The translations under genes and the position numbers were made by a program. Source: Macrostomum lignano (Eukaryota). Taken from it: a stretch of 64,000 nucleotides of DNA. The notes under the pieces were generated by a model. It had not been told where the DNA came from, did no database searches, and saw only the letters and a program-made list of their open reading frames with translations. The first letter of the stretch is position 1; each line of letters starts with the position of its first letter. The stretch covers positions 496,001 through 560,000 of the forward strand of contig NIVC01000366.1 in the NCBI GenBank assembly GCA_002269645.1, given 5' to 3'. This document shows positions 1-64,000 of the stretch, one piece after another.

Positions 1-283
1 ACCACCTTAAACTGACAACGTCACACCACCAATGCAACGAACAGACCGAAGTCGATGCAGTCGATTTCCCCTGCCAGTATAATCTTCAGTAGTAGAAGCG
101 TGGGCTTCGGCAGCAGGGGCGCCGGATTCAGCAGCAGGACCAGAAGTTGGGCTCTGGAAATAATTGTGCTTCTCAATGCTCGACTGGAAAGCGGGCAAAA
201 CTTCCTGCGGAAAATTCTTGTGCTCCCACTATTCCTACTGTGCTTCTGGCGCTTTCTTCGAGAAGACGAACCTTTTTTTGCGT

Positions 284-506
284 CAGTGGCGCTGCCAGGA
301 ATTTATTTCAGGGGGGGGGGCATTCAGCACCTGAGGAGGGGTATAGAGCTAGGAGGGACTTTAATTTTCTCCGGAATTTCTCAGGGGGAGGGGTTTTGAG
401 GGGGGTTTAAAAAAAATAAGAAAAAAATTTTTTGTTTGGAATTTTGAGGGGGGTAAATTTTGGTTGGGCCAAGCCCTTCCACCCCCCCGCCCTAGCTGCA
501 CCACTG
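284..506. mobile_element. hAT-type MITE
   Basis: Imperfect TIRs CAGTGGCGCTGCCAGG / CCTAGCTGCACCACTG with CAG...CTG termini. Flanking 8-mers TTTTGCGT and TCTTGCGT match at 7/8, consistent with a TSD. Confidence 0.75.
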
Positions 507-1476
507 TCTTGCGTCTGTTTTCGATCAGCCCCGGAGGCAATCTCGTACGTTTCATCGTAGACTATGTATTTCTTGCAATATTTGCGGAACTTGCAAATGA
601 GCGCAGAGATGCAACACTTTTTTTAAATAGTTTAATTACTTTAAAGCTTGGGTGTCTCTGGCCAACAAATACTAATTGATATCATCACTTAGTAAAATGT
701 ATTTTGTACACTATCATGCCTGTCATACGCTTACAAGTGAGCGCGTTGCAACCTTAAATTAAAATATAGTAAAAGTAGCGTTTTAGTCAACATAAGTTAT
801 GCTTCAGTATTTAAAGAACAATTATAAAGCACAAAATTTCAATTTCGTTATTATAGGCAATTCGTGAAATAATTAAGGTTATCAATATTGTTATAACGTT
901 TTACCCCGTGCTAAATTTATTTCAAAATTCATGACTTATGTTTCAAATTTATCAAACAAATTATTGTGAAATCATATGGTATGGACCTATGCTAGCTAGC
1001 TTAGCTTAGCTGGGGACCTGCCGACCTGGGCAGTGGGCTTAGGCCTATTCACCAACGGGATTAACTTAGTTAACTTAGTTGGTTGCAATAATCATTCTAA
1101 TACCGAATTTTCGGTCTAACTCTAATAGTGTGACAACACTGACAAGTGACAAGCAGATTTTTATTTTTTAGGCAAATCTCTTTCTAAAAATACAGGCCTA
1201 GCCAAAACTGAAATAGTGAAATTTAAGAGATTTAATGCAAGATAAGATGGCGCAAATGATGGCGCAAGTGCACCATATATATGATGTTCACTGCTTAGCT
1301 TATGGGCCTGGTCTATGCTGCTTTTTCCACTCAACAATTAAATTTAATTTAGCCTTAGGGCCTAATTATTATAGATTTCTTAGGGCCTATAATTTAAATT
1401 TTAAAGCAAATCCAATAATTAAATTAAAGTCTAGGATAGGTAGGCCTATACAATCTACTATAGGCATAGCCACTGG

Positions 1477-1898
1477 GGCAATCTTTTACTTTACTGTGTT
1501 TAATTTATTTAACCATTTTTTAATTGCTGCTTTTCTAAGTGATGCTTTTCTGCGTCCTGCAGGTCGGACATGCCCAGGCATAGCCATCAACAAATTGGGC
1601 TCCATCCTTCCTCTGTAGCCACATGGCTAGAGCCTTAGGGCATTGTTCACATGCCCAAGAATTTTGTAATAGCCCATAGGTGGCCAGCCAGTGAATAGTT
1701 TGCTGGCTATTAGATGTCAGCAGCACAAGCTCGCGTAGCATGATGTCAATGTCATTGTCATACAGCTCGGCTGCTGGCCTTAGATTGGCCTTGGGCATAA
1801 TTGTAGTAGGTGTAGAGGGCCTTCTAGCCATTAGTAAATTGGCTGAAATGAAAAAGAAAAGTGAAAAATAATTAAACACAGTAAAGTGAAAGATTGCC
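1477..1898 (-). mobile_element. Merlin (ISXO2-like) internally deleted non-autonomous element
   Basis: About 30-bp TIRs beginning GGCAATCTTT and a perfect 8-bp TSD GCCACTGG (1469-1476, 1899-1906). The interior encodes a Merlin-type N-terminal Zn finger (GLL..CEQC..DGYAWACPTC..KSI) but no DDE core. Confidence 0.85.
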
Positions 1899-2199
1899 GC
1901 CACTGGTATCATTGACTAGACTAGACCTATCTCTGAGGAAAATGTTTTTGTATTGTATAGATTAGACCTATAAGGGATTGATAGGATTGATATGCACTAT
2001 CTAGAATAATATAGATAGAGCTGGTTACTTTTAGACTATTTTAGGCAAATTTTTTTTAGGTTTTAGTTAATTTTTTTGTTTTTATAGGCCCCCTATTAAA
2101 AAGCAAACAAATATTGGAATTTAAGTATTAGTTTAGCATATACTTATATAATAAAAAATGATTGTTTAAAACTTAAAAAAAATTATTTATAGCACAAAA

Positions 2200-2566
2200 A
2201 GCAGGTCTATGTGTAAGTTAGTAAGTTTGCAAAAATCCCAAATGTAAGAGTTTAGCTTGCTCTATTCATTTCTTTTGAAAGAGCATTTAATGCAGCTCCT
2301 AGATATAAATTGAACCTTAGGCCCTCCTAGTCTATTTAAAATGCTTATCTTTTGCTTTCATCTCTTATTCAATGCATAAAATCTCTTTAATTGCTTTTCT
2401 TTATGCAGATGCACTCTTCTTAGCATTTGCTTTTCATTCCTATCATCTAAGGCATCATAGTAGTGCTACCTAGCTATTTGAATATTTGAAGTGGCTTGGA
2501 TAGAGCAATATTCATTGAATCACTAGCAATTCTAATTTTGTCTTGAATTAGGTGTATAGGCACCAG
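2200..2566 (-). pseudogene. 3' part of an old degenerate hAT-like transposase, split by the younger hAT
   Basis: Removing 2567-9336 joins ...HGNATIESGFLLNINLLVPNLLHKSLVP to IHLIQDKIRIASDSMNIALSKPL, resembling a hAT C-terminal dimerisation region. Multiple stops; the outer boundary is approximate. Confidence 0.55.
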
Positions 2567-2784
2567 CATACATGCGCAACAGTCGGCCGAGTCGGCCGAT
2601 CCGGCTGACCGATTTGGCGGCCAACCAAGTAAGTCGCAAAATTGATTAACCGCCAAAAAAAACGAAAAAACAAAAGACGAAAAAGGGGAAAGGAAAAGGA
2701 AAAAACGAGAAAAAGGGAGCAAAGAGAAAGAGAAAAACACAAAAAGAGTTGTAAGTGCTGTAAGTTGCAGCACTGAAGACAAGG

Positions 2785-4100
2785 TAAGTCGCACCGAGGG
2801 CGAGCTAAGTCGCACCGAGGGCAAGCTAAGTCGCAGCAGGACCGAGCTAAGTCGCATCGAGGGCGAACTAAGTCGCACCGAGCGAGAGCTAAGTCGCACT
2901 AAGGGCGAGCTAAGTCGCACCGAGGGCAAAATAAGTCGCACCGAGCGAGAGCTAAGTCGCACTAAGTCGCAGCAGGACCGAGCTAAGTTGCACCGAGGGC
3001 GAGCTAAGTCGCAGCAGGACCGAGCTAAGTCGCACCGAGGGCGAACTAAGTCGCACCGAGCGAGAGCTAAGTCGCACTAAGTCGCAGCAGGACCAAGCTA
3101 AGTCGCACCGAGGGCGAGCTAAGTTGCAGCAGGACCGAGCTAAGTCGCACCGAGGGCGAACTAAGTCGCACCGAGCGAGAGCTAAGTCGCACTGAGGGCG
3201 AGCTAAGTCGCAGCAGGACCGAGCTAAGTCGCACCGAGGGCGAACTAAGTCGCACCGAGCGAGAGCTAAGTCGCACTAAGTCGCAGCAGGACCAAGCTAA
3301 GTCGCACGAGGGCGAGCTAAGTTGCAGCAGGACCGAGCTAAGTCGCACCGAGGGCGAACTAAGTCGCACCGAGCGAGAGCTAAGTCGCACTAAGTCGCAG
3401 CAGGACCAAGCTAAGTCGCACCGAGGGCGAGCTAAGTTGCAGCAGGACCGAGCTAAGTCGCACCGAGGGCGAACTAAGTCGCACCGAGCGAGAGCTAAGT
3501 CGCACTGAGGGCGAGCTAAGTCGCAGCAGGACCGAGCTAAGTCGCACCGAGGGCGAACTAAGTCGCACCGAGCGAGAGCTAAGTCGCACTAAGTCGCAGC
3601 AGGACCAAGCTAAGTCGCACCGAGGGCGAACTAAGTCGCACCGAGCGAGAGCTAAGTCGCACTGAGGGCGAGCTATGTCGCAGCAGGACCGAGCTAAGTC
3701 GCACCGAGGGCGAACTAAGTCGCACCGAGCGAGAGCTAAGTCGCACTGAGGGCGAGCTAAGTCGCAGCAGGACCGAGCTAAGTCGCACCGAGGGCGAACT
3801 AAGTCGCACCGAGCGAGAGCTAAGTCGCACTAAGTCGCAGCAGGACCAAGCTAAGTCGCACCGAGGGCGAGCTAAGTTGCAGCAGGACCGAGCTAAGTCG
3901 CACCGAGGGTGAACTAAGTCGCACCGAGCGAGAGCTAAGTCGCACTAAGTCGCAGCAGGACCGAGCTAAGTCGCACCGAGGGCGAGCTAAGTCGCACCGA
4001 GCGAGAGCTAAGTCGCACCGAGGGCGAGCTAAGTCGCAGCAGGACCGAGTAAGTCGCAGCAGGGCCGAGGCAAGTCGCAGCAGGACTGAGTTAAGTCGCA
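2785..4100. repeat. ~21-bp tandem array (CTAAGTCGCACCGAGGGCGAG variants) inside the hAT end
   Basis: About 60 units with higher-order patterning. The core TAAGTCGCA also occurs singly near both TIRs. Confidence 0.95.
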
Positions 4101-4450
4101 GAGCATCTTTAGGATTATTAGGATAGGATTAGTTTAGGATGAATTTAATGTATCACTTACTAGGGTGTAGGCTACGTGTGCATTAACGCATCAATTTGAA
4201 AAATTAAGAATTACGAAGCCAGAAATGGCTAAGGAATAGAAATAGGGATAGAATAACTTATAAGCAGTAATTTTTCAGCCCTATTACAATTGCAAATCAT
4301 ACTTTTAATAATATTTAATTAGCAAATTAAAACTGCAAGATTCTAACGGTCTTATATATGAACTTAGAAGAACTGTAGTCTTAATTATTATGCATGTACC
4401 ATTGTAATAATTGATTAAAATTGTAGCAGATTAAAACTGATAAAAAACTT

Positions 4451-6837
4451 TCAAAATAGTCCACTTAGCAAATCAGAATCAGAATCTTTATTTTCCTCGT
4501 CTACGTTGGATTCTTTTTGCCGTTGACCTCCAGGAGCATCAGAACGCCAGTGTTTTTTCAGCCAATCATTGACATAAATATCCGGCTTAAATTTCATCAG
4601 CGGAGGCCCATTTATTCGAATCCGTAGTAGATGCTCCAATGTTTTTGGTGCCAAGCGTGTTCTCCTGTCATAGGCAATGTGCTTATAGATAGAAAACCCT
4701 CTTTCAGCCTCAGCTGATGATATTGGCAAAGTTAACACAACCATAATTAGATTCTTTATTCTGGGCAGCCATTCAACAGTTCTTGTCTCTAGAAAGTGAC
4801 TCCAAAATTTCACCGGACCTTTGCCTTTGTAGGCACAGAAGTCAACACTATGCGAAGTGATCAAACTTTTTAGGAGTAGACCGAACTGACCAGAGATTGT
4901 CCTTTCTGTAGCGCGTTCTGAAGCATCTGCATCTCTAGAGTCTGAATCAGAAAGATGGTCCTCTGTTTCAGATTCAGAGCTGTCATCTTCCATTCCAAAC
5001 CGTCTAGCAAGAGGTATGATTCTCGAACTGTATGTAAAGACAGTATGTAATGTTTCAGCATTAGGCAATAACACTGGGTTGAGCACATTAAATATTGAGT
5101 AGTCATCCTCAGGAAAATAATTACGCAGCTGATCAATTATGCTATCAATGATTCGACTGCGAATCTCATCCAGTGCTGGATAAGCTCCCATGTCAACAAC
5201 ACTGCCACGTCCACTAGCATCAAATAATCTATTTCTTAGAGATCTGTCTGCAGCAGAACCTGGTTGCTTCAACTCAAACCTCTCTGTTGGATCGCTGCTT
5301 CCAGGGCCGGAAGGACAAGCAAAGTTAGAATAAGATAGGTCTCTTGTGTGACATCCTGAATGGTATTCCAGCTGCGGATATCCATCTGCAGTTCCCAAAA
5401 CTCGACGACACTTGCAGGAAGCCAAAAAGTCCACAATGCGAGGACCATTGTTCGTTTTTAAGGTTTCTAGTGAATGTATAAGGTTAGTGTGGCGTTCTTG
5501 CAAGCCAATAAATGTACCCTTGGCTCTTTGAAACTGCAAGGACTCAAATTCCAGTAATTTTAGAATGTCCATGAGAAATAGATGTAATGAATAATACCGG
5601 ACATTTTGCAATGTTTTCAATAATCCAGAGGCAGTTGCTTTACTTTCGTCATCAAAGCCTGAGGAAGGTGATTTGATATTTTCTAAATTTGTCAGAAGCA
5701 AGTAATACGACTTTCGAATCACATCAAGAGCAGACACTTCCGATGCAACCCACCTGATGCGATATATTCTTTTTAATTCATAGAAAACCAAGTTGAGTGC
5801 TTCCGAAGTTTGTGCCAAAGATGCCTTACGTTTAACAGCGTGGCTCATATAAAATTTGTGTAGAGAATTTATATTCTTATCGAGATGTTGCATAAATGGG
5901 AAGATTTCAAAGGCATGATAGATTGAAAGTTCTAACTTATGCGCTGCACAATGGTGCTGAAAAAATTGTTTGCTAGCCCAAGCCTCAGTTGACTTATTAA
6001 TCCCACTCGACTTCCTGTCATTACGGATGCACCATCAGTTGTCACCCCCCATAGCCTTCGTTTGATTTCAGATCTTCTAGCTTGTCATCCGAAAATAAAC
6101 GGATGAGAAGTTCATAAATGCTTCGTCCAGTCTCTACTTCAGTCAGACGTTTAAACCGATAAAAAAACATCAAAGGTTGGCTGTTTTCAAGAACTCTGAA
6201 GTATATCATGACGTAGCTGTTTGAATGAATATCAGACGTTGTATCTAGTACAATAGAAATCGGAAGATTGTCAGCACTTTTAATGTAATTCACAAATGTC
6301 CGATGCATTGTATTACTGATTGATTCCACCATTGCTGCGGCACTTTTGCGATGCTTATGATGGCTCCCCATATCCAACCCATTTTTTACTTGTAAATCAA
6401 TTATATTTGGATGAGCACTGAATGGAATATTAGATTTGACTTCGGCATAAACTGTTGTCAAAACTCGGGCTGTTATTTCATCTCGTTTAGTTTTAGCTAG
6501 TCTAGCGGCCTCATTCATCTGTTTGAGTTGCTTTGCAAGAACTGAAGTATGTTTTTCCTTCATCCACTTTATGGCGTCACTGTGAAGTGTATTTGATGAA
6601 TGTTCCTGTAGTTTTCTTCGTACGCTATCTTTTGCATGACCTTTGGGAATGTAGCCTTGTTCTGTTGCAAAAGTTAACTTACGTTGGCTCTCTAGATTTG
6701 TCTCCTTTTTCTTATGTGCATTCAAAAATTTTCTGCAGATCCGACATTGTATTCCAGATCTTGATAGATCTTCGGTGTTTTGAACATATTGAAACCATGT
6801 CTTCATTTCTTGTGACACAAATTTTCTTGAAAATGAT
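4451..6837 (-). CDS. hAT transposase (ZNF862-like), exon 2, with two apparent frameshifts
   Basis: Motifs CRIC, SIVLDTTSD, GVTTDGASVMTG, HCAAHKLEL (C/DxxH) and C-terminal LPISSAEAERGFS..RRTRL. The frame changes near 6050-6075 and near 5970, both next to homopolymer runs. Confidence 0.88.
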
Positions 6838-6968
6838 CTGCAATGGTCAAATTAGAGAATATTTTGGGATTTGGACTATTTGTGAGTATCTAAAAGCAAT
6901 ATGCTAATAAGTGCAATACACAGTACACTATACATTAATTTACAGTTCGTCAGTTTCCATTTACTTAC

Positions 6969-8596
6969 TGTGACTGGTGCATCTCCAAAGAATGTAACCA
7001 CTCCTCTCGAAAACCAGATGTATCCTCCCAGTCCTTTTTAGGGAAAACTTCAATATTTTCGCCCATCATAGAGGAAGACGAGGGCTTTGATGCTGAAGTG
7101 GCTAGACATGCGTCTGCAGATGTGCTTATGCATGGTATTTTTCTTTGCGATGGCCCTGCTTCTGCAGTATTTACTTGTACTATTTCAACATCACCTGAAC
7201 CCCTTGAGTCGCTCAAATCTAAATCAACAATAGGACTTTGGCAAAGTGATCGTTTCGTTGATTGTCTTTGAATATTTACTTGCCTAATAATTTCCACTTG
7301 TAGTTTGCTTGTTTGCTGGTCATTCTCCAACAACTCTCTTCTTTCCTGTACATTTGCAGCAGAGCAAAAATTAGAAGTTTCTGCAGCAGCAGTTTGAACA
7401 GCATGATCTCGATTAGCTGCTATTTGCTCTGAAAATTCATAGGACCTGGCCAATTCACTACGGTGTGAGCTTTCAGAACATGGAGCTGGAGCAGGAGCTA
7501 GTCGCATTTCGATTCTTTCTGTTGCTGATGAAGCAGATGCTAATGCTGAGTCTGCCAATGTACCTGCTTCTCTTGAAGGTGTATTTATGATGGCTTCAAT
7601 ATTGTCCTCTAAAATCCAATGAGCACCTGAGCAGTCATTTTCTCTACCTGGAGTCAACTGTCCAAGTTTCCACCTTGTAAAAAGCAAAGGCTTTCGTAAC
7701 TCACTGCTGGATTCAGGGCACCGGTTTATTGAATAGTCCTCATGACCAAGTTCATCCCATTCTCTTGCTGGCTTTAAGATGTAGTTGGGCTTGTCTCTTA
7801 GCCTACGATAAATGGACTCAAAAAATGTGCACCTGTTATTTTGTGTACTTCGTGCATAGATGATCATGTCATGCACATTGTTCCTAATAATTTCAGCTAA
7901 TGAGTTATCAATGATAATTTTATCTTCATAAACAGGTCTTCTTTGTGTTGCATGCATTTTAGCTAGTCGCAGTTTTCCAATGCTACTGGCAGTTGTGGAA
8001 CTTGAACTGTCCGATTCTGATCTAGAAAAGTCTCGTTGATACAAGAGAATAATGGCCATAGCACTTTTACCATTCCCATTCTTTAATGCATTTGGTTCTG
8101 TTGGAATTGTCTTACTAGCAGACTTGAAAAAATCAATGATGGATGACTGCGATGATCCACTAGGAGCGGAACTTGGCAGCCCATGTCTAGTTTTTCCCTG
8201 ATACCCAATAGATGTATCGGTAAAAAACATATCTGCTGCTTCCTGCTTCTCTTTTGATGCAATAACAAAGAAACTGCTGTCCGTTTTGAAGCCCGAGGAC
8301 CGATAGAAGTCAGCAGAAAATGAAACCACAGGTCGTCTAAAATCGCCGCTATATTCTTGAACTCCAATCAGAAGAAAATCACGGAGTCTCACTGGCACTG
8401 ATCCTAATAGCATTGCAGTTGTGGAACAAACTTTCTTCAGCTCAATGAACTCTGAAAATTCTTGAGATCCAATATTAGGCTCATCAGTATTTAACTCATT
8501 TATAACAATTGAGCACTCACTCTCAGCTAGAATACCATTGATAGCTAGGATGCCACTTAGAATCAGTAGGCAAAGACAACTAAGGCTGTACATCAT
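6969..8596 (-). CDS. Exon 1 of the hAT gene: signal-peptide-like N terminus plus lamin-tail-like (LTD) domain plus low-complexity linker
   Basis: ATG at 8596 follows an acceptor (CTTTCACAG). MMYSLSCLCLLILSGILA is hydrophobic. LTD-like motifs IVINE..EFIEL..SINRC..TPGREN. GTAAGT donor at 6968 and acceptor at 6838 join in frame (phase 2) to the transposase. Confidence 0.65.
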
Positions 8597-9328
8597 TCTG
8601 TGAAAGATTAAGTCGAGTATATGATTTTGGTGATAAAATAAAATTGATTTATGAGTATTACTATATAAATAAAACATTTAAAAGCCCTTACCTTTACCAA
8701 TTCATGTACAGAAAGTAAGTGTAAATACAACCAATTGCCTTGGTAGTTTAGTTATATGCTCGTATCAGATGCAGGCAGACAGCATAGGCTGCCAAGGTGC
8801 TATAAGTTAAGGTTAACTTTCACTATTTGGCTTTACAGACTGCTTTTATCGCTGCATGCATTGACTTAGCCTTAGCTTGTGCCATCCTGTGCCATACAGC
8901 TATATATACATATGTATCTCTGCCACTCCCCACTTTTGCAACCTTACACTGTACAATCATGCCTAAAACACTCCGTGTCAAGTGTACTGTTCTAGTGCCA
9001 CATGGGGTACAAATACGATTAGGAATGACAGAAGTCAAAACCATACATGCACAATAGTTGGCCGATATGGACGACTGATTTGGCGGCCAACCAAGGTAAG
9101 TTGCAAAAATGCCCACCCAAATAAATACCAAAGTAGTATTAAGTAGCTGACGAAGCATTTTGCCTTAATAAAGACAGTCATAGTTACTCCTGCCGTTTAC
9201 CCAAAGTTGCGTTAATTTTGCTTTCAGGTTTTTTTCATGTAAGTCGCATTTTTGGCCGAAAACTACGTCGCATTTTTGTTAAAACTAAGTCGCACGGCCG
9301 ACCAAATTTTGGAGGTTGCGCATGTATG

Positions 9329-10130
9329 GGCACCAGTGACTTGTGTAAAAGATTTGGCACCAATAGGTTTATGTTTAGCAAAAAGCCACTTTCTATTGTA
9401 GCATTGCCATGCAACATCACTAGAGCCATTTTGATCAGTTTATAGAATACATTTTTGGCTACTGGTTTTAGACTATAGAGACTATTTTTTATACTAAGGA
9501 GCAAGTTCCAATATAGCTCATCAATCTTATCAGTTGAAACTATGGAGAGCTAGGTCATATTTATCCATAATAAGCCAGTAGCACTCCATGAATTTAGCAA
9601 GAAGTAACTAAAAGAGCTGTTAGTAAACTTTAGGGGAACTGCAAATTAGCATTGGTGAGATCAAGCTAGTACTAATAGCAATTGCGAATTGCACTAGAAA
9701 CTTTAACAAAAGAATTTTGGTTAGAGTAATGTTAAAAGTTTTTGTAGTCAATCAAAAACTTTAGTAGCTTTTCTTGCTCTAAAATTTTTGTTTTTATAAG
9801 AGTGATGCTTAGCTCCTTTCAAGTAGCAAACCCAATGTTGATTGACTTGGCTGGCAATGAAGCATTGTCAAGATCCAAATTGACTAGATCCAATATTAAT
9901 GCCTTAAAAGCAATCTATTGTCTTAATTAATAAGTTGATTATAAACATCAATTTAGTATACTATCCATTAATTTTTAAATCTAAAATGCAAAAACTTGCC
10001 TTAGGCTTCACAAAAAGCAAACTAGATTGAACAAAAGAACACTAAGTTTCTCAAAAAGACACTAAGTTTACTCATATGCTTAGGAGTACGGAGGAGCCAG
10101 CAGAATGGGGCAGAATTGCTTGACCACTTA
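9329..10130 (-). pseudogene. 5' part of the old degenerate hAT-like transposase
   Basis: ORF fragment LVMLHGNATIESGF runs directly into the TIR. Upstream sequence is riddled with stops and the boundary is approximate. Confidence 0.5.
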
Positions 10131-10263
10131 GCCATGGAACAGTGTTGGTTAGTTGCAAGAGATTTTGTGCAACCTAAAAATATTTGAATACTAAATTCTC
10201 ATTCATTGTTCTGTTCTGCCAAGACAACTATCTTTAAATTAATTCGATAATTTCAGATTTTAG

Positions 10264-10584
10264 AACATGCCTGCATCCTCAACATCCAGAAAAGATGTAC
10301 AGTCACAGCAATCTGACAGTCAATATGTTTCCAGTTTATTAGTCCAGAATGGCCTGCCAAAACTGATTATTTGTTCAAAGAACAAATCGAGTATGAATGA
10401 CTCATCATCATTTCTAGTTGCCGCCAATCAAAGTGGTGGACCTTTAAGGCAGTTGCAGCCAAGAAACCAGTTAGATTGGGCGATACAGTCAGCTAATGGC
10501 CTCTCTAATGGCAGTGCTACGTCGGTAGCAAAGAAGATTGACAGTCATCAATCAGCCTGTAATAGTCTTTCTATGGAATGTACT
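10264..10584 (+). CDS. Possible orphan exon, unknown product
   Basis: TTTTAG acceptor, open S/Q-rich frame and a GTGAGT donor at 10585. No recognisable domain and no partner exon identified. Confidence 0.25.
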
Positions 10585-10689
10585 GTGAGTGCTTGTCTTA
10601 TGGACATCTTACTTTGTTTGTTAAGTTTACTTATTCTGTGTTTTGTTTTGGTGCTGACAATATTTGATTTTTTTCTTTAATACAGGTCC

Positions 10690-10985
10690 TTGTCTTTTGA
10701 GTTCGGGTCTTTGTCCATGTGTTTTTCCACGCAGTATGGGTCTTTGTCCATCCAGTTAGGGTCTTTGTCCATCCAGTTAAAGGGGCTTTTTCCATCCAGT
10801 TAGGGTATTTTTCCATCAAGTTCGGGTCTTTGTCCATCCAGTTAGGGTCTTTGTCCATCCAGTTAGATGGGCTTTTTCCATCCAGTTAGGGTATTTTTCC
10901 ATCAAGTTCGGGTCTTTGTCTCTCCAGTTAGAGGGTCTTTTTCCATCCATTGAGGGTCTTCGCCTATCCAGTTCGGGTCTCTGTC
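10690..10985. repeat. ~21-bp minisatellite (GGGTCTTTGTCCATCCAGTTA)
   Basis: About 13 diverged units. Confidence 0.9.
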
Positions 10986-11190
10986 AAGTATTTTTAGGTA
11001 CGTTTTTCTGTAAAATAATTGACGAAGCACATGCATCAGTACATTGACATATGGCCAAGCATGCTTAAATGGAATTTACTGCACGGCTTGTGATTTACTG
11101 CACAGTCGCGTGATATATCTATGTCTATGGCTAAAACCAGAAGAATGCTTTGCCCATAAATCAATGAATCTATCACTAGGTTCCTTCGTG

Positions 11191-11266
11191 CGTAAATAGT
11201 CTTGGCACGAGTGCCAAGACTATTTACGAGACTAATTTCGAGTGCTACTACCGCACTCGAAACCTA
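11191..11266. other. Double hairpin element
   Basis: Perfect 18-bp inverted repeat with a 2-nt loop (11191-11228), then TTTCGAGTGC-N7-GCACTCGAAA followed by CCTAG. Confidence 0.7.
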
Positions 11267-11906
11267 GAGATAAATCTACCATTTGTACTTATATACGTGT
11301 TTGAGTTATATATTTGACCTTTGGCCAAACTTATATATTCTATGGGAATTCCTGACGCTTGATAATTAGTGGAGTATTCCCATTCAGAAAAGTACATTTC
11401 TGAGACTGCTCGGTTCTTACTCTACTCTGAAACTTTGGTCTATGGTAGTTCTAGAACTCAACAAAACTGTTTAGAATTGAGTCGGCGACTTTGAAATTGA
11501 TCAGTTTAAGCGGCATTTTAGCTTTTAGATTTATTATTATAGTTAATACGAGCTCAGTTTTCATAGCATGCCTTGCATCACTAGAAATCGTTCTAATCTG
11601 CTTAATAACAATCATTCGAAATCGACAATTAAAAAAGTCAATAGCAAGCAGGAAAGCGGCGTCAAAGCTACTATAAGTAGTAGCAATAATAACGGTAGCA
11701 CAAATTGTCGCCAATTGCGAAGTAGCAGAGACGCTAAACTTATCTCGCATTCGCAGCGACCGAGTCAGCAACAGCAGCAGAACCAGAAGCATGCAAAATT
11801 TTCGAGTAGTACAACCGCTTCTTCTACTTCTACTACTGTTAGCAGCAGTAGTAATAGTAGTAGCTCGTCGTCCGAATCGCGTCGGCAAAGCCATAAACGG
11901 CGGCGA

Positions 11907-14900
11907 ATGTCGGCAAAATCTGCGACCGACGCGACTCCAGACGCCAATTCGAAGTCAAAGTCTGCAACAATTGCCGCTGCTACTAAAAGACGGCGGAGTG
12001 ACGAACAGTCGGTCGGATCTGCTAGGCTTCTCGACGTCAGAAGCGGGCCTTGTTCCCGGCTGGCCAAGGCGGAACTGAAGGTGAGCGCCTGTTTATTTCC
12101 TATAAATTTATTGTTTTTTAACTTGTAGTTAATTATTAGTTTCACTCGAGGGATCGCCCTCAATCTCCCGTCTTCTCACCCTAAGAATCGTCCCCAATGT
12201 CTCATCTCACCCTAAGAATCGTCCCCAATGTCTCATCTCACCCTAAGAATCGTCCCCAATGTCTCATCTCACCCTAAGAATCGTCCCCAATGTCTCATCT
12301 CACCCTAAGAATCGTCCCCAATGTCTCATCTCACCCTAAGGATCGCCCTCACCCTAAGGATCGCCCTCAATCTCCCATCTCACCCTGAGTATCGCCCTCC
12401 ATCTCTCATCTCACCCTAAGGATCGCCCTCAATCTCCCATCTCACCCTGAGTATCGCCCTCCATCTCTCATCTCACCCTAAGGATCGCCCTCAATCTCCC
12501 ATCTCACCCTGAGTATCGCCCTCACCCTAAGAATCGTCCCCTATGTCTCATCTCACCCTAAGGATCGCCCTCAATCTCCCATCTCACCCTGAGAATCGCT
12601 CTCAATATCCCATCTCTCCCTAAGGATCGCCCTCAATCTCCCATCTCTCCCTAAGGATCGCCCTCAATCTCCCATCTCACCCTAAGGATCGCCCTCAATC
12701 TCCCATCTCACCCTGAGAATCGCTCTCAATCTCCCATCTCTCCCTAAGGATCGCCCTCAATCTCCCATCTCTCCCTAAGGATCGCCCTCAATCTCCCATC
12801 TCTCCCTAAGGATCGCCCTCAATCTCTCCCTAAGGTTCACCTTCAGTCTCCCATCTCAACCTAAGGATCGCCCTCCATTCCCATCTCACCCTAAGGATCG
12901 CCCTCAATCTCCCATCTCTCCCAAGAATCGTCCTCAATCTCCTAGCTCACTCTGAGAATCGCCCTTAATCTCCCATCTTTCCCTAAGGATCGCCTCAACC
13001 TCACATCTCACTCTAAGAATTGTCCCCAATGTCAAATTCCCTTCGTATACTTTATAATCTCCAAGCGCAAAGCCTACTCCAGAGATTGTAGAATTATCAG
13101 CCGAGTGAGCTCCTCTCCTTTGTCAAAAAATTCTTTGACTGCACAAAGCTCAACTCAAACGCCCGTATAAGAAGAAATTAGAATCTGTCCTTTTTTATGC
13201 TGGTCAAATTTTCTATTCTTACAATCGAATGGTCGATCACGATTTCTAATGCGGGCGCGATGGTGTACTCTCTTTCTTTTCTTTGTCCCTTTCTCTCTCT
13301 CGATAGAATAGGATTCTTCTGATTAATTTTTCTCATAAAACCCCCCATTCGCTGTCGCTGCTCAGGCCCTAATTAACGACTCTACATTCGCCAACTTGTC
13401 GCCGGATGCGCAGAGTCGCCTACTGCCCCTGTTCCCGGCCTGCGACGTTGTTTCTGACAGCGGCGACGATAAATCGACAAAAAATTTCGACAAAGAGATT
13501 CAATTGAAGTGTGGCGCTCTAAGCAACGAGTTTCTGGCCGACAATCTGGCCGATTTCTCTCGTCGACTGCGTCGTTGCTCTGTCGTCACGGATGCCTCCG
13601 TCCAATCGACGTCGATTTCAACTTCGACTTCGACGAAAATTGATGACCAGTTTGTGAAGCCACTGGCTCCGCCTCCGGTGGCCACGGCCGCTATGGACAG
13701 GCGTCGTCGTAGTCAGCGTGTCAGCGCCGCCACCGCTGCCGATACGGCTTCTTCGAAGTCGGAATTGCCCGCGTCGTCGACGATAACAACTGAAAATAAT
13801 TCGACAACGACATATCCACCAACGGCGTCGAGAAAACCAGTCAAACCGGCTCGGAATGTTACCCGCACTCTGGCTGCCGTGCGCGAGGCGATACGAGCCA
13901 AGAGGGTTGCATTTCAACGGGAACGTCTGGCGTCTGCGGCGCCCGCTACCACGTCCGATTCTAGTTCCGGGTTGCATGCTGATTCTTCTTCGATTGTCGG
14001 CGGTGACACTTCCGGTTCGGATGTCTGCGCTACTTCCGTTGCCACTTCCGTGTCGGATGTCTGCGCTACTTCCGGTGCCACTTCCGTTATGGATGTCTGC
14101 GCTACTTCCGGTGCCACTTCCGGTATGGATGTCTGCGCTACTTCCGGTGCCACTTCCGGTATGGATGTCTGCGCTACTTCCGGTGCCACTTCTATAATGG
14201 ATGTCTGCGCTACTTCCGGTGCCACTTCTGGTATGGATGTCTGCGCTACTTCCGGTGCCACTTCCGGTATGGATGTCTGCGCGACTTCCGGTGCCACTTC
14301 CGGTATGGATGTCTGCGCTACTTCCGTTTCAAGTTTCGCTCCTGTTAGTAGTTCCGATTCAGCTCAATGTTCAACTTCTACGTTGGATTTAGCCACGTCA
14401 GATTTAACGCGTTGCGTTTCCGGTTCCGCGACGGAAGCGGGAAGTAGTTCCGGTTGTTCTCTGTTTGTGAGCCGTTCCTCGACCAAAGATTCGTGCAAAT
14501 TGGGATTGCCTACATGGAGTAAGTCAGCTAGGCAACCGGAAATGACCGTTGTCAAGCCCGATGAGCAGGTTCACTGATTCCCTACTACATGAGTCGGCGA
14601 ATTTGCAGCCAAGTTAGTTGTCAAAATTTTCGATGTTCTAGACAAGTATTATCGCTACTAATAGTAGACTTGTCGCGTATTGTGTCGAAGCTTTTCGTCT
14701 GGTTTAATTGTTCCAGAAAACCGAATCATTTCTTGCCATTTACAAGAAATCAAAATAGGATGAAGTTTCGTTTTTGTGCGCTTGTCGTTTTTCTCCGTGA
14801 TTAATCGTTACAGTGAGCAATGAAATAAGTAGCATGTTGATGACGGCCGCGTTAATCGTGTTTTGTACACGAAGTTCTTGAGCTTACTTAGCTTTCATTT

Positions 14901-17900
14901 TTTTCACAAATTGTACTTCGCGTTTCAATGCCATCTCGAGGCTTATGTAATTAATAGGTTAAATAAAAATTTCCATCGTATCTTCCTTTAGTAAAGATCA
15001 AGATCTACAATTGTGTTCAAGATTACCGGTTTTTCTAATCATTCAATTTTTAGTGAATCAGTCCCTAGAATCTCTCAGTCACCTGTGACTCAGTCCCTCA
15101 AATCCTTCACTCACCTGTGAATCAGTCTCTCAGATCCCTCACTCACCTGTGAATCAGTCTCTCAGATCCCTCACTCACCTGTGAATCAGTCCCTCAGATC
15201 CCTCACTCACCTGTGAATCAGTCCCTCAGATCCCTCACTCACCTGTGAATCAGTCCCTCAGATCCCTCACTCACCTGTGAATCAGTCCCTCAGATCCCTC
15301 ACTCACCTGTGAATCAGTCCCTCAGATCCCTCACTCACCTGTGAATCAGTCCCTCAGATCCCTCACTCACCTGTGAATCAGTCCCTCAGATCCCTCACTC
15401 ACCTGTGAATCAGTCCCTCAGATCCCGCACTCACCTGTGAATCAGTCCCTCAGATCCCTCACTCACCTGTGAATCAGTCTCTCAGATCCCTCACTCACCT
15501 GTGAATCAGTCTCTCAGATCCCTCACCTGTGAATCAGTCCCTCAGATCCCTCACTCACCTGTGAATCAGTCCCTCAGATCCCTCACTCACCTGTGAATCA
15601 GTCCCTCAAACCCCTCACTCACCTGTGAATCAGTCCCTCAGATCCCTCACTCACCTGTGAATCAGTCTCTCAGATCCCTCACTCACCTGTGAATCAGTCC
15701 CTCAGATCCCTCACTCACCTGTGAATCAGTCCCTCAGATCCCTCACTCACCTGTGAATCAGTCCCTCAAACCCCTCACTCACCTGTGAATCGGTTTTTGA
15801 GATCCCTCACTCACCTGTGAATCAGTCCCTCAAACCCCTCACTCCCCTGTGAATCGGTCCTTGAGATCCCTCACCTGTGAATCAGTCCCTCAAACCCCTC
15901 ACTCACCTGTGAATCAGTCCCTCAAACTCCTCACTCACCTGTGAATCGGTCCTTGAGATCCCTCACCTGTGAATAAGTCCCTCAAACCCCTCACTCTCCT
16001 GTGAATCGGTCCTTGCGATCCCTCACTCACCTGTGAATCAGTCCCTCAAACCCCTCACATGTCAGTCAAGTCAGGTGACCAGTAATGCCCTGATCTGCTG
16101 TGAATCAAAGAACCAGTTCGTCAAGATCTGCTGTGTTGTTGCACAAATCGAGGATATCATATTTCAAGTTTTATATATTCAAGCGATTCCCTTGTCCCTG
16201 TTGGTTTTATTGCTTAGAAATCGTGTACTTATTATTAATATGAAGCTTGTAAGCTTTACAACCTATTCTCTATAATAAAGCCTAATTTATTGAAGTGGCC
16301 AGTCTCGCCGTCAACTCAGTGTTACTGTATAACTAGCGAATAACTTTTTCCCATAGTTTCCGTTGCATTTCTTTTTTTGTAATATTTTTACTCTTATTAA
16401 TATTTAATACGTGTCATTGATTTTGCCAACAAGCAGTACAGTTCTTTTTTGTACTACTAACAATTTTTGTACTACTAACAAAAGTAGGATCGATCGAGAA
16501 TAAGAGATCTTTAATGATTTACCAGTTTGGAATCGTTAGCATGTGGACGATTCAGCATTTTGTTTAGTCAGTGTAATTTGTTTGCACTGACTAGTGTATT
16601 TGGCTTTATTACTAACAGCTGCTGCCGTGACTGATTTATTTGTAATAAATTTCAGAGCTATAGAACAGCTGACAAATCATATTGAGTGTGTAATTCTGTG
16701 TTTGGGTTCAGTGTACGTTTTTAATTTGCCTTTTTGGCTCTAATGAAATCGATACTAGATAATCACCCTTCCACAGAATATATTCTGTGCACCCTTCTAC
16801 CAGATCAATAATCATCAACTACCAGATTGATAGTCACTCCCTACCAGATCGATAATCACCCTTCTACCGAATCGATAAACATTATCTACCAGACTGATAA
16901 TCATCACCTACCAGACCAATAATCATCACCTACCAGACTGATAATCATCACCTACCAGACAGATAATCATCACCTACCAGAGCAATAATCATCACCTACC
17001 AGACTGATAATCGCCCATCCGCTCCAGCACCGATCAGCACCAAGTCGAGGCGCCACTCGGCAGGCGCCGCACCTTCTGGCGCTCCCATCCGAAATCCTTG
17101 TTGAAATTCTTCGCTACCTGCGACTGGCCGACGTACCCGCCGTGTCGGCCACCTGCCGCCACCTGAACAGTCTGCTTCATGGACCAGGCGCTAGTCAGGG
17201 CCTATGGCGCAGTCTCCATGGCAACGGCTTAGCCAACGATGAAGCTCGCAAAGTTCTGCCTGTACTGCAGCCTGTGTTCCCCTGCGACTGCAATGTCTGG
17301 TTAGTTCCAATACTGATTTGTGATTTCTAGTGCGCTTAAACTGTAAACCCTTCAGTTTAATTCTGAAGTGCTCAGTCAGAGCTGCTCAAACTCTGTTGAT
17401 GTGGCCAATGAGGCCGCATTCACTTGGGGCTTGTGTGCACGAGAATTGGCCAAATCCCCATGGCAGAGACAGAGTACATGCCTGTTGACTAGGAATTCAG
17501 GGCTGCGGGACGATGTCGACGAAGGCGTTGCGCCCGGGTGCCCGCAGGGGTCCATGAGATTTGCCCGCCGAGGTTTTCCCGCAATGCCTTTTTACTGCAG
17601 GCGCCTTTATAGCCACCCGGCAGCTGGAAATAAGCATATCTCTGGCTTCTAAGAAACCTTAGTTTCCAAGAATTCCATAGTTTCTAAAATATTTCCAAGA
17701 AATCCCTAGAGAAATGTCTAATTTCCAAAATATTACTGGTTTCTAGTTTCAGTTTACAAGAAATCTCTAGCTTCCAAAAAGGATGAGTTTCCAAGAAACA
17801 TTTTGTTTCTTATTTGTTTCTAAGAAATCTGGTTTCCGAGAAATCCCTAGTTTCTAAGAAATTTCTAGTTTCTGAGAAATCCATAGTTTCTAAGAAATCC

Positions 17901-20900
17901 TTTGTTTTCAACAAATATTTGATTTCTAGTATCAGCTTCCAAAGAAATCTATAGATTCCAAAAAATACATGGTTTCTAGGAAATGCTAGTTATCCAAAAA
18001 CCCTATTTTCCAAGAAACCCTTATTTTTTCCAAGAAACTCCTATTTTCCCAAGAAATCCCTACATGTATTTTCCAGTATCAGCTTCCAAGAAATCGATAG
18101 ATTCTAGGAAATGCTATTTTCCAAGAAACAGCTTGTTTTCCTCTCCTTTTCCCTGACGCCGCAGCTCCGCCGCGTTCCCCGGTTCGGCTTATCGCGACGA
18201 GCTTCGCGCCGGCGCCGCCTGGCACCGCGGCCGGCCCTTGGAGTCGACGCTGTGCAATTTCAAACCGGCACGCCACCAGCGAGGCGGCCATCAACGGCCG
18301 GCGGTGCTGGCCATGCCCTGCCTGCAGCTGCACGGCAGCCAGCTGGTCTATAGTCAGGAGAATCGACTGTATCGACTCAGACTCAACGCCGGAGATTGTT
18401 GGCAACGCCTGGTTGCTACGGACGCCTATCGCGGCTCGGTGGGCGCCGCCGATGTCACGGCGTTGTCCGTCGAATCGCCGGCCGACGGCGGTCGGGCTCT
18501 TGTTGGCACCGGGGATGGCCGGCTGCTGCTGTGGGCTTCTGACGGCGCCGGGCCGCCCAGGTAATTATTTCGAATCTGATTTGGCGCCACTTTTGTCACT
18601 CCAATTTGGCGCTAATTTTTGTCACTCCGATTTGCGCCAATTTTTGTCACTCCAATTTGGCGCCAATTTTTGTCACTCTAATTTGGCGCCAATATTTGTC
18701 ACTCCAATTTGGCGCCCATTTTTGTCACTCCAATTTGGCGCCAATTTTTGTCACTCTAATTTGGCGCCAATATTTGTCACTCCAATTTGGCGCCAATTTT
18801 TTCACATCAATTTGGCGCCAATATTTGTCACTCCAATTTGGCGCCAATTTTTGTCACATCAATTTGGCGCCACTTTTATCACCCTTTATTACCATATAAA
18901 GTTTTTAACGTAAAACGCCCTAAAAATAATTTTTACCTTCTTCAGCTTCTATCTTCTTCAGGGTCCGTCGCTATGGTAACCAATTTCTTCCGTCATCATT
19001 CCTAGACGCTTGCACGGGCACCCATTCGATCAGTCGGCCATGAACTGTATAGACAGTTGCTCTGCAGCGGCCGCAGGTTTCGACTGTTGGCGCCTGGTGC
19101 TGGCCGGAACAAAGGGCGGCAGCCTGATGGCCGCACGGTTGAACGGTGACTGCTGCGTTCAGGACACTCAGCAGGTGGGACGAATTGTTGTTTTCGGCTG
19201 GGAAATGTACTGGTGGAGGCTGCTTGAGAATGCTTGGGATTGTTGGTCTGAGTGTGTCAGGTAAATTGGTTATGTCAGGGTTTTGTGTATGTCGTGGTTT
19301 GAGTATGTCAGGGTTTTGAGTATGTTGGGGTTTTGAATTTCAGGGTTTTGAGTTTGTCAGGGTTTGAGTATGTTAGGGTTTTGAGTATGTCAGGTTTTGA
19401 GTATGTCAGGTTTTGAGTATGTTAGGGTTTTGAGTATGTCAGGGTTTTGAGTATGTTAGGGTTTTGAGTATTTTATGGTTTTGAATTTCAGGGTTTTGAG
19501 TATGTCAGGGTTTGAGTATGTTAGGGTTTGAGTATGTCAGGATTTGAGTATGTTACGGTTTGAGTATGTTAGGGTTTGAGTATGTCAGGGTTTTGAGTAT
19601 GTCACGGTTTGAGTATGTCAGGGTTTGAGTATGTTAGGGTTTGAGTATGTTAGGGTTTGAGTATGTCAGAGTTTTGAGTATGTCAGGGTTTGAGTATGTC
19701 AGGGTTTGAGTATGTCAGGGTTTTGAGTATGTCAGAGTTTTGAGTATGTCAGGGTTTGAGTATGTTAGGGTTTGAGTATGTCAGGGTTTCGAGTATGTTG
19801 GGGTTTGAGTATGTCACGGTTTGAGTATGTCACGGTTTGAGTATGCCAGGGTTTGAGTATGTTAGGGTTTGAGTATGTTAGGGTTTCGAGTATGTTGGGG
19901 TTTGAGTATGTCAGGGTTTTGAGTATGTCAGGGTTTGAGTATGTTAGGGTTTGAGTATGTCAGGGTTTTGAGTATGTTAGGGTTTGAGTATGTTAGGGTT
20001 TGAGTATGTCAGGGTTTGAGTATGTTAGGGTTTGAGTATGTTAGGGTTTGAGTATGTTAGGGTTTCGAGTATGTTGGGGTTTGAGTATGTCAGAGTTTTG
20101 AGTATGTCACGGTTTGAGTATGTCAGGGTTTGAGTATGTTAGGGTTTGAGTATGTTAGGGTTTGAGTATGTCAGAGTTTTGAGTATGTCAGGGTTTGAGT
20201 ATGTCAGGGTTTTGAGTATGTCAGAGTTTTGAGTATGTCACGGTTTGAGTATGTCAGGGTTTGAGTATGTTAGGGTTTGAGTATGTCAGGGTTTTGAGTA
20301 TGTCAGGGTTTGAGTATGTTAGGGTTTGAGTATGTCAGGGTTTTGAGTATGTCAGAGTTTTGAGTATGTCAGGGTTTGAGTATGTTAGGGTTTGAGTATG
20401 TCAGGGTTTTGAGTATGTTAGGGTTTGAGTATGTTACGGTTTGAGTATGTCAGGGTTTGAGTATGTTAGGGTTTGAGTATGTTAGGGTTTGAGTATGTTA
20501 GGGTTTCGAGTATGTTAGGGTTTCGAGTATGTTAGGGTTTCGAGTATGTTGGGGTTTGAGTATGTCAGAGTTTTGAGTATGTCATGGTTTGAGTATGTCA
20601 GGGTTTGAGTATGTTAGGGTTTGAGTATGTCAGGGTTTTGAGTATGTCAGGGTTTGAGTATGTTAGGGTTTGAGTATGTCAGTGTTTTTGAGTAGGTCAG
20701 ATAAATTGAGTATGTCAGGGTTTTGAAAATGTCAGTTTATTAAAAGTACGTATGTAAAAAAATTCTAAAACAATCAGCATATTCTCAGAATGCTACTCAC
20801 AGACTTATTAGTAGTAGTATCTACAACATTATCTATCTGGAATCTGCAAAATCTAACAACAAACACCGTGGGTTACTCGTAGAATCGCGGCTCTTGGCGC

Positions 20901-23900
20901 TCCTGGAACAGCGGCGACCGAATCTACGCCTGTCGTCTGGCGCCCGACGGCTCCGGCGTCGCCCTGATTGGCTGCGCCGGCCTGACAAACGCATCATCGA
21001 CGACAGCTGGCACCGACGCCGCCGAAGGAGGAGGACCGTTGCGCCTCGTCAACATTGAGACCGGGGCCCAGTTGGCCGCGGGCCAGCCGCTGACCGACAC
21101 CGGCCTGCGCCGGCGGGGCAGCGGCATCCGGGGCGTGGCTTTCCAGTCGGTCAGTCTGGCCGTCACAGTTGGCTACGATGCCAGGGTCAGACTGTGGGAT
21201 CTGCGAATGCTTGGCGGCGGGGTAGCGACCCAGCGGCATCGACTGCCTGCGGCTGTGTGGGAGGATCCCAGCGACTGCGCAGGGACTGCTGTAAGTTGAT
21301 CTCCGTATATACCACCCCATCTCCCTATCTACCGCCTCATCTCCCTATCTACCACCTCATCTCCCTATCTACCACCTCATCTCCCTATCTACCACTTCAT
21401 CTCCCTATCTACCACCCCATCTCCCTATCTACCGCCTCATCTCCCTATCTACCACCTCATCTCCCTATCTACCGCCTCATCTCCCTATCTACCACCTCAT
21501 CTCCCTATCTACCACCTCATCTCCCTATCTACCGCCTCATCTGCCTATCTACCACCTCATCTCCCTATCTACCACCCCATCTCCCTATCTACCGCCTCAT
21601 CTCCCTATCTACCACCTCATCTCCCTATCTACCACCTCATCTCCCTATCTACCACTTCATCTCCCTATCTACCACCCCATCTCCCTATCTACCACCTCAT
21701 CTCCCTATCTACCACCTCATCTCCCTATCTACCACCTCATCTCCCTATCTACCACCTCATCTCCCTATCTACCACCTCATCTCCCTATCTACCGCCTCAT
21801 CTCCCTATCTACCACCTCATTTCCCTATCTACCACCTCATCTCCCTATCTACCACCTCATCTCCCTATCTACCACCTCATCTCCCTATCTACCACCCCAT
21901 CTCCCTATCTACCACCTCATCTCCCTATATACCGCCCCATCTCCCTATCTACCGTCTCATCTCCCTATCTACCGTCTCATCTCCCTATCTACCACCTCAT
22001 CTCCCTATCTACCGCCTCATCTCCCTATCTACCACCTCATCTCCCTATCTACCACCTCATCTCCCTATCTACCACCTCATCTCCCTATCTACCACCCCAT
22101 CTCCCTATCTACCGCCTCATCTCCCTATCTACCACCTCATCTCCCTATCTACCGCCCCATCTCCCTATCTACCGTCTCATCTCCCTATCTACCTCTCATC
22201 TCCCTATCTACCACCTCATCTCCCTATCTACCACCTCATCTCCCTATCTACCGCCTCTTCTCCCTCTGCAAAATATGGCGGTTTTTAGGCGGGAATTTTT
22301 CTGCGAAAACCAGCCAAAGAAGGCTTACCTCTGTAGTGTAGAGGAAACTGCCGACAATCGGCTGGATGTAACGCATAAAGTGTGCCGAAGAACCCGCCAG
22401 CCGTTAGGCTGTTTCCTGGGTGGATTTCGTTTCAGAAACTGCCGAAGAAGCTAATGATTGAAATCTAATTATTCTGCGAATCCTATGTAGAGCACAATTA
22501 TCGCGTTAACGCTATTTTAATATACATGTTAATGTTGAACTTTATTGATAAAATACGAGTAACATAGAAGTGTACTATATCTGTAATAAACACCGACTAC
22601 TTCAATAATCATTGATTACAAAGACTACAACATTCAAGGGTAGCCTGAAGCATTTTAATATGATCCAAATAAGTGCAAACAGTAAAAAACATGAGTTCCC
22701 ATTTTCCAAGGCTAAAGCCAAAAATATAGTGCACTTTGTATTATTAAAATAGTATATTATATTTTTAGTGGACCAAACCAAAGTTGTAAAAAACGGAACG
22801 TAACATGTGATTATAGCAGATGGCATAAAAAACTCGTGCGTAAATGCACTACATAGTCAACACTACATCCATAATGCAATGCATCCTCTCGATTCTACTT
22901 CTTCTTGTATCCTCTCTCCTCACTCCACTTCTCTCTCCCATTGCCTCTCCTCTCTGCTCTCACATATTTCTCTTCTATCTCCTCTGTTCTGTCTACTCTC
23001 ACATATCTCGTCTCTGCTCTCTCTCTTTTTTTCTTTATCCTCTTTCATAGCTTCATCTCTCTCCATCTCTATCTCTCTTTCATCTCTTCTCTCTACTCGC
23101 TCATCTCCACTCTATACCTCTCCTGTCTCCTCTCTCATCTCTCTACTCTCCCACTTCTACTCTCCTCTATCACTTCTCTACTTTCTCCTATCTACTCTCT
23201 CCTCTCATTTCATCTCTCCCTCCTCTCACCTCTACTCTCTCCTCCCGCTTCTCTCGCCCCTCTTTACTCTCTCCTTCCTCTCTTCCCTCTCCTCTCACTT
23301 CTCTCCTCTCACAGTGAATGTATGAAATCTTCTGATGGAATAACCAACGGTGGGCCCCAACTGGGCCTCCCCATCCTGAAACCCCTGGACGCACCCCTGA
23401 TAGTCAATAAAGGATTCAAGCTGTTGTGGACAGCAAAAAGCGGCTTGTTTGACTGGGTCCCAAAAGTTCGTGCAATCGATTCATTATTGGTTTATAACTT
23501 GAGACATCGCAAAAAAGTGTTCTGTTGAGCTTAAAGTGTTTCATAAATTTATGGTTTTCTATTACTTCAAAATGTAAAATTCTGAGAATAATAATGATAA
23601 TACATGTAGTAATAATAGGGCGGTGCGGTACTTGTTTTAGGGAGACCCTGGGTTCACAAGTCACAGACTACAAACTGGCAGCAGTTGCACATCGTCACCC
23701 TCCAAATGCGGTATGGCATCGCTGTCGGAAGCCAGCATGACACCGACATGACCGACATCACCGTTACCATCGCTATGACTGCAGGCAGCCCGACTAGGCA
23801 CAAATTTTGATGCGTGTGATGCGGAACTCGGCGCAGACTTCTGAACAGCGCGTCGTTTGTCCCTCCATTCAGACGTTTTGGCCCGTCGAATCGCCTGTTT

Positions 23901-26900
23901 TTGCGGCTGCATTCGCTCCCTGGCCGTGGCACGGCACTGCTTAAATGCTAGACGCAGAGTCTGATGCTCTACAGCGATGTTGGAACGAGCCAAAAATTCC
24001 TTTACAGCCTCGATTTTAACTGGGCAGGGTGCGTCCAGAACTCGTTGCCCAACTTTTCGGCCTGAAAAATTTGTCGCTAGAAAGTCGGCCTCCGTAAAAA
24101 GAGACCGCAGAAGGCAGCGGATAAGACGAGATTCCGCTTTTTGTACGAGCTCGTCTTTCTCCTTTTTGCCATCGACGTCGATGTCGGAGACTACGAGAGC
24201 TTTTACGGATCGAAGAGCTGTCAGCAACTTTCGGATTCGCTTGGAATCCGTTTTTGTTATTTTTTGCGATCGTAAAGCCTGAGTTTTGTCTGAAAGGCAC
24301 ACAAGCTGCTTTTGCTGGTCACTCTCAGCATCGTCTTCAGAATCTGCGTCGCCACCTTGGTTGCCGACATCGGCAATTGCATTAGAATCAACAGCGGCAG
24401 AGCCATCCACTGCAGTGCTGATCATTGCTGAGACGTCAGCAAGAACTTTAGCTGCTCCTTCAGCTTGGACGATTCGGAGAAGAATCTGCTCTCGCTCTTT
24501 CTCGAGATCTTTAATTTGCTCGTTGGTTGCAACGAGCCGGTTTTCGAGCGCAAGATTGGCTGACCGCAGCGCTTCAGTTTGTTCAGAGCCTGTTAGCAGC
24601 TCGCTTCAATTCCTAGATAAAAGAAGTGAAAAACTATTTTTAGTAATATTTCAGCAGTACTACAGTAAAGGCACAAATTGTAATAGGAAACTTGTCGCTA
24701 CTTACGAAACCTGCGCATCACTGCTTGTGTTTCGTAAAGACTCTTTCGTAGGTCTCACGAAGTTACTTCGTGTTCATCGTAACGGACGGCTACGCAGAGC
24801 CGCACAGATTCGCGTGCCGAGCGTTCGTCGTTGAATGGGCCCTTTGACAGTACTCGGATATGCAGAGCAGCATGAGAACTTTTAGAGATCACAACTTCGA
24901 CTATTCTTCCTTTTAATAGCCGTTCACCACCGTAGACGAACCGGATATCACGCCAGTCTGCGAGGTCTTAAATTGCAGACCCCACCAACGAGGTTCCAAG
25001 TTTTCAACGACCCTAAAGGCCCTTCGCGTTTCGTCTACAGGATCTTCAACCAAAACCATGTCGGAAGCGCCCAGGTTCAAACCGCTCGTGGCGCAGTCGG
25101 CTGTAGCTAGCGGAAGCGTTTTTCTGCATTATAGCTGCCGCATTAGATGCACAACGGAGTGCAAGCGGCAGGATTTTGTTGTCATCGGAGGAATTACTAT
25201 TATTATTATAATCTTTAGCAGACTGCTGTTGGTCCTACAACTTCTTACCTTTTTGTACTTCTTTCCTTCTCTTTAGTACTGACTCTTTTGACTGTGCAAT
25301 TTTTCTCGCGCTTTTCCTGCGTTTTCACTCGTGATTTGGAGCCTGATTTTGGTGCCATCTGAAATAATATTTGCATCGAAAATCAAGGTATCTGATCACA
25401 CTGTCCAATTACAACGTACTGTACTAGCAGCTCAGTCATTGGGTTCATACTACGAAGCGTTATCGTTAAGGTGCATCACGCGCTCGCGTCGTCTCGTATT
25501 TTAAAAGGCGAAATATTGCTAAGAGGGGCCTGACTAAGGTAAGGGCTAAGTATAAGAAAGCAAAGAACTGGAGTAGCTGAAAAATGAAGTCAACTGTTAA
25601 ATCGTAACAGACGTATATTTTGTTTAATTCCTACTTTTTGAAAGTGATATTTACGCGTCTCAAACAACGTCACCATACGAACGCAGAATAAAATTACCGT
25701 ATAATATGAACGTTTTAAGAACTTAGTATGCGGCGAAAAGCCCTGTAGGACTGAATAGGATAGTATTTTATACAGTCTCTTGCCGCTCCTGCACTGCGAG
25801 CTACCAGGTGAATCGTCCCGACGACACACCGACATCTAGTAAGATGTACCCGCCAAATTAAACTCGCCAAACCCGCCAAAATCACGGGGACAACTGGTGC
25901 AATAATACGAGCTATATACCACTAGAACTATTTCTGCCACCAATTACAGGACTTAAATTGATTCTTTGATTTTGATTTATTTGTAGAAATCGCTGTACCG
26001 GGTTTCAAATCAGGCAAAGATATATAGAATGTACGCCGAACTTTCACTGAACCGTCCAAATAGGGCTATAAAAGTTACGAAGTAGCGCTTTGAGCATGTG
26101 GAAGCAATGCGACGAAATTCTCACTGACGGCGCAACACCGAAAAATGTCTGTCATTGGGATTTGGATGGTGGCATCAATTACATCAAAAGGAGAACCAAT
26201 CAGATGCCGAAAATGGCTGAGACGACAGTCTCGGTTGACAGACTCTGGCAGAACACCCGCAAATGAATGCAAGTTGTCCCAGTCAGGCTCCTGTACTTCA
26301 AGCAGACGCACGACTGCTGTAGCACAATCGTCAACGACTTGAATTGAATCGACTCTGCCAAACCGAAAACGAGTGGGTGTGTCACCAGCAATAGCGACGA
26401 AACACGAGAGCACCCGACGGTTTTGCTTGCTTTGTTGGTAGACTTCGACAAACAAACCACCCGGAAGCCTTGCGGACTTCCAGTGAATCCCAAGATTGTT
26501 GGGTAATACACGACCACGCAAAGTAATAGTACCAAATGGCTGCTGTATACAGCGACGTCGTTGGCACGAGCTGGTATGCAATTGATGAGCAAAGTCAGCA
26601 GCTTCACCAGCTGCAGGTGTACCAATCAGAGTTTCAATGATATTGACAACTTCAAGGTCGATATTTTTTGAACCGTGGATGCGCTTGCCGATTCGACAGT
26701 GTAAGCCCTCAAGAAGCGCAGCCGACTGCGTGTGAAGAGGGCCAGCCAGGTAAGCATGGGTAACGTTCGATGGCGTTCGATGAAACGTGAGCCAAAAAGT
26801 GGCGCTAGACAGCAATAACAGGAAGCACCAATAGTCTTGAGGAAGATAGCCTTCTAGCAACATGGGACCATAGACTAGCAACCACATCTCGGCCTCGTGT

Positions 26901-29900
26901 CCGCGATAGTGTTTTAGCTCCTTAAGTGTACGTGGTGCTCGTTGAACGCTACGAGGAACGCGAATAGCAGCTGCTTGACTGTCGATAGCAAGTCGGTAAA
27001 GATAAAGGTAAGGGTTCCGACCATTCGGATCCGGTTTTTCTCGGGAAACCAGAAAAAGCTGCATCAATATCCATCTAAAAAGCCCGCAAAGTAGCTGGTG
27101 CAGATAGCACGGAGGCGTAGACCGGATGTAGTCGAATCCCTGCAAGGCACTCAACGGTGAAAGTCCCTTGACACCAAGAAGATCAGATTTCTCACGAAAA
27201 AGAACGCATGGTCCGTGTCTGGCCGTCCTCTTTTCAGCCAACATAGTCGTATCTTGCGAGCAGCGGACCTCCGGCTGAATGCAGCCTTCTCTTTTGGCAA
27301 GTCGTTGACCTGACTTTTTCGGTTTCGTGGGATACTTTCGACCGCCCCTGGGCCGCTGTGGTTCCGTCTGGATGTAGCACTTGTCACAACCGTAAACGGC
27401 ATTGAATCGTTTCATACCCAAAGCGTCAGCGCGTGCAGGGGCATCAAAGATGGCCAGTAGTGGATGAAAACGCAGATGACGAGGTTGACCACTGCTGTCA
27501 GTGTACTCAACACCAGGATGCAGAAGACTGTTGAGCTCGCGAATAGCCAGTGGCAGAAAAGAAGCTGCAGTCAGCTTCCTCTTTCCAGCCCATAGGCCAC
27601 AAACCAACGCGTGCTTGTGCTTTAGCTCGTCGGAAATTTCATTGATGCTAATGTAAACTGGGCAGCATTCAGTATTTGCAGTCGAATGCACGGGAAAACC
27701 GTCGCAACAAATTGTGTACGTCAAGTCACATCGGCTATCCAGAGGCACATTCTCGGCAAATTCTTTGTACAAGATACTATTGGCTAAATAAAGTATATCC
27801 GGGCTAGTTCCCTCGATGAGATCTTTTGGAAATACAACAGCATCCAATAAACCAGCAGATTCAAGTTTACAACGTAGATGTCTGCGGATGTCGAAAACCC
27901 AAAATTGACCTATTTTGATGGACTCACAATTTGCGCACTTTGTATCCGAGCGTTGAATGCGTCCGCGTACAGCATGTCCGCAATTGTTACAAACAGTAAA
28001 ACAAACCGTTGAACTAGATACAGTGTTCATTGATTTGGCAAGGTCAGTAAACTTGTACAAAGTTTTGGGCAGTCGGTTGTTCGGCATTAGAATCCCTGGA
28101 ATACGCAATAGTTCGTTCTGATTTTCCTCGGTCAATTTTGCTTCCACAGAGAATCTACTTAACATCGTAACGGCTTCACGAACAGTGACAGTGGAACCCG
28201 GGTGAACTGTAGGCGAGTCACCCAAGTCGCAAGGCGAGTTCATGTGCCAGTCTATAGCCGAACCATCGGTAGCAAAGTTACTAACTGAGCCAACAGCAAC
28301 ACCCGCAATTCCCTTAGTGTCTGTCCCATCATCGACCGAGACACTGCTGTCGCCAGAGCCGTCGCTGCTGTCACCAGAGTCGTCGCTGCTGTCACCAGAG
28401 TCGTCGCTGCTGCCACCAGAGTCGTCGCTGCTGTCACCAGATTCGTCTCTGCTGTCACCAGAGTCGTCGCTGCTGCCACCAGAGTTGTCTCTGCTGTCAC
28501 CAGAACCGCTTTTATTGCCAGAAATACTGTCAGAGTATTCTCCACTGCTCATTACCATCTGAAGCTTTTGTCGTGCACCTGACTCCAAGCTCGTCGCATC
28601 CCGGTGCCGCTTTACCCGTGCTCGCGTTTGATCTCTGACCCGATCAGTATAGCACTCCTCGCAAGAGCATGATTGTGCACCTGATACGCCGAAACTGCAA
28701 ACTGCTTGTCTGCGGGGCCTGCCTTTGCGAGATTCGGTGGCTTTTCTTAAATGCGGCAGTCGGTCGCTCATTTAGCTGAAATTTTTGGGGACCATCTATG
28801 ACGTAGAAATATAAAATGTACTGCATTACATCAGCCAGAAAAAAACAAGTGGAGCTGAAACTACGCCTAAAATTGACTATATGGTATGGAGTAACTTGCT
28901 TGCAAACTGGTGACTAAATCACGTCGAATTATCGCGGAAACTAGTCCTGTCATCAGTAAAGGTTAATTTCATTACAAAACTAACGAAAATGAGCCTAAAG
29001 GTTGTCTCAATTTGGCAACATAAATGAATGGAGGAAAAGAAGTACAACTTTTGATAAGCAGTACAGCAAGAAAATGTAGTTGAATCATAGTTGCTATGAA
29101 TATTTATATACTTGTTACATTTTTAAAACATTAGGAACATTTCAAGCAAACGAATGGCCTCTAAAAATGAAATTCAATTTGATTCTCTTAGCGGTTTCCT
29201 GAAAGAGAGTAAATGGTGGATTCTGCAGGAATCATCCAAAGCTTTGTGAGAACCCGCCAAAAACTTTGGCGGGTTCCTTCGTCGATTCCGCTTTTCAACA
29301 TGGCTGGAATCTCTGAAAGAAACCGCCCAGTGTTCGGTGGTTTTTTCGGTTGGAAACTCTTTTCTTGGTGGTTTTTTAGGTGGTTTCTTACTGGGCGGGT
29401 TTTTTGGCAGTTTCTTGCGCCTAGAACGTCTCATTGGGAGGGTTTTGTGTGTGGGCGGGATTTGTGTGTGGAAACATCGGTGTTTCCGCTTGGAATCAGC
29501 CAAAGAAGCAGCCATATTTTGCAGCGGGAGCTCCCTATCTACCGCCTCTTCTCCCTATCTATCGCCTCTTCTCCATATCTACCACCCCATCTCCCTATCT
29601 ACCACACCATCTCCCTATCTACCACCCCATCTCCCTATCTACCACCCCATCTCCCTATCTACCACACCATCTCCCTATCTACCACACCATCTCCCTATCT
29701 ACCGCCTCTTCTCCCTATCTTCCGCCCCATCTCCCTATTTACCACCCCATCTCAATCTACCCCACCTTATCTCCTTTATCAGTTTTACAATCTTAAATTT
29801 TATGGATTAATTGCTCAGGTGCAGGCGGATCGCTGCCATACGGTCCTAGTAGGCCTCATGCAGCACGGCCTCGTGCGTTTGTACGACATCCGCCAGACCC

Positions 29901-30049
29901 GCACCCACGTTCGGACATTCTACAAGGGCGCCCACTACCCTGACTGCGTGGCCCGCCTGACCCGCAGCCCCGTGTACTCGCTGGACTTCAATGCGCACTG
30001 CTTTGTTAGGGGACTCGACTCAGAGATTAACTGCGTGCGGTTCGCTTGA
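11907..30049 (+). CDS. FBXW4: F-box/WD40 protein, FBXW4/dactylin-like: join(11907-12080,17028-17299,18165-18560,19006-19174,20883-21290,29819-30049), about 549 aa; the start may extend to ATG 11568
   Basis: All introns are GT-AG with matching phases and the total of 1650 nt is divisible by 3. F-box [58 protein letters not shown] and SPVYSLDF parallel motifs recalled from vertebrate FBXW4. Confidence 0.85.
12150..13030. repeat. ~31-bp minisatellite (CTCACCCTAAGGATCGCCCTCAATCTCCCAT), FBXW4 intron 1
   Basis: About 27 units. Confidence 0.95.
13396..14577 (+). CDS. Intronic S/T/A-rich ORF of unknown function with a 12-aa repeat ([12 protein letters not shown])
   Basis: 393-codon open frame starting at TTG; the first ATG is about 100 codons in. 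No recognisable domain. Includes a 36-bp repeat at about 14019-14325. Confidence 0.3.
   Translation: MSPDAQSRLLPLFPACDVVSDSGDDKSTKNFDKEIQLKCGALSNEFLADNLADFSRRLRRCSVVTDASVQSTSISTSTSTKIDDQFVKPLAPPPVATAAMDRRRRSQRVSAATAADTASSKSELPASSTITTENNSTTTYPPTASRKPVKPARNVTRTLAAVREAIRAKRVAFQRERLASAAPATTSDSSSGLHADSSSIVGGDTSGSDVCATSVATSVSDVCATSGATSVMDVCATSGATSGMDVCATSGATSGMDVCATSGATSIMDVCATSGATSGMDVCATSGATSGMDVCATSGATSGMDVCATSVSSFAPVSSSDSAQCSTSTLDLATSDLTRCVSGSATEAGSSSGCSLFVSRSSTKDSCKLGLPTWSKSARQPEMTVVKPDEQVH
15060..16065. repeat. 32-bp minisatellite (TCAGTCCCTCAGATCCCTCACTCACCTGTGAA)
   Basis: About 31 units with a homogeneous centre. Confidence 0.95.
16790..17010. repeat. ~22-bp minisatellite (ACCAGACTGATAATCATCACCT)
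   Basis: Short array ending just before the exon 2 acceptor. Confidence 0.85.
17650..18130. repeat. Degenerate TTTC(C/T)AAGAAA repeat
   Basis: Recurrent TTTCCAAGAAA / TTTCTAAGAAA motifs at roughly regular spacing. Confidence 0.7.
18578..18880. repeat. 26-bp minisatellite with palindromic TTGGCGCCAA core
   Basis: TCCAATTTGGCGCCAATTTTTGTCAC, about 11 units. Confidence 0.95.
19270..20725. repeat. 16/17-bp minisatellite (GGGTTTGAGTATGT(C/T)A)
   Basis: About 85 units in FBXW4 intron 4. Confidence 0.95.
21305..22259. repeat. 20-bp minisatellite (ATCTCCCTATCTACCACCTC), left part
   Basis: The array resumes at 29531 after the EnSpm insertion. Confidence 0.95.
23661..24590 (-). CDS. EnSpm accessory gene, main exon: coiled coil plus BEN-like domain
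   Basis: [35 protein letters not shown] fits a BEN-domain pattern. The frame stays open upstream of ATG 24425 through a coiled-coil segment. Upstream exons are unresolved. Confidence 0.55.
   Translation of the reverse strand, partial: GSEQTEALRSANLALENRLVATNEQIKDLEKEREQILLRIVQAEGAAKVLADVSAMISTAVDGSAAVDSNAIADVGNQGGDADSEDDAESDQQKQLVCLSDKTQALRSQKITKTDSKRIRKLLTALRSVKALVVSDIDVDGKKEKDELVQKAESRLIRCLLRSLFTEADFLATNFSGRKVGQRVLDAPCPVKIEAVKEFLARSNIAVEHQTLRLAFKQCRATARERMQPQKQAIRRAKTSEWRDKRRAVQKSAPSSASHASKFVPSRAACSHSDGNGDVGHVGVMLASDSDAIPHLEGDDVQLLPVCSL
26075..28771 (-). CDS. EnSpm/CACTA-type transposase, 898 aa
   Basis: Uninterrupted ORF with CxxC Zn motifs, [28 protein letters not shown] (C/DxxH) and YRGHE..W. 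A 7-aa SGDSSDD repeat lies near the N terminus. Confidence 0.88.
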   Translation of the reverse strand: MSDRLPHLRKATESRKGRPRRQAVCSFGVSGAQSCSCEECYTDRVRDQTRARVKRHRDATSLESGARQKLQMVMSSGEYSDSISGNKSGSGDSRDNSGGSSDDSGDSRDESGDSSDDSGGSSDDSGDSSDDSGDSSDGSGDSSVSVDDGTDTKGIAGVAVGSVSNFATDGSAIDWHMNSPCDLGDSPTVHPGSTVTVREAVTMLSRFSVEAKLTEENQNELLRIPGILMPNNRLPKTLYKFTDLAKSMNTVSSSTVCFTVCNNCGHAVRGRIQRSDTKCANCESIKIGQFWVFDIRRHLRCKLESAGLLDAVVFPKDLIEGTSPDILYLANSILYKEFAENVPLDSRCDLTYTICCDGFPVHSTANTECCPVYISINEISDELKHKHALVCGLWAGKRKLTAASFLPLAIRELNSLLHPGVEYTDSSGQPRHLRFHPLLAIFDAPARADALGMKRFNAVYGCDKCYIQTEPQRPRGGRKYPTKPKKSGQRLAKREGCIQPEVRCSQDTTMLAEKRTARHGPCVLFREKSDLLGVKGLSPLSALQGFDYIRSTPPCYLHQLLCGLFRWILMQLFLVSREKPDPNGRNPYLYLYRLAIDSQAAAIRVPRSVQRAPRTLKELKHYRGHEAEMWLLVYGPMLLEGYLPQDYWCFLLLLSSATFWLTFHRTPSNVTHAYLAGPLHTQSAALLEGLHCRIGKRIHGSKNIDLEVVNIIETLIGTPAAGEAADFAHQLHTSSCQRRRCIQQPFGTITLRGRVLPNNLGIHWKSARLPGGLFVEVYQQSKQNRRVLSCFVAIAGDTPTRFRFGRVDSIQVVDDCATAVVRLLEVQEPDWDNLHSFAGVLPESVNRDCRLSHFRHLIGSPFDVIDATIQIPMTDIFRCCAVSENFVALLPHAQSATS
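29531..29770. repeat. 20-bp minisatellite, right part
   Basis: Same unit as 21305-22259; the CCTCTT variant occurs on both sides of the junction. Confidence 0.93.
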
Positions 30050-30054
30050 CTGGC

Positions 30055-30132
30055 TACCTGTCCGTGTCTGTCTGTCTGTCTGTCTGCCTGTCTGCCTGTC
30101 CGTGTCTGTCTGTCTGCCTGTCTGCCTGTCCG

Positions 30133-30185
<53 letters not shown>

Positions 30186-30272
30186 GCCTGCCTGTCTGTC
30201 TGTCTGTCTGCCTGCCTGCCTGCCTGTCTGTCTGTCTGTCTGTCTGCCTGCCTGTCTGTCTGTCTGTCTGTG

Positions 30273-30303
<31 letters not shown>

Positions 30304-30342
30304 GTCTGTCCGTCTGTGTGTCTGTCTGTCTGTCTGCCTGCC

Positions 30343-30398
<56 letters not shown>

Positions 30399-30421
30399 GC
30401 CTGCCTGTCTGTCTGTCTGTG

Positions 30422-30454
<33 letters not shown>

Positions 30455-30477
30455 GCCTGTCTGTCTGTCTGTCTGTG

Positions 30478-30522
<45 letters not shown>

Positions 30523-30596
30523 GCCTGCCTGCCTGCCGTCTGTCTGTCTGTCTGTCTGCCTGCCTGTCTGTCTGTCTGTGTGTCTGTCTGTCTGTG

Positions 30597-30645
<49 letters not shown>

Positions 30646-30656
30646 TTCTGCCTGCC

Positions 30657-30700
<44 letters not shown>

Positions 30701-30723
30701 GCCTGCCTGTCTGTCTGTCTGTG

Positions 30724-30779
<56 letters not shown>

Positions 30780-30846
30780 TGTCTGTCTGTCTGTCTGTCT
30801 GCCTGCCGTCTGTCTGTCTGTCTGTCTGCCTGTCTGTCTGTCTGTG

Positions 30847-30887
<41 letters not shown>

Positions 30888-30898
30888 TTCTGCCTGCC

Positions 30899-30954
<56 letters not shown>

Positions 30955-30977
30955 GCCTGCCTGTCTGTCTGTCTGTG

Positions 30978-31037
<60 letters not shown>

Positions 31038-31100
31038 TGTCTGTCTGTCTGTCTGCCTGCCGTCTGTCTGTCTGTCTGTCTGCCTGTCTGTCTGTCTGTG

Positions 31101-31137
<37 letters not shown>

Positions 31138-31148
31138 TTCTGCCTGCC

Positions 31149-31204
<56 letters not shown>

Positions 31205-31227
31205 GCCTGCCTGTCTGTCTGTCTGTG

Positions 31228-31283
<56 letters not shown>

Positions 31284-31362
31284 TGTCTGTCTGTCTGTCT
31301 GCCTGCCGTCTGTCTGTCTGTCTGTCTGCCTGTCTGTCTGTCTGTGTGTCTGTCTGTCTGTG

Positions 31363-31415
<53 letters not shown>

Positions 31416-31470
31416 GCCTGCCTGTCTGACTGACTGCCTGTCTGACTGACTGCCTGTCTGACTGACTGCC
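30055..31470. repeat. (TCTG)n/(GACA)n microsatellite, 1.4 kb, with ~240-250 bp higher-order units
   Basis: Starts directly after the FBXW4 stop. The variant TCTTTCTGCCTGCCG recurs near 30645, 30885 and 31135. Confidence 0.97.
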
Positions 31471-31794
31471 TGTTTTCTAATAAAAATAAATTGGTAATGA
31501 GAAATGCTAAGTCTCGTGTAAGTTTTTTATTTCTGCTGTACTTTTTCGCTTGTCGTTGTGCATTCCAAATATTTATTAAAATTTTATAATGCAACAGATG
31601 TACGGAGAGTATCATGCCGTTTAGACAATAAATGAATCTTTATTTTTTCGATGCGTTACAACTGATTTGGTTTTCTCCGTGTACCTCTGTAAAAAAACAA
31701 AACAGTTTTTTCATCTTCAATGCTTTTGAAAAGCAACACATGATTTAGTAATTTTTGTCGTTGCAGTGGTTAGATAAATTCCTAGTGAAACTGA

Positions 31795-31888
31795 TATAGA
31801 TAGACAGATAGATAGATAGATAGCTAGATAGATAGCTAGATAGATAGATAGATAGCTAGATAGATAGATAGATAGCTAGATAGATAGC

Positions 31889-31939
<51 letters not shown>

Positions 31940-31940
31940 C

Positions 31941-32004
<64 letters not shown>

Positions 32005-32163
32005 CAGATAGATATATAGACAGATAGATAGATAGATAGCTAGATAGATAGATAGATAGATAGATAGATACATAGATACATAGATAGATAGATAAATAGA
32101 TAGATAGACAGATAGATAGATAGATAGATAGCTAGATAGATAGATAGATAGATACATAGATAC

Positions 32164-32230
<67 letters not shown>

Positions 32231-32255
32231 CATAGATACATAGATAGATAGATAC

Positions 32256-32330
<75 letters not shown>

Positions 32331-32379
32331 CATAGATACGTAGATAGATACATAGATAGATAGATAGATAGATAGATGG

Positions 32380-32410
<31 letters not shown>

Positions 32411-32480
32411 GATAGCTAGATAGAAAGATAGATAGATAGATAGATAGATATAGAGACAAATAGATAGAGACGGATAGATA
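31795..32480. repeat. (GATA)n microsatellite
   Basis: Directly visible in the sequence. Confidence 0.97.
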
Positions 32481-33074
32481 GATTGAGTTTCCAAACATCT
32501 AGCTGGCATGATTACCTATATGGGTAGCTATAACTATTTTACCCTCTTGTTGAATATCGATTTAGTATCTAACTTCAAGCACAGAGACGAAATTTCTGCA
32601 AAGCGTTTGAATTTTCTTTGAATGGAATTACGGTGTACTTTTTGTCATGTTAAGAGTCTAATTCTTAATTCCTCTGTATCGAATATCGAAAACTGACTCA
32701 AAAGTGCCGTTGCACTTAATTTAACAGTCGCATTCGGGTGCTGAACTTAACTGTATAGTATTTTTTCCAGACAGGCAAACAAGAAATCAGCCGATCTGAC
32801 ATCACGTGAGTGCTCACAGTGCTCACTGCTACACGGCACTTGCAGACTCATTTTAAACCGCTGCAAGTGTACTTGAGTAATAAACATCTGTCAACAGGCA
32901 ACAGCTGTAAATTTGGGGAGTTAATTGACTAATTGATGGAGTTAAGTGCTGTAATTAACTCATGTGGGAGTTACACTGTAAATGTGCTGTGCTGTACATG
33001 TGAGTTACCATTTCTTGATCTCTTATCGATCTTGAATTTGGTCTGTTAATCCCATACACACCTGGGAGTTGCAG

Positions 33075-33775
33075 TACGTCTCTTTGATCCCATTTCAACA
33101 TTTTGGACTTGCAGTCTCTTGATCCCATTAATCAAAATTTTGGACTTGCAGTCTCTTGATCCCAAATCCCCATCTGGGACTTGCAGTCTCTTGATCCAAA
33201 TCCCCATCTGGGACTTGCAGTCTCTTGATCCCAAATCTCCATCTGGGACTTGCAGTCTCTTCATCCCAAATCCCCATCTGGGACTTGCAGTCTCTTGATC
33301 CCAAATCCCCATCTGGGACTTGCAGTCTCTTGATCTAATCCCCATCTGGGACTTGCAGTCTCTTGATCCCAAATCTCCATCTGGGACTTGCAGTCTCTTG
33401 ATCCCAAATCTTCATCTGGGACTTGCAGTCTCTTGATCCAAATCCCCATCTGGGACTTGCAGTCTCTTGATCCCAAATCTCCATCTGGGACTTGCAGTCT
33501 CTTCATCCCAAATCCCCATCTGGGACTTGCAGTCTCTTGATCCCAAATCCCCATCTGGGACTTGCAGTCTCTTGATCTAATCCCCATCTGGGACTTGCAG
33601 TCTCTTGATCCCAAATCTCCATCTGGGACTTGCAGTCTCTTGATCCCAAATCTTCATCTGGGACTTGCAGTCTCTTGATCCCAAATCCCCAACTGGGACT
33701 TGCAGTCTCTTGATCCAAATCCCCATCTGCGACTTGCAGTCTCTTGATCCCATTGCATAATCTCCATCTGGGATG
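33075..33775. repeat. 33-35-bp minisatellite (GGGACTTGCAGTCTCTTGATCCCAAATCCCCATCT)
   Basis: About 20 units. Confidence 0.95.
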
Positions 33776-34344
33776 CTGCACTCAATCCAAAATAAATTCG
33801 AAAAAACCATGTAGAAATTTCCCATAAACTCAAAGCTTAAAATTTGCACTCAATTTCGTATTGAAAGTATTTATTTAACATTTCTTTTTTGCAATGCCAT
33901 TTCACAAAAAATATTAAAAGTTGTTTTCAATGCTATTTATAAACACAAGAGAGATACACATTATAATGCCTCTGAGAACCGGCACCCTACATCACAGGCA
34001 TTAGGTGGCAATATTTATAAAGCACAAATAAATTCAAAGTTATAAAATTTCTAAAATGAATAAATTAAATGACAATTTGGCAGTTTTTTTGAACAAACAC
34101 AAGCAAGCAACTGAAATTTAAGGTCGGGTTATTTTTTGTGACATCGAAATAGGCTGTTATAGCTACGGCAAGATATAATTGATAATTATAAAATTAATAA
34201 TATTTTATTACAGAACACACTGACAATAAATAAGCTGAGGCAACAATGACCTAAGAAGTTTTTGGTGCACTTACTCTCCTTTGTAACTGCAAAATACATT
34301 ATTTCAAACTGATCTTAGTTGTTAGGATTCATAGGTAATTCAGG

Positions 34345-35215
34345 TTAATTGATTGATACCACACTCTGTCTAGTGATTGATTGATACCACACTCTGTCTA
34401 CTGATTGATTGATTGGTTGATTGATTGATTTTACACCCTATCTACTGATTGATTGATTGATTGAGATTGATACTACACTCTGTCTAGTGATTGATTGATT
34501 GATTGATACTACACTCTGTCTAGTGATTGATTGATTGATACTACACTCTGTCTAGTGATTGATTGATTGATTGATACTACACTCTGTCTAGTGAGTGATT
34601 GATTGATTGATACTACACTCTGTCTAGTGATTGATTGATTGATACTACACTCTGTCTAGTGATTGATTGATTGATACAACACTCTGTCTAGTGATTGATT
34701 GATTGATACTACACTCTGTCTAGTGATTGATTGATTGATACTACACTCTGTCTAGTGATTGATTGATTGATACTACACTCTGTCTAGTGATTGATTGATT
34801 GATACTACACTCTGTTTAGTGATTGATTGATTGATACTACACTCTGTCTAGTGATTGATTGATTGATACTACACTCCATGTCTAGTGATTGATTGATTGA
34901 TTGATACTACACTCTGTCTAGTGATTGATTGATTGATACTACACTCCATGTCTAGTGATTGATTGATTGATTGATACTACACTCTGTTTAGTGATTGATT
35001 GATTGATACTACACTCCATGTCTAGTGATTGATTGATTGATACTACACTCTGTCTAGTGAGTGATTGATTGATTGATACTACACTCTGTCTAGTGATTGA
35101 TTGATTGATACTACACTCTGTTTAGTGATTGATTGATTGATACTACACTCTGTCTAGTGATTGATTGATTGATACTACACTCTGTCTAGTGATTGATTGA
35201 TTGATTGATTATTTA
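34345..35215. repeat. 32-bp minisatellite (GATT)n-ACTACACTCTGTCTAGT
   Basis: About 25 units. Confidence 0.95.
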
Positions 35216-35371
35216 TTGATGCAATCTGATCAATCAATCACAAGATTGATACTGACACACATCTACTGACTGATTGATGAATACAGATCCCACTGAGTCA
35301 GAAAATATAAACAAGAAGTCGGGACAGGCGGACACTGCCAGGTCCCATGTCAGGATGTACTTCAGCATGCC

Positions 35372-41494
<6,123 letters not shown>

Positions 41495-43699
41495 GAATTG
41501 ATATAATAAACGTAGTTTTGTTATACTTAATTGAAACAGTTTTTTTAAAAAAGAATCAAATCACGATGAAGGGGATGTGTAGGTGCGGTGGTTTGTTTTG
41601 CTATATAAAATAAGAAAGCAAACTTTGACACAATACAACAGCTAATCTGTGAAGCAAGGAAGGTAGAGACTAGAGAGAGGCGCAATCTTTCTTTCCTCTT
41701 TGCAGTTCAGTTTGTTGGAACTTGAAGAAGGGACGGTTCCGAGTCTCCGACCGATAGATAGGTTGATTGCCGTGGGTCCTTCTCCCTTAAAGGCTAAGGA
41801 ATTCCTTATTCTAATAGGTCGCGGGGCTTGGGAGCCTATGCCGGCCGTTCTGTAGCAAACGCCACTAGTAAGGGGGAAGGGAGGGGGGCCCCGGCCTTTT
41901 CCTTCCTTTTCACATTTTCGCACTCTAAAAACTAAAGTGTATATAATGTGTGGCGGCTTGTGGTGGGCGTGTTGGGCCACTATCATTCTGGGGGGGGGGG
42001 GTAGGGGTGGGGACACGCGGGGTCCCGCACCCAGCCCCCCCTCCCGCACCCACCCCGCAAAACCCCCCTGGCCCGGCCCTTTCAAGCCCAATTTAGCCAA
42101 TAACGCGCAGCGTGACCTCTTCTTATGCACGCCCTCTATTTGTGTAAGGGCGGCGCCAAGCCGTGGCACGCTATGGGATTCTGTTGAAACTCTGGACAAC
42201 ACGCAGCGAACCTTGGGGACGAAGTCACCACATGGGTCCCGCCCCGCGCCGCCCGAGTCCCCAGACCTATTCAGCTATTCTTCTGACTTTACTCAGTTAC
42301 ACTGAATTTTGTTCGAGTGTTTATTGTTACGCAAACAGGCCCTGCGGATGGGATGCGAATGTGAATGTGAACCCAGACCTGTGAACCCCATAGCGGCCAT
42401 AGACATTGTCGGATTGAAGAACTTTTTAATGAGGACCCGACCCGTTCTTTCAGCTAAAAAAGCCAAATTAGAGTGTAAGAGCACATTGCAGGCCGCAGGT
42501 ACCACAACTAAGTATTAATGACCACAGTGACCAAATTCACTTTTTTTGTAGTAAAGAATTTTATCTTTATAATTAAGCTGAATACCGTCACCCTCACCAC
42601 TTTACAAGTCTGCCCACTGCTCTGACCTTTGCTTTAAATGTTGGCTTTATTCGCTACGTTTGTTTTTATGCACTTTTGCTCACGTCTGTTGATTGTAGAA
42701 AAATTTACTAAACCGATTATATCTGATAAGGTTTGGCGGAAAATAAATCTGAGCTCTAGTATAATACGGTACGGAATTCCAGATTCTGGATAATTCCGGA
42801 TAATCCGGCATGGTAAATAGTAGCCAGGGCTCAGAGAGCAATAACTCCGACAGTGGATTTATTATTTTCTTCATTCTTATTTATTCACTAAGTTTCGTTT
42901 CAGTGACGCACTCAAGTCAAAGCCGGGTTAATTAATAAACTTTTGTTTATTCGCTGTGTATAATTGTTGTCTGCCTTCATAATCTAGCCTCCAAATGCTA
43001 GGGGGCCTCCTTTGCTAAAAAAATTATTAAATTTAGTCGATAGCAGATACGAGCGTAGCAGCAGGTAAAAATGGATTATATTTATATTCACTATTGATAA
43101 CTGGATAACGATATACAGCAATAATGAAGAATATTACCGTCTTTGATGATATAGTCTATTATAACTAAAACTTTACGTAGCTCGTAAATATGAATACTAA
43201 AAATGTAATTGCTTGCTAATTGCGTAAGAGCAGTAATTAGCTTATTAAAATTTGAACCGACTACTTCGATCGTTTCGTTGTCTGTAATTAATGAATGATA
43301 AACTGCTTCATGTACATAGCTAGTTGTACGTACTTAGAACTACAGGCGAGATTATATGACACAAGCTGTTGAAACCCGCGGATTTTGAACCCGTGGAATT
43401 TCAATTCCTGGAACTATTTTGCATGCATTCTAAAATCCGAAGTTATGTTTAAACAAAAGGTTGTAATGGTAGTTAGATAATAATTAGAATAGTTAGAATA
43501 GAGGTAAGCATGCAAAAAGGAGTGAATTTGTGGAAAATTAAGATTTGAGGCAAGCATCAATCTCGTTGGCTGGGGTGCTGCGCAGAATGTCAGACAAGCT
43601 CTCTCCCCTTCTTCTCTCCCCTCTTCTCTTCTCTTCTCTTAGATAAAGAATCCAGCTCATGGCTGAGTGGCAGGTAAGAGTGCATGGAAAGAAGGGATA

Positions 43700-43900
43700 G
43701 ACTATTAGAAAAGAGGAGAGGCGAGAGAGAGGATAAGAGAAAATATTAGAAGACAAGAAGAGAGACGAGGGTGAGAACGAATAGAGTGATGTGGGACAAG
43801 AGGGGAGGGAGAAGTAAGAGAAGAGGGGAGAGAAGAAGGGAGAGAGAAAAGATGGGCGAAAGAAGCGAGAGGAAAGAGTAGAGGTGAGAAGATAGTGAGG

Positions 43901-43932
<32 letters not shown>

Positions 43933-44273
43933 TTAGAGAGGAGAAGGTAGAGTTTAGAGAGTGGAGATGAGCGAGCAGAGAGAAGAGAGGAAAGAAGAGA
44001 AAGGAGAGACGAGAGAGTAAAGGGAAGAGACAAGAGATAAGGTTGTAGAGACGAGAGATGAAAAAAGAAAGATGAGAAATGAGAGATGGGAGAACAAAAG
44101 AGCAAAATGAGTGCCTGCGGCGCCAAAATGAGTGCCTGCGGCGCCAAAATGAGGGCTGACAACACGATTCTCAAAATAATGGAAAATGTAGAAATTTAGT
44201 CATGTACATGACTACATGTACATGTTGAATTTTGGCTTTGCCCCCGCACCAAAAATCCATGGCGACGTCCCTG
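43700..44273. mobile_element. Probable hAT-type MITE fragment with GA-rich interior
   Basis: 44110-44273 resembles 46955-47103 (CTGCGGCGCCAAAATGAG..TTTAGTCATGTACAT) and ends in GTCCCTG. The 5' end was not found. Confidence 0.5.
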
Positions 44274-44654
44274 ACGCCAACTCAGTGGCAGTGAGACCAA
44301 AGAAGGTCAAAAATCAGCAGCTATAGCTATGCTATACACATGTCGCCACAATTATAGTACAAACAGTTAGGACAGCCATAAGGCAATGCTACACTGACAT
44401 TTTTTGCAAATTAGAATCTGTGTGTTTTAGCTTATCATCTAATACATTTATCTCTCCTTCCGTCTTCTTTGCATGTCGATCTAATCTATAATAACATCAG
44501 CAAGCAAAAAGCAACATTGCATTTGCTTGTGTGAAGCGAAGTACGCTCGTAGCTAAAGCAATATCTGTCTCTCAAGTATATCCGCAGTCGGATACAAAAT
44601 CAGAAATGGCAATTCAAAAATTCATATCCGTATAGTATAAGCATATCTATAATA

Positions 44655-45752
44655 GCCAGCACCAAGGGGCGCCAAGGGGCGCCAGCACCAAGGGGCGCCA
44701 GCACCAAAGGGGAGCCAGCACCAGGGGAGCCAGCACCAGGGGAGCCAGCACCAAGGGGCACCAGCACCAGGGGAGCCAGCACCAAGGGGCACCAGCACCA
44801 AGGGGCGCCAGCACCAAGGAGCGCCAGCACCAAGGGGCGCCAGCACCAAGGGGCGCCAGCACCAAGGGGCGCCAGCACCAGGGGAGCCAGCACCAGGGCA
44901 GCCAGCACCAGGGGAGCCAGCACCAGGGAAGCCAGCACCAGGGGAGCCAGCACCAGGGGAGCCAGCACCAGGGGCGCCAGCACCAAAGGGGCGCCAGCAC
45001 CAAGGGGCGCCAGCACCAAGGGGCGCCAGCACCAAGGGGCGCCAGCACCAGGGGAGCCAGCACCAGGGGCGCCAGCACCAGGGGAGCCAGCACCAGGGGC
45101 GCCAGCACCAGGGGAGCCAGCACCAGGGGCGCTAGCACCAGGGGCGCCAGAACCAGGGGAGCCAGCACCAGGGGCGCCAGCACCAGGGGCGCCAGAACCA
45201 GGATGGCAGCACCAGGGGCGCCAGCACCAGGGGCGCCAGCACCAGGGGCGCCAGCACCAGGGGCGCCAGCACCAGGGGCGCCAGCACCAGGGGCGCCAGC
45301 ACCAGGGGCGCCAGCACCAGGGGCGCCAGCACCAGGGGCGCCAGCACCAGGGGCGCCAGCACCAGGGGCGCCAGCACCAGGGGCGCCAGCACCAGGGGCG
45401 CCAGCACCAGGGGCGCCAGCACCAGGGGCGCCAGCACCAGGGGCGCCAGCACCAGGGGCGCCAGCACCAGGGGCGCCAGCACCAGGGGCGCCAGCACCAG
45501 GGGCGCCAGCACCAGGGGCGCCAGCACCAGGGGCGCCAGCACCAGGGGCGCCAGCACCAGGGGCGCCAGCACTAGGGGCGCCAGCACCAGGGGCGCCAGA
45601 ACCAAAAGGGGCGCCAGCACCAAGGGGCACCAGCACCAAAGGGGCGCCAGCACCAAAGGGGCGCCAGCACCAAAGGGGCGCCAGCACCAAAGGGGCGCCA
45701 GCACCAAAGGGGCGCCAGCACCAAAGGGGCGCCAGCACCAAAGGGGCGCCAG
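44655..45752 (+). repeat. 15/16-bp GC-rich array (CCAGCACCAGGGGCG)
   Basis: About 70 units. Confidence 0.97.
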
Positions 45753-46124
45753 CAGCGGTACTCGTAGCAGATCATTCACTGCTACCCAATTCTCCTTGCC
45801 TGTCCATGAGTGTGTTGGTATCTCATGCAGTGTGCTAAATTGAGACTACAATTCAGACACGGAACTGTAACGGTTTATCAACCAGCAAAGAACGGGTCTG
45901 TCGTATCGGAATGACAATAAAAAATCTGCTTGCAGTCCTGCAGTAGCACGGAAGCGGATATTTTGAAACTCAAAGCTGTAGATGTCTGAAAATTGTGACA
46001 GTTTAAATTGCAGTAGCTATTTTTAAGAAAACTAAGATAATTCTGTCTGCTTCCTATCAGTACTTGAATAATCAAATACAGCCACAGGGCAAAATGAACC
46101 ACAGCGTAATCTGGCAATAGTTAT

Positions 46125-46652
46125 GGCGTCCCCTTGGTGCTGGCGCCCTTTAGTTATGGCGCCCCTTGGTGCTGGCGCCCCTTGGTGCTGGCGCCCCTGG
46201 TGCTGGCGCCCCTGGTGCTGGCGCCCCTGGTGCTGGCGCCCCTGGTGCTGGCGCCCCTGGTGCTGGCGCCCCTGGTGCTGGCGCCCCTGGTGCTGGCGCC
46301 CCTGGTGCTGGCGCCCCTGGTGCTGGCGCCCCTGGTGCTGGCGCCCCTGGTGCTGGCGCCCCTGGTGCTGGCGCCCCTGGTGCTGGCGCCCCTGGTGCTG
46401 GCGCCCCTGGTGCTGGCGCCCCTGGTGCTGGCGCCCCTGGTGCTGGCGCCCCTGGTGCTGGCGCCCCTGGTGCTGGCGCCCCTGGTGCTGGCGCCCCTGG
46501 TGCTGGCTCCCCTGGTGCTGGCTCCCCTGGTGCTGGCGCCCCTTTGGTGCTGGCGCCCCTTTGGTGCTGGCGCCCCTTTGGTGCTGGCGCCCCTTGGTGC
46601 TGGCGCCCCTTGGTGCTGGCGCCCCTTTGGTGCTGGCCCTCCTTTGGTGCTG
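46125..46652 (-). repeat. Same 15-bp array in inverted orientation
   Basis: (CGCCCCTGGTGCTGG)n, about 35 units. Confidence 0.97.
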
Positions 46653-46834
46653 GCACCGAGTCGTACTGTCCACAGTCGGTACAGGATAACGATAACTCCC
46701 TCTCTCTCGCCCTTGTGACGCAGCTTCCTGCTGAAAATGTCTTGGTCTGCTCTTGGCATTTCCTGGAATCGGACTTCATCACCGATTATGATCAACTATA
46801 TGCTCAACAGCACTAAATTGATTGATTCTAATTT

Positions 46835-47103
46835 GAGGGCGTCGCACCCAGGATGGACAACAGGGGGGACATGCCCCCTCCCTGTAAAAGCTATTAAACC
46901 AATGCTTTGTCCCCCCGTGAGCCGTTCATGTGGCTTCAGGGCGTCAAAGTGATTGTCTGCGGCGCCAAAATGAGTGCTAACAACACCGATTCTCATAATA
47001 ATGTTACACGTAGGAATTTAGTCATGTACATACAAAATTATTGGCGTTGTCCCTAATCCACAATTTTATCTCCAAGCATGCAAAATTCATTGCGTCGCCC
47101 CTG
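46835..47103. mobile_element. hAT-type MITE
   Basis: Imperfect TIR GAGGGCGTCGCA / TGCGTCGCCCCTG; related to 44110-44273. No clear TSD. Confidence 0.55.
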
Positions 47104-48962
47104 TGGGTTGCCATTTAATTTTTAAGAGCCACCAACACTCATTGATGCTACACATGTGCGACTGTATAGTATACTATAGTGGCCGAGTTAATTTCGGTCT
47201 AAATTTAGCATGCAGATGAAGACATTTTTGCTTGTTATAATTGAATGCATTTTTTATCCTGCTTTTTAACCTGTCGGGGCTCCATACAAGTATTTGCCCA
47301 TCTGTCACATCCACAGACAGATCTGTGCTGATGCTATAGCGCAGCATGACAAAATCACAATATTTCGGTCATGCACTTGCAAAAAGGGTTAACAAAACAA
47401 ATATTAAAGCTGACAGCACTGACAGAGTCTGAAATTTCTGAAGCCTATATTTTTGCAAATTGTGTGTTCATTATTAATGTTTTTTTTCGTTCCGGAGTCT
47501 ATAGGGTTGGGTGGAAACTATAACAAGGCAAAGGAAATAAAAGCCAAGTTCAGGACAGGCAGGAGCTCTGGCTGCACTGACTAGGCACTTACGCACCTAA
47601 AAAAAACAAAAAAAAATAATAATTCATGCACAACTCCCTGTGCCTGACCAATTTTAGCCACATGCACAAGCCCCAAATGAATATTGGCCGCTAACGGAAT
47701 CGAACCAAGAATTAGAGCGAGACTCAGACGCGTTTTACCGCTGACCTGCTCTCTCTACTCAACACCCCTCCCTACTCTACCGTACAGTAGCTGCTGCAGA
47801 TGAGTAGCGAAGAGCGCGCAAATTTCAAAAACAAAAATATTTTCGCGTCGCACAGCGAATCACAATGAATGAGTTCAGGCGGAACTGTGTGCTGCTCAAG
47901 CAGACTAACTGCAACCGTTTCTGGACCAGCCATGCCAATGGCAATAACAACAACAATAACAATAAAAAACGGCCATTGCAGCGCACGGAAGCAAAAAAAT
48001 GACTCTGAAAATCAAGGACCTCTAAAAATTGCACCGCTGGACTGGAAGCCAGAACTTAGATTTTGACGCTTTTAATGCAGGGGCAAACGCGTTTTGTGCG
48101 TTTGCACAAATCTTAATTCTTAAAATGTGCTGTGACTCTTGGGGAGAATATCTGAGATGTCAAGGCTAAGGTCAGAAGCTACATGTAGTTTACTCAAATA
48201 TTTGTATTGCAAATTTGAAATTTGAAAATGATTATTGCACTAGATAAGAAAGGAACTACTGAACTAGCTGAGGAAATTTTGTATAGCTTGCTGGGGAGGG
48301 TACTTGCTATCAGAGGGATGCTTGCTGGGGAGAATTGCTGAGATGTCAAGTCTTGCTGGGGGGATTGCTAAGATGTCAATTGGCTTACTGGGGAATTGCT
48401 GAGATGTCAAGTCTTGGGGGGACTAGCTGAGATATAAAGGTTGAGGTCAGAAGTTTATTTAATAATTTTTATTACATTCTTTGTTAGCTCCCCAACGAGG
48501 GGGCTTAGATTGCTAATCTTAATTCTAAAAAAATTCAGCAACAAGGGTTGGCCATCTCACCAGTCAGGTTATTAACTATTTTATTATTTTCCATCACATG
48601 AGCCAGGGGTCGGCAAGCTCCGGCCCCCAGGCCACATATGCGGCCCGCAAAGCCTCTTCATCCGGCCCTCGCAGTGATTTGAAACTGCATGCACAATAGC
48701 AATCCGGCCCGCTCGATGTTTGTCTCTTCTCAGCGTTCTTCTCTCCCCTCTTCTTCTCTCCTCTCTCCTCTCCTCTCCCTTTCCTACTCTCCCTCTATCT
48801 TCTCTTTTCTACTCTCCTAACCAAATTCATCTCTCCTCTCCTCTCTCCTTATTGCTCCTTTATTCCCTCGCTTCTCCCTTCTCCTATCTCCCTTTTTTAT
48901 TCACTCTCATCTCCTCCTTCCTCCGGACGGCAATCATGCTCTAGGTTCTTTATCTGGCCCTT

Positions 48963-49826
48963 TGTAGAGTGTTCTACCTCCCGTTAAAAAAGGAAAAAAG
49001 AAGATAATCGTATAATACTACTATAAGTAAGTGAGTACACGCATGTGCGCCTAAGCTTTGAATGAATCACGCTACCAGAAAAAGATGTTACCAGAATAAT
49101 ACGCCATGAGCCATTTTCCCCTTTTAGCGCAACACGTGAATTGTCATGATACTATTTTGGATCAAAAACTTGTCTATAAATACAAGCGATCTGAAGCGGT
49201 ACCGGAGCCATTCTCCCCACGGAAGAGGAGCGCTCCGAAGAGGAAGCCTTAGGAGGACTTCCTGATCTACCAAGTCAATCGAGACTCGGTCGAGTTGTTG
49301 CGGTAAGCCTTCCTTATTTGCGCCCGTTGTGTTAGAGACGTCTCGCTCAAGTCTATTGAGACTTGAGTCTAATTGAGTCTGTTGAGACTCTTGAGTCTGT
49401 TTAGACTCCATTGGTTGCAGTCTCCAGAAGGACTGCCCCTGATAGATCTTAGAGGACTATCAGTGGTTTCCGGAGCTATACCTAGAGTGCATAGAGGCAC
49501 TGCTAGAAGAAGGAGGCTTAATTTAGACCGCAGTTTGGCGCAGGGTACCCATTGTTGCTACGAGGCCTCTGATTGGTCCTGACGGAAGATACCGGCCGGA
49601 AGAACTTATCGGAAGTACAAGAGGAACCAGGACCAGAGCAACTGAAGAATCAAGGCGCCTGATCTACGAGATCTACTGACAAGTTCCTAGCGAGAACTAC
49701 TCAAGAAATTCAAATCCGGATTAAAGGTAATTGAATACCTTCGTTTGACTTACTGGGTTGCCTAGCTGTTGAGCTAGAAGTGATTGTTCCTTGATTATCG
49801 AAAGTCGGGTAATAAGGAACACATCA
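48963..49826 (+). repeat. 5' LTR
   Basis: TGTAGAG...ACATCA. Only one substitution versus the 3' LTR was noticed by eye (49033 G vs 58782 A). Confidence 0.96.
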
Positions 49827-49828
49827 AT

Positions 49829-49846
49829 TGGTGATCTCGCCCTCTC
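49829..49846 (+). promoter_or_regulatory. Primer binding site (tRNA unassigned, tRNA-Trp-like)
   Basis: TGGTGATCTCG begins 2 nt after the LTR end. Confidence 0.6.
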
Positions 49847-50542
49847 GGCACTACTCAAACCTTGAGCAATAGCCTGGCCAAGCTATTGTAAAGTGACGAC
49901 AGAGCGACTTCATTAATTTTGCGCGCACGTGTTAGAGTTAACACTTTTTAAGTCCGTTACGTTTTGAAACTCGAGTAAAATTTGGTGTACAGGTTTGAGC
50001 ACCTGTCAAATTTGAGTACAGTTTGAGCACGCGTGTTAAAATTTTGTTTTGACGAGCTCGAGCAAGTGTGAGTTTAAAACAAAACCGAAATTAACTTCGT
50101 CGGTACACTGAAAACAAACCAAAAATAAAAAGAATCGTCGACGCAAAACAAACAAAAAATAACTGAAACATTTTGCCGGCACAAAAACTAAAACAAAACC
50201 GAAATTAATTGAAACTTCGTGGAGAGCAGAGTTAATTGACAAAAGAGAGAGAGTCAAAGAAGAGAAGAAAGACTTTGCAAAGCAAGAAGACAAGTCCACT
50301 TCAACTTGAAGATACACTTTGCGGGACGCCGCATAAGTGCGAAATCAGCAAGCGAACAGAACAAGTTCATTTGAGGACAACCAGTGGCAGCAAGCCACAC
50401 CGCATCCGAGGCCAGCGAATAACAAATCGACACCACAAGGCAATTCGTTACAGTCGAGGTTTATTCCGAGGCAAACACCACACTGGACGATCCGTTACAA
50501 ATCGATCCAGATCTTGAACTACCGTTCTACCCTATCAACAAC

Positions 50543-53500
50543 ATGGCGCGGCGCAATCCAACGGTACACAGAGACATCAAAGAAACGGTCGGTACTTTCT
50601 CGATGGAGAAAGATTTTAACACATTTGTCGACCATTTTGACCTGGTATGTAGGGAATACAACCTACAAAATCCAGAGAAGGCACAGCTGCTGCCACCTCT
50701 TCTCCAAGGTACTGCGCGAGAAATTTACGGCAAGCTGGATGCGGCAACACAGCAAAATTATCCAGCACTAATCATTCAACTGCGCGCGCATTTCAACCGT
50801 TGCGGCACAAACAGATCAGTGCTGCTGCACAAGTTGCATAACAGAAGGATGCAAGCAACAGAATCCTTCCTCGCCTTTGTGGACGATATCCGCCAGATAA
50901 TTAAGGCACTGCATCAGCCACCGCTGCAAGCTGCGGACCAACCACCACTGGGAGCGGCAGAATTGGCCGCCAGAGAAAGACAACGATTGATGGATCGTGA
51001 ACAAAACCTCATCCTGCACGTAATAAACAACGCACAGCCGTCACTTCGGGATAGACTTTTGCGTGAAAATATCGAAACCGAAGAAGACCTTTTGCGTTGC
51101 GGAATGCAATGGGAAGCCAGTGCCCCATTAATGACGACAGGCAACAATGAAGTGCAGAAACTGACGCAGCAACTAAACAAGTTAATGCAGCACCAGACAG
51201 CTGCTATCGCCGAACAAAAAAGACGAAATGAACAAGCCTCAGCCAGATGTTACTACTGCGGACAAGAAGGACATTATCAGATTAATTGTCCTCATTGGTC
51301 AACAAGATACGACAAGCCGCGACAGATATTCAACAATCAGAAGCCGCAGAAACCATGGCAGCACTATCAAAATCGCCAACAACAAGGAATGAGACGCTTC
51401 GGAAATGATAGACGCTTCGGAAATAATGACCGCTCCGGAAATGATGGCCGCTTCGGAAACGAAGGCCGCTTCAGAAGTAATGGCTACAGGCCACGCAACG
51501 TCAGATACACACAAAGACAGCCGACGCAAGCAATGCCACGATACGCGAATGCCATCACGTACACACCGGAAAATGAACAGCAAGAACAGCAAGTGTTCAC
51601 AATTGACGACTTGGAAATGGACTTCACAGTCCCGGAACTTGACATCAGCTTGATCGAAAAGAAGACGACGCACGAGGACAACACTGACAACACAGAAGAG
51701 ACGAATGAAACCGAAATGATCAAATTAAAAGAGACCACCGGAGACAGCAGAGAAAACAGGAAGAAAGTAAATCACAAGACAAGGGAGGAGGCGGAGAGCG
51801 ACATCGGCAACGAAGAAAAGATGAAAACCGGCGAAGAAAACAACTATGAATCGACAACAGTGGATGACGACAAAACGAGCATGAAAGACAAAGAAATGAA
51901 AGAAGAAGAAGAATGTAGAAGTTACGGCAACGACCACGACTGCGAGGTGCGTGATGACACGAACGACTACCAAGCCGAAAGAGGAATGCAGGAAGAACCG
52001 AGAGCGGAGAATCTAAGTTCCGACAGCGATCAAGGCTACGAAATACAATGGAAAGATGAAGAAATGGAAAAAGAACAGATGAAAGAAAAGCCGAGTTCCG
52101 ACAGCGACGAATGCTACGAGATCCGATACAAACGAAATGGTGAAGCCTATATTCAAACGGTCGACTACAAGACAGAGAAAAGATACCAAACGCAATGGAG
52201 TGAAACAACGGAAACATCGGAAGAAGCCGCAGACGAAGATAATGAAATAACCAAAAAGCAAAGCGAATCAGAAGCCTTCCGCCTGGATCAGCCAATGGAA
52301 CAACCGAAAGAATATGATGCGGACATGGAAGATAACGAATGGCGATCGCAGCCAATGCCAGCAAGGACAACGGCAAAATCCAAGAAGTGGAAAAACTGGC
52401 TATTCTGGATCATCGTGATACTACTGATAGCAGTAGTCGCCAAAGCAACGGCAACGGAAAAGCCAATGATTTGTCCAACGGATGCGCATATCCAACCGAT
52501 GATCTACAAGATACCAACCGACATCAAATGCAGTTACTTCAAGACAAACCAGACAAAACCAAAGAAGATTACACTCGATCTCTACAAGGCTAACATCAAG
52601 AAGCATCGACAACACGGGATAGTATGCTTCAGAGACAAGCACCTGGTGGAAAAAGTTTGGCGCGGACAATGGAACCGGATCCGATTTAAACAACATGAGC
52701 TACATGTGTCGCACGCGGAATGCCTACAATGGAATCAAACACTATTTTCAAAGGATGGTGAACTGGAACCAGATGAGAAGGTCGGCAACGCACAGCTGTT
52801 CAGAACAAAGAATTCAGCCAACGGTCGATATATTCACTTCTTCGGAAAATGGAAAGAATATATGGCACGCAACAGCTACTTGATCAGAAATATTCCATTC
52901 TACTACAATCCGTACGAGAAAATGGAATCGTTACAGCTGCAACTAAGCGAATGTCGATACAGTGAAGGATGGTGTCCAACGCCGATTCTACGGAAGGAAG
53001 AACTACACAGTCTACCACTGAGTCCAACATATCATCAAGACTATCGATGGCAGATTGAGCACAGAGCACAATCACACTATGAGGAACCGTACAAATCACG
53101 ACAATACTTCTTCGCGTGGGAAGTTGAGCCGGAAATTGACTGCAAGCTTCAAAAGTATCACACAGTTGAAGGAGGACTACTGTCAAATACGTTTTTGGCA
53201 AAGTCAGGAGACTTGGCACTGACGTTTCAAAAGAAACCAGTCGAGCAAAAACTGAAATGCAAGGATACAGACAAGACACTATTCATCTCGGAACAAGAGA
53301 TACCAGTCTACGTAAAGGATGAAGACAAACAAACCTTCTTGGCAATCATCAATGGAACGTATCAGCAACAAGAAAAACAGAATAGAAGACGACGTGACAT
53401 CGAACGTCCCAAACTGGTGTCAAACCGGCTGTTGTCAGCAAAGATAACGGCTTTGGATCACAATCTACACAACCAGTTAAACCACTTGCATCGAACACTG

Positions 53501-55420
53501 GTCCAGCTAACTTGCAAAATGCACGCAATCAACTTAAATTATGCCAGACAAAACTACTATGTCAACCCTACGATGACTTTTCGTAAAATCACCGGAATGA
53601 CGAACGTTTTGGCAGTTCCAATATACGAGCATCTGTTGATATACAAGTGCACGCCGATACAGCACTTTAACATCTTGCCGTCAAACACGTCAACAACCTG
53701 CTACGATAAGCCAAGGATTGAAGCGTTCTACGAAGGAAAACGAATTCAGGGATTCTTGGACACGGTACACAACATCATCGTTGGCACCGCAATACCGAGA
53801 CCTTGCACCACGGCAGTAAACTACTATCAACTGGACAATGCACTACACGTCATCAAAACAACTGGAACGACAGCAAACGTCACAGAACCGGAAGTAATCG
53901 TCGACGAAAACTACGACATGGAGGATTTGAAAATCCGATTCAACAGAACGAAGTATACGCCATTCGCCGATATCCAACTTGACGAGATAACACCAGGATG
54001 GACGATCAACGACTTCTTGCAAGCGTTCATCACCCAACGCAAGATGATTCACCAGCTGTTCACAAGAAAGGACAAAGGAACCGGGACAGGAAGATTTCCC
54101 GTCCTTGTTTCAATGGACAGCGCCATCAAATCATTTTGGACAAATAGCTTCTGGGAGCTGCTCAATGGAAGAGGCAGTCTCTATCAAGGATTCATCTTCT
54201 ACGGTGCTTGCATTGTGTGGATTGTCACGGCAATCTTCATCATTTCATCGATCGTACGGTGCTTCAGTCAAACTTGTCCAAGAGCTAAGAAGACAGTGAA
54301 TGCCATAATGCAAAGAACGACAACGGAAAGCGACAACAGTTTAGAACTAACAGAAACTGCACATTGTGAGGTTCAAGGGCAACCGACACTAGCAACGCGG
54401 CTATATCCATCGATTCCGACAACACCAACGGCACCAAGGATACAACCACCCAACTATCAAGCAGAACAGCACGAGCCAAAATGGCCGGAAAACTACGTCT
54501 GTACGCTACACGCCGAGATTGGCAAAGCAATGGCTCAGGTCATTGTCAACAACTTGCCATGTCGAGCACTACTGGATTCAGGCAGCTCGATCACAGTCAT
54601 CTCGCAACAATTATGCAACAAGCTACGACTCGCGGTACGACCAGCAGCAATCGCAGTTGCAGGAGCAGGAGGACATTCACTCAACATCCTAGGAAAAGCA
54701 GATATCGACTTGAAAATTGCTAATAAACAGCTGACGGTCCCGACGTACATCATCGACAGACTACCAAACCAAGACGTCATCGTTGGAATCGACACGTTCA
54801 AGCAGCTTCAACTACCATTGACCTTCGACTTCAACAAGCAAACGTTTAGGATCGACACGGTGGAGCAACCGCTGATCAACCAGATTCGAGTACTACCGAA
54901 AGTAACTCTGCAGCAAGATGTCATTATCCAGCCTGAAAGCGCATGCTGGGTCAGAGCGAAAACGACCAGCGCGGCAGATGAAGCAATGATATTTGATCCA
55001 CACAGGAGAGTCACGGCAAAACATCAAATCATGATGCCTACGGCACTAGTGCTGGTTGCAAAGGATAAGCAACTGCCAGTACAAATCTTCAACCCGAACA
55101 CAGAAACGGTTCATCTACGACAAGGAATGTGCATCGGTCATCTCAACACCCAAGCATCGGTTATGCTGATTGAACAAGCGACTCCACGACTAACAGAGGA
55201 AGAATTTCAAAAGAAGATCAATTTGGATGACAGCCCGATTACGGAACAGCAAAAGAGGAAAGTTCGACAGCTGTTGTGGAAGTACAACGAAGCCTTCTGC
55301 CATCATGATTACGACATCGGACGCCAAGGACATCAAACAGGAAATCAAACTTCTGCCGCACACGGAACCAATTCAGTGCAAGCCGTACCCGATCGCCAAG
55401 CATCTGCAACAACACTTTGA
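50543..55420 (+). CDS. Gag - acidic linker - Env-like class III glycoprotein - aspartic protease polyprotein (1625 aa)
   Basis: Gypsy capsid; CCHC knuckle CYYCGQEGHYQINC (51248); hydrophobic signal/TM (52397-52453); Cys-rich ectodomain with six NxS/T sequons and RRRR (53384); TM anchor (54191-54256); LLDSGS protease (54575). Confidence 0.9.
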   Translation: MARRNPTVHRDIKETVGTFSMEKDFNTFVDHFDLVCREYNLQNPEKAQLLPPLLQGTAREIYGKLDAATQQNYPALIIQLRAHFNRCGTNRSVLLHKLHNRRMQATESFLAFVDDIRQIIKALHQPPLQAADQPPLGAAELAARERQRLMDREQNLILHVINNAQPSLRDRLLRENIETEEDLLRCGMQWEASAPLMTTGNNEVQKLTQQLNKLMQHQTAAIAEQKRRNEQASARCYYCGQEGHYQINCPHWSTRYDKPRQIFNNQKPQKPWQHYQNRQQQGMRRFGNDRRFGNNDRSGNDGRFGNEGRFRSNGYRPRNVRYTQRQPTQAMPRYANAITYTPENEQQEQQVFTIDDLEMDFTVPELDISLIEKKTTHEDNTDNTEETNETEMIKLKETTGDSRENRKKVNHKTREEAESDIGNEEKMKTGEENNYESTTVDDDKTSMKDKEMKEEEECRSYGNDHDCEVRDDTNDYQAERGMQEEPRAENLSSDSDQGYEIQWKDEEMEKEQMKEKPSSDSDECYEIRYKRNGEAYIQTVDYKTEKRYQTQWSETTETSEEAADEDNEITKKQSESEAFRLDQPMEQPKEYDADMEDNEWRSQPMPARTTAKSKKWKNWLFWIIVILLIAVVAKATATEKPMICPTDAHIQPMIYKIPTDIKCSYFKTNQTKPKKITLDLYKANIKKHRQHGIVCFRDKHLVEKVWRGQWNRIRFKQHELHVSHAECLQWNQTLFSKDGELEPDEKVGNAQLFRTKNSANGRYIHFFGKWKEYMARNSYLIRNIPFYYNPYEKMESLQLQLSECRYSEGWCPTPILRKEELHSLPLSPTYHQDYRWQIEHRAQSHYEEPYKSRQYFFAWEVEPEIDCKLQKYHTVEGGLLSNTFLAKSGDLALTFQKKPVEQKLKCKDTDKTLFISEQEIPVYVKDEDKQTFLAIINGTYQQQEKQNRRRRDIERPKLVSNRLLSAKITALDHNLHNQLNHLHRTLVQLTCKMHAINLNYARQNYYVNPTMTFRKITGMTNVLAVPIYEHLLIYKCTPIQHFNILPSNTSTTCYDKPRIEAFYEGKRIQGFLDTVHNIIVGTAIPRPCTTAVNYYQLDNALHVIKTTGTTANVTEPEVIVDENYDMEDLKIRFNRTKYTPFADIQLDEITPGWTINDFLQAFITQRKMIHQLFTRKDKGTGTGRFPVLVSMDSAIKSFWTNSFWELLNGRGSLYQGFIFYGACIVWIVTAIFIISSIVRCFSQTCPRAKKTVNAIMQRTTTESDNSLELTETAHCEVQGQPTLATRLYPSIPTTPTAPRIQPPNYQAEQHEPKWPENYVCTLHAEIGKAMAQVIVNNLPCRALLDSGSSITVISQQLCNKLRLAVRPAAIAVAGAGGHSLNILGKADIDLKIANKQLTVPTYIIDRLPNQDVIVGIDTFKQLQLPLTFDFNKQTFRIDTVEQPLINQIRVLPKVTLQQDVIIQPESACWVRAKTTSAADEAMIFDPHRRVTAKHQIMMPTALVLVAKDKQLPVQIFNPNTETVHLRQGMCIGHLNTQASVMLIEQATPRLTEEEFQKKINLDDSPITEQQKRKVRQLLWKYNEAFCHHDYDIGRQGHQTGNQTSAAHGTNSVQAVPDRQASATTL

Positions 55421-56411
55421 CGAAATCATCGATAAAATGCTAAAGCACGGCATCATCAGCAAAGCTATTTCGGCTTACTCCTCACCGTGCCTACTGGTAC
55501 AGAAGAAGGAGACAAACGAAAGACGACTCGTATGCGACTTCAGACTGTTGAACAAGTACATACCGACGGATCAGCAAAGCCTACCGAAGATCTCCGAACT
55601 ACTAGCAAAGCTCAACACGGCAAAATTGTTCACGGTGTTCGACCTACGTCATGGATTTTGGCAAATTGAAATCGAGAAAGAGTCACGACAGTACACGGCT
55701 TTCAAAACCTACAATGGACAAGTATACGAGTACAATCGATCGCCGATGGGACTTAGCAACAGCCCAGCAACGATGAGTCGACTAACAGCATACATGCTAG
55801 CAGGATGCACGAACCTGCTGCACTATGTCGACGACATTTTAGCCTACGGAGAGGATTTCGAGCGACTCTACGAAGCTACGGAGAAGGCCCTAGCGCTCAT
55901 TCAACGCCAAGGTCTGAAGCTACAACCAACTAAATGCAAATTCTTCCGAGACAACGTGCGTTACCTGGGACATCAGGTGACAGCCAAAGGAATCTCACCG
56001 GACCCAGACAACGTGGAAAAGGTGAAGAAGTTTCCTACGCCAACCAGTATAACGAAGGTCCAATCATTCCTTGGACTTGCGCAATACTTCAGGAAGTTCT
56101 TACCTAACTTCGCAAAGACAGCAAAGCCACTGTACGACCTGCTCAAGTTCGACAAATGGAAGCAAGACAACTGGACACAGAGACAACAGGAAAGTTTCGA
56201 CGAAATCAAACGACAGCTGACATCAGACGCACTGCTACAGCATCCGGACTTCGACAAGCCCTTCATCATCGAGACAGACGCCTCAGGAACGGGACTCGGA
56301 GCAGTCCTACTACAGGAAACCGAGGACAAGAAGGAACGACCTATTGCTACGTCAGTCGAGCACTCAAACCAAATGAAACAAAGTGGTCAGCTACGGAACG
56401 AGAGCTACTAG
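55227..56411 (+). CDS. Reverse transcriptase plus start of RNase H (frameshifted continuation from about 55322)
   Basis: DFRLLNK, FDLRHGFWQI, PMGLSNSP, YVDD (55824), YLGH and ETDASGTGLGAVL. Confidence 0.95.
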   Translation: MTARLRNSKRGKFDSCCGSTTKPSAIMITTSDAKDIKQEIKLLPHTEPIQCKPYPIAKHLQQHFDEIIDKMLKHGIISKAISAYSSPCLLVQKKETNERRLVCDFRLLNKYIPTDQQSLPKISELLAKLNTAKLFTVFDLRHGFWQIEIEKESRQYTAFKTYNGQVYEYNRSPMGLSNSPATMSRLTAYMLAGCTNLLHYVDDILAYGEDFERLYEATEKALALIQRQGLKLQPTKCKFFRDNVRYLGHQVTAKGISPDPDNVEKVKKFPTPTSITKVQSFLGLAQYFRKFLPNFAKTAKPLYDLLKFDKWKQDNWTQRQQESFDEIKRQLTSDALLQHPDFDKPFIIETDASGTGLGAVLLQETEDKKERPIATSVEHSNQMKQSGQLRNESY

Positions 56412-58036
56412 GAGTCTTGTTCGCCCTGCGACAGTTTCATTACTACATCTATGGTTCTCCAATACAGACGATAGTACGCACGGATCATGCACCATTGACC
56501 TACGTCGTAACTACAAAAGGACAGACCAACAACCGACTCATCAGAATGACACTCAAGATCCAGGATTACAACTACAAACTCGTCTACAAACCAGGAATTA
56601 CCAACAAAGCCGCGGACGCCCTGTCAAGAGCCTATGAAGTCAACGCCATTCATCCAATCCCTAACATCAAGGAGTTGGTGGATGAAACCGAGCGCGACAA
56701 CTTCTACCAAGCGGTTAAAGACGACGACAAGAACATCAAACTCAGTCCCATGGAACGAAAATTCCTACGCAAGCAACGACAACACCTAACAATCAATAAG
56801 TCACGGCTCTACTGGATGAGCGACAATAAACCCAAGATCTACATACCATATTCGTTTCGGCAAGCAATTCTCAACGAGCTACACGACAACCCACTCGCTG
56901 GACACCTGTCGGCAGCAAAGACCATCGCGAGAGTGGAACAATACTACTTTTGGCCAACTATGTACGGCGACATCAAGCAGTATTGCAACAACTGCCATTC
57001 ATGTGCTGCATCAAAGACAGGACGACGACAGAAACCGCAGCTACAGTCCATTCCGAAGTCGACTACAATGGACTGTCTAAGCATCGACATCACCGGACCG
57101 CTACCACCGAGCTGTCTCCAGGGCATCGCCTACACCTACATTCTAACCGCCTTGGATATCTTCTCGAAGTTTGCTATCGCCATACCGATACCGGACATCA
57201 CAGCTCAGACAGTGGCAATGAGTTTCTTCAACGAAATCATTTGCAAGTACGGCACGCCGAAGAACCTCACATCGGACAACGGATCGCAGTTTACATCGCA
57301 ACTGTTTCAGCAAGTCGTAAGGATTCTCAACATTACGCAGATCTACACATCGACCTACAATCCGAAGGCAAACATGGTTGAACGGTTTCACCGCAACCTG
57401 CACGAGATGATTACACATTTCGCGCACCAACAGCCGGAAGACTGGATCATCTACCTGCAATCTGTAACAATGGCCTACAACAGCGCTATTCATCGATCAA
57501 CGGACAATACGCCATTCTTCCTAATGTTTGGACGAGACTTCCAACCGCCGAATCTGCTCGCACAGCAATTGCTACCATCGCAGTACGTGGAAGTACCGAC
57601 TTCCATTCAGAAATTCGTCACGCAACTACACCTCGCATGGAAGATCGCCAAGCACAACATTGACAACCAGGTGGCTCTGACCACCGGCAACGACGCGAGA
57701 TCGACAACCCTGACGGCCGGCGACATCGTCTACCTACACTACCCGCCACAGCAGACGCATAAACATGCACAGAAGTACAAAGGACCCTATCGAGTGGTCC
57801 AACTAACGTCACCAACAACGGCACGCCTGGCTAATGTACAAGATCCACATCAGCACCAGTTCTACGTACACATTCATCGACTAAAGAAGATCAACACTGA
57901 CACAGCGACGTTTCTACCGACATTAGACAACGCTGATCGCACGCGTTCAACGAACCGCCACATCGCGACGAAGCACGAGGAGACTCAAACGACAGATGTG
58001 AGCCAGCCACATGGCTACAACCTACGACCACGCTAG
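56156..58036 (+). CDS. RNase H C-terminal part plus integrase (true frame from about 56348)
   Basis: SRAL..W...ERELL, TDH, ADALSR, HHCC Zn finger, DDE triad (IDITG, SDNGSQF, VERFHR) and GPY motif. Confidence 0.95.
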   Translation: MEARQLDTETTGKFRRNQTTADIRRTATASGLRQALHHRDRRLRNGTRSSPTTGNRGQEGTTYCYVSRALKPNETKWSATERELLGVLFALRQFHYYIYGSPIQTIVRTDHAPLTYVVTTKGQTNNRLIRMTLKIQDYNYKLVYKPGITNKAADALSRAYEVNAIHPIPNIKELVDETERDNFYQAVKDDDKNIKLSPMERKFLRKQRQHLTINKSRLYWMSDNKPKIYIPYSFRQAILNELHDNPLAGHLSAAKTIARVEQYYFWPTMYGDIKQYCNNCHSCAASKTGRRQKPQLQSIPKSTTMDCLSIDITGPLPPSCLQGIAYTYILTALDIFSKFAIAIPIPDITAQTVAMSFFNEIICKYGTPKNLTSDNGSQFTSQLFQQVVRILNITQIYTSTYNPKANMVERFHRNLHEMITHFAHQQPEDWIIYLQSVTMAYNSAIHRSTDNTPFFLMFGRDFQPPNLLAQQLLPSQYVEVPTSIQKFVTQLHLAWKIAKHNIDNQVALTTGNDARSTTLTAGDIVYLHYPPQQTHKHAQKYKGPYRVVQLTSPTTARLANVQDPHQHQFYVHIHRLKKINTDTATFLPTLDNADRTRSTNRHIATKHEETQTTDVSQPHGYNLRPR

Positions 58037-58156
58037 AGTTTAGAGAACAACCCCGTGTAGTGACCGGGATAAAGAATAGCACTACAGCTTCGCAAGCTTG
58101 TCGTAAAAGGCGACTAATCCGAGCGACACAAAGACAGCGACAAATTGACGACAATT

Positions 58157-58531
58157 ATGGGCAACGCACTGTCAAAACAGGCGCCCCAGCCTCAGCAGCT
58201 ATATGACTGCCCGATATGTTTAACTGATGACTTGGCTGTCAAGCCACCGACTATTTGCATCAACGAACATAAAGTTTGCGGACAATGTTTAAGCGATTCA
58301 CATTATATTCAGCCATGGCAGAATTGTCCCCTCTGTAGAGATAGTTTGCGACAATGTGCCTATTGTTATTCTTGGCGCACGTTTCAATATTGTAACCACC
58401 AACATTTTATTTGCATGCACTGTTTGAAGCAAACCGCTAGTAGGGGCGTTATAGGATGCCCCTTATGTAATAGTATGCCGCGAGACTGCACGTTTCGAAA
58501 GTGGTGTCGGATCAAACCTGATGCCACTTGA
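58157..58531 (+). CDS. Accessory ORF: tandem RING-like Zn fingers with N-terminal myristoylation motif (124 aa)
   Basis: ATTATGG Kozak context; MGNALS; CPIC..CINEHKVCGQC..CPLCR; CAYC..CNHQHFICMHC..CPLC. Confidence 0.8.
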   Translation: MGNALSKQAPQPQQLYDCPICLTDDLAVKPPTICINEHKVCGQCLSDSHYIQPWQNCPLCRDSLRQCAYCYSWRTFQYCNHQHFICMHCLKQTASRGVIGCPLCNSMPRDCTFRKWCRIKPDAT

Positions 58532-58696
58532 TGTCTACGCGATATTCGAGTTTTGACCGCAATATGTACTGAAAAGTTTTTAGAGTTTTGACCAAACCCT
58601 CGCTTCACTAGACGCGCACAAAATCAATTGTTTATTTCCTATATTAACTGATCACCACAGAATTTTATTGTTAAAACTCGGGACGAGTTTTTTCGT

Positions 58697-58708
58697 AAAA
58701 AAGGGAGA
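58697..58708 (+). promoter_or_regulatory. Polypurine tract
   Basis: AAAAAAGGGAGA immediately before the 3' LTR. Confidence 0.8.
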
Positions 58709-58711
58709 TTT

Positions 58712-59575
58712 TGTAGAGTGTTCTACCTCCCGTTAAAAAAGGAAAAAAGAAGATAATCGTATAATACTACTATAAGTAAGTAAGTACACGCATGTGCGCC
58801 TAAGCTTTGAATGAATCACGCTACCAGAAAAAGATGTTACCAGAATAATACGCCATGAGCCATTTTCCCCTTTTAGCGCAACACGTGAATTGTCATGATA
58901 CTATTTTGGATCAAAAACTTGTCTATAAATACAAGCGATCTGAAGCGGTACCGGAGCCATTCTCCCCACGGAAGAGGAGCGCTCCGAAGAGGAAGCCTTA
59001 GGAGGACTTCCTGATCTACCAAGTCAATCGAGACTCGGTCGAGTTGTTGCGGTAAGCCTTCCTTATTTGCGCCCGTTGTGTTAGAGACGTCTCGCTCAAG
59101 TCTATTGAGACTTGAGTCTAATTGAGTCTGTTGAGACTCTTGAGTCTGTTTAGACTCCATTGGTTGCAGTCTCCAGAAGGACTGCCCCTGATAGATCTTA
59201 GAGGACTATCAGTGGTTTCCGGAGCTATACCTAGAGTGCATAGAGGCACTGCTAGAAGAAGGAGGCTTAATTTAGACCGCAGTTTGGCGCAGGGTACCCA
59301 TTGTTGCTACGAGGCCTCTGATTGGTCCTGACGGAAGATACCGGCCGGAAGAACTTATCGGAAGTACAAGAGGAACCAGGACCAGAGCAACTGAAGAATC
59401 AAGGCGCCTGATCTACGAGATCTACTGACAAGTTCCTAGCGAGAACTACTCAAGAAATTCAAATCCGGATTAAAGGTAATTGAATACCTTCGTTTGACTT
59501 ACTGGGTTGCCTAGCTGTTGAGCTAGAAGTGATTGTTCCTTGATTATCGAAAGTCGGGTAATAAGGAACACATCA
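58712..59575 (+). repeat. 3' LTR
   Basis: Near-identical copy of 48963-49826. Confidence 0.96.
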
Positions 59576-59902
59576 CCTTGGGGTAATAAAGTTTGCCAAC
59601 CCCTGCTCTAGGTTCTTTATCTGGCCCTTGGGGTAATAAAGTTTGCCAACCCCTGCTCTAGGTTCTTTATCTGGCCCTTTGGGTAATAAAGTTTGCCAAC
59701 CCCTGCTCTAGGTTCTTTATCTGGCCCTTGGGTAATAAAGTTTGCCAACCCCTGCTCTAGGTTCTTTATCTGGCCCTTGGGGTAATAAAGTTTGCCAACC
59801 CCTGCTCTAGGTTCTTTATCTGGCCCTTGGGTAATAAAGTTTGCCAACCCCTGCTCTAGGTTCTTTATCTGGCCCTTGGGTGAAAAAGTTTGCCGACCCC
59901 TG
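59576..59902. repeat. ~50-bp tandem array of MITE 3' ends
   Basis: GGGTAATAAAGTTTGCCAACCCCTGCTCTAGGTTCTTTATCTGGCCCTTG, about 6 units. Confidence 0.93.
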
Positions 59903-60039
59903 ACTTATATGTATTGTATGTACACAGCTTGTGTGTGCTCAGGACCATGTCGCTGGTTGTGGTACCATGTCGCCAAAGGCGTTGCACCAGGGGTGCCCAA
60001 AAGTCCGTTTAGCTTTGTCCGTTAATCCACGAAATGGAT

Positions 60040-60275
60040 GTTCAAATATTTTTTAGGTGACTGGGCAGTTCGGACACTTGCCGGGGCAGCCCAAATGCCG
60101 CCACACACACAGCCTCAGTTACCACCAGCTAATGCTGGCACCCATTTTTACAGCTGGGTGAACTGCAGCAATGCAGAGTTAAGTGTCTTGCTCAAGGCAC
60201 AAATTGTTCCGAATGGGTCGGGAATCGAACCCCCGACCTTCCAGTCGTAAGTCCAGTCCCTAGTAATAGACGTGA
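60040..60275 (-). mobile_element. tRNA-derived SINE with a MetaSINE-like central domain
   Basis: B-box GGTTCGATTCCC (60220-60231, minus strand), followed by GTGCCTTGAGCAAGACACTT..CACCCAGCTGTAAAAATGGGT. Boundaries are approximate. Confidence 0.7.
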
Positions 60276-60699
60276 TACAGAGTACAAAAGTAAAATAATG
60301 GACACTTCTTATAGGCGTCAAGCTGGCTTCCATTCCAGCGGCGCAGTTGGCAGAAGTCCCTGGCGCAACCTACAAAAAACCATGAAAGAGCCCCCTGACC
60401 CAATACTTCTCTGTTTTCGCGTAAAAAAACAGGACGACAAAAGCGGAAAGCTCAGGTCAGACTTCCCATCTAAGCATAGTTGTACTGTTGGAGATTTATG
60501 ACCAACTGTAAAAAGTGAACTCTGCTCACCGGTTCGGATAGACCAGCTTGTTTTCAACCCCCGCCCTGCCCCATTATTTTCTGATTGCGAATGCAGTCAA
60601 CCGCAAATTAAAAAATACAGTTACCTGAGTTTGACAACACAGTTATTGTATCTCAGCTACAGGGCCAAACAAACAAACTGGCTTACCTCGGGTCAGATC

Positions 60700-61990
60700 A
60701 GCATACTCGAATTCCCCTCAGATCCCAAATACTAGAATTTCCCGGAGATCCCAAGTACCTGAATTCCCCTGAGATCCCAAATACCGAAATTCCCCTCAGA
60801 TCCCAAATACCGGAATTCCCCTCAGATCCCAAATACCAGAATTCCCCTCAGATCCCAAATACCAGAATTCCCCTCAGATCCCAAATACCGAAATTCCCCT
60901 CAGATCCCAAATATCAGAATTCCCCTCAGATCCCAAATACCAGAATTCCCCTCAGATCCCAAATACCAGAATTCCCCTCAGATCCCAAATACCAGAATTC
61001 CCCTCAGATCCCAGATACCAGAATTCCCCTCAGATCCCAGATACCAGAATTCCCCTCAGATCCCAGATACCAGAATTCCCCTCAGATCCCAGATACCAGA
61101 ATTCACCTCAGATCCAAAATAACAGAATTCCCCTCAGATCCCAGATACTCGAATTCCCCTGAGATCCCAAGTACCTGAATTCCCCTCAGATCCCAAATAC
61201 CAGAATTCCCTTCAGATCCCAAATACCAGAATTCCCGTCAGATCCCAACTACCCGAATTCCCCTGAGATCCCAAATACCAAAATTGCCCTCAGATCCAAG
61301 ATCCCAGAATTCCCCTCAGATCCCAAATACCAAAATGCCCCTCAGATCCCAGATACCAGAATTCCCCTCAGATCCCAAATACCAAAATGCCCCTCAGATC
61401 CCAGATACCAGAATTCCCCTCAGATCCCAAATACCAGAATTCCCCTCAGATCCCAAATACTCGAATTCCCCTTGAGATCCCAACTACCGAATTCCCCTCA
61501 GATCCCAAATACTCAACTTCCCCTGAGATCCCAACTACCCGAATTCCCCTCAGATTCCAAATACCAGAATTCCTCTGAGATCCCAAATACCAGAATTCCC
61601 CTTAGATCTGAAATACCAGAATTACCCTCAGATCCCAAATACTCGAATTCCCCTCAGATCCCAAATACCAGAATTCCCCTCAGATCCCAAATACTCGAAT
61701 TCCCCTTGAGATCCCAACTACCGAATTCCCCTCAGATCCCAAATACTCAACTTCCCCTGAGATCCCAACTACCCGAATTCCCCTCAGATTCCAAATACCA
61801 GAATTCCTCTGAGATCCCAAATACCAGAATTCCCCTTAGATCTGAAATACCAGAATTACCCTCAGATCTGAAATACCAGAATTCCCCTCAGATCTCAAAT
61901 ACCAAAATTCGATCTCCAATACCAAAATTCCCCTCAGATCTCAAATACCAAAATTCCCCTCAGATCCCACATACCAGAATTCGCCCGAGA
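60700..61990. repeat. 26-bp minisatellite (CCAGAATTCCCCTCAGATCCCAAATA)
   Basis: About 48 units with a longer internal duplication near 61470-61870. Confidence 0.95.
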
Positions 61991-62634
61991 TCCTACAAAA
62001 AGTGCATGTGGCGCCAATATAAGTGTCTGCGGTGCTAATGAGTACTAACAACACCAATTCCAAAATTAGTATTTTAGATTTTGGATTCTCGATTTCGTTC
62101 CCCCATCACCATGCATCCATAAAATGAATGTTGCTCGCCTGTGTACGGCTAAATGAGGCACAAGGAAATATTCCGTTTTCCGGTTCACACAGGAAAGTTT
62201 CCCTAGTAGGAGTCCTTGTCCTTGCACTTTGCTCGTATAATGTTCTTGTAATTGAGTTGGACTGGCGCCAGGCTTCAACCCCAGGCCTCTGCTACCAGAC
62301 ACATTGCCCTAAAAAAACTTGGTAGAATGGTAGAAGGGTGTAAGGTTTCCCGTTCCCATCACCTTTTCCAACAAACAAAGACTCATGTTTCAGTACGGAA
62401 AGATACATATGATATAAGCCTACGGGTTTTCCGGTTTTCTTATCTATAATTTCGTTTCATCTGCACTTCTGCACTCTAAAATACGAGTACCATGGAAAAC
62501 TGTGTACTAGGGCTTGTCTTGAAATTCAGTCGATTTTTATGCTGCAAGTTGCAACTGATTAACTAAGCAGACTGTTGCGAAGGGGCATTGTGGACACGCG
62601 GTAAGAGGGACACTTAAGGCAACAAGAAAACCAA

Positions 62635-62665
62635 CAGACACACAGACAGAGGCTGACAGTCAGTC

Positions 62666-62706
<41 letters not shown>

Positions 62707-62815
62707 CAGGCAGACAGACAGACAGACACAGGCCGACAGACAGACACAGGCCGACAGACAGACAGAACATCAGAAAGACAGACAGACAAACACCAGAAAG
62801 ACAGACAGACACAGG
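62635..62815. repeat. (GACA)n microsatellite
   Basis: Directly visible in the sequence. Confidence 0.9.
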
Positions 62816-63364
62816 CAAACGGTGATAAAAGGGCAGTTCAACACAGAAGAGCATTCATTAATTGAATACAAAACCGGACTCCAAACTACATTGCGGAATA
62901 TGAATTCAGCCGTTTTTAGTTCAAAGTTCAATCTAGGTTCAATTGAAACAGCTTAGACTCTAGACTCTAGAGGCTAGAGCACCCGAGTACCTGAATATAG
63001 CAACCCCAGAGGCTAAATTGCTTTGTTCTGCACAAAGAACAGAATGGCAGGCCAGGCCAGCGTGCAAGGCGTTTAGTGTCCATGGTTCAGGCCGTGGGGT
63101 TCTATTATGCACGGACTGAGTGATCAAAGAGGCGCCGCCGCAGCCACCAACAGCCTTTGTTTCTTATACGGTATAAGAAAATTTCTCGAAGGGGATTTAA
63201 TTGTAATGGTTTAATTTCCCGGAAAAAGGCGTTATATCGTACATTTGTCTATACAGAACAGGTTGTGAGATGCCATCCTCAACCCTCATGGCACCCCTCT
63301 GCTAACTACTCGTAATAATGATTATGCCTTTGTATAAGCAACTCCTGAGCAGTCGATTCCATAA

Positions 63365-63905
63365 AAGGCGATTTTCTAAGATGCAGTTCCTTTTGAGGCG
63401 ATCTTCTAAGATGCAGGTCCTAAAGAGGCGATCTTCTAAGATGCAGGTCCTAAAGAGGCGATTTTCTAAGATGCAGTTCCTTATGAGGCGATCTTCTAAG
63501 ATGCAGGTACTAAAGAGGCGATCTTCTAAGATGCAGGTCCTAAAGAGGCGATCTTCTAAGATGCAGGTCCTAAAGAGGCGATCTTCGTAGATGCAGTTCC
63601 TTAAGAGGCGATCTTCTTAGATGCAGTTCCTTAAGAGGCGATCTTCTTAGATGCAGTTCCTGCAGAGGCGATTTTCTAAGATTCAGTTCCTTAATAGGCG
63701 ATCTTCTAAGATGCAGTTCCTTAAGAGGCGATCTTCTTAGATGCAGTTCCTTAAGAGGCGATCTTCTAAGATGCAGTTCCTAAAGAGGCGATCTTCTAAG
63801 ATGCAGTTCCTTAAGAGGCGATCTTCTAAGATGCAGTTCCTTAAGAGGCGATCTTCTAAGATGCAGGTACTAAAGAGGCGATCTTCTAAGATGCAGTTCA
63901 TAAAA
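63365..63905. repeat. 30-bp minisatellite (GAGGCGATCTTCTAAGATGCAGTTCCTTAA)
   Basis: About 18 units. Confidence 0.95.
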
Positions 63906-64000
63906 AGCGACTTTTTAAGATGGGATAAAAAGTTTCTTAAAATAATAAGAGCTGCCTTGTCATAGAAGATTATCTTTGTTGAAAAGAAACAGATTGAGCA

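Follow-up and report, generated by a model that had tools for sequence, protein, structure and literature searches.

The tail of the Env protein of a Ty3/gypsy errantivirus in the flatworm Macrostomum lignano carries three motifs of the late-domain type, and comparison of sequences within its family, across the host genome and among outside relatives indicates that these motifs are a real feature under selection. It is moderately probable, on this evidence, that enveloped particles are released by ESCRT machinery which is recruited by Env and not by Gag. Both the motifs and the class of element are known; the arrangement, late motifs on an Env tail, was not found described. Positions refer to the window, the whole 64,000 nt stretch of DNA that was analysed (contig NIVC01000366.1, positions 496,001 to 560,000).

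Organisation of the element

The element is 10.6 kb long, as framed by its LTRs (TG...CA), its primer-binding site and a 4-bp target-site duplication on both sides, which together with the order protease-RT-RNase H-integrase identify it as Ty3/gypsy. Its features are as follows.

48963..49826, + strand: 5′ LTR, 864 nt, TG...CA
49829..49840, + strand: primer-binding site, the same 12-mer as given for Mlig_errantivirus_2 in the supplement of PMC13524379
50543..51289, + strand: Gag, about 250 aa from the first Met (aa 41), with one CCHC knuckle at its end (zf-CCHC, aa 276–291)
51290..52396, + strand: acidic low-complexity Gag-Env linker, about 370 aa, predicted from its sequence to be cytosolic
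52397..52453, + strand: internal signal sequence (first hydrophobic segment), with its hydropathy maximum at aa 659 and small residues after it
52460..54187, + strand: Env ectodomain, a predicted class III (herpes gB-type) fusogen from structure-model matches
53384–53395, + strand: furin-type RRRR within the Env ectodomain
54188..54256, + strand: Env membrane anchor, hydropathy to 2.4 at aa 1256–1275, at the same place in 8/8 lineages
54257..54481, + strand: Env tail, predicted cytosolic, 75 aa, the stretch from the anchor to the conserved Trp-Pro
54401..54415, + strand: LYPSI, ALIX-type YPx[L/I] motif
54425..54436, + strand: PTAP, TSG101-type motif
54446..54457, + strand: PPNY, WW-domain-type PPxY motif
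54482..54487, + strand: conserved Trp-Pro, a possible cleavage site separating the Env tail from the protease, 31–38 residues upstream of the catalytic Asp in 8/8 lineages
54485..54820, + strand: aspartic protease (Pfam PF13650, PF13975, PF00077; Asp_protease_2 E 1e-9)
55194..58036, + strand: RT, RNase H and integrase in Ty3/gypsy order (Pfam RVT_1, RT_RNaseH, Integrase_H2C2, rve)
58157..58531, + strand: small RING-like ORF between integrase and 3′ LTR (zf-RING_2 E 0.002)
58712..59575, + strand: 3′ LTR, aligned with the 5′ LTR over 866 nt with 1 mismatch

The pol frame of this copy has two breaks, near 55,300 and 56,350, and is considered broken twice because RT, RNase H and integrase sit on two further frames. 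Four of 150 protease matches in the genome lie within one open frame of 2,538 codons, so the natural form of the family is a single Gag-Env-Pol frame. Most copies of the family are near-identical and young. No public run containing the element is annotated as RNA. It is covered in 28–30 of 30 bins by four public runs presumed to be RNA; no joint within gag-env-pol was seen in these runs, the contigs of which cannot exclude splicing, and the coverage is not evidence of expression.

The RING-like ORF (124 aa) has two RING-like Cys/His arrays and an N-terminus of the form MGxxxS, which we take to be a myristoylation-like consensus. It was present in both of the window-family copies checked, and two related families have RING ORFs at the corresponding position. 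In the sister family there are one or two, without the MGxxxS start, and none was found in seven loci of the other clades. Its atlas neighbours are viral RING proteins (0.90–0.92), with arenavirus Z at 0.87 as a lead only. A role as a ubiquitin ligase bound to the membrane, or as a helper resembling matrix, would be in keeping with ESCRT use. Tandem-repeat arrays around the element (46030–46820, 59576–59930, 60600–62040 and 63300–63620) yield spurious long ORFs.

Chary and Hayashi described GAG-ENV-POL gB-type errantiviruses in nematodes, bryozoans and flatworms (PMC13524379), and their list has a single M. lignano element, Mlig_errantivirus_2, among nine flatworm rows. The window element shares with it the 864-nt LTR, the primer 12-mer, the Env type and the host, and differs slightly in LTR spacing (9749, against 9727 as listed), so that the window family matches the printed element when compared by LTR length, primer 12-mer, Env type and host rather than by ORF sequence. 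The published gB-type errantiviruses also show the same gene order and a gB-type Env between two hydrophobic segments. Given these agreements in gene order, Env type, LTR length and primer 12-mer with the published account (PMC13524379), the class of element is already known. A UniRef protein labelled Macrostomum lignano is 99% identical to that of the window element.

The Env protein

The domain between the two hydrophobic segments is 575 aa long and contains Cys residues. A model built from eight sequences was of medium confidence (pLDDT 61, pTM 0.41), and in a Foldseek search against the PDB all 33 listed matches were herpes gB, the best being KSHV gB (E 1.8e-19). Against viral models, the best match was a nyavirus glycoprotein (E 2.3e-23), with chuvirus and gB glycoproteins also found. 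TM-scores of the structural matches are only about 0.2–0.3, the sequence profile reaches gB at E 0.02 only, and the Pfam match PF24664 (E 8e-6) falls under its cut-off, no Env name lying above one. On the strength of the modelled fold, the protein is a class III fusogen of the herpes gB type, placed between signal and TM segments. A furin-type site is found in Env of 8/8 lineages. In one clade, a Thr-rich, mucin-like insert of about 200–270 aa occupies the furin loop (L068:3028-5409, L070:2491-5040, L072:4925-7408).

Late-domain-type motifs in the Env tail

Translation of 54401–54457 on the forward strand gives 19 residues (aa 1327–1345 of the 1665-codon frame 50423–55420) with all three motifs, bearing out the original prediction that they lie together between the Env anchor and the protease. 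The cluster starts about 48 residues past the second hydrophobic segment (aa 1256–1278) and ends 40 residues upstream of the protease's catalytic Asp (aa 1385). Apart from PTAP and PPNY, the frame contains no match to P[ST]AP or PPxY. The tail motifs agree with the late-domain consensus (P[ST]AP, YPXnL or YPX[L/I], PPXY), and LYPSI, at first labelled imperfect, needs no such label because it fits YPXL/I. Vincent et al. 2003, to go by the title, reportedly identified YPXL/I as the PalA/ALIX motif. When the 75-residue tail was shuffled 20,000 times, P[ST]AP and YPx[LI] occurred together in 0.025% of cases, and all three motifs in none.

Conservation within the family was examined in 11 distinct versions of the 27 residues before the protease, drawn from 82 locus rows including duplicates. 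Both [LM]YPx[LI] and PPxY are present in 11/11 variants, and P[ST]AP in 10/11. The variable residue of PPxY is T in six variants, N in two, G in two and I in one. Codons were counted in 27 of 36 distinct family sequences (nine with identity of 85% or less, or partial, were dropped), and variation touched 1 of the 10 key residues and 28 of the remaining 64 in the tail (Fisher p 0.04, a guide only, as the family sequences are related). Silent changes were found at four key motif codons.

Motifs in other lineages of the M. lignano genome

Forty long loci, picked by hand from the protease and RT match lists to span divergence, gave eight env-bearing lineages in three clades of an RT tree confined to elements of the M. 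lignano genome; lineage D, without usable RT, was placed by protease and Env similarity. This compares with the one M. lignano element of the published list (PMC13524379). At least five more gag-env-pol lineages, forming two further clades, are absent from that list as printed (L068, L070, L072, L074, L093).

Env segments of the other lineages are 24–64% identical to that of the window element, the sister family being closest at 62–64%. Their proteases can be aligned with that of the window element (z 15–94), whereas its distal tail does not clearly resemble any of the other seven (z −1.3 to 2.3); a few other pairs of tails reach z 3–11, in part via the motifs themselves. On this background, P[ST]AP occurs in 7/8 lineage tails (0.22 expected) and hydrophobic-YPx[LI] in 6/8 (0.04 expected), while PPxY is found in 1/8 (0.32 expected). 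Counted at the level of the three clades, the chance P values are about 3e-4, 2e-6 and 0.28, respectively. The hydrophobic-YPx[LI] pattern was set after the lineage tails had been viewed, so the outside set described below is its real test. Two or three motif types per tail are present in 5/8 lineages, and their order varies: YP-PTAP-PPxY in the window element, but with PTAP ahead of YP in the sister family and in two more. In one copy of lineage B, PNAP replaces PTAP. The triple cluster of the original prediction does not stand as stated: P[ST]AP and YPx[LI] recur across lineages, while the full set of three, PPxY included, is specific to the window family.

Trp-Pro follows the tail in 8/8 lineages, and retroviral proteases cleave at aromatic-Pro, making it a plausible cut site of the element's protease. 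Since it lies downstream of the cluster in every lineage, release of the motifs on a small peptide, as once suggested, is less likely than their retention on Env. No conserved cut site upstream of the cluster was seen in the eight lineages.

Motifs in Env tails of outside relatives

Word-index protein searches returned only 2, 2 and 1 relatives, and the outside set was taken from a profile search instead, using the best 150 of 442 matches at E ≤ 0.001. Among 151 proteins, a tail could be taken from 84; nine stopped within the ectodomain, and 58 lacked a usable anchor. Removal of 11 tails (three from families of this genome, two mis-called, six under 40 aa) and six redundant ones left 67. Some of these relatives may be other flatworm elements.

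In the 67 tails from the best 150 of the 442 matches, P[ST]AP occurred in 10 against 0.59 expected by shuffling, YPx[LI] in 9 against 1.91, hydrophobic-YPx[LI] in 6 against 0.45 and PPxY in 10 against 1.37. LPxY was not enriched (1 in 67, against 1.08). At least one motif was present in 23/67 tails and two or more types in 6/67. The remaining 44/67, including named nematode elements, had none, and the motifs are therefore not required across the class; a few of the tails are probably mis-called, which dilutes the signal. Among the named entries of 30 proteins that were looked up, motif-bearing tails belonged to Caenorhabditis angaria, Acrobeloides nanus, Haemonchus contortus and one rhabdo-like virus, and motif-free tails to Meloidogyne, Ditylenchus and C. 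tropicalis clusters. In three cases (P0028, P0034 and P0047), the Gag-Env frame stops just past the motif-bearing tail, a p6-like position; these may be truncated predictions.

Conservation of the motifs relative to the flanking linker, set beforehand as the test of the original prediction, was thus found within the family, across divergent lineages and in outside relatives. PPxY stands out from a variable background within the family and in the outside set, and not across the lineages of this genome. A cluster that arose by chance in a Pro/Thr-rich linker, or that is inherited but no longer functional, would suit motifs this short, the near-identity and youth of most family copies, the modest within-family test and the fact that the eight lineages are related. 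It would not account for the retention of motifs, in changed order, in tails that cannot otherwise be aligned, nor for enrichment in an outside set that played no part in the choice of motifs. Such a reading is largely refuted and highly improbable.

Selection may also have acted through other partners of proline motifs (SH3 or WW proteins, or adaptor complexes that read Tyr signals) or through a role after entry, the ESCRT consensus being met by overlap. YPx[LI] also fits the Tyr-x-x-hydrophobic endocytic signal, and the Env tails are Pro-rich. An entry role has been proposed for late-type motifs (PMC7995964). The enrichment is, however, limited to the exact orders of residues read by ESCRT adaptors: among 17 permuted controls of the same letters, including other Tyr-x-x-hydrophobic forms, none was significant in the 67 tails (all P ≥ 0.16), making this explanation rather improbable.

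Gag, linker and env-less elements

Gag of the window element has no N-terminal Gly and no P[ST]AP or PPxY; its one YPxL-like match is no commoner than chance. No late-type motif was found on scanning its Gag-Env linker (51290–52396). Enrichment was seen neither in Gag nor in the linker of the 42 outside proteins that have a knuckle ahead of Env, and P[ST]AP was found in 0/42 of both. One permuted control reached P 0.016 in the outside Gag regions, and as 1 of 22 Gag and linker tests was taken as noise. The placing of the motifs on the Env tail instead of Gag, also part of the original prediction, is thus upheld, the tail being enriched and Gag not. It is not absolute, because one or two late-type motifs lie in the Gag-Env linker of 3/6 lineages of this genome (none in the window family), with PPxY in 2/6 (P 0.03).

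The linker itself varies strongly among lineages in sequence and in length (110–370 aa). In L063, L065, L068 and L070 it holds a second late-type set (PPxY, PSAP, YPxI), on that side of the Env signal which faces the cytosol. Scans of Gag and pre-protease stretches of seven env-less gypsy loci found no motif. These loci, few and distant as they are, give no support to the view that the cluster began as a C-terminal (p6-like) piece of an ancestral Gag and was split off by insertion of env.

Host ESCRT partners

Three strong UEV matches in the host genome can be aligned with human TSG101 (E 9e-45). Exons for the ALIX V domain are also present, as are many HECT domains, counted irrespective of WW domains. 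The host TSG101 UEV and ALIX V domains align well to the human structures. TSG101 Y68, N69, M95 and S143 and ALIX F676, which we take to be peptide-pocket residues, are kept in the host proteins, and the residue at the position of TSG101 Y63, presumably also of the pocket, differs. The host side shows that candidate partners exist. Complex prediction for the UEV domain of host TSG101 and 40 residues of the tail scored 0.16 against a mark of 0.34, in a run without controls, and weighs neither for nor against binding. Downstream of the host TSG101 UEV exon, a tandem repeat (L082:2091-2606) has YPSI repeated in one frame; it is probably intronic and coincidental.

A model for release

The preferred reading, ESCRT-driven release through Env, would begin with one polyprotein that crosses the membrane twice. 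Hydropathy predicts a lumenal ectodomain, with tail, Gag and Pol in the cytosol. Gag and the acidic linker would be left in the cytosol while the gB-type ectodomain enters the lumen via the internal signal, probably followed by peptidase cleavage, and the anchor would bring the chain back to the cytosol with tail, protease, RT and integrase. Cleavage would be by signal peptidase, furin and the element's own protease, and a cut at Trp-Pro would keep the cluster of motifs with the transmembrane subunit of Env. Gag probably reaches the membrane via Env, because it is only about 250 aa long, has no Gly start and no evident matrix or myristoylation signal. The Env tail would then recruit TSG101 (PTAP), ALIX (YPxI) and, in the window family, also a NEDD4-type ligase (PPxY), and enveloped particles would be pinched off by ESCRT, either at the plasma membrane or into endosomes.

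In favour of release, three motif types with three different adaptors converge on one known pathway, and late motifs of these types act in virus budding independently of position and in combination (PMC7995964). The class III type of Env, its furin-type site and the good match of host TSG101 and ALIX to the human structures speak for it as well. Against it stand the motif-free majority of outside tails, the lack of PPxY in 7/8 genome tails, the linker motifs of 3/6 lineages, and the single frame, which implies equal amounts of Gag, Env and Pol, unusual for a virion. The shuffle test, moreover, takes shuffles and not host tails as its baseline, and is blind to a general richness of motifs in the cytosolic tails of membrane proteins.

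Sorting of membrane proteins into multivesicular bodies and exosomes makes use of these motifs and adaptors as well (PMC7995964), so the motifs do not independently prove an extracellular virion stage, which the original prediction took them to support. In the main rival reading, they would bind ESCRT adaptors as sorting signals, for turnover or recycling of Env via multivesicular bodies or for exosome loading, limiting the fusogen at the surface, with particle scission by another route or absent. ALIX does sort membrane cargo via YPX3L motifs and builds exosomes with syntenin (PMC7995964). The motifs lie on the tail of a membrane protein and not on Gag, an RNA-virus glycoprotein of the outside set (P0145) also has PPxY in its tail, and 44/67 outside tails do without. 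What makes sorting an unlikely explanation is that P[ST]AP, the strongest signal, is typical of ESCRT recruiters rather than passive cargo, that Gag has no alternative late motif, and that two or three motif types per tail (6/67 outside, 5/8 genome lineages) is the pattern of viral late domains.

Returning to release, a broader proposal is offered tentatively, as somewhat less than an even prospect: that, in a twice-spanning polyprotein, the captured class III fusogen supplies the membrane targeting of Gag as well as the ESCRT late domains, an egress design not known to have been described for retroelements, and that the motifs, repeatedly gained, lost and reordered, mark many flatworm and nematode errantiviruses as releasing enveloped particles infectious from cell to cell. 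No particle or infection has been shown so far for gB-type errantiviruses, according to the discussion in PMC13524379.

Comparison with known late domains

No report of Env-tail late motifs on retrotransposons was found in the literature searched, mostly non-subscription; such motifs might be mentioned in Sacco et al. 2022, which reportedly treats nematode gag-env-pol elements, or in the files deposited with the eLife study. The main text of PMC13524379 contains no mention of late domain, ESCRT, PTAP, budding or cytoplasmic. That survey of the class states as open the question of how, if at all, env-bearing Ty3/gypsy elements exit cells outside Drosophila (PMC13524379). Selected ESCRT-adaptor motifs on an Env tail name specific host factors, and egress may be testable by host knock-down in a flatworm with young copies of the element, covered by public runs presumed to be RNA. 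The presence of Env-tail motifs in many related elements suggests how these little-studied elements leave the cell. If the release reading is true, budding by late domains on a fusogen's tail, instead of on Gag or matrix, would be out of the ordinary and relevant to the way in which retrotransposons become viruses.

HIV-1 p6 lies just before the protease, as does the tail cluster of the window element. In foamy virus, Gag has no membrane signal of its own and relies on the cytosolic N-terminal side of Env for budding; unlike the window element, this virus has PSAP on Gag, separate Gag and Env proteins and a class I Env. The combination of motif types in a short disordered stretch is shared with HIV-1 p6 (PTAP and YPXnL), EIAV p9 and Ebola VP40 (PTAPPEY) (PMC7995964). 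Late domains of retroviruses and RNA viruses are carried on Gag or matrix, and late motifs have been placed on matrix, Gag or nucleoprotein (PMC10587442), whereas those of the window element follow the Env anchor, with no enrichment in Gag. A membrane glycoprotein with late motifs that link particles to ESCRT, as proposed here, is found in NS3 of Bluetongue virus (PMC4452911; PMC6949946), although NS3 differs from the window Env in being non-structural, not a fusogen and from an unrelated virus.

Follow-up and report, generated by a model that had tools for sequence, protein, structure and literature searches.

The complex retroviruses carry small, multiply spliced genes between pol and the 3′ LTR, among them Vif, Vpu and Vpx, that are linked to ubiquitination; the products are dispensable in some settings and act as adaptors that recruit host cullin ligases. 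Large DNA viruses carry RING E3 ubiquitin ligases (ICP0, PE38, IAP-type proteins, OsHV-1 ORF96, giant-virus RINGs) and use them against host defence. Among LTR elements, those of bdelloid rotifers have extra ORF3 genes behind pol (PMC5408684), and the element Cer1 has a spliced regulator, CERV (PMC10309623). Spliced mRNAs are expected or shown for these genes, which code for exonucleases, esterases, membrane proteins or an export factor; the words RING and ubiquitin occur zero times in the rotifer paper. A further system of relevance is the arenavirus Z protein, which in the consulted part of PMC3509680 has 90–99 aa, a myristoylation signal, one central RING and late domains.

Here we analyze an accessory gene of an LTR element in Macrostomum lignano. 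The window, i.e. the whole stretch of DNA that was examined, has 64,000 nucleotides, and positions are given in its numbering. Like Vif, Vpu and Vpx, the gene belongs to a set of several small accessory genes between pol and the 3′ LTR, but in this case the element appears to bring a RING of its own. The position behind pol is shared with the rotifer and Cer1 genes, whereas here the extra genes form a tandem paralog family. An earlier note on this DNA had likened the gene to arenavirus Z. We argue that the likeness stems from truncation, and that the family may well consist of E3 ligases directed at the host.

Carrier element

The LTR element spans 48963–59575 (~10.6 kb) and has CCTT as target-site duplication. 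Its parts are the following:

48963–49826, plus strand: 5′ LTR, 864 bp, TG...CA, one mismatch against the 3′ LTR
49175–49183, plus strand: TATA box within the LTR, predicted by motif match
49829–49840, plus strand: primer-binding site, 12 nt identical to the listing of Mlig_errantivirus_2
50483–55420, plus strand: gag (CCHC knuckle)-TM1-env-TM2-protease in a single frame; ATG at 50543, probable CTG start at 50483
55227–58036, plus strand: RT, RNase H and integrase, spread over two further frames in the window copy
58697–58708, plus strand: polypurine tract (PPT), 5′ of the 3′ LTR
58712–59575, plus strand: 3′ LTR, pairing with the 864-bp 5′ LTR

With its LTRs, primer-binding site, PPT, domain order (gag, env, protease, RT, RNase H, integrase) and gB-type env, the carrier is a young Gag-Env-Pol gypsy/errantivirus. 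The env is of the gB/chuvirus type with an RRRR furin site and is flanked by two hydrophobic segments; its Pfam match to Monjiviricetes_fusion (E 1e-5) is below the cut-off. As assembled, the window polyprotein is broken into three frames, while a single frame of at least 2,474 codons is present in two of seven other copies examined. The clade placement is taken from a published listing (PMC13524379), which in the part of supplementary file 2 consulted has Platyhelminthes_Rhabditophora_Mlig_errantivirus_2 at row 1445. Since this entry agrees with the window element in host species, env type (HSV/gB), Gag-Env-Pol order, LTR length (~864 bp), element length (~10.6 kb) and the 12-nt primer-binding site, the carrier is, on the listed properties, already catalogued.

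The hydrophobic segments of the Gag-Env-Pol frame are at aa 620–638 and 1216–1234, and env lies inside the Gag-Pol frame (50543–58036), between the two. This embedding implies a polyprotein that would be threaded through the membrane, with Gag and Pol facing the cytosol. Ahead of the gag ATG there are 20 in-frame codons (50483–50542), the first of which is CTG in six of six loci; four subfamilies differ in them mostly at third positions, and the conservation ends upstream. The Gag N-terminus is thus likely to be CUG-initiated rather than to begin at MARRNP. The earlier note had Gag beginning MARRNP and lacking a myristoylation signal; the absence of Gly2 holds, but MARRNP is unlikely to be the true start.

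A number of observations concern the genomic surroundings. The carrier is inserted at the margin of a 50-bp satellite array (48933–48962 and 59576–59900). A 15-bp satellite forms two inverted arrays ~600 bp apart (44675–45612 and 46104–46628), and many further minisatellites are found in the window. Elsewhere, several subfamilies contribute LTR-cassette fragments and nested copies to dense clusters on the same strand (C2121:1-70000, C1130:1-46000, C87:227000-280000), which could be insertion hot spots or piRNA-cluster-like loci. In three loci (L032, L034 and L035, contigs C272 and C4009) the cassette-PPT-LTR unit is tandemly repeated with no intervening gag-pol.

The window ORF and its family

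The ORF under study lies between the integrase stop at 58036 and the PPT:

58157–58531, plus strand: accessory gene A, short allele, 124 aa, from the ORF and family comparison
58157–58177, plus strand: MGNALSK, N-myristoylation-type motif, confined to one clade of gene A
58208–58336, plus strand: RING finger 1, Siah-like spacing, C-P-x-C-R end, from profile and alignment
58355–58468, plus strand: finger 2, RING-like, no terminal Arg, homologous to finger 1
58532–58661, plus strand: untranslated remnant of the helical domain, with a second stop at 58589–58591

The earlier note had described a separate ORF with a strong start context, an MGNALS N-terminus and two C3HC4-type fingers, and all of this is borne out. 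The ORF reads MGNALSK after the start context ACAATTATGG, and both fingers have full ligand sets, namely C18-x2-C21-x12-C34-x3-H38-x2-C41-x2-C44-x12-C57-x2-C60 in finger 1 and C67-x2-C70-x8-C79-x3-H83-x2-C86-x2-C89-x11-C101-x2-C104 in finger 2. The C3HC4 ligand columns are invariant or nearly so across 17 sequences.

It is important to point out that the stop at 124 aa is premature. Homologous codons continue in frame to the second stop, which falls in the family's invariant Trp-Pro motif. The full-length parent has 222 aa, with a helical domain added, and is followed by a second gene of 210 aa with the same build; the window copy lacks both the remainder of gene A and the whole of gene B. It is thus truncation that gives the ORF its small, Z-like size, and the short allele read alone misleads. 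The stretch ~58480–58660, at 63% to the long form and 70% to another subfamily, stems from a more remote lineage. An 8-nt deletion was considered as the reason for the 124-aa length and rejected, since the region aligns gap-free with the 144-aa copies.

By its sequence relations, gene A is the first of two to three paralogous genes between integrase and PPT across subfamilies, in cassettes of the types A-B, A-C, A-C-D and A-C-B. The paralogs are ~200–220-aa proteins made up of a RING, a second finger and a ~115-aa helical domain, and identity between paralog groups is 18–37%. In 42 of 47 loci the integrase, the upstream motif (see below) or the PPT is found within the same stretch; two of the remaining five have the family LTR, and three have none of these marks.

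The window ORF has at least 151 matches in its own genome (150 of 212 candidates were scored). Among the 30 best, 15 end at 124 aa, six at 144, five at 222 and four elsewhere. The annotation of M. lignano includes a gene nearly identical to the second one of the cassette, and three full-length homologues were found in other sequencing data (E 1e-33 to 1e-38), one of which falls inside group A. Word-index protein searches gave no match beyond the query, and single-protein queries found no relatives in metagenome or viral contigs.

Of 17 pairs, 15 have unsaturated dS, and their pairwise dN/dS is 0.12–0.38; p<0.02 holds for every one of the 17, which cover four paralog groups. For the helical part of gene A the values are 0.10–0.24. 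The comparison among copies that the earlier note had proposed hence gives purifying selection, and the cassette family is judged from these alignments to be old and kept up by selection rather than captured recently and neutral. The positive selection that an arms race might give left no sign in the pairwise test, with dN/dS well below 1. As to the worry that the ORF might be disrupted in most copies, among the 30 best matches of gene A 21 are truncated (124 or 144 aa) and five full-length; the paralog groups of the family are under purifying selection.

Fingers and helical domain

On the window ORF, Pfam RING matches remain below the cut-off (best E 0.003). The cut-off is passed by two of eight other cassette proteins scanned, and that of Sina_RING is reached at 11 cassette places. 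A PDB profile search with finger 1 returns RING E3s, SIAH1 first at E 3e-5; together with the Siah-like spacing this agrees with the proposal that finger 1 is Sina-like. The C-x3-H spacing is that of Siah/Sina and TRIM-type E3s, and of the Pfam families it is Sina_RING that matches either finger most often. In contrast to those ligases, the cassette proteins have tandem fingers and a helical domain and no Sina substrate-binding domain or B-box; in Pfam the RING profile alone matches, and the Sina zinc fingers and substrate-binding domain are absent after the RING. Finger 2 aligns to finger 1 in hhalign with 95.2% and E 2.5e-8, and it matches Sina_RING in 19 of 21 members (E up to 10). It is best read as an internal duplicate of a Siah-like finger, as far as such profile comparisons go.

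In RING E3s the linchpin Arg sits right after the last Cys of the RING. Of 94 distinct cassette ORFs scanned, 59 had both fingers matched; in all 59, finger 1 ends in P-x-C-R and finger 2 is without the terminal Arg. Finger 1 thus combines the cross-brace ligand set with the E2-binding Pro and a linchpin-type Arg at its end. According to the part of PMC12326332 consulted, the Arg linchpin stabilises E2~ubiquitin.

The AlphaFold model of the 222-aa protein has a pLDDT of 87, and its finger 1 superposes on RING E3s with ~2 Å over 46–48 residues. Foldseek matches are weak and concern finger 1 only (best E 0.03 and 0.005), with VIA Z scores of at most 4.9. The RING E3s of large DNA viruses, which like the present genes are virus-borne, fill the viral fold and Atlas match lists; these matches are confined to finger 1 and fall short of significance, and the carrier here is a retroelement. 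The helical domain modelled alone has a pLDDT of 82. It belongs to no Pfam family, its best PDB profile match has E 0.015, and it has no usable Atlas match. Its best viral Foldseek match has E 1.1, and its best VIA Z score of 6.8 (rmsd 3.8 over 86 residues) is within the noise of helical models. In these profile and model comparisons the domain appears to have no known family or fold match, which is not proof of a new fold.

Within the same genome, finger 1 is matched by host Siah (E 1.9e-8) and by host RING+B-box exons (E 7e-8). The two match about equally, so neither is singled out as donor, and neither gene type matches the finger 2 or helical domain profiles. TRIM-like clusters of host RING+B-box exons with the same C-x3-H spacing were seen on contigs C210, C1491 and C2920.

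Splicing and expression signals

The signals that could bear on expression of the cassette are listed here, with a slash marking the cut:

49294–49308, plus strand: splice donor TTGCG/GTAAGC, cut between 49302 and 49303, conserved; no ATG upstream in exon 1
49584–49599, plus strand: acceptor within the LTR, AG ending at 49588; the contig of run X3 resumes with the next 11 letters
49721–49732, plus strand: candidate donor AAAG/GTAATT, cut between 49726 and 49727, motif present, overlapping an ATTAAA hexamer
58055–58117, plus strand: conserved non-coding motif around CTACAG/ (AG ending at 58087), three short hairpins possible

In 16 of the 27 loci that were scanned, a donor of the G/GTAAGC type follows the TATA box at a distance of 109–128 nt. 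We also used contigs from four sequencing runs, which are presumed to be RNA, an identity that is guessed. One contig, of run X3 (one of the four runs), departs from the reference exactly between 49302 and 49303 and resumes past the LTR acceptor. There is no ATG in the LTR after the TATA box, and the RING ATG is the first one past the acceptor at 58087. The motif at 58055–58117 is present upstream of all eight group-A genes compared; its folding z is only −0.2 to −1.3, and it has no Rfam match. As to the downstream genes, 11 of the 13 B/C genes have a YAG 0–2 nt ahead of the ATG, and none of the four group-D genes does; counted by lineage, this is 5 of 9 B/C/D lineages versus 12 of 143 background ATGs (p 4e-4). 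No heat-shock-element pattern was found in the LTR.

The conserved LTR donor and the YAG acceptors point to spliced mRNAs, as read from these motifs. The earlier note had proposed a subgenomic splice from AAAG/GTAATT to CTACAG. Both sites are in place, and the proposal is likely right in kind, but the better-supported main donor is TTGCG/GTAAGC, and the contigs of the four presumed-RNA runs list no joint from the LTR to a gene A or gene B acceptor, that of the RING exon included.

Upstream of group-D genes (L034, L046) and of gene B in L088, (AT)n runs take the place of the YAG acceptor, and a different expression mode is possible for these genes. In runs X1 and X3 a contig joint leads from env to the start of the upstream motif (L051:2510-7392, ~53170–58050 in the window); its ends are not GT-AG, and it is perhaps a deletion variant.

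Proposed function

The reading that we favour, with some reservation, is that the cassette genes encode RING E3 ubiquitin ligases that act on the host, the activity being predicted. In this mechanism, a short non-coding LTR exon 1 would be spliced to separate acceptors before each accessory gene. Finger 1 would bind and activate E2~ubiquitin, and finger 2 would take, within the same protein, the part of the non-catalytic partner of a RING heterodimer. The diverged helical domain would pick the substrate, for which host factors restricting the element are the most likely candidates. One lineage has gained a myristoylation-type N-terminus that, going by the motif, would bring gene A to membranes, and the 124-aa ORF of the window is a truncated allele that has lost the helical domain and gene B and is under relaxed selection. 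The membrane-tethered E3 ligase suggested earlier gains support from the finger-1 Arg, the purifying selection and the retention of G2 and S6 in the clade (34/36 and 36/36, see below), although its activity is a prediction.

Another option is that the proteins, in the manner of CERV, regulate the element's own cycle, be it at RNA export, at transcription, or by turning over Gag/Pol so as to control copy number; the RING may then serve as a scaffold or be directed at products of the element itself. We regard this as rather unlikely, though it fits a good deal of what is seen: the spliced accessory layout, the strong purifying selection, the precedent of a spliced regulator in a gypsy element (the part of PMC10309623 consulted), and the deletion copies of the L040 type. 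The latter (contig C301, 7–8 near-identical matches) have lost pol and part of env and retain gag, fused to the integrase tail, together with complete A and C genes. However, one housekeeping task leaves three to four paralogs at 18–37% identity unexplained, the linchpin-type Arg is invariant, and a myristoyl anchor poorly suits a nuclear export factor. Lineages without the full cassette have multiplied as well, though supply in trans is possible.

The short allele

We now turn to the short allele of the window, which has spread: the 22 short-form loci have 19 distinct 3′ flanks, a count that has to be seen against the description of the M. lignano assembly as redundant in the part of PMC12801592 consulted. 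In the 17 of 23 short-form copies usable for both genes, synonymous and non-synonymous variants number 11:18 in the RING ORF versus 25:3 in the integrase (p 8e-5). The window gene is thus relaxed relative to the integrase in the short lineage. Set against 77:286 sites, the 11:18 ratio gives p 0.06, i.e. no clear departure from neutral. Two short-form copies have G2S, while others have lost zinc ligands or acquired stops. Multiplication is also seen in a second lineage, whose allele encodes 70 aa and which lacks gene B. Since truncated alleles outnumber full-length ones among the 30 best matches (21 vs 5), the cassette is not needed in cis; the 124-aa ORF probably either has no essential role in cis, serves as a decoy, or has its function supplied by full-length copies.

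It could also be that the 124-aa allele is a separate functional unit, e.g. a membrane-bound dominant-negative or an E2 decoy, which aids the spread of the short lineage. The abundance of the allele (half of the 30 best matches) and its many flanks speak for this, and so do the presence of the short-form junction in three of the four presumed-RNA runs, the part specific to the long form being covered in two, and the variants common to several short-form copies. The latter lean synonymous (9:6), so some remaining function of the short allele is possible. Shared synonymous differences can, on the other hand, arise by recombination between lineages, the variants as a whole are not distinguishable from neutral and are far more relaxed than those of the integrase, and Gly2, zinc ligands and the frame itself have been lost in individual copies. 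We therefore consider a separate unit improbable.

Comparison with arenavirus Z

What the gene has in common with Z is that a small protein of an enveloped element starts with a Gly2 motif and continues with a C3HC4-type finger. Within the MG clade, G2 is kept in 34 of 36 distinct ORFs and S6 in 36 of 36, the latter by four codons, while MGxxxS/T occurs in only one of 508 other ATG ORFs of the window and loci; the Gly2/Ser6 motif looks selected, by this measure. Gly2 is limited to one branch of group A (support 100/100), and the extension is not present in other A genes, in B, C or D, or in the outside homologues. The tree accordingly places Gly2 as a derived gain of one subfamily.

The idea of a myristoylated, Z-like RING matrix protein, which would provide membrane binding and budding absent from Gag, draws on this conserved motif, on the presence of an env, and on the absence of Gly2 from Gag at either candidate start. 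It is nevertheless very improbable. In sister subfamilies that share the env and the MARRNP Gag, the first gene of the cassette lacks Gly2. The hydrophobic segment at aa 620–638, which is in frame with Gag, could itself tether Gag. The lineage with the most copies has an allele in decay, and the short and 70-aa alleles have spread anyway. The sizes differ too, with 124 aa and two fingers in the window ORF versus 90–99 aa and one central RING in Z (the part of PMC3509680 consulted), and the parent has two fingers, a helical domain and the linchpin-type Arg. As to late domains, PTAP, PSAP and PPxY are absent from the window ORF and from 21 full-length members, YP-x-L is present in one group-D member of these 21, and direct reading finds no YxxL in the window ORF.

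Profile comparisons give the same picture. The Z profile zf-P11 (PF03854) has no match on the window ORF at E<=1 and is not among the first 25 of 34 families for the 21 finger-2 sequences. A genome scan, in which 35 candidates were scored, gave 22 zf-P11 matches at E<=10, none over the cut-off and none on contigs of the listed element matches. With respect to the Z-specific fold around zinc site II, no Z chain is among the matches listed in the PDB profile, Foldseek and VIA comparisons. The earlier note had given finger 2 a ligand spacing similar to that of the Z RING; in these comparisons finger 2 resembles finger 1 and Siah-type RINGs, not the Z profile, and the suggested matrix function gains no support. 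The resemblance to Z is convergent at most.

A further option, a recently captured host gene fragment in neutral drift, can appeal to the finger-1 matches in host Siah and RING+B-box exons, but it is largely refuted for the family and highly improbable, given that the likeness to those genes extends neither to finger 2 nor to the helical domain, that the paralog tree is deep, that full-length homologues exist elsewhere (E 1e-33 to 1e-38) and that dN/dS is far below 1.

Conclusions

The carrier is known, and the accessory family is apparently undescribed. Extra genes of LTR elements and RING ligases of DNA viruses are familiar, and a retroelement with its own tandem RING family is unreported in the literature found. 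We found no description of a tandem RING-ligase cassette in a retroelement, in a search whose coverage left subscription journals and Repbase/GyDB outside; RING occurs zero times in the consulted parts of PMC13524379 and its supplement, and RING and ORF each occur zero times in the main text of PMC12801592.

A more far-reaching version of the host-directed ligase reading can be put forward as a tentative possibility. It holds that a flatworm ERV lineage, independently of the vertebrate complex retroviruses, has come to multiply spliced, self-encoded tandem-RING E3s with a new helical substrate-binding domain. Each paralog would then be directed against a different restriction factor (piRNA-pathway or TRIM-like), one would be myristoyl-anchored, and the short 'cheater' copies would exploit the arsenal in trans.

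If the cassette proteins are ligases, their substrates would name host anti-retroelement factors, and the counter-defence of an invertebrate retroelement would become directly testable in a stem-cell and regeneration model with transgenesis.
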